Source: Mobula birostris
Taxonomy: Eukaryota
Reading direction: 5' to 3'
NCBI RefSeq assembly: GCF_030028105.1
Contig: NC_092390.1
Span: 49,210,777-49,274,776, forward strand
DNA length: 64,000 nucleotides
Shown: piece after piece, positions 1 through 64,000 of the stretch
How the letters are laid out: each line of letters begins with the position of its first letter
Numbering within the stretch: the stretch's first letter is position 1
Translations under genes and position numbers: made by a program
Notes under the pieces: generated by a model
Databases searched by the model: none
Told to the model about the DNA's origin: nothing
What the model saw: only the letters and a program-made list of their open reading frames with translations

Positions 1-359
1 GTGGCAACAAGTTCTGCAGATTCACCATCCTCTAGCTAAATAAATTTCTCCTCATCTCTGTTCTAAAGTATATCCCTCTGTTCTGAGGTTGCACTCTCCA
101 GTCTTAGACTATAGGAAACGTCCTTTTCACAATCACTCCATCTAGGCCTTTCAACATTCGACAGTCAAATAATTTGCTGGTAATTTACTTAGATCTTGCA
201 AATTGTTTACAGAATAATACTTGCTACCTGTTAACAGTGCAAATGGGATCTCTTTTGAGAACGTGGGAATTCAATATTGAATTTAGTATGTGTCGTTTAG
301 CTTTGTTGGATGATCAAATAATGTTCCTAGAAGTTGTGTTGGGCTTTATTGGAGAAGGG

Positions 360-720
360 CAGAGTGGAAGAGGGTGGAGGATTCAAAGGACGGGAAGTGA
401 AAGCTCAGGATCACCCTTGTGGACTGATTGGAGGTGATCTACAACATGGGCACCCAACCTGCATCTGGTTTCTCCAAATGTCATGGTGACCACGGGGGAG
501 TGCACTGAATTGGAATAGGCAGCTGCTTCACCTCGAATTTGGTTTTGGATCCCTGGATGATGGGAAGTAAAGAGGCACCAGGGCACTTGTTGCATCACTA
601 CATGGAAGGTGGTGTGAGAGGAGACACAAGGGTGAATGGTGAGAGCAGCTGCGTTGGAATGTTGGGTGGGAGGGTAAGATATTTCTGGTATATTACATGG
701 TTCATGATTCACTCAAGGTG
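360..720 (-). mobile_element. decayed Penelope-like element fragment (GIY-YIG region)
   Basis: Translation FGETRCRLGAHVVDHLQSVHKGDPEL resembles PLE endonuclease YIGETxRxLxxRxxEHxxSV. Confidence 0.55.
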
Positions 721-2139
721 GAGCCTAAGATAGAAGGTCGAAGATAGGGAGAAGAAGCATGTGAGAGTGGAAATGCTAGTATTGCTCCAGAAATAGCTGA
801 GATACTTGTCATACGCAGCAGAGTAGGAGCCACACTAGGGCTAAACTTTGCAATGCTTATTCCGTCACAAGTACATTCATCCCACTGGACAAGTGAGACA
901 TAGAGTATATGCAGTATTCTCAATCCCATCAGGGTCCTATAATTGGTGCAAGATGTCTCCAGCTAAACGCTTGGCAATTTGCCTTCCTAATTGATTTTCT
1001 ACCTGCACATTTGCTTTTATTGGTTTGAACACGAGGACACACCAATAATTCAAAATCATCCCCTTTCAGTCTCTCACTTTTGAGAAAATACTGTGCCTTA
1101 GTATTTTTCTGTATGGAAATTGAGATGAGAGAAGGTGTAGTCAAGAATAGCAAAAGCCTGAGGTTTTGCTTGAACTTTCTGTTGTTAGTCTGTTCCCTTG
1201 TATGAAGATAGTAAGAAATGGGCAAAGTCAGAAATTGACATAAAAAGGAGAGTAGGCTGGAAATTGGCAATAAAAGTGATGAAAGTTCTTCCAAGTTCAC
1301 ATGGGAACAGAAAACAACACCAATACAGTCTTCGGTGTATTGGGATAAAGAGGTGAGGGAGGGAGACTGGAAAATGGAGATGGTGTTACAGGGAAATAAA
1401 TCAGGGAATGGAACTGATGGTATAGCTGTAAAAGCCAACACTGACTCCACAGGCTGAATGCTTTCTTTCTAGGTTAAAAGAAAATATAAAACAAAAAATA
1501 AAAGTGGATTGGTCTCACAATGTGACTGTTTAGCTGTATATTGAGGAGAAGTTAAAGGTGAGAATAAATTCAGCCAGGTTTAGGAAGGTTGGTGGAAGGG
1601 GTGGGTCTTTGCCTCTGTTCAAGAAAGAAGCAAAGGATGCTCTGATCATTCTGCTGCTGCCTAACACAGAGTGTTTCTATCATTTTCATTTATTTCCAGA
1701 AATGCAGTGTTTGGTGCTTCACCATTATAGCATTGATTTTTCTCTGTCCTTACTTCCTTTTTCTTCTTCTGTATCTCCACTGGAAAGTGACTTCTGATTA
1801 ATAAGCTTTCACTCTCTCCCCTCCACCAGCACCAACACTTCCAGTGTCATTCAGTTTTGTTGGTCTCCAACCTACTGCAGACATCAACTCCTTTGATTTT
1901 TCCTTCTCTCCCGCTCGTACCTTTTCTGTGAAGCAAATCATTTCAATTTGTAACTTTTCTTAGGTTTGAAACATTAATTCTCCTTTTCTTTCCATTGATG
2001 CTGCCTGACCTGCTGAGTGTTTGCAACATTTTGTTTACATTTTACGTTTCCTCTATTTGCTATTTTTTTGCTTCTGTCACTATTAATGGAATTTAGATTT
2101 GACATAATTTTCTGTTAAATGTAATACATATCCCATGTT

Positions 2140-3365
2140 CATAGTCATAGTCATACTTTATTGATCCAGGGGGAAATTGGTTTTCGTTACAGTTGCACCA
2201 TAAATAGTTAAATAGTAATATGTATGTTATGCCAGGAAATAAGTCCAGGACCAGCCTATTGGCTCAGGGTGTCTGACCCTCCAAGGGAGGAGTTGTAAAG
2301 TTTGATGGCCACAGGCAGGAATGACTTCCTATGACGCTCTGTGTTGCATCTCGGTGGAATGAGTCTCTGGCTGAATGTACTCCTGTGCCCACCCAGTACA
2401 CTATGTAGTGGATGGGAGACATTGTCCAAGATGGCATGCAACTTGGACAGCATCCTCTTTTCAGATACCACCGTCAGAAAGTCCAGTTCCATCCCCACAA
2501 CATCACTGACCTTGCGAATGAGTTTGTTGATTCTGTTGGTGTCTGCTGCCCTCAGCCTGCTGCCCCAGTACACAACAGTAAACATGATCGCACTGGCCAC
2601 CACAGACTCGTAGAACATCCTCAGCATTGTCCGGCAGATGTTGATGTTAAAGGACCTCAGTCTCCTCAGGAAATAGAGATGGCTCTGACACATCTTGTAG
2701 ACAGCCTCAGTGTTCTTTGACCAGTCCAGTTTATTGTCAATTCGTATCCCCAGGTATTTGTAATCCTCCACCATGTCCACACTGACCCCCTGGATGGAAA
2801 CAGGGGTCACCGGTACCTTAGCTCTCCTCAGGTCTACCACCAGCTCCTTAGTCTTTTTCACATTAAGCTGCAGATAATTCTGCTCACGCCATGTGACAAA
2901 GTTTCCTTCCGTAGCCCTGTACTCAGCCTCATCTCCCTTGCTGATGCATCCAACTATGGCAGAGTCATCCGAAAACTTCTGAAGATGACAAGACTCTGTG
3001 CAGTAGTTGAAGTCTGAGGTGTAAATGGTGAAGAGAAGGGGAGACAAGACAGTCCCCTGTGGAGCCCCAGTGCTGCTGATCACTCTGTCGGACACACAGT
3101 GTTGCAAGCACACGTACTGTGGTCTGCCAGTCAGGTAATCAAGAATCCATGACACCAGGGAAGCATCCACCTGCATCGCTGTCAGCTTCTCCCCCAGCAC
3201 AGCAGGGCGGATGGTGTTGAATGCACTGGAGAAGTCAAAAAACATGACCCTCACAGTGCTCGCTGGCTTGTCCAGGTGGGTGTAGACACGGTTCAGCAGG
3301 TAGATGATGGCATCCTCAACTCCTAGTCGGGGCTGGTAAGCGAACTGGAGGGGATCTAAGTGTGT
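2140..3365 (-). mobile_element. 5'-truncated Rex1/Babar-type non-LTR retrotransposon (RT ORF 2256-3254)
   Basis: FFDFSSAFNTI, GAPQGTVLSPLLF, KFSDDSA, YKYLG motifs; 3' tandem (CTATGA)n tail at 2140-2156. Confidence 0.9.
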
Positions 3366-4361
3366 AGATACATAATGTACACACAGAACTCAATTATTTA
3401 CTTGCCTCTGCTGTATTTTTCAAAAAAGTATCGAACTGTTGCAACTCTCCATTCAAAAACAAACTATTTACTAAATTCCTATTGACACTTTTATCATGAA
3501 AACATTTATATGATTAGATCCATCTTAATGACTAGAATTAGATATTTCAGTGTTTAACCATTCAGCGTGCAGGGTGCGGATAGGTCTCTACCAAAGGAGG
3601 TAGAGACCTATCCCTCTCCTTCCCTCTACTAGCCTGCAGGTCACCCTTGGGCAAGATGTAGCACCTGCTTAGCACTTTCTTTCCCAAAATGATTTTAAAT
3701 ATCTGGGAGAATTCAGAGGTTCATTATCAGTCACAACCAGTGCTGGAGAAATGCCAATAATCCTGTGGAACCCTGTTCTCATGACCCGGATCTGGGCCGT
3801 ACCCTCCAAATATCCGGACCTGCCTCTCGGTTTTTTTGCACTACCTTACTTTCCATTTTTCTATTTTCTATTCATGAATTATAATTTAATTTTTTAGTAT
3901 TTACTAATTTTTACTATTTTTAATGTTTAATATTTGTAATCCAGGGAGTGGGAAGCGCAGAATCAAATATCGCTGTGATGATTGTACGTTCTAGTGTCAA
4001 TTGTTTGGCGACAATAAAGTTTAAAGTATTAAGTATAAGTAAAGAGAGTCAGGAAGGAATGTGAAGAACTAACTACAGAAATAAAACAGGTTACGTAGTC
4101 TGTGGAGGGGGAATCAGTTGGCATGTTAGATTGTGATAAAAGATCATTGGCATGAAGTGCTAATTCTGTTTCTCACTCCACAGCTATTGCCTGACCTGCT
4201 GTATACTGTTTTTATTTCAGAATTTTTATCATCTGCTGGTTTAAAAAAAAATTTAGGTGATTTGAGAGGACGAGATATGAGAGTGAGCAAGTTTTTCTTT
4301 TCAACTAGACGTTCCCTATTCTGCATGTGTTTCGGACTCCTAGAATTTCCTTTCCTTTTTA

Positions 4362-4982
4362 CGAGGGGTTATTGATAGGTTTGTGGCCTAAGGTTGAAGG
4401 AGTCAATTTTAGAAAACCTAGCACATTTATTTTTCCTACATTTACACGCTTAGTCCAGCGGTCATGGAGCATACGGATCCCTTCTTTGTAGAAGTCGGTG
4501 TCTTGGACCTCCAGAAGTGGTCCACAGCAGGGATGATTGATAAGTTCATGGCTTAAGGTAGAAGGATATGAGTTATTAACTTCAAACTTTCTGCATTTTC
4601 ACTCAAGGAGTTGAACTGCACGTGCATGTAATGAGAGCTGTATAACATCTCCTTCTACCGTAGACCACGAATTTCTTAATCACCCCTGCTGTGGACCACC
4701 TGGAGGTTCAAGACGCTCTCGTTAGATGCACGTGCAATTCAACTCTTTGAGTGATAATGCAGAAAGTTTGAAGTTAATAACTCATCTCCTTCTACCTTTG
4801 GCTACGAACTTATCAATCACCCCTGCTGTGGACCACCTCTACAAGGAAGGAATCCGTATGCTCAACGACCGCTGGACTAAGTGTGTACACGTAGGAGGGG
4901 ACTATGTTGAAAAATAAATGTGCTAGGTTTTCTAAAATTGACTCCTTCTACCTTCGGCTACGGACTTATCAATCACCCCTCG
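4362..4982. mobile_element. mariner-derived fold-back MITE
   Basis: TA|cgagggg...cccctcg|TA; long TIRs; mariner transposase C-terminus YKEGIRMLNDRWTKCVHVGGDYVEK*. Confidence 0.88.
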
Positions 4983-5665
4983 TAAAAGAAATTGAAATTA
5001 TGTTTACAAAAGTCAATCTAAGTAAAGGAAGCTTCATTATTTTATACCTTGTGATATAAATTGCATTCTTCAGCTTAACAAAGGGCATGCATGGAATACA
5101 GATCTGTGAATTTTTGACCTATCTTACTCTTATCAGAATCCATTTTGCATATCGATCGCTCCACAGCTTTTCAGTAACCTTTGAAAGTTTATTTTTAAAC
5201 TTTTAAGGTAACTTAAAAATCTATTGTGGTGTCGGGAGGTGGAGGGAGAAGAGAAAGAAGAATTGAGAACAGAATAACCCCAAAAATAGCAGAATAACAT
5301 GGTAAAAGTAACAAATATTAATATAGCTAAAATGGCCAACAATAAAACCTAAAGATTGTATTGATAAATGAAAAGGATATTGTTAAGGAGACCCATAGGA
5401 GATTTATTTGGGTTTGAGTTTTGCAAGAATTTGAATTGGAACAGCAAGTTAGCTCATGGTATAATAAGGCTGTTGATTGTACATCTAACATCACTGTCAA
5501 AATCACAGAAACCCAGGACTATCGCAGAACATGCTGAATTACAGTCTTCATTACAGCACTATGATTTTAATCACTGATCTGTTTTTAAAATAAAATGATG
5601 GAGCTAATTGAATTAGGAGAGCTTTCTACAGATACCTTTTATTTCCAAGCTAACCATCACGTATA

Positions 5666-5810
5666 GCTGGCCGGTGGTGTTGTGACATCTGCATGGGACT
5701 TAAAAGCAAGTGTTCCCAGGTTCGAATCCGGCCGGCCCCTTGCACACTTTCCATCCGTGCTGGGTTGAGCACTGAGCTGGCAACTCGGCTTTGTAAACAA
5801 AAAACAAACA
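5666..5810 (+). mobile_element. tRNA-derived SINE (same family as 16438)
   Basis: B-box ggttcgaatcc; shared body cacactttccatccgtgctgggttgagc. Confidence 0.75.
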
Positions 5811-6043
5811 GCAAGGTACGCCACAAGGCGCGGAAAGGATGACCAACCATCATGAATAGGTATTTACAGATTGACAATGAGTCTATCCAAATTGACATAA
5901 TTCAAAATCTTTATTGCTTAGTATTTTGTCAGTTCTGAAACTATTTAATATCTAAGTCTAGGCTTGGTTGTCCAAGCATGCTATGCTGAAGCATTGCATT
6001 CAAAGCCTGTGGTGGTCACAATTGCTTCCTTTATCTTTTGCAG

Positions 6044-29828
<23,785 letters not shown>

Positions 29829-29989
29829 TTGACTACCTTTCATAACTTCAGGACTGGACACAAGATAATCTTATGGTATAAAGCTGTATACAACCTCTGC
29901 AATCCTATTTAGAGATTACTCAATTGTTTTAATACATTAGTTTTCAAATTTTACATGTAAAAGTTTTTAATATTGTTTAAAAATCAAAT

Positions 29990-30006
29990 TTTATTTGTTA
30001 ATTAAA
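29990..30006. terminator. back-to-back polyadenylation signals: AATAAA (-, 29990-29995; BCCIP) and ATTAAA (+, 30001-30006; DHX32)
   Basis: Sequence tttatttgttaattaaa lies in the 243-nt gap between the two stop codons. Confidence 0.6.
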
Positions 30007-30071
30007 GTCATAGGACAAAAAGCTAAATACTCATCGTTGGAAATCTGTCCATTGTGAAAATGCAATATTGA

Positions 30072-30242
30072 TTATACAGATAAATATTCTTTGAATTTGT
30101 CCATAACTGCATTTAAGCAGTTAGCAGGAATTAGCATTACTATACGTAGAGGTTTCATAGGAACATCATCAAGTGCCCAACGTCCAGAGAGACAGCTGTC
30201 ACTCTCCTCTTCCACACTGTAGCTAAATTTCATAATGGATTG
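30072..30242 (-). CDS. BCCIP: BCCIP exon 7 (last)
   Basis: 171 nt, QSIMKFSYSV...KEYLSV*. Confidence 0.93.
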   Translation of the reverse strand, partial: QSIMKFSYSVEEESDSCLSGRWALDDVPMKPLRIVMLIPANCLNAVMDKFKEYLSV

Positions 30243-33200
30243 CTGGAACAAAAAGCAAATAATTAGAAGTGGAAATCACAAACTGATGCACCAAAACAAA
30301 TTCATGGTTTCAACTGTAATGGGTGCACATTCATTTCAAATTGAAACTTGGGCATACCACTGCTGTCATTACTGACCAAGCTTGAATACAAGTGGTCTCA
30401 ACTACCAATGAACAAGTGGAAAAAAGGAAAAACATACCTCATAAAAGAACTCGTCTTCTGCATTTGCAAACAATAAATCTTCTTTCTGCTTGCCCCTTTG
30501 ATGTGACTTTTTCTTTCCTGCTTCCACACAGGCCTTGCTGATCACAAGGTAATAATGGCACTTGCCACAAGGTTTGTTAGTCCTCTGTGCATCCAACAAT
30601 TCCACTCTAAATGTTTAAAAACAAGTAATAATCAAAAATCAAGGAACATATTTCCATTAAGAGTGCATTACTTACAAATGAGGTCATTCTTTTCATAAAT
30701 TGCTAAACAAAAGTAGGTCACTCAAGATCTGTTAAGCTTCACTACCAGTAGGGAACAACTTTTGGACTCAAGTAAGAGTGTAGCAGAGGAGTTTTTCCCC
30801 TCGTACGAATGTCTGCATTGAAAATATTCATTACCCTACTGTTTTAATGCAAGGAAACACTGAACACTGTGATATAAAGCACCACTTCCTTTCTACCAAA
30901 TAAGCTCAACATTAGTTGTAAACGTTGGAAACACTCAGCATGTCAAACAGCAGCTCTGGAAAGGGCGGGAACTAGATCATTCCATTAAAAGTAGCATCAT
31001 GTGAGAATACCTGCTCCACTACTATTCACTTTCATGTGCATGATGATAAACCTGATTTTGATGTGTCTCTATTGTGAACAGAGTGGGAAGGAGGCAGGGA
31101 GAACAGAATCTTGGTCAGGAAATGGGGAAGGGAGAGAGAAGCACCAGAGACATTTTAAATTATCAACAAACCAATTGTGTGGAATCAAATGACCTTGCCT
31201 AGTGTCTCAGAGCTGGCTGTGGCAGTAGCTGTGCCATCAACCCCGCCCAGGCACTCCTTCACTGCCACCCGTCGCATACCCTACCCAATATTTTTTCTCC
31301 CACCAGATTTACAAACACTGTCCACTTGACATTGACAAAGACTTATTTACCTAGCGTGCCTATGTACACAGGACCTTTGCACAGTACTATACCTCAACAA
31401 ATACCATGTCCAAATGCTTCAGATGCTAAATCCAAAGAGTAGATTTAAAGATCTAATGGGCATCTCCCTCATCTTGCATTTTTGTTTATGGAATACATGA
31501 ACTAGCAAGTACAATTAACACAGTATGCTGTGAACAGCAGAATGCTTTAAAAACGAATCAGTACTTTGTTTCTTTTCATGATAGAGAACTCATTTAACAA
31601 GTGTTTTTAATCACTATACCAGTTTATACAGCCAAATTAGAAACAATTTTTCCTTCACCAATTGTTCACTAACAAGTCTTTTATTACAATATAATTGCTC
31701 AGTACGTGGTCCTTACTGGAGCTGTTTGTGCAGGGGTAGTGCAATCTGAGGAGGCACATTAACGAAGCGCTCACTGATGAGAAAGCTGACAGCCTTGCTG
31801 TTGTCATTTAGTATTTTTTCCAGCTGCTCAGATGCAGTCGGATAATGGGTCTTGCACTGGCTCAGAACCAAATCTTTTATCTGTTCTATAGATTCAGTTC
31901 CCTAAATCAGAGAGAAAAACATCAGATAACAAAATTGATCATTAAAATGAAAAACACATAGAAAATGTAGCAAAATGGTGCACAATTTTGAGAAATGCAA
32001 AATTATTCATGTTGTCATTGAAAATGTTACAGAAGCTAGAGCTACTAGGTGGCATCAAATGTTTATCATGGAATTAATACCAACTCATTTTTACAGCTAT
32101 GGGGAACCACAGACATTTGTTGCAATTTTCTATTCGTGTTATGACCTCAAATACAGCTAATAGGCCATATTCTCAGTTCTCTAGATCTGGGAGACCAGCA
32201 TTTCAGTCCTAGGTAACTGCAGGGATGAACAGCGAGGCCTGCAAATGGCCAGGACCTTGAACAACATAATCAGGCGATAGCACGTCCTGACCATGAAACA
32301 CTTCTGGAAACCTTTACCTGGAAAACCTAAAGGCCTGGACCAGGATCTGCTATCTGTCAAGGATTTTCATTGTTGCTGAATAACTTCAACACTTCACAAG
32401 ATCATAAGACAAAGGAGCAGAAGTGGGCCATTCCGCCCATTGAGTTTGTTCCGCCACTCCACCATGAGCCAAACTATTCTCCCATCTAGTTCCAATTTCC
32501 AGCTTTTTCCCCCCATATCCCTTGGTTAATGAATAATCAAAATAAGTCTTGCTTTATTTAAAATTAACTTTATAGAGAATTTATGATTCAATATTAAGCA
32601 TTTAACCAAAATTTGTGAACATGCTGAACTTGGCCAAATGCATTTTATTAGTATCTCCTTGCAATATCTAAAGGTTTCTTTAATGTCATCACGAACAAGT
32701 GTACTGTCAATTAACTAGGCCAGTATGGGCAGCTTTAAAATAGACCACATTAACCAACCCCCAGCCCCCTTCTGCAAAAAAAAATGTACTAAAGCTAGAA
32801 AAACAACAATAGAAAATGCTTGGGGGGGGGGGGAAGAATTGGTAAATTAAGCAGCATCTGTAGCAAGAGAGACTGTAGCATCAAATACATTGGAGTACAG
32901 TTAATTGGGCCATCAGTTAATCAAGGCAGGTGCTTATTTAGGACAATTATTAAAGAACAAAATCTGATTGAGACAATAGCCGGGATTCCCATCATTGTTT
33001 TGGGACACTCTGCCACTTAATTGGGGATAGGAGTCAGCTGTCAAACAGTTCCTAACTACCATCAGTTGTGTGACCATTAGACACTACATAGCGCTTAGAG
33101 CAGTTTTTAAATAGCGCCAGTTGCTTGTGCTTATGTTATCCATTTGGGCCAATGGATGCTGAATCAAAGACTAGTACCAGCAGTACAGTTTGTCACTGAT

Positions 33201-36200
33201 AGTTGGCATGAAACAAGCAGTGATTCCTGTGGTAAGCAGAAAGTGGGGGGGAGGGGGGAAGAGAGATCTGTTTGGTGGTGAGATCCAGTTACAGGAGGCG
33301 AAAGTTTCGGAGAATTTTGTGCTGGATGCGGAGGGTGGTAGGTGAGGACAAGAGGAGCCCTATCCCTGGTAGGGTGGCGGGAGGATGGGGTAAGAGCAGA
33401 TGCGCATGAAACGTAAGAGATGTAGTTGAGGGCAGCATGGATGGTGGAGGAAGGGAAGCCCCTTTCTTTGAAAAAGGGCATCTCCTTTGTTCTAGAATGA
33501 AAATCCTCATTCTGAGAGCAGATGTGGCAGAGGTGCAGAAATTGAGAGAAGGGGATGGCGTTTTTACAAGTAAAAGGGTGAGACGAGGTACAGTCCAGGC
33601 AGCTATGAGAATCCGTGGGTTTATAATAGACATCAGTGGATAAGCTGTCTCCGGAAATAGAGACAGCGAGATCCAGAAAGGGAGGGAGGTGTTCGAAATG
33701 GACCAGGTAAATTTCAGGGCAGAGTGGAAGCTGGAGGCAAAGTGGATGAAGTCGATGAGTTCAGTATGGGTGCAGGAAGCAGCGCTAATGCATTCATTGA
33801 TGTCGCATAGGAAAAGTGCGGGACTGTCACCAGTGTAGGCATGGAACATAGACTGTTCCACGTAACTGACAAACAGGCAGGCACAGCTAGGAAACATGGG
33901 AGTGCCCATGGCTACCCCTTTTTGCTCCAGTCTTGTCACAGGGTTTTGGCTCAAAACATTCACTGTCCTCTTTTCCATAGATCTGCCTGGCTTGCTGAGT
34001 TCCTCCAGCAGTTTGTGCATGTTGCACAGTTTTATAGTATTGTGATAGTATTTGTCGTGTTCTAATTTGTTCTGCATTTCATTTAAATACTTTTTTTTAA
34101 GCAATTTGTCCCTTTTTTATATCATTTTAACTACGTCCATGAAACTTCAACTAACTGTGGTAGCTGCTCAATTGTGCTAAAATGTACTGGTCCTTATGTG
34201 TCCCAATTAACCAGAATCAACTATATTTCTGTTTCCACAAATATAGCCTAACATGCCAAGTAATACTAACATTTTCTATAATTTTACATTTCCAACATCT
34301 TCAGACTTTATTTTCACCCATTTGCTGCTCTCAGATCTCAACTCCCAGCTAGTTCATGTTGTCACATTGTTATAGCACCATGCAGCATTCATTATAATAC
34401 AATTTCCTTTGAAGCATACAAATATTGATCCAAAAATATTCTGTATTACCAAAATTATTTGACGCTCAACTGGCTTTCAAAAACCCATGTTCACTACCCC
34501 AGTGGTCCCCAACCACCGGGCCGCAAAGCATGTGCTACCAGGCCGCGAGGAAACAATATGATTTGGCGATATGAGTCAGCTGCACCTTTCCTCATTCCCT
34601 GTCACCCACTGTTGAACTTGAACATAGGATTGCCAATTGTCCCGTATTAGCCAGGACATCCCGTATATTGGGCTAAATTGGTTTGCCCCATACGGGACCA
34701 CCCTTATCTTGTATTTCCCCCGCTAAGGTAGAGCGTTCCTATGAAGCCATTCGTAAGCCAAAATGGCGTAAAGCGAAGAAGCAATTACTATTAATTTATA
34801 ATGGGAAACATTCTTGAGTGTTCCCAGACCCAAAAAATAACCTACCAGATCATACCAATTAACACATAAAACCTAAAATAACACTAGCATATAGTAAAAG
34901 CAGGAATGATATAAATACACAGCCTGTATAAAATAGAAATAATGTATGTACCGTGTAGTTTCACTTAACAGAATCGGGAAGATTAAGCCAAAACCAATTT
35001 CTAGAAAAAAAATCGGCACATACACGCATGCGCACACAGGTGCCCGCGCAAGGCTTCATGGTCATGGTAGTCTTTCTCAGGGTAAACACAAGTGTCCCGT
35101 ATTTGACTGCTACTTTTGTCCCTTATTTGGGATTGAGAAAGTTTGCAACCCTACTTGAACACCACCCATCACCCCCTCCCCACCCCGTCGGCCGGCCCGC
35201 AAGAATATTGTCAATATTAAACCAGTCCGCGGTGCAAAAAAGGTTGGGGGCCCCTGCACTACCCTGACTAGTCTATCAGTAGTTTCATTGCAAGTAATAT
35301 ACATAACAAATGTATTCATAAAAACCCAAACAGCTGTTGGCTTAGAATTGGTTATTAAAAAATGTTTTTAAAAAAATTACCACCCAACACACATAAAAGT
35401 TGCTGGTGAACACAGCAGGCCAGGCAGCATCTCTGGGAAGAGGTACAGTCGTCCTGACGAAGGGTCTCAGCCCGAAACATCGACTGTACCTCTTCCTAGA
35501 GATGCTGTCTGGCCTGCTGTGTTCATCAGCAACTTTTACGTGTGTTGCTTGAAATTCCAGCATCTGCAGATTTCCTGGTGTTTGCGCGAATAAGTACCAC
35601 CCTCCGTTTCTGATCATTCCTGTTCATAATATTCAGAAAATTGAGCATTTTTTGCATTCTTAGTAGTACTTCCCAAAACAATCACCCTAGTTAACATGGA
35701 AAATTTTGCGAAGAACTTAACAGAAACCCAGTATTCCATGAACTTAAAACCTGATATTCCCTCAAATGCAAAATGATTAAAGTTCCTCAGCAGGACATTG
35801 AATGCAGAACAACTAAGCAGTTAATGCAGAGTTCCAATTACTCCAATTGCATGAAATTAAACATGATTTTTACATCCAAATGAAATGTGACCATTCCCAG
35901 AGACAATACAACATTCTGGTCTGAGCAATTAATACATAGGTCTGCATACCTTCCTTTCAGTCAGATTTAAAACAGTGATAAATCCAAAAACACCATCTTC
36001 ATCATCTTCTTCACTACTTTCATCCGAGATTTCAGCTTGCTTAAAACAAAAATTCATGTTTCAAAAACCAAAATCAAGGCTTTTAACTACGAAATAGGTT
36101 GAATTGCAGTGTACCATTTACAGGTTAATAATTAGCAAATATGTCGGTAATCAAGGAGTTAAGATTTTACAACAGTTTTATAATCTGAGCTGCAACTACA

Positions 36201-37520
36201 CTTGAACTGTAATAAAGGATGTCACAAAAGCAAGTTGATGTCAAGCATGCAATATTAAAAAGGCATAATTTCTGAACATTTACTCCTGAACCGTAAAGAA
36301 TTGGTTATTTGTCAACCTATTCAAGCAAGGAAATCAAATAGAATACATTAACTTTCGTCATTTGTTATTTCAGAAGCAGAATCAGGTTTAATATCAGTGG
36401 CATACGTTGTGAAGTTTGTCTTTGCGGCAGGACAATACAATATATAATGATAGAGAAAAAACTGAATTACATAGTTAAAGTGACAAAATTGAAAAGAAAT
36501 TTTAAAAAAGTGTGGTGCTCATAAGTTCATAAACACCACCTAAATTCTGCTGAGACATTATAAATAACTTGCTTTCAAATGATAATTACTGTGGTTGATG
36601 CCATCTTACCCGAATAACACTTCCAATGTGATTTTGTTGTATAATCAAATCAGCTAGCTCAGTGATGTTGACACTGGCCTTGAGAAATAACTGTAAGTAA
36701 CAAAAACAATAGTTGTAAGCATACTTGTACCAACCCACACAGACTTTTATTTCAAAATTGTTTTACAATTTACAAGTTACCTGCTGTAACAATCTCTTGA
36801 TTCCATCGCAATCTAAGTCAGATATGGTGTGTGCTTCAAAATCTACTTGCACTTCCTGCCAAACAGAAATATAGATCAGATTAACATGTGAAATTTGTTG
36901 CACTTGTACAAGACAGAAAACAATAAAAATTAAATAGTGCAAAAAAAGGTCGGGTGAGCTAGTGTCCCTGGACCGTAACTGTGACCACCACGACAGCGAA
37001 AGAACGGGCACTTGGCCGCCAGATGCCCCAGGTCGGGGAGCGGGGCTGAGCATGGACAACAAAAATTAGATATCTGATTAAAAATTACAGTCTCGAAACA
37101 GGGAGTATATGCCCCGTGGCTGATTAACCCAGAACCCGGGGAGGGGGAAATCCGTCAGAATAAGAGAGCGGTCTGGTCCCCATTCTAGCACTTGGCCCCT
37201 TCCCCAGACGGCACTTTTCTTTTCAGCCCCAGTTCACACCCACGCCGGGTACTGGTATGACCGCCCCTCTCCTTACCCCGACCCCTTGCGCTGCCGCCTG
37301 CCCGGCTCCCCATCCTCCTGCAACTTCTCCCCCGTTCCTGTCCACGTGGTTCCGGCTTCACCAGGCCGCCGAGTCCGACCCGCGGCTTCTGTCAGCGCCT
37401 CACCTCGTGCAGTTCTTCTTCCGAGTCCTCGCCGCTTTCGTCGGAGCCTTGGCCCGACTCGGACTCGGACTCGCTGCCCGCCGCCTCCCGCAACGCGCGG
37501 CGCTTCGCCACCGACGCCAT
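30072..37520 (-). CDS. BCCIP: BRCA2 and CDKN1A-interacting protein (beta-type C-terminus), 7 exons, 295 aa
   Basis: Minus-strand exons 37404-37520, 36781-36855, 36610-36690, 35950-36039, 31717-31901, 30438-30606, 30072-30242 (888 nt). Peptides MASVAKRRA, EVQVDFEAHTISD, LIIQQNHIGSVI, VFGFITVLNLTERK, ISERFVNVPPQIALP, RTNKPCGKCHYYL, FANAEDEFFYE, DDVPMKPLR..KEYLSV*. Confidence 0.96.
30438..30606 (-). CDS. BCCIP: BCCIP exon 6
   Basis: 169 nt, VELLDAQRTNKPCGKC...FFYE. Confidence 0.92.
31717..31901 (-). CDS. BCCIP: BCCIP exon 5
   Basis: 185 nt, GTESIEQ...PLHKQL. Confidence 0.92.
33230..34025 (-). mobile_element. Penelope-like element RT fragment with inverted pLTR end
   Basis: GVAMGTPMFPSCACLFVSYVEQ, HSALKFTWSISNTSLPF, FFKERGFP..., RAPLVLTYHP are PLE RT motifs. 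Confidence 0.85.
34500..35256. mobile_element. hAT MITE (Charlie-like) with 8-bp TSD cactaccc, containing a nested hAT (34625-35153, TSD cttgaaca)
   Basis: Outer TIR cagtggtccccaacc / ggttgggggcccctg; inner TIR taggattgccaa / tttgcaacccta; both TSDs perfect. Confidence 0.88.
35386..35591 (+). mobile_element. fold-back Penelope-derived insertion with minimal hammerhead ribozyme (core 35451-35485)
   Basis: About 65-bp inverted arms around gtc-CTGACGA-agggtctcagccc-GAAAC-ATC-gac; TSD-like aa(t/g)taccaccc. Confidence 0.75.
35451..35485 (+). ncRNA. minimal type-I hammerhead ribozyme motif (PLE-type)
   Basis: CUGACGA core, stem II GGG/CCC, GAAA, NUH=AUC, stem I GUC/GAC; activity untested. Confidence 0.6.
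35950..36039 (-). CDS. BCCIP: BCCIP exon 4
   Basis: 90 nt, QAEISD...LTERK. Confidence 0.92.
36610..36690 (-). CDS. BCCIP: BCCIP exon 3
   Basis: 81 nt, LFLKASV...GSVIR. Confidence 0.92.
36781..36855 (-). CDS. BCCIP: BCCIP exon 2
   Basis: 75 nt, EVQVDFEA...LLQQ. Confidence 0.92.
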
Positions 37521-37860
37521 CTTCCTGCGCTTCCGTCAGCGGAAGTTAATTCAGCCGGGCCTCCCATGGCTGCACACAGTCCGTCAACCCATCGCGTTTC
37601 TTCCGAAAAAACAAACAATTAGCGAAATAGCTGCTGGTTATGAGCAACGTTAATCTTTAGTGTGACGCTGTTAATGTCTGGGACGGCCCATCGCCGGCGA
37701 ACTTCGACCCCTGACTGAACCGGCCTCCAACGTGAGTTACCGCACTCTGCGGTGTCATTGGCGGTGGGCTCACCGTCCGGAGGAAGATCAGCCAATCAGG
37801 GGAAGGGTCACATTGGGGGCTCAGTGGGGGGCAGCAATTGAGGGGCAAATAGGACAAATG
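36950..37860. promoter_or_regulatory. CpG island / bidirectional BCCIP-UROS promoter
   Basis: GC- and CpG-rich island. YY1-type cgccatctt at the BCCIP ATG; inverted ETS pair CTTCCG-tcag-CGGAAG 37530-37545; CCAAT box agccaatcag about 37790; candidate + strand donor c|gtgagt at 37732 for a non-coding UROS exon 1. Confidence 0.8.
37404..37520 (-). CDS. BCCIP: BCCIP exon 1 (MASVAKRR..acidic..ELHE)
   Basis: aagATGGcg start; GAG|gtgagg donor; 117 nt. Confidence 0.9.
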
Positions 37861-38781
37861 TGGGCAGAATTATTGAGGGGCAACCAACTAATTGTTTGGG
37901 ATAGGGGTGGGGGAGAGAATAATTGAGCAATCAAAACCAGTGGGAGCAATCGACTGGATCTTGGACTGACTGTCTAACAAACCTCAGTAAGGATAGGCGG
38001 TAACTCCTGCACCACGATTGTTCTCAACACTTGGCCTCCTCAGTTCCCACTCTCCTGTCTGTTTACTCATAACTGCTGGCTAGATTCTGCTCTAGGGAAG
38101 GCAGAATCATTGAAGGCCAAATGTAAACAGTGGTGAGAGAATCATGCAGGTTATGAGACAAGAACTAGAGGTGTGGTCAGTGGGGCAAACAGCCACTGCT
38201 ATCAAGATTAGTGTCTTTCACAAACGTAGGTGATGGAGTCAGTGAGCAACACAAATTCAGAGAGATAGAATGAGGAATAGGATCAATGGGGCTGATTGAG
38301 AGCTAAACTCAACCAACGAGGGAGGGGCAGACAGTGGGAGGCAAACATTCAGTGACACAAGTAGAGAGGAAACAAATCAGTGAGTGGCTTTAGAGAAATA
38401 GAACTAGTCAGGAATAAAGATAATAGAACCATAGAACACTACAGCACAGAAACAGGCCTTTTGGCCCTTCTTGGTTCTGCCAAACCATTTTTCTGCATCG
38501 TCCCACTGACCTGCACCGGGACCATATCCCCTCTCATCCATGTACCAGTCCAAGTTTTTCTTAAATGTTAAGAGTGAGCCCGCATTTACCACTTCATCTG
38601 GCAGCTTATTCCACATTCCCACCACTCTCTGTGTGAAGAAGCCCCCCACCCACCCCAATGTTCCCTTTAAACTTTATAATGTGATAGAATAAGATCAACA
38701 AGTAGCTGAGAGAATGATTAAGAGATACTAATGTGATAGGATAATAAGGCCATCAGACATAGGAGCAGAATTAGGCCATTT

Positions 38782-39366
38782 CCGACATCCCACCCTGCAA
38801 AAACTCATTTCAGGGAGGTAGCACCATCAATTTGCAGGAGATTCCCGGAACTTCCGGGAGAGGTGGGATGTCTGCAATAGAGTAGCTCCTTAGCAGCTAG
38901 CCAGCTAGTTTAAATAACATTAGCTATGCTAATGAACGAATGACACCTCAACATGTCTTTTACAGTCCTAACCCACCATGGGCAATAGAAAAGTCACTGT
39001 TGCAGACAGTGCAGCGAGCAACACTGTCATTATTTTTGACCCCTATTAGGCAGGGTTACACTTCAGGGTAGTCTGGGGTGATGTATGTTTTATATTTTCT
39101 TTTTTTGAAACACTCTCCCATGGCGCGCTTTCTCTCTCTCTCTCATGCGCGTGCACTCGCTTTCTTGCTCTCTCTCGTGGTCACTCTTGCACTCGCTCTC
39201 TCTAGCACGCTTTCTCACTGTCTCTCACTCTCTCTCTTGCTCTCTCTCGCTCACTCGATCTCAAAAAAATTGATTTCCGAGACATTGTATATAATTTGTG
39301 GGCATCAGGGAGCCACTATTAATAAGCGGGAGACTCCCGGAACTTCTGGGAGAGGTAGGACGTCTG
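38782..39366. mobile_element. TIR DNA element with 6-bp TSD (ccattt) inserted in a CR1 3' end (about 38745-39700, -)
   Basis: Ends ccgacatcccacc / ggtaggacgtctg; internal copy of the right end at about 38840-38874; (CT)-rich interior. Confidence 0.7.
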
Positions 39367-39909
39367 CCATTTGGCCCATCAGGGCCCTCAATCCCACTCA
39401 CCAGCCTTCTCCCTATAACCTTTGATGTCATGGCCAATCAAAAACCTATCAAGCTCTGCCTTAAATACACCCACCGCCCTGGCCTCCACAGCTGTCTGTG
39501 GCAATAAATTCCACAAATTCCCCAACCTCTGGCTAACGAAATTTCTCTGCATCTCTGTTTTAAATGGACACCCCCCTATCCTGAGGCTGTGCCCCCTTGT
39601 CCTAGACTTTCCTACCATGGGAAACATCCTTTCCACACTTACTGTGTCTGGGCCTTTCAAGATTACTCCCCTCATCCTTCTAAATTCCAGCGAGTACAAT
39701 GATAATAGGTAATAAGTGAAAGATAAAGGCACAAAGAGAATGTCAGGTACATTTAAAGTAACTAGGACAGTGAATGACATACGAGCAGAACAGTAAGCAG
39801 AGAGCTTTCTATACAGTGATACAAAGGATGTGTGTAGAATGATTGCAGCTGGAATCAGTATACTCTGATATGAAGGAACAAAATGTAAGTGAAACTCATA
39901 CTGAATGAC

Positions 39910-40255
39910 AGGAGGTGTAAGGCACTCCTTCCCTCCACTAGCCTACAGATCACCTTTGGCCAAGGTGTAGCTCCTGCTTAGCACCGCCCCCTTCAATCAG
40001 GTGAAGCCATGGGAGCAGGTGATGGATGGTCATGAACAGCTGGTGCATATCACGTCCTGGGTATGCCACCACTGACGCCAGGCAGATAATCTCTGAAAAG
40101 TATTGATAATGTCTGGGGATCACCCGTCTTGTAAAGAGCTGCCTAGAAGAAGGCAATGGCAAATCAATTCTGGAGAAAAAATTTGCCAGGAAAAATCATG
40201 GTTATGGAAAGACTATGATCGCCTACGACATACGAGGCGGCACATAATGAACGAT
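39910..40255 (+). mobile_element. unclassified SINE-like repeat (other copies 3585-3675 and 48760-49075)
   Basis: Shared core gcctgcaggtcacccttgggcaaggtgtagcacctgcttagc in three places. Confidence 0.65.
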
Positions 40256-41094
40256 CGAATATGAGAGAATAGAACTGCTGAAACACTTTCTGGATGGCAG
40301 GTGGAATGTAGACATCATGAGCCAGTGATGGGCTGCTAGACAGTCAAATATTGATCCTTGTAGGTTTTTTTGTTGGAAAGGTTGAGAATTATTTTTTTTG
40401 ATACACTTAATCAGTCAAGTTGGGGGGAAAATATTTAAGTTCATGCAGTCAACACAGTATACCATCTTCCACAACAGCTCAATATATCCTTCCATGTGTT
40501 CTCTAAATCATGTGAGCACTTAGTGATTGAGAATTGTTCAGAGTTTGAATCCACATTTTGAGGATTTGTGGGGTGGGGGTGTAGAGGGAGGAGGGGGAGT
40601 TTTAAATTAATGAATTGTGGCTGTGAGAAACAGAAGCTCTGTGACGAAGGGGGTAAATTTATGTATTAAGATACAACGTGAAATAGGCCTTTGAGCCGCA
40701 CCACACAGTAATCCCCCAAATTAATCCTAGCCTAATCATGGGACAGTTTACAGTGACCAATTAACCTGCCAACTAGTATGTCTTTGGACAGTGGGAAGAA
40801 ACCGGAGCACCCAGAAGAAACCCACGTGGTCACGGGGAGAGCATACAAACACTTAGAGACAGCGGTAGGAATTGAACCTGGGTCGTCAGTACTGTAAAAC
40901 ATTGTGCTAACCACTACACTACTGTGCTGCCCGAATGAGGATAATGACAATGTAAGATCACCAATAAAAAATCATTTTATATATAATTGAACCCTAGAGA
41001 ATCAGTGAATAAATGAGCTGTTTACAATAGTACAAAATGGTCCAGAGAAGAAGTTACAGAAACTGAAGAAGTACTCTTAGTCGCAACCTTTAAG

Positions 41095-41320
41095 GCTTAT
41101 CTTCCAAAACATTTGTTATAATTGGGTGGTTTCATGACTGCAAGGATATGACAGTGGTTCGAGTTAAACCGTTGGAAGTGGTTATCTATTTATTAAAAAG
41201 GGTGTTGCTACAAAGAAGGCATCGATGACTATTTGGCACAATGCTATCTCGGTATTAGGAAAACAATTCTGAAAATTTTGTGCTCCATGCAGTTCCAGTT
41301 ATTTGCAATCTCATTCTTAG
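41095..41320 (+). promoter_or_regulatory. candidate erythroid alternative promoter of UROS
   Basis: GATA sites (YTATCT) at 41097, 41182, 41244; CACCC boxes (gggtg) at 41124, 41200; adjacent MYB (ccgttg 41169) and ETS (ggaagt 41174). Confidence 0.45.
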
Positions 41321-41342
41321 CACTGTGAAGAAAGTGTGAGAA

Positions 41343-41405
41343 ATGAAAGTCCTTTTGCTTAAAGATCCTAAGGAAGGAGAATTGGGACCTGATCCATATG
41401 TTCAG
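41343..41405 (+). CDS. UROS: UROS first coding exon
   Basis: ATG 41343; acceptor cttag| ends 41320; cag|gtaag. Confidence 0.93.
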
Positions 41406-44400
41406 GTAAGTTCCCTGAACTAATTTTATTTTTACATTATTGTATATCATTTAGTTGCAACTGTTTTTGTGTGTGATGACAAAAAAAACTTTGAAATGTC
41501 AATCAGTATAACACAGACTTTATTGTAGACATTTTTGGCTGAAGATTTTATGTGAATATACTGGATCAATACTTTATAGTTTCCTATGAAAAGAAATTAA
41601 TATTTTTCTAATATATCCCAATTTGGACTTTTTGTTATCAGGAATTTGCTTCACGTGGCCTTCAAGCAACTTTAATTCCTGTTCTATCATTTGAATTTAT
41701 ATCACTTGAAGACTTATCAAGAAAGGTAAAAAGAGAAATAAAATAGTAAATGCTTGGAAAATTGGTTCTGTACTTTTTGTTAGACAGTGAGATGAAAACC
41801 TGTGCCCGTAAAGACATACGAATTATGCCACAGAATATACGAGGACTGATGTTCTGTGATTCTGGTGGTTGAGAATTTTATACTGGAGTTTGCAACTGAG
41901 AAAAATATTTTTAAGTGGCAATATAATTCAGTCATAAGGAAGTGAGTAGATTATAATAGGTACAGAAAAAGCAGGGAGTTATGATGTCTGAGTTAACATT
42001 TAGGAAAAAGTAAGAAAGACTGTAATGTGAAATGAGATGTTTATTAAGTGCAAGCAGTTCACCACTGTAGCATTATTATAATAAGAGTAAGCCCTGAAAT
42101 AAATGTAAGATTTAATGGATGCATTTTATGATACTTTAAATTATTAAGCTACAGATTCCTAAAGATCATCAGATCACCATTGTATATGGCTGAACCACCA
42201 ACAACATCAGACCCTGCTCTCATCTGGCAAAACTGTTTGCTGTTCTAAGATGTTCTTGGCTGCAAAGATAACATCCAGCTTCTTTTGTAACCAGTCTTCT
42301 GTGTCTCCTTTACGTTCAACACCAATTACAAGTGTAAGGAATTCATGTCACAATGATCTGATATCCAATTTATTGCCTCTGTCACTTCTCTTCATTGTTC
42401 TTAAATGCACTAGAACAACTTCCTAATGCTTGGTTGACCCTAATTCCAATCATGTATATTTTTCCAATTACCCCATGTTCAAAATTATCTACTTCACGAG
42501 GCCCAGTTCAAAGGTTCATTTTTTTGTCAAAGTATGCATGTACATACAACTCTGATATTTGTCTTCTCCAGATATCCATGAGGTACAGAAAGACCATACA
42601 TCAACTACCCCTGCAGGAAAAAGAAACAAAGCTCGCAGACCTCAAAGTACCCCACCCCCTCCCTGCAGAAAAAAAGTGGCAACAATAGCAACCAATTCCC
42701 AACCCCACCCCTGCAGAAAAAAAACAGTGGCAATAACAATCCCCAACCCTCTCACTCGCAAATAAGAACAGCAACAGTAGGATCAAAACCCCCAACACCA
42801 CTCTGCCTTCTGCGCACACACACACACAAAGAACTAACAGATCACCCACCCACCAATCAGCCAGAAGAAAGAAAATGCTGAAAAACCAAAGCAGACCAAT
42901 ATAAAGTACAGTGCAATTGCATAAATCTCAGAACATTGAACAGCGTGACTCAGAACTCACGCCTGGTCTGAATGTCCCAGTGTTCCCATGTGGGAGCAAT
43001 CACTGACCCCCTCTGCATTTACCATAGTGGTCTCCACAGGGAACTATTACTGACCGGGTCTGATTGCCGCCAACCTGGTTGGTGGCTTCCATTGCGAGCG
43101 ACCGCGGACTCCCTCCGCATTCACGTCGATGCTTCAATCTTCCTTGCCGCTTCAAGATGGAGTCATAAATGACCCCGCGTCCCGTCTCCGATCTTTTCCA
43201 CAAGTCAGTTCGTGTTCTCGGTCCTTTTCGGATCCTGATCTCTGATCTCCACGAAGCAGCTCTGCAGACACAGCAGAACACTAGATCGTTTGATCGAGTT
43301 CCAAACTGCACGCCACGGGCTCCAACAGTTTCCATAACACAAACAAGACAAAAAGAACAAGCAGAAGGATGGAAAGAGTGAAATAACTTAAGAGATTTAG
43401 GTACTCATTACCCTCCATGTAAAGAAGTTGCCTCTGAGATCTCTTCTAAATGTTTCTGCTCGTTTTGGACTTCCCTTTTCCAAGCTGGGAAAAAGGCTAA
43501 TTCTTGTAGTTATATTACTTCTCTTTCTAAAGTGTACTGTTTGTTTATATTGTTAATGGCACCGTTTCCTTCTGTTCATGGTCACCTATGTCATACGACA
43601 CAGCACATAACGAACAAACTATTTCCTCAGCTACTGCCAGCCTTTCAGTCAAACCGATTGTCATATGATCTCTCAATAAAAAAGGCTATGATCTATCCAT
43701 CATTGCAAACTGTCCTCCCCATATCAGTTTTTATCTTCCACATGTATGGAGACATGTTCTGCTGTTCCTGTCACGGTCTCTGTTCCTTGGCTGCTGAATC
43801 TGAGCCCCTTCTTAGAGACCATCATACTTAACACTGAGCTGAGCTTCAGGCATTAATTGGGCTATCACCTCGATCATCTCCACATCTTACTTTGAACTTC
43901 CACGTCCAATTCTCAGTAACTTTAATGTTATCCAAAAAAGCTTCGCTACCAGCGCCATAACTTGCTGTTCATTTATTAACTTTGTACTAATTGACCTTCA
44001 TTGGCAACTAGTTAGCAAAGCTGCAAATTTAGTAATCTCTCTATAGCCTTGGTCTTTCCTTTCTGTTTTACACCTATAACCCTCCAACCAGTCTGTGGTC
44101 TCTTCTTCTCTGACTGCTAGAATGTCCATGCACTAATTAATTTAATATTGGCAGCTACACCTTCGGTTGCCAAATCCTTTAAGTTCTGATATTTGCTCTG
44201 TAACTCCCCCCACCTCTCTACTTCCACCCACCTAATTTTCTCCTTGAAAATGCTCCAAAAGTCTCCTCTTTGACCACATGTCTGTTCATCAGCAATGATT
44301 ACTTTCGAACAAATGAAGCAGTTCAGAGACTAAGTACATGGGGAGGGGGCGGAGGGAAGGGGTTGACACTGTATAACGTGCTCTCCGGAAGTAACAAGAT

Positions 44401-47400
44401 ACTAAGTCGATGAAAATGCGTTAGATCCTTTACTGAGGAATCAGCAAATATGAACTATCTTGTAACGATAAAACTAATGAAACTAAGACTAGCAATATAA
44501 TGAGATTAACAGTCCAAGCATATTCAAATGTATTTAAGCCAAGCATTCTTAAAATATTTAAATGGTAAATGAAATGGTCAACAAAAGAGCGTCATTCCTA
44601 GCTGCCTCTAACTCTAACCTGACTAAAAACTGAGCTAAGGTCAAAGCATAAATACATAACTATACTCTCCACTTCTATCACGCCTGACCCACGTGACAAA
44701 TTAGCCATAATAAATGCACAACGCCAAATACAATACAGACAAACATAAAATAGATATCAGGCTCCTGCACACCCATCTGTAAATATCTTCTTGGATACTT
44801 CAGCATCTATTTTTGATTTCCACTCTTTGAAGCACCTTAGAACGATTAAAAGGGTTATATTAATGAAAGCTGGTTTTGGTGTGAAACTCTGGCTTAAGTT
44901 TTTTTTGAAGTTCATCCCTGTGAGTATTGAGTTAAATTTGCACGTGACCATGTACAAACAATGGATATGTTACAATTTGTTTGGGAAATACAATCAGTCA
45001 TTCCCCCTCCAACTTTCAAATCTTTTACTCACTCTTCCTTCAGTTAGTCCTGACGAAGGGTCTCAGCCTGAATCGTCTAGAGATGCTGCTTGGCCTGCTG
45101 CGTTCACCAGCAACTTTGATGTGTGTTGCTTGAATTTCCAGCATCTGCAGAATTCCTGTTGTTTACAGTCATTTCAGGATGTTGCTTTAAAATTCCACTG
45201 AAAACAATTCTTCACTGAACTTACTTCTTTTGTCATTTATGTTGATTTTAATAATGCTCATTGTTATGCACTTTGTTGGAGCTGTATGGTGCTTAAATAC
45301 TCATCATCCATAGATAACTGGGAACGTCGGAAAGGGTTAGCAAATAAAAGCTCATTGGACGTTTAAGCTCAAATCATTTGGACATCAATATTTGAGTATT
45401 TACAATATGTGGTAAAATAAGAAGTAAGCATAAATGAATATTTTTGTGTTTAGCGACAGAATCGTGATAAATGCTTAAAAAATAAAATGTACAGATATTT
45501 ACAGTATTTGTTTTAGCATATGAAGGTAGTTTTCCTCAAAAACTAGTGTATGTCACTGGTCTTTGAGACAATAGCTGGTTTATAAATTCTGGGTAAATGT
45601 TATGCAGAATTATTGCATCCAAGCAAGATATTAGTCTTGGAATAACTAATAAGATGGAGTTGAGATTTACTACAGAAAATAATGTCAATTAAGTGCAATA
45701 TTTGATTTAACAAAAAGTTATTCTGAAAGGTTTGCATAATACTTGGTTCACATAAAATTCACATTAGAATACTTATAGTCATGTTGCAATAGGTACTTCC
45801 TGCACTGTTAAGAAATTAATTATGCAATTACTCATTTTCATTCTCCTTTGCATGTAGCTTGCACACCCTGAAGCTTATGGTGGGCTGATATTTCCCAGCC
45901 CCAGAGCAGTGGATGCTGTGAAGTTATGTTTGGCAGAAAAAGAGATTAGCGAAGGTGAGTGAATTTTTAAACTCTTATAACACATTTAATTACGAAGCAT
46001 TATCTTTTCCCTGGAGATAAAATGAGTACTATTATAAAAATGAATAAAATTTAATTTCTTGTATTTTAATTACACTAATTACATATTATATATTTTTCTC
46101 AAGTTCTTTATCTTGGTTTAATCCATCATAATATGGAAATTGTATAAATTTTCATCACAGAATCCATCCATCCTGTGTGACAATTCCAAATTCTGAGCTT
46201 TTAAATCTCCTCTTATTCTTTGTTAAAGAGACCAACTCTTGCTTTATCAGTCCCTTCACATAAGTGAAGCACTTCATCCATTTAACCATTCTTGTAAATC
46301 TCATCTGTGTGCTTTTTAATGCCTTACCATTAATAATTGTTTACTCAGCTATAAATATTACTGACTAGTTTGATTTGCTTTTGAATCAGGAATATAAGTT
46401 AGTCAAGAATATCTGGCACATTTAAGACCTTTTTAATTTCTGAAAATCAAAGGCAAAGTAAACTTATTTATTATCAAAGTACGTATATGTTACCATATAG
46501 AACCCTGAGATTTATCTTCTTGCAGGCATGTAGGAAAATAAAGAAATGATAAATAAATTTACTTTGACTTTGATTTTTATAATTTATGAAAAATAAAATA
46601 AAACTAAAGGCATCCGTTAGTCTTGCGATACCGTGGATCTGCGCCTGGAAAGTCTTCACTCTCCAGGGCGCAGGCCTGGGCAAGGTTGTATGGAAGACCA
46701 GCAGTTGCCCATGCTGCAAGTCTCCCCTCTCCACGACACCAATGTTGTCCCAGGGAAGGGCATTAGGACCTATACAGCTTGGCACCAGTGTCGTCGCAGA
46801 GCAATGTGTGATTAAGTGCCTTGCTCAAGGACACAACACGTTCCCTCAGCTGGGGCTCGAACTCACAACCTTCAGATCGCTAGTCGAATGCCTTAACCAC
46901 TTGGCCACGTGCCCACAATTTATGAAAAACTATATATAAACAATCAATGTGCAAAAGAAGACAAATTGTGCAAATACTAAACAAGTAACTCTGAGAACAC
47001 GAGTCATTGACAGTAAGCCTGGAGGTTGTCGAATCAGTTCATTGTTAAGGTGAGTGAAGTTATCCACACTGGTTCAGGAGCTTGAAAATATAGGGCATTT
47101 TCTCTGAATTATTGAACATACTGTCCCAGAACTTCATCGACTAAAACGTTACATTAAATAGCACTATCAGGGAGGGTGCAGGGTTTGTGCAACCTTAATC
47201 ACAAGACTCGTTCTGTCAATCACTGGGTTCATGTCATCATGCTGATGTTCAAAGAGCATTTACTTCATGGAGGAGAAGAGAGGGATTGAGAAGTCCTTCT
47301 GAGGATGAGTGTAAAGGTTTGAGGGCTTGAAGTGAAGGAACAGTTCAAGAAGACACAGACGTGGGCTGGTGTGCTGCTGGAGCATGAACCCCTTTGGCAG

Positions 47401-50400
47401 TGCAGTGTTGGGGAGGAGAGGAAGCAAAATAAACATCAAAAAAAATTCTCAAAAGGGATTTGTGGGACAGAAGATTAATGCATAACCAAATCTGTGAAAA
47501 GGAGACACCTCTTTTTCCCTTATTAGGGAGAGAGAGAGAGCCTGTGGTATGTCAAATACCGGGTGAACGAGTAGTCCTTGGGGTACTGCAAGTCAGTGTC
47601 TTTGTTGTTGCTTTGCTGCACGCTTGAGTGCTCGGTGGTGGGTGCCGATGCTTTTTTTTTTGCTAGTGGGGAGAGGGGACATCATTGCTTGCTGCTGCTT
47701 ACACGCGGGAGGGAGGGGAGCTGGGGGGGCTACTTTGGGGTTCTAACATTTAACTGTCATCCATTCTTTGGGGGCACTCCTCTGTTTTTGGTGGATGTTT
47801 GTGAAGGAAAAGCACTTCAGTATACATTTCTCTGACATTAAAGGTACCTTTGAAACCTTTGAAATCTCAGCTCTTTAGTTCTTCTCACCAAGGAACCCCT
47901 GCTATTTGCAGGCCTCAAATGTATAAATAAATTTTGGTGAGCTGATGTTAGAGCATACAGTCTATACTGCAAGGCTTCACTAAGCTCCCAGGTGCTTATA
48001 TAGCTGTGACATGCCTGTAGATGACACAAACAAATATACGACCCATGCAACATTGTGTTGAATTTGGTGATCAGGTTTGAAACCAATTTGTTTGTTGTAC
48101 ATAAAGGTATTTCACTTAGGGTAAGAATTTCTATCCCAATATATTCTGCAGGGATTGATCAGATAATTTCCATAGCGCAGAGTTTACATTTAAAAAAGAC
48201 ATTATAATAATCATATTGTGATTGAAAGTTAGGAAAAACAATTGATTATATCATCACGTTAAGAAAATTATAACTTTGAACTAAAAATCTAAATGCAGTT
48301 AATCAAATTTCCTTATTTTTTAACAGCATGGTACAATCATTCTTTAAGAGAACAGTGGAATGAAAAATCTAACTATGTTGTTGGAAAATCTACAGCAAAT
48401 TTGGGTAAGAAAAGTTAGTTTCATGTACATTACAGATATATTTCCCCCAAACATTACTTTACACATAAGGTAAATTAATTGTCTTACTGAAACACTATTG
48501 GATGAAGGAATAAAGCTGGAATTGATATTCCCAACTATTCAGAGTGCTCTGTGAATTTAGAAGTGTTCCAACCATTTTGATGTTTTGCAGGGTAAGGATC
48601 AGAGGCCTGGGGGTGAGGTGTTGGGACAAGTAAGTTGACACTGGAACTGAATTGGAAAATAGAGGAGACACTGCAGCAGGCAGGGGCCAAAAGCTGTTCT
48701 AGTATGACTAGTAGTAAGTTTCTGGAAGGAGTATTATGAGCATTTGGGTGGCAGGGTGGAGGTACCTCTCTACCAAAGGAGGTAAAAGGTGCTTCTTCTC
48801 TCCGCAAGCCTGCAGGTCACCCTTGGGCAAGGTGTAGCACCTGCTTAGCCCCCCCCCCACCCCAATTAAGGTCACATGAAGCGATGGGAACAGGTGGTGG
48901 TTGGTCGTATGAGCTGGTGAATATCACAAGCCCTGGTTATGTGACCACTGACGCTCTGAAACTTTTGATAATGGCTGGGCCACCCATCTAGTAAAGACTC
49001 TGCCCAGAAGAATGCAATGGCAAACTATTGGAAAGACCATGATCGCCCACATCATATGACATGGCACACAATGATTATGAGAGCTACCTGGAGAAGGAAC
49101 ATCAAATAATGAATGCTGCAGACGACCTACAGTTTCATTTTGAGCATTGCCAGGTTTTGGCAGGGAACAATCATGGCTGAGAGAGAAGAACACAATAATT
49201 TTTGTACCATGTACAAAATTTGATCCACGTACAAACAACTGAAACAGGAAACTGATAATTTTTACATCCGAACTGATTGGGTGATATGAAAATGCTGAGA
49301 GATTATTAGCACCCAGGATATACATAGATGTGCAAAAAGACTATCAGCAGTTTTCTTAAGCCAATTACACAGCTGTTGGAAATTTGACTTGAAAAGACTA
49401 TATCTGTTGTCATGTGGTAGAACTCAGTAGGTTGAGGGGTTCTGGAATAGCCATGGAAAACAGTAATAGTTGTGAATTTATTCATTTTGGGATCTGTTCA
49501 TACATTTGCACTAAAGAGGACTAGATTATCTTGTGTTGCATGAATGAGCAATGGTTTTGGACTCTAATTACTTACTCTAGGGACAGGATGATGCGTTCTT
49601 CATTGTCCTAGCACAAAAGTTCAGAAAGAGGGAATTATTTGAATCCATAACTTCACCCCTTCTGATCAGTCTACAAGGTAGTTTGATAGCATCAATGGAG
49701 AGAAAAACAGAGTTGTGGTTCTGATCAGTGACCCTTCATCAGTAAGGAAAATTAAGAAAACAAGTGTGTTTTAAATTACTAAGAGTGTAGCAACAAATAT
49801 CTGTAATAGTGTGGAGTCCAAGGTTGTCCATGTGGGACAGTTGGCTTTGGTACTATTGGAGAGAGGAATGAACACTCGGTAATTAAGGCTCATTTGCCTG
49901 GAGGAATATAAATGTAGGGAGGTGAATGAGCAAAGTCTTTTGAGCTATCCAGTCTATAAAAAAAATTCCTGGCTTTTGCACAAGTATTCTTCAGTACCTT
50001 CAGATTTATTAATATGTATTTTCCCCTCTTGTTATAAGTAAAGGAAATTGGTCTTGCAACACAAGGAGAAGAAACTGGAAATGCAGAAAACCTAGCTAAG
50101 TTCATCTGTAGCAGTAAGTTCATGTTATAACTTTTTAAGCATTTCATATGTAGGTCATTTTAATGGGCAGTCATTTATAAATAAAAGTAACATTTTCTAA
50201 ATAAAATACTGATTTCACATAAAATTGATTTATTTAAGATGAGAAAGTAACTAAATCTGGGACATTTCTCAACACCTTTTTGTGAGATCTTTATGGCAAT
50301 TATGGTACTGGATTAGTTAATAGCAAGCGTGAATAGGAAGTTGAAAATGGTAACAATATTTGTACTGTACTGTAGGTAGAGATAATTAATTATATCAGAC

Positions 50401-53400
50401 ATGATGCAGAAGTAAAAATGGAACAGGTACACCCAGTGGCCACTTAATTAGGCACAGGAGTGGAAACCATTGTGATCTTCTGCTGCTGTAGCACATCCAT
50501 TTCAAGGTTCAATGTGTAGTGTACGCAGAGACGCTCTTCTGCACACTACCGTTGTAACAACAGGTTACCTGAGTTACTGTCACGTTCCTGTCAGCTTGAA
50601 CCTGTCTGGCCACTCTCCTCTGACTTCTCTCGTTAACAAGACATTTTTGCCCTCACAACTGCCACTTGGTGGATGTTTTTATGTCCCTCGCACAGTTCTC
50701 GATAAACTCCAGAGACTGTTGTGCGTGAAAATCCCAAGGGATAAGCAGTTTCTGAGATACTCAAACCACTCTGTCTGGCACCAACAATCATTCTGTGGTC
50801 AACGTCACTTAGATGACATTTCTTCCCCTGTTCTGATGTTTGGTCTGAATGACAACTGAACTCTTGACCATGCCTACAAGCCTTTATGCATTGAGTTGCT
50901 GTCACATGATTGGCTGACTGGACGTTTGCGTTAACAATGAGGTATACCTAATAAAGTGGCCACTGAGTGTACATGACACTGGCTGTGCTTCATTGACTCC
51001 TCTATGACAGTATTGGCGGAATGCAATGTGCAGTGCAGTTGCTCGATCAAAGTTACGCACTCTGTTGCATGTTGTGAGTCATATGACATAGCACTGTCAG
51101 TGATGTCATCAGAGCTCTACTCCCAGTTAGTAGTTTGTGTTATTGTTAGAACATCAGCTTTTGTATATCAGTGAACTATTTGAAAGTATATTGTAAAAAA
51201 GTGGCTAGCTGATTTGCAATTTCACATCTTTAATGCTGTGATACAAGGAGCTTCTGTGCATGAAGAGTAACTTCCACTGTTAGTCTAGAGCAGGGGGTTC
51301 CCAACCATTTTTATGCCATGGACCAAAACATTAAGCATGGGGTCTGTGGACCCCAGATTGGGAACCCCTGGTCTGGAGAAAACAATATATTAGAGGCCAA
51401 TGTTTGGCTGAATTATTGGGAAGATTCAAAACTGAAACTGCAGATCTGATCTGGCAATTAAACACGTCTTGGTTTATGTTATGTACTTTAAAATGTAGGA
51501 AATTATTTTTTTTATTGGATCAGGTCTATATAGATTTGATTCTTTCACTGAATTTAATATTTTTGGTTTGCACCTTTTGTGATACAGATCTTGCTATATG
51601 ATATTGTACAGTGAGAAAAGTTGTTTTGTAATTAAAAACATTTTATACTGTTTTCAACAGAAGAATCGTCAAGCTCCCTACCTCTTCTGTTTGTATGCGG
51701 TACACTTAAAAGAGAGACACTCCCTAAATGCTTGAATGAGAACAGTAGGTATTAATTTTGATGTTGAAAATTTTTGATGAAAATGCAATTGTATATCAAA
51801 TGGTATTTAAAGGACGGAGAAAAATTGTTGTTTCAGTTATGACACTTCTTTAAAGCCCGTAAGTATTAGTGGAAAAGCGCTAACTTTTTTTTAGATGCAG
51901 ATCAACATTGTATTTTACAATCAGGTCCACGCAGACCCCTTAGGAAACATCAGTTACTCATCATTATTAATTCCATTTACCAGCTTATGGTCATCTATGC
52001 TTGACAATTCAAGTGTTCATACTTTGAGAGCATCTGCCCTCCATGCCACTCAAGAACGAGTTCTAGTTTGCAGCTACCCTTTGAGTGTAATTTTTTTTCC
52101 CTGCTCAGATTTAAGATTTAAAGCACATTTATTATCTAAGACTATATAAATACACCTTGAAATGTGTCTGTTTTCAAGAATAACCCAATTAAAAAAAGAC
52201 CAAAAACCAATTTGTCAATGATTTAGATTGTAGAATTGATGGCTTTGTGGCAAAGTTTGTGGATGATACAAAGGTAGGTAGAGGGGTAGGTAGTGCTGAG
52301 GAAGCAATACGATTGCAACCGGACTTAGACAAGTTGGAAGAATGGGCAAAAAAGTAGCAGATGAAATACAGTGTCGGGAAATGTATGATAATACAGTTTG
52401 ATAAAGGAACAATAGTGCAGACTATTAGCTAAATGGGGAGAAAATTCAAACATCAGAGGTGCAAAGAGACTTCGGGATCCTCATGCAAGGCTCCCAGAAA
52501 GTTATTTCACAGGCTAAGTGTGTGGTAAAGAAGGCAAATGCAATATTGACATTTATTTTAAGGTGAATATAATATAAAAACTAGGAGATAATGCTGAAGC
52601 TTTATAAGACACTAGTCAGGCCACATTTGGAGTATCGTCAACAGTTTTGGACCCCCTTATCTCAGAAAGGATGTTGTCATTGGAGAGAATCCACAAGAGT
52701 TTCACGAGAATGATTCCAGGAATGAAGGGGTTAACATGTGAGGAGTGTTTGGCAGCTTTGGGCCTGTATTCACTGGAATTTAGAAGAATGCGTGGGATCT
52801 CAATGAAACCTACTGAATGTTGAAAGGACTAGATAAAGTAGACGTGGAGAGGATATTTCTTTTGGTGGGAGCATCCAGAACTAGAAGGCACAGCCTCAAA
52901 ATTGAGGGGCAACCTTTTAGAATAGAAGCAAAGAAGATTTTTTTTTAGCCAACGAACGGTGAATCTGTGAAATGCTCTGCCACAGACCCTGGTGGAGGCC
53001 AAGTCTGTGTATACTCAAAGCTGCAGTTGATAGATTCCCGATTGGTCGGGGCATCAGGAGATATGGTGAGTGGGCAGGTGTATGGGGTTGAATGATGAAA
53101 TGGCAGAGTGGACTTGATGGGCTGAATGGCCTAATTCTCCTCCTATGTCTTACGGCCTTAAGAAGCAAAGAGTGGGAATAAAAGCAGCATTTTCTGGTTG
53201 GCTGCTGGTGACTAGTGGTGGTCCACAGGGGATTCTTTTTACTCTAGAAGTGAATGACTTGGATGATGGAATTGATGGCTTTGTGACCAAGTTTGTGGAA
53301 AATACAAAGACAGGAGAGGTAGGTAGTTTTGAGGAAGTAGAGAGGCTACAGAGTGACTTAGACAAATTAGGAGAATGGGCAAAGTGGCAGATGGAATAAA

Positions 53401-56400
53401 GTGTCAGGAAGTGTATGGTCATGCACTCTGGCAGAAGAAATAAAAGGGGTAGACTATTTTCTCGTGCAGGATTCCCTAAAGGTTAAATTTCAGGTTGAGG
53501 AAGGCAAATGGGACATTAGGATTCATTTTGAGGGGACTGGAAAATAAAAGCAAGGATGTAAGGTAGAGGCTTTAAAGCACTACTGAGGCCTCATTTGGAG
53601 TATTGTGAGCAGTTCTATCCCCTTATCTAAGAAAGGAGGTGCTATCATTGAAGAAGGTTGAAAGGAGGTTCACTAAAATGATTCTGGGAATCAAAGGCTT
53701 GTCACTTGAGGAGTGTTTGATGGCTCTGGGCCTTTACTCACTGGAATTCAGAAGAATGAGGGATGACCTCATTGAAAGCCATTGAGTAGTGAAAGGCCTT
53801 GATAGAGTGGATATGGAGAGGATGTTTCCTATGGTGGGGGAGTCTAAGACCAGAGAACACAGCCTCAAAAAAGTGGGATATCATTTTGTGACAGAGATGA
53901 GGAGGAATTTCTTTAGCTAGAGAATGGTGAATCTGCGGAATTCATTGCCACAGGCGGCTGTGGAGGCCACATCACTGGGTATAGTTAAGGCAGAGATTGA
54001 TAGATTCTTGATTAGTCTAGGCATGAAAGGATATGGGAGGAAGGAAATTGGGGCTGAGAGGGAAAATGGATCAGCCATGATAAAATGGCAGAGCAGACTT
54101 GATGGGCCAAATGGCCTAATTTGTCTCTTATATTGTATGGCCTTATGGTACTTAATAAGATGACCACTGAGTGTACAAGTACTTGCTAAGAAAATCAATC
54201 ACATTTGATGTTTGGTTTTAATCAATACTTAAAGGAAATAAATTAAGTTTGTTAATTTTTTATGGAAACCAGTTTACACAAGGCTGTGATAAAACAGTTT
54301 TTTCACTGTGGTATTTATATTGGCTTAAAGCTTTCTGATGTCTGCACTGATTTCAGATGTGCCTTTGGAGAGCATCACTGTCTATCGGACATCTCAACAT
54401 CCTTCCCTCCAGCAGGCTTTGAGTGATTATTTTTCGCAACAGGTATGTGATTCAGAGTATAGTGCAATACCTGCCTATTTAGGCTAAATGAAATACAGAT
54501 TAGCTTTATTTGCCTGCTCTGAATCTTTGTATCGCTAACTGCCCACAATACATCAAACTTCTTGACCTTAACACTCCAGTTGAAACCTCACTCCCTCTCA
54601 ATGCACTGCTCTCCACTCTCTCCGCACTAATCCCAACTTCACCATCAAACCCGCATATAAGGGGGGGTGCTGTCGTAGTCTGGCAGATTGACCTTTACCT
54701 TGCTGAGGGCAGATGGCAACTCCTCTTACTTACCCCTTCAACAGGACCCCATTATCAGATTGTCATCTGCACCATCACTAATCTTATCGACTCTGAGGAT
54801 CTCCCACCTATTGCCCCCAACCTCATAATTCCCTTACCCTGCACCTCCCCTTTCTACCTCCTACCCAAGATCCACTGGTTGGGTGTGTTGTCCAGAAAGA
54901 AGCAGAGAGTTTTACGGCCGTCCTTATTGGAGATAGTAGTGTATAGGGTCTGGACATCCACAGTGAAAATGAGATGATCGGGTCTAGGGAACTTAAGGTC
55001 ACTGAAGAGATCGAGAGCATGTGAATTGTGATGGATGTAGGTAGGAATTGACCAAAGGGGTTAAAATAGAGTCGAGGTTTGCAGACGGGAGTTCTGTAGG
55101 GCGGGAGCAGGCAGAAACAATTGGTCTACCTGGATGGACAGGCTCAGTACCAATATGCACCAAGACATCTGGTTGCTCCCCCTCCCCCTCCAAAATGCTG
55201 TGGACGCCATCTGAGACCTCCCTGACCCTGGCACCTGGGAGGCAACATACCATCCAGGTTTCCCGTTCACATCCACAGAATCTCCTATCTGTTCCTCTGA
55301 CAATTGTGTCCCCTATCACTATCGCTCGTCTTTTCTCCCCCTTTCCCTTCTGCACCACAGACCCTTGCTCAGTGCCAGTAACCTGGTCTCAGTGGCATTC
55401 CCCTGGGAGGTCATCCCCCACAACAGTATCCAAAATGGTATATTTATTATTGAGGGAAATAGCCGCACGGGTGCTCTGCGCTAACTGCCTATTCACCGTC
55501 CCATTCCTTCTGACGGTCACTCAGCTACCCGTCTCCTGCAACCTCGGGGTGTCTACTTCTCTGTAACTCTGATCGATGATATCCTCACTCTCCCATACAA
55601 GTCAAAGGTCATCCAGCTGCTGCTCCAGATCCCTAACACAGTCTTCAAGGAGCTGCAGCTGGATACATTTCACACAGATGTACTTCCCTGGAAGACCCAG
55701 GGTCTCCCAGGACTCCAGCATCTGACATGAAGAACACACAATGGCCATTTAAACTGCACTAAGTATCTCTGACACAGTAAGAAAAAAGGGAAACTTAACA
55801 GAAACTTAGCAAGGCAACTTACCCAGAGCTGACGCTTCTTCCGAGTCGAAACCTCCTTTGAGCCAAAGCCTGACACTCCCACTCTCACCGCTGGCCCATG
55901 TCGACTGTTTATTCACATCCATAGATGCTGCCTGACCTGCTGAGCAGAATGACTATGTGCAGCAGGTCCGGTCCAGTTAGACCTGACCCATCTTCTTAAC
56001 ATTCACAGTTCGGAACTTTAAAAACTTTTTTCTCTTTTCTCCCAGGGAATTCCAGCAAGCATTACCTTTTTTAGTCCTTCTGGTGTCAGGTTTTCTTTGA
56101 AGACCATTCAAAAATTGGCTGGAGATTCCATTAACCAAATCGAGGTAAACAAGAGGAATTCTGCAGATGCTGGAAATTCAAGCAACACACATCAAAGTTG
56201 CTGGTGAACGCAGCAGGCCAGGCAGCATCTCTAGGAAGAGGCACAGTCGACGTTTCAGAGATGCTGCCTGGCCTGCTGCGTTCACCAGCAACTTCGATGT
56301 GTGTTGCGTTAATCAAATCAAGGTACTGTATTTGTGAAGTGCTTTTCATGTTGTAACCTGACAGATCTTAAAATCCATTTAACAAAAGCTGGTAGGTTTA

Positions 56401-57240
56401 TTTTTTCTGAATGGAGGAGACCAAGAAGAAACCTATTATAAAATTATGAGAGGGCTAGATGGAACAAGCAAAGATCTATTTTCCTTAGCAGAGGAATCAA
56501 AGCTGGCTGTGGGGCATGGATTTAAAGTAAACCACACAAAAATTAGAAGGGAAGAAACCCATAGGGTGGTGATGACCTGGAACTCACAGTCTGAAAGTGT
56601 GGGAGAGACTGAAACCTTTCGGGTTGAGACCCTCCACCAGGACTGGAAAGAAAGGAGAGAAGCAGTATAAAATGTTGGGAAGAAAGGGTGGAGCAAAGGC
56701 TGGAAGATGACTGGTGAATCCAGGTGAGGGGGTAAACTACCTGGAGGGGAAAAGAGAGGGTGGGAGTGATGCAAGAAGCTGCGGGTGATAGGTGTAAGTG
56801 ACAAGGAGATGGAATTTAATAGATGACAGTGCCATCTTCTTCAGCCTGAAACAAAATTGTTTAGGTACCTCTGAGATTCAGACCTGCTTGGGTTGTTCAT
56901 GTTTCCAGTAGTGTGTCCATTCTTATGAGCTTTGTGGCTTACAAGTTTCTCAGTGTACCAGGACCAAGAGCTGAGAAATGGGATTAGTGCAACTAGCTCA
57001 GTTTGTCCAACATGGACAGTGAGATGACAGGCATCATGTGTTGTACAGAGTTCTTGTAGAGATACATTTCATCTATGTTAGGTACGACTTTGGTCATTTT
57101 GTTATGGTTTTGCTTTTCAGTTTGCAGCGATAGGGTCAACAACAGCTGAAGCCATGGCATCAGAGGGACTGACTGTGAGCTGTACAGCTGAAAAACCTAC
57201 ACCACAAGATCTGGCAGCGTGTGTAAGAAGAGTGCTGTAG
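41343..57240 (+). CDS. UROS: uroporphyrinogen-III synthase, 9 coding exons, 261 aa
   Basis: Exons 41343-41405, 41642-41725, 45858-45954, 48327-48404, 50039-50113, 51661-51744, 54357-54442, 56046-56144, 57121-57240 (786 nt). Peptides [89 protein letters not shown]. Confidence 0.96.
41642..41725 (+). CDS. UROS: UROS exon
   Basis: 84 nt, [19 protein letters not shown]... Confidence 0.93.
45003..45165 (+). mobile_element. Penelope pLTR fragment with broken hammerhead; TSD cagtcatt
   Basis: gtcCTGACGAagggtctcagcctGAATcgt, then the same arm as 35500-35580. Confidence 0.7.
45858..45954 (+). CDS. UROS: UROS exon
   Basis: 97 nt, [18 protein letters not shown]... Confidence 0.93.
46594..46916 (-). 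mobile_element. tRNA-derived SINE (CORE-like) with 13-bp TSD
   Basis: A-box tggccaagtgg, B-box gagttcgagcc, gtgtccttgagcaaggcactt core; TSD aatttatgaaaaa at 46581 and 46917. Confidence 0.82.
47503..47863 (+). repeat. unclassified interspersed repeat (uninterrupted copy of the 23573 element)
   Basis: Co-linear with 23573-23908 plus 24361-24387; ends in (cctttgaaa)2. Confidence 0.7.
48327..48404 (+). CDS. UROS: UROS exon
   Basis: 78 nt, [25 protein letters not shown]. Confidence 0.92.
50039..50113 (+). CDS. UROS: UROS exon
   Basis: 75 nt, [24 protein letters not shown]. Confidence 0.92.
50430..50969 (-). mobile_element. Tc1-like non-autonomous element
   Basis: TA|cacccagtggccactt...aagtggccactgagtg|TA; transposase HTH remnant [28 protein letters not shown]. 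Confidence 0.87.
51291..51370. mobile_element. 80-bp hAT MITE
   Basis: TIR cagggg(g)ttcccaa / ttgggaacccctg; TSD gtctagag / gtctggag. Confidence 0.78.
51661..51744 (+). CDS. UROS: UROS exon
   Basis: 84 nt, [22 protein letters not shown]; NAGNAG acceptor. Confidence 0.9.
52215..54140 (+). mobile_element. two tandem decayed CR1 3' halves
   Basis: [26 protein letters not shown]; two CR1 3' UTRs ending at about 53155 and 54140. Confidence 0.85.
54357..54442 (+). CDS. UROS: UROS exon
   Basis: 86 nt, [15 protein letters not shown]...SQQ. Confidence 0.93.
54540..55945. mobile_element. rearranged Penelope fragment (+, then inverted) with inserted CR1 ORF1 piece (about 55145-55890, -)
   Basis: [13 protein letters not shown] and [11 protein letters not shown] (PLE RT); [20 protein letters not shown]...CCLPGARV...VHIGT (CR1 ORF1 SGNH esterase). 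Confidence 0.75.
56046..56144 (+). CDS. UROS: UROS exon
   Basis: 99 nt, [13 protein letters not shown]...NQIE. Confidence 0.92.
56148..56308. mobile_element. fold-back Penelope-derived insertion at a UROS splice donor
   Basis: About 51-bp inverted repeat; 17-bp TSD-like ttaa(c/t)caaatc(g/a)aggta at 56131 and 56309. Confidence 0.8.
57121..57240 (+). CDS. UROS: UROS last coding exon
   Basis: 120 nt, [12 protein letters not shown]...RRVL*. Confidence 0.93.
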
Positions 57241-57253
57241 CAATGCACAGAGT

Positions 57254-57259
57254 AATAAA
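57254..57259 (+). terminator. candidate UROS polyA signal AATAAA
   Basis: 13 nt after the stop; alternatives at 57346 (ATTAAA) and 57683 (AATAAA). Confidence 0.35.
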
Positions 57260-57411
57260 TAATTGCTCATCTCTCATGGATAAAATATACGCTTAATTGC
57301 CATCTGTCCTGACTTTGAATTGCCCTGTTTTTTTTGTAAAATTACATTAAATCAGGATTGTTCTAGGTTTGCATTGTTTGTAAGAAAGAAATCTGTAGCG
57401 TCATCTCTTAA

Positions 57412-57627
57412 ACAAGAGAAAATCTGCAGACATTGGAAATCAAAGTAATACACTCAAACTGCTGGAGGAATTCAGCAGGCCAAGCAGCATTCTTGGAAAA
57501 GAGGAAACAGTTGATGTTTTGGGCTGAAACCCTTCATCAGAACTTGGTCCAAAACGTCGACTGTATACTCTTTTCTATAGACGCTGACTGGCCTGCCGTG
57601 TTCCTCTAGAATTTTGTGTGTATTACT
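57412..57627. mobile_element. fold-back Penelope-derived insertion with degenerate hammerhead (- strand)
   Basis: Perfect 12-bp TSD gtcatctcttaa (57400, 57628); - strand agtt-CTGATGA-agggtttcagccc-AAAAC-ATC-aact. Confidence 0.75.
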
Positions 57628-60321
57628 GTCATCTCTTAATAGGATTCTCTAAATTACTTACGATATTGAGCTGGATTCTGTGAATAAATGTGTGATCAAC
57701 ATTACATGCAAACAGGCCAGCAACTTCAGTTGTTAAGGAGATACTCAATGAATTGTGAACCAGCAAATTGGTAGATGATTTCAGCAGATCTTTCGTTAGT
57801 CTTGCTTTAAAAACATTAGCTCATCTTTGACTCCCCTCTGTGTATCATGAGTTTGATACATTTTCACATTAACTGTTCACTGATCACACTGAAGAAAGTT
57901 TACTAATTAAGGTGGTAGCCTACTTTAACAACGTGATAAAGGTCATTGGCTACCGATCAACCTCTCTGGCCTAGAAAATGAACAACTGTAGAGTTTTATT
58001 TTGTCAAGTAGTGAATTACTGTTGGAAATTTGAAGCTCATATTTTAATTTTTAGAATTGCAATTTCTAATCCTTTGCTTTCTTTTGCTTAGTTTAATCTT
58101 TCTTTAATGTTACTTATTCCTCTTTGTGAACCTGACTTGCTACTCTGTTCTCTCACACTAATTCATCCTCCTTCTCTTGTCTTTGTTTTTTTTTGGTTAA
58201 AGGGACACTCTTGGACCCCACCATTCACTGAGTTGTTACATGCCTGTTACCCTCAAAATACTATTGACAGATTAACCTGATCGGTATTGGAAAAATTGAC
58301 TGGTCCTACTAGAGATACCATCAAATTCTAACCTATTATTGGCACAGAACTAAAAAGATTGGTTAAAATTTTCTGCATGTATGAATCATTTGGATATTGT
58401 TTATGGTAGAAATTCAAGTGGTCAAATGCATTAGGTGTGCAAAGTGGAATATACTGAATTCTATTTCAAAATATCTCATTCCCTTGCTAGTTAATTGCAC
58501 GTACATGAAAATTCCTTTCTGGGAAATGTGTTTGGACTGTTTTCTGTATGTAACCAAATGAAATCTCATATGTCAGTATGATGGCCACATCTTTTAAATT
58601 ATTTATATTCTTGGTATAAGGTAAAATAATTGGCATTCAGGGCTGATTCAGGGCTAACTACTGTGCATGACATTGTAAGGTATTTTCATTAAAGCAATGG
58701 GCTATATATCTGATTACAACTGTAAATCTTTATCCAGAATCAGGTTAACACTGCCTTATATGATGTGAAATGTGTTTTGTGGAAGCAGTACAATGCAAAG
58801 ACATAAAACTACTATAAATTACAAAATAAATAGTGCAAAAAAGGAATAATGAGTTCATGAGTTCCTTGTGATTTTCAAACACATTGCCTCAACCTGATCT
58901 TTTGTCGCATAGTTCAGAACAAAGACATGTCCATTTTGAGAAATGTTTGATCTGAATTTTAACTCTGAAAGAAGATTGGATAGTTCCTTTTGACAGACTT
59001 AAGAGAAAAGTACCAAAAGAATTATAAAAGGCACCAAAGATAACTAACTGCTGATTTACTAGAGATGCGACATGAGTCAGACCACCAACTACCTCATCGA
59101 ATACAGGTTCATCATTTCAATTTCATTTCCGCTTGAACAGCTACTTTATATTTACTGTTATCTAGGTTTCCAAGCTTCAATAAACCCACCAAGCAACAAT
59201 GGCTGAATTTGTAATTTATAGCACATTTTGTAGGCTTTACAGACCAGCACACTCCCCCCTCCAAAAACAAAGCCCTTAAACATTTAAAATGCACATTTAG
59301 AGTTCATTTGTAGCATAGAGTCATCATTCATAAGTTTATTTTAGATTATGAGGACAGGCAGTCCTCTTTTATTGTCATTTAGTAATGCATGCATTAAGAA
59401 ATGATACAATGTTCCTCCAGAATGATATCACAGAAACACAAGACAAACCAAGACTTAAAAAAACTGACAAAAATCACATAATTATAACATATAGTTACAA
59501 TAGTGCAAAGCAATACCGTAATTTGATGAAGAACAGACCATGGGCACGGTTAAAGTCTCAAAGTCTCTCGAAAGCCCCATCATCTCACGCAGACGGTAGA
59601 AGGAAGAAAAATTCTCCCTGCCATGAGCTTCCAGCGCCGCAAACTTGCCGATGCAGCACCCTGGAAGCACCCGACCGCAGCCAACTCTTGAGTCCGTCGG
59701 AAAACTTCGAGCCTCTGACCAGCCCTCCAACACTGAGCACCAAGCACCATCTCTGCCAAGCGCTTCGACCCCGGCCCCAGCAATAGGCAAACGTTTATGT
59801 TATGTTTATGATATGAAGATATCCCATGCGCCAACCAGCCTGAATGATAGGTTGTGTGTCTTTTGAGCAGAAACGCCGGCAGTACTAGAACACATGCACA
59901 GGATTTTGTGGTGACATTGGATTAGCCAGAATAAAGGGAAGAATCAAGAACTTAGAGACCAAGGAGGTGGACGTTAGTGGGCTTGTTTGGCCAAGAAGAG
60001 TCTTTCATTTTCTTGACCCAAAAGTATTCTTGTAAAGTAACCTAGATCCATTACTTCTAAACTCCTTTTACGCATTGGTCATGGAAACCTTGTTTGCAAA
60101 ATGGAGGCATGCAAAGATTTCACCAACCAACTTGCCTCTTACTCGCACCACCATTCAATCTGGAACTTGACAATTTCTGGTCATTTTTGATTTTTTTTCT
60201 CAAATATAAGCTTCTTGTTCAGCCTAACTGTTTCCTTTTTGGACTCTAAAATCACCAAGTGGATTTAAATTGCTCTTTTATTATTTGCTAAGATTAAGAA
60301 ACTGCAAGACATTGTGCACAA

Positions 60322-60498
60322 ATAGGAAAAAGACTGCAGGTGCTGGAAATCCAAAGCATGGCACACAAAATGCTGGAGGAACTCAGCAGGTCAGGCAACA
60401 TCTGTGGAAAAAAGTTGACGTTTTGGGCTGAGACCTTGACTGTTTACTCTTTTCCATAGATTTGGCTTGACCTGCTGAATTCCTCCAGCATTTTATGT
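60322..60498. mobile_element. fold-back Penelope-derived insertion
   Basis: Perfect 11-bp TSD attgtgcacaa (60311, 60499); inverted arms tgctggaggaactcagcaggtca / tgacctgctgaattcctccagca. Confidence 0.75.
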
Positions 60499-62040
60499 AT
60501 TGTGCACAAGTGCAGTATGATACCGTACAATGAAAAATTTGCTTGTAAGCAGCATCACAGGACGTCGTTGAGCACCCTGACTAGATACAATTCACATTTT
60601 TTCAGCTACTGTATGCCATATTCTGGGCATGACAACTCTCATGACCAAAACCTGGATCCTATGAACCAAAGTATAATGCAGTTGTACTGAGAAGCCTGAG
60701 TATATTTTATTTCTGGTGTGTTCCCCCAGACAGAGGCAGGGCAATGGTGAGCACAAAACTTTACACTACAGGTGACCGAGGCTCATTTCTCGCCACCGCC
60801 TGTAAGTTATTTTCTCCCCACTATCGCGTGGGTTTCCTCCGGGTGCCCTGTTTCCTCCCACAGTCCAAAGACGTGCCGATTGCTAGGTTAATTGGTCATT
60901 GTAAATTGTCCTGTGTTTAGGCTAGGGTTAAACTGGGAGGACTGCAGGCGCTCAAAGGACCGGAAGGGGCTATTCCGCGCTGTATCTCAATTAAAAGAAT
61001 AAATAATGTATTGAATCATGGTTATTAAGATTAAATAAATGGAACATTATAGTTCCTTTGATTTTCAAGGTGCGTTAATAGAACATGAATCAAGATTACT
61101 AGCCAAAATCGTTCTCTGCTTTCTAAAATCCAATACTAAACCAAGCTGACATTTTTTAAAGAGGTGCTACATCTCGGACCCATCAAATTACCATCTACAA
61201 ATATAAAAGTGGTTGCTGAATTGGTCAAACACGAAATTGCGCGTCCCATCGGCATTTCCCAATTCTCTTCCGGCGATTTAGATTTTTTTTGAATTAAATT
61301 GTCACCGTCTCCTTGGAAACAATGAACCCTGAATGATGCTGCAGTCAAACAGGCCGATTTACAAAAGAATCTACACTTTTCCTCTCAGCTGAGCAAATTA
61401 ACCAGCAAATTGGTGTCAACTCTGAAAATTTACAGTTTGCTTCTATCAGCGTCCTGAAACCGCCGACAGCTTTGTTCAGCCCCGAGTGAATATTTACTGA
61501 AAAGTTCGCAAACTCCGTTCCTTCCGATGTGCCGTTGTCCTTTTTAATCGAGGGGATGATTTTTGTTTTGAAAAGAAAGGCTATTTAAAATGCAAAACAA
61601 AGTCACAAAAGTTAACTAAGCTGGAAAACACGAAAATGCAATTGAATTAAAGTTCTCCAATTCGGCTCAACACTCTGATAACTCAAGACAACGACAGGGG
61701 TCAAATTTACATTCCTTAAATATGTTGTTTACTAAAAACACAAGTGTAGAGGAGAAATTGACCTCATCTTGGTGACAAATCTCAGCATGTCACCCTTGCA
61801 AATGCAGAACAAAAAAGGGCGCAACAGCTTGGTGTTTAATTTACAAAATAATATTCGAGTAAGTGTATCATTGATGGGCTAATAAATCACCAAGGACTGA
61901 AGAGATTCGTTGCCTTAAAGAAGTTATTTAAGATTAAGAATTGTTTGAGGGGGGGTTGGGTCAAAGAGCTTGTGGTACATAAATTCAGGCTCCTCGCACG
62001 GTGGCCAGTGCAAGAGTAGACATTTGCGAGGCCATCAGCA

Positions 62041-62190
62041 ATGTGGGTGGCTCTGCAGCTGGGCTTGCTGTCGGTTTCCGCCATCGTCCGGACCAGCTGC
62101 GAGAAACCTTTCCACAACCGCGACCGCTCGGACATGGCGCCATCCTTGCAACGCTGGGCACCTCTCATCCTCGACCAGGTGGCCGCAGAG
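62041..62190 (+). CDS. MMP21: matrix metalloproteinase 21, first coding exon (signal peptide + start of prodomain); rest beyond window
   Basis: MWVALQLGLLSVSAIVRTSC is a hydrophobic leader; FHNRDRSDMAPS...LDQVAAE resembles MMP21 FHSRDRSDLEPS...ADLHAAQ as recalled; GAG|gtaagt donor; same orientation downstream of UROS as in human. Confidence 0.88.
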
Positions 62191-62939
62191 GTAAGTGAGC
62201 ACGCCCCTCAGTTTGTGTCGCCTTAGCTCAACCTAACGCACTGAAATCCTCTTCAGCGATTAATTTCTTCATTTCCTCCATCTGCCGAAGTGGAGGAGGT
62301 TGCAATTTTGGGCTTGGTGCTTTGATAAACAGCCCGTCAGTTAAACGTAGTCCTGTGGAATTTATCTACAGTTTGGACCTTTCAGAAATCCTTACGCATC
62401 CCCTAACAGTTTTTTAACACGTTAACAGTGTTTTTCTATTAATTTCAATTCCCTTCATCTGCTGAAGAACACAACTGGAAATCCTGAATCATAATTGTTG
62501 AAAATAAACGAAACGAAACTTATTCACAAGCTCACAATCGTATTTAACAACTACAAATCGCAAAATGGAAGCAATCTCACCGAAAGATAACATAACCCAA
62601 AAGGAGAATTAATTACCATTTCTGTTGCAGTGCAGACGTCGTTACCTGTTAATTACTAATTGACAGTAATATCAGAAGCGAAATGATTTTTCCCCCTAGT
62701 CACACAATAAGCTTTCTAAAGTTGATTGTGTTGTACTCAAGTACAGAGGAGCCATTGATCAACAGCAGACCATACCTTAGATGTGGAAAAGGGTGGCTTT
62801 ATTCAATGAATGAGCCATTTGGTTTACATCATAGGATGCTCACTCTATGCTGAGTTCAGGCTTCCCAAACAGACAACGGATTACTCAGGTCGTTTTTGTG
62901 GTGATATTGCCACATTTGCTGAGTCGTTATTGAAATGAG

Positions 62940-64000
62940 TTAACTGTATTACTTACATCCTTCATATATATGAGTAAAAATCTTTACGTTATGTCTCTGT
63001 CTAAGTGTGCAATGTGCAATTTATAGTAATTTATAACAAATAGTATGTACAACAGGACAGCTAACATAACATAGAAATACTAATGTGTCAGCATGAATTA
63101 ATCAGTCTGATGGCCGGGTGGAAGAAGCTGTACCGGAGCTTATTGGTCCTGGCTTTTATGCTGCTTTTATCCCGATGGTAGCGGCTGGATCAGTTTGTGG
63201 TTGGGGTCGCTCGGGTCCCCAGTGATCCTTCGGGCCCTTTTTACACACCTGTCTTTGTAAATGTCCTGAATAGTGAATCTACAATTTCACATCTACAGAT
63301 GCGCTGGGCTGTCCGCACCACTTTCTGCAGAGTCCTGCGATTGACGGAAGTACAGTTCCCATACCAGACAGTGATGCAGCCAGTCAGGATGCTCTCAATT
63401 GTGCCCCTGTGGAAAGTTCTTAGGATTTGGGGGCCCATACAAAACTTCTTCAACTGTCTGAGGTGAAAGAGACACTGTTGTGCCTTTTTCACCACACAGC
63501 CGGACTACGTGAGATCCTCAGTGATGTGGATAGATGCTGAGGAACATCAAGCTGTTCACCCTCTCAATTCCAGATCCATTGATGTCAATAGAGGTTAGCC
63601 TGTCTCCATTCCTCCTGTAGTCCACAGCCAGCTCCTTTGTTTTTGTGACATTGAGGGTAAAGTGTCAGGGTAATGACTTCTTCTCTGTAGGCTTCCTCAT
63701 TATTATTTGAGATAAGGCCAATCAATGTAGTATCATCAGCAAATTTAATTAGCAGATTGGAGTTTTGGGTGGCGGCGCAGTCACAGGTATACAGAAAGTA
63801 AAGAAGGGGGCTTAGGATACAGCCCTGAGGGGCACCTGTGTTGAGGGTGAGAGGGGCAGAGGTGAGGGAGCCCACTCTTACCACCTGCCGGCGATCTGAC
63901 AGGAAGACTAGGATCCAGCTACACAAGGCAGGGTGAGGGCCGAGGTCTCTGAGCTTCTTGTCGAGCCTGGAGGATTATTATGGCATTGGACGCTAAACTG
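62940..64000 (-). mobile_element. Rex/Babar-type non-LTR retrotransposon fragment (in MMP21 intron 1)
   Basis: LNTGAPQGCILSPLLY, IKFADDTTLIGLI, KKAQQCLFHLRQLKKF...ESILTGCITVWYG. Confidence 0.85.

Follow-up and report, generated by a model that had tools for sequence, protein, structure and literature searches.

Short fold-back insertions in Mobula birostris and a probable two-primer origin from a Penelope-like retrotransposon

Penelope-Like Elements and Their Known Insertion Forms

Insertions of Penelope-like elements (PLEs) are described in PMC8557442, PMC3846280 and PMC8969392 as carrying an inverted 5'-truncated copy, a one-sided tail of 30–40 bp and a target-site duplication (TSD) of 8–10 bp. 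The origin of their head-to-head inverted pseudo-LTRs (pLTRs) and the role of the hammerhead ribozyme in PLEs are called unresolved in PMC3846280 and PMC8557442. According to PMC4209133, the minimal PLE hammerhead lacks loop 3, has an extra base after A9 and a G10.1-C11.1 pair, and is palindromic at 15.1-16.1; truncated PLEs are reported there as dispersed single minimal hammerheads and as opposite-strand pairs 100–700 bp apart. For the anole, Anolis carolinensis, PMC11167929 reports a PLE protein that nicks and extends both target strands. The reverse transcriptase (RT) of this element, Poseidon, starts at two internal RNA sites bounding the tail, the protein is a predicted dimer, and hammerhead cleavage was not needed in vitro. 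In the main text of that paper, the two start sites are not linked to inverted pLTRs, and the word "inverted" is used once, for a blocking nucleotide.

Here, a stretch of 64,000 nucleotides from Mobula birostris (hereafter the window; contig NC_092390.1) was analysed, in which short fold-back inserts probably represent the shortest insertion products of an endonuclease-bearing (EN+) PLE, each made of two target-primed cDNAs joined head-to-head. There is nothing unusual about this PLE as an element: it represents, in a ray, a known order of retrotransposons and has the inverted-pLTR form already known for that order. Like the EN+ PLEs Penelope of D. virilis, Adineta Pen2 and Naiad (PMC8557442, PMC3846280), the ray copies have an inverted 5'-truncated copy on the 5' side, a tail of 30–40 bp at one end, a short TSD of variable length, a pLTR hammerhead and heavy 5' truncation. 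They differ in that both copies are usually shorter than 140 nt, so that the whole insert is a hairpin of 160–220 bp, and in that their inner ends cluster at the hammerhead. Poseidon (PMC11167929) shares with the ray PLE a pLTR hammerhead and two discrete 3' ends bounding the tail, but belongs to a different PLE clade; a Zn-finger-like linker motif is a feature of the ray relatives. Non-LTR retrozymes (PMC7229834; bioRxiv 10.64898/2026.07.22.740005) are likewise short, non-coding, related to pLTRs and equipped with a type I hammerhead, but their units, each bearing a hammerhead, follow one another head-to-tail in tandem and give rise to circular RNA, whereas the window inserts are single head-to-head structures with broken cores. 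A retrozyme reading was rejected, all window copies being single or head-to-head, with no head-to-tail tandem. The supplements of the bioRxiv study include a chondrichthyan retrozyme set that may overlap the ray PLE family. Neither this family nor a twin-priming model for PLE inverted pLTRs was evident in the full-text literature searched, which largely excludes subscription journals.

Genomic Setting and Identity of the Repeated Unit

Two convergent genes occupy much of the first part of the window. DHX32 lies on the + strand (ten exon matches to the Hypanus sabinus protein, 5999–29825, with 72–98% identity, alignment overhang included), and BCCIP on the - strand (30405–37520), where five exon pieces were recognized at 30.4–37.1 kb among the 73 ORFs scanned, one of the five reaching the curated cut-off. 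A GC-rich stretch is found at about 37.1–37.6 kb, at the probable start of BCCIP. Other repeats comprise two long non-LTR RT reading frames matching Pfam RVT_1 (2256–3389, - strand, 377 aa; 14174–15892, + strand, 572 aa) and, at 4357–4987, nested long inverted repeats of 79 and 126 nt that are about 90% complementary and unrelated to the pLTR. PLE-derived loci amount to 12 in the 64-kb window. A second PLE RT remnant occupies 54510–55145, with its last 270 bp inverted in place, and the adjoining stretch bears what we take to be a resemblance to the CR1 ORF1 esterase.

In hammerhead-sense order, the repeated unit consists of a hammerhead, an arm of about 67 nt and a tail of about 35 nt (35–37 nt). 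It is connected to PLE coding regions in two places. Within copy G (17190–17464, - strand), a GIY-YIG C-terminus (17.33–17.46 kb; tblastn E 7e-14 to the ray protein P0004) stands directly upstream of the hammerhead, a partly deleted arm and the tail; P0004 itself matches the Pfam GIY-YIG family with E 5e-4, below the curated cut-off. In copy F (33170–34030, - strand), the arm of the fold-backs is found inverted (about 33925–34030) at the 5' end of a 5'-truncated and frameshifted RT/thumb remnant, which is 71–76% identical to eight Hypanus/Mobula proteins; more distant full-length relatives carry both RT and GIY-YIG (85 matches among 135 candidates). Because the unit follows the GIY-YIG end in G and the same arm occurs on the RT remnant in F, it is identified on sequence grounds as the 3' pLTR of an EN+ PLE of a myliobatiform ray, the GIY-YIG end and the RT being separate remnants in a window without a complete PLE ORF. 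A first-pass annotation of this DNA had already proposed a PLE origin from RT and GIY-YIG remnants in the window, in agreement with the RT at 33.2–34.0 kb and the GIY-YIG at 17.3 kb. Copy F ends before the region of the Zn-finger-like linker motif, Cx4Cx2C, which is present in P0004, a close ray relative, and in L004, one of the related loci considered below. The motif of the close relatives may point to a Neptune/Nematis type for the ray PLE, with clades as defined in PMC8557442.

A phmmer search with the translated A element returned four matches, two Mobula predicted proteins containing the sense unit and two repetitive unrelated proteins. The open frame that runs through copy A gave no match when proteins were searched by words, and an exact DNA-pattern scan for the arm in the genome-contig collection gave none either (0 matches). 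Two Mobula predicted proteins, P0086 and P0087, include translated pLTR, with a match that ends approximately at the near 3' end (+67), and are probably gene-model captures of the repeat.

Inventory of Insertions and Flanking Duplications

Four fold-backs of 160–220 bp and one single-arm copy had been listed in the first-pass annotation, with flanking direct repeats of 11, 17, 12, 11 and 8 bp (copies A, C, D, E and B, respectively). All five inserts were found at the positions given below, and all five repeats were recovered. Copy A lies, like copy F, inside a BCCIP intron, and its hammerhead is antisense to the BCCIP transcript. It is composed of a left TSD (35375–35385, 11 bp, one mismatch to the right copy), a tail-less inverted pLTR arm (35386–35451, - strand) that spans about +65 to -1 from the hammerhead cleavage site, the minimal type-I hammerhead (35451–35484, + strand), the sense pLTR arm (35482–35546, + strand), a PLE tail of about 36 nt ending at +102 (35547–35583, + strand), eight extra bases after the tail (35584–35591) and the right TSD (35592–35602). 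Copy B (45003–45165, + strand) is a 5'-truncated PLE 3' end without inverted arm, made of a 3'UTR piece, a damaged hammerhead, arm and tail, within an exact 8-bp TSD (44995–45002 and 45166–45173). The three other fold-backs are on the - strand: C (56148–56308), with a sense unit at 56148–56256 and an inverted arm at 56257–56308 inside a 17-bp TSD with two mismatches; D (57412–57627), with an inverted arm at 57543–57627 and an exact TSD of 12 bp; and E (60322–60498), with an inverted arm at 60438–60498 and an exact TSD of 11 bp. D and E represent a diverged subfamily. Copy F constitutes a fifth inverted-arm insertion, on a PLE RT remnant, and was absent from the first-pass annotation, as were further pLTR fragments. 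These include copy H (56608–56860, - strand), which is a piece of PLE 3'UTR rich in pyrimidines and contains a degenerate hammerhead. Remains of pLTR-like sequence, either older or fragmentary, were seen at 1966–2033, 30932–30965, 49688–49744 and 55900–55944.

Searched with a profile of the unit, the window gave 21 matches with E up to 1, and its reversed sequence gave none. The idea of one arm common to all five copies held in so far as a related arm is present in each, and had to be amended in that the arms fall into two groups, with 85–98% identity among A, B and C and 69–85% between these and D or E; D, E and F are more diverged than the closely related A, B and C. All four fold-backs form hairpins of unusual stability (z of -18.2 for A, -15.1 for C, -7.5 for D and -11.0 for E, none of 200 shuffles being as stable in each case). 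When 1500 pairs of positions were drawn at random, with a slack of ±10 nt, flanking repeats as good as those observed arose 9 (A), 15 (B), 1 (C), 0 (D) and 1 (E) times. No convincing TSD was found around copy F, whose best flanking repeat is a 7-mer and whose 3' end is lost. The AT content of target sites (55–68%) is not clearly richer than that of the window (60%).

Short, non-coding inserts with inverted arms and flanking duplications could also be taken for MITEs or other DNA transposons with terminal inverted repeats. This origin has next to no probability: TSD length varies between 8 and 17 bp, the one-sided tail makes the arms asymmetric, the single-arm copy B has a TSD as well, and a PLE GIY-YIG end adjoins the sequence without a break. 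The variation in TSD length and the connection with a PLE ORF together refute it. The first-pass annotation had likewise argued from the variable length of the TSDs for target-primed insertion rather than cut-and-paste, and TSDs of 8–17 bp next to asymmetric arms bear this out; a DNA transposon with fixed-length TSDs does not describe these inserts.

Ends and Junctions of the Window Copies

Positions were counted from the cleavage site (+1 is 35482 in copy A); the outer arm ends of A and C and the inner ends of D and E were read by eye from the sequence. By alignment, the tail ends at +102 in A, B, C and D and at +95 in E; in all of them, the last 1–2 bases can be common to the TSD. The outer ends of the inverted arms fall at about +62 to +68 in all five insertions and lie 35–40 nt short of the tail end. 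The inner ends, given as sense start and arm end, are -31/-1 in A, -8/+17 in C, -31/-16 in D, about -21/+1 in E, and within the RT gene/about -37 in F. Nine of these ten ends are located between about -37 and +17, a 54-nt zone in or next to the hammerhead; the corresponding P of 7e-4 comes from a crude uniform null over a 150-nt range, with a zone chosen post hoc and short inserts selected. Junctions may have been changed by later deletion, that of C especially. A 15-nt internal deletion in copy B begins exactly at the cleavage site and the sequence resumes at +16, beside a small hairpin; the arm of C ends at +17.

All five junctions differ, none being common to two copies, and a propagating hairpin family is therefore unsupported. 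The comparison of loop junctions proposed in the first-pass annotation thus had the outcome expected of independent fold-backs, from five junctions only. This sample comes from one 64-kb window and at least two subfamilies, allows a within-subfamily comparison for A versus C only, and would miss rare propagating subfamilies. Of the two alternatives put forward at first, a fold-back formed anew at integration is favoured, since five of five junctions differ and the inverted arm also occurs on an RT-bearing copy; independent formation at integration is very likely.

Independent insertions would also result if a stalled first-strand cDNA folded back through hammerhead stem I/II or the cleavage-site palindrome and was extended on itself as template. 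Such snap-back would fit the clustering of nine of the ten inner ends and also explains that the one-sided tail is on the longer copy in all four short fold-backs; two variants are common to both arms of A and are found in neither B nor C, and for inverted PLE junctions that have palindromes, PMC3846280 proposed self-priming. None of the junctions corresponds to clean annealing through hammerhead stem I (A misses by 3 nt). Snap-back alone leaves unexplained why five of five arms stop at one internal position, and in F the end of the long cDNA, which lies within the RT gene, is over 1 kb away from the arm.

The Hammerhead Motif

The loop of copy A quoted in the first-pass annotation is exact to the letter, with C3 at 35454 and C17 at 35481 under the hammerhead numbering rules, and its description as a minimal type-I hammerhead is supported for the ancestral motif. 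It has the minimal PLE form, in that loop 3 is missing, A9 is followed by an additional base and a G10.1-C11.1 pair is present. Both CUGANGA and GAAA are found in copies A and G only, to the exclusion of B, C, D, E, F and H, so that one of the four fold-backs (A) has both core halves: C is without the CUGA half, D reads AAAA for GAAA (G12 mutated) and E is without both. Elsewhere, copy B has a damaged GAAAC besides its 15-nt deletion, and the hammerhead of F is degenerate. In A, G16.2 is replaced by A, giving ACAU, and the ACGU palindrome (15.1-16.1) that would form the dimer stem III is lost; copies C and E, like the related loci, retain it. Folding predicts for A a hammerhead register 7.3 kcal/mol worse than the plain hairpin, with C17 paired at a probability of 0.99, and the hairpin is thus predicted to trap the hammerhead and block the cleavage site. 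Compared with the minimal metazoan PLE hammerheads of PMC4209133, the motif in the window fold-backs is cut or mutated, and that of A lacks the palindrome and is predicted to be hairpin-locked.

The comparison covered 12 distinct motifs, taken both from the window and from related loci. Pairing is complete (100%) in stem II, and U-A/C-G exchanges are seen in stem I; eight double-sided cells were reached in 4 of 500 shuffles, and slid controls were 17–41% paired versus 82%, whereas the count of doubly changed pairs did not exceed that of shuffles (286 of 500). The set being essentially a two-family comparison, the covariation of stems I and II, whose lack would have spoken against the first-pass proposal, is present but weak. 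A hammerhead scan, also suggested at that stage, yielded little: among three matches of Rfam models in the window (E up to 1) there was no hammerhead family, and a covariance model built from the motifs detected no new intact hammerhead in the window. Two of the Rfam models, RUF6-5 and MIR8562, match over the fold-backs with less than the gathering score, as generic hairpins; a miRNA reading was rejected. Most likely, judging from motif integrity and predicted folding, the hammerhead is a part inherited from the parent element, mostly broken and inactive in these copies.

A different possibility is that the inserts belong to one or several non-autonomous hairpin retroelements, transcribed as a fold-back, processed by the hammerhead and re-inserted by PLE proteins. 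Their density (4 short fold-backs per 64 kb), TSDs and intact RT start region with tail are compatible with this, as are the sense start at -31 in both A and D and an inverted arm in A with which stem I could continue beyond a 3-nt bulge. Non-autonomous PLE derivatives are known, namely non-LTR retrozymes (bioRxiv 10.64898/2026.07.22.740005) and Chlamys elements (PMC8557442). Yet no two of the five junctions match, the core is broken in three of the four fold-backs, and A combines the disfavoured hammerhead register and the predicted pairing of C17 with the loss of its stem III palindrome. Moreover, the RT would need to read through a duplex of 50–80 bp, and the two ray proteins matching translated A align to the sense unit only, without the A junction. 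The propagating, ribozyme-processed hairpin element envisaged in the first-pass annotation is thus very improbable.

Related Loci in Other Contigs

A profile of 13 PLE proteins was run against a genome-contig collection and revealed seven loci (L001–L007, out of 35 pattern matches) with 43–49% amino-acid identity. All are animal-type PLEs within two MAG records filed as bacterial, and their contigs are probably host DNA. This family has the same kind of terminal hammerhead and two 3' ends, at +65 to +70 and at +119 to +125. Full TSD-bounded insertions were available for two of the seven loci (L002 and L003); L001 is 3'-truncated, L004, L006 and L007 are without an observable 5' junction, and L005 was left out as a likely assembly fold-back artefact, the flanks being part of its 1.5-kb inverted duplication. 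U4 is changed to C (CCGA for CUGA) in the hammerheads of L001, L002 (849–889), L003, L004 and L006, and CUGA is kept in the inverted copy of L002 and in L007.

In L002, a 154-nt inverted arm with tail, ending at -31, is joined to a 320-nt tail-less copy, and the junction filler (604–630) is made of repeated stem II fragments, like repeated re-priming. In L003, a 30-nt inverted arm of tail sequence only is joined to a 1.36-kb tail-less copy. Since the arms hold sequence that is missing from their partners, their content indicates that they are not copied from the partner cDNA. Snap-back cannot yield either locus, and the stop position of the five window arms matches the near 3' end of sense copies in this related family, which also argues against it. 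The self-primed fold-back that the first-pass annotation had considered is therefore probably not the mechanism; as a general explanation it is unlikely, and for the four window fold-backs themselves it is a possible one. This argument for dual priming uses two loci of a distant family in a bacterial MAG. The long inverted-arm insertions of both families (L003, 2847–2865; window, 33915–33930) are 5'-truncated at the RT motif GxAMGT, in near-palindromic DNA, the two families being only about 47% identical.

A Two-Primer Model of Integration

Granted an independent origin of the fold-backs, dual priming is quite likely. We infer the following integration model from published in vitro results, which were obtained with Poseidon, an element of another clade than the ray PLE. 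GIY-YIG would nick both target strands 8–17 bp apart, giving rise to the TSD, and each 3'-OH would prime cDNA synthesis on element RNA; one of the two cDNAs would begin at the far start site and include the tail, the other at the near site and lack it. Both RTs would usually stall within 50–135 nt, in or near the structured hammerhead, after which the two cDNA 3' ends would be joined head-to-head with 0–2 nt of microhomology and gaps filled. When one cDNA runs further, an inverted arm on a long body would result (copy F); when the second priming fails, a plain truncated copy would be left (B and G). The window copies would then form a continuum from one cDNA (B) through two short cDNAs (A, C, D and E) to one short and one long (F). 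Dual priming would explain several features at once: why there is a TSD, why only one side has a tail, why the outer end of the arm is fixed, why either arm can carry the tail and why the junction varies.

In LINE-1 twin priming, a second cDNA starts from the second target strand, and the resulting 5' inversion lies within a single TSD; the second cDNA is primed at an internal microhomology whose position varies, and there is no overlap between the two parts. In the ray PLE, by contrast, the second site is fixed at about 35 nt from the end, so that the parts overlap and a hairpin is formed.

Two of the five inverted arms (A and E) end within 1–2 nt of the cleavage site, where the deletion in B also starts. 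The junctions might be twin-priming fossils of a PLE dimer whose inner ends also record ribozyme cleavage in vivo, a rather doubtful extension of the two-primer model; a 6-bp palindrome is centred on the cleavage site, and junctions could gather there on its account without any cleavage.

Significance for PLE Biology

Repeat annotators could mistake such hairpin inserts for a MITE or a miRNA hairpin. The value of these insertions is mechanistic: fixed outer ends, a tail on either arm and junctions clustered at the hammerhead suggest a simple two-primer model, which follows from published in vitro results, and the join points may record how PLEs integrate. If the twin-priming fossil reading is true, head-to-head inverted pLTRs would be explained without an antisense template and the minimal hammerhead would be shown to cut in vivo. 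The ray genome would then constitute a natural library of very large size, in which PLE integration is mapped to the base, with about 80 inverted-arm insertions per Mb if the window is typical.
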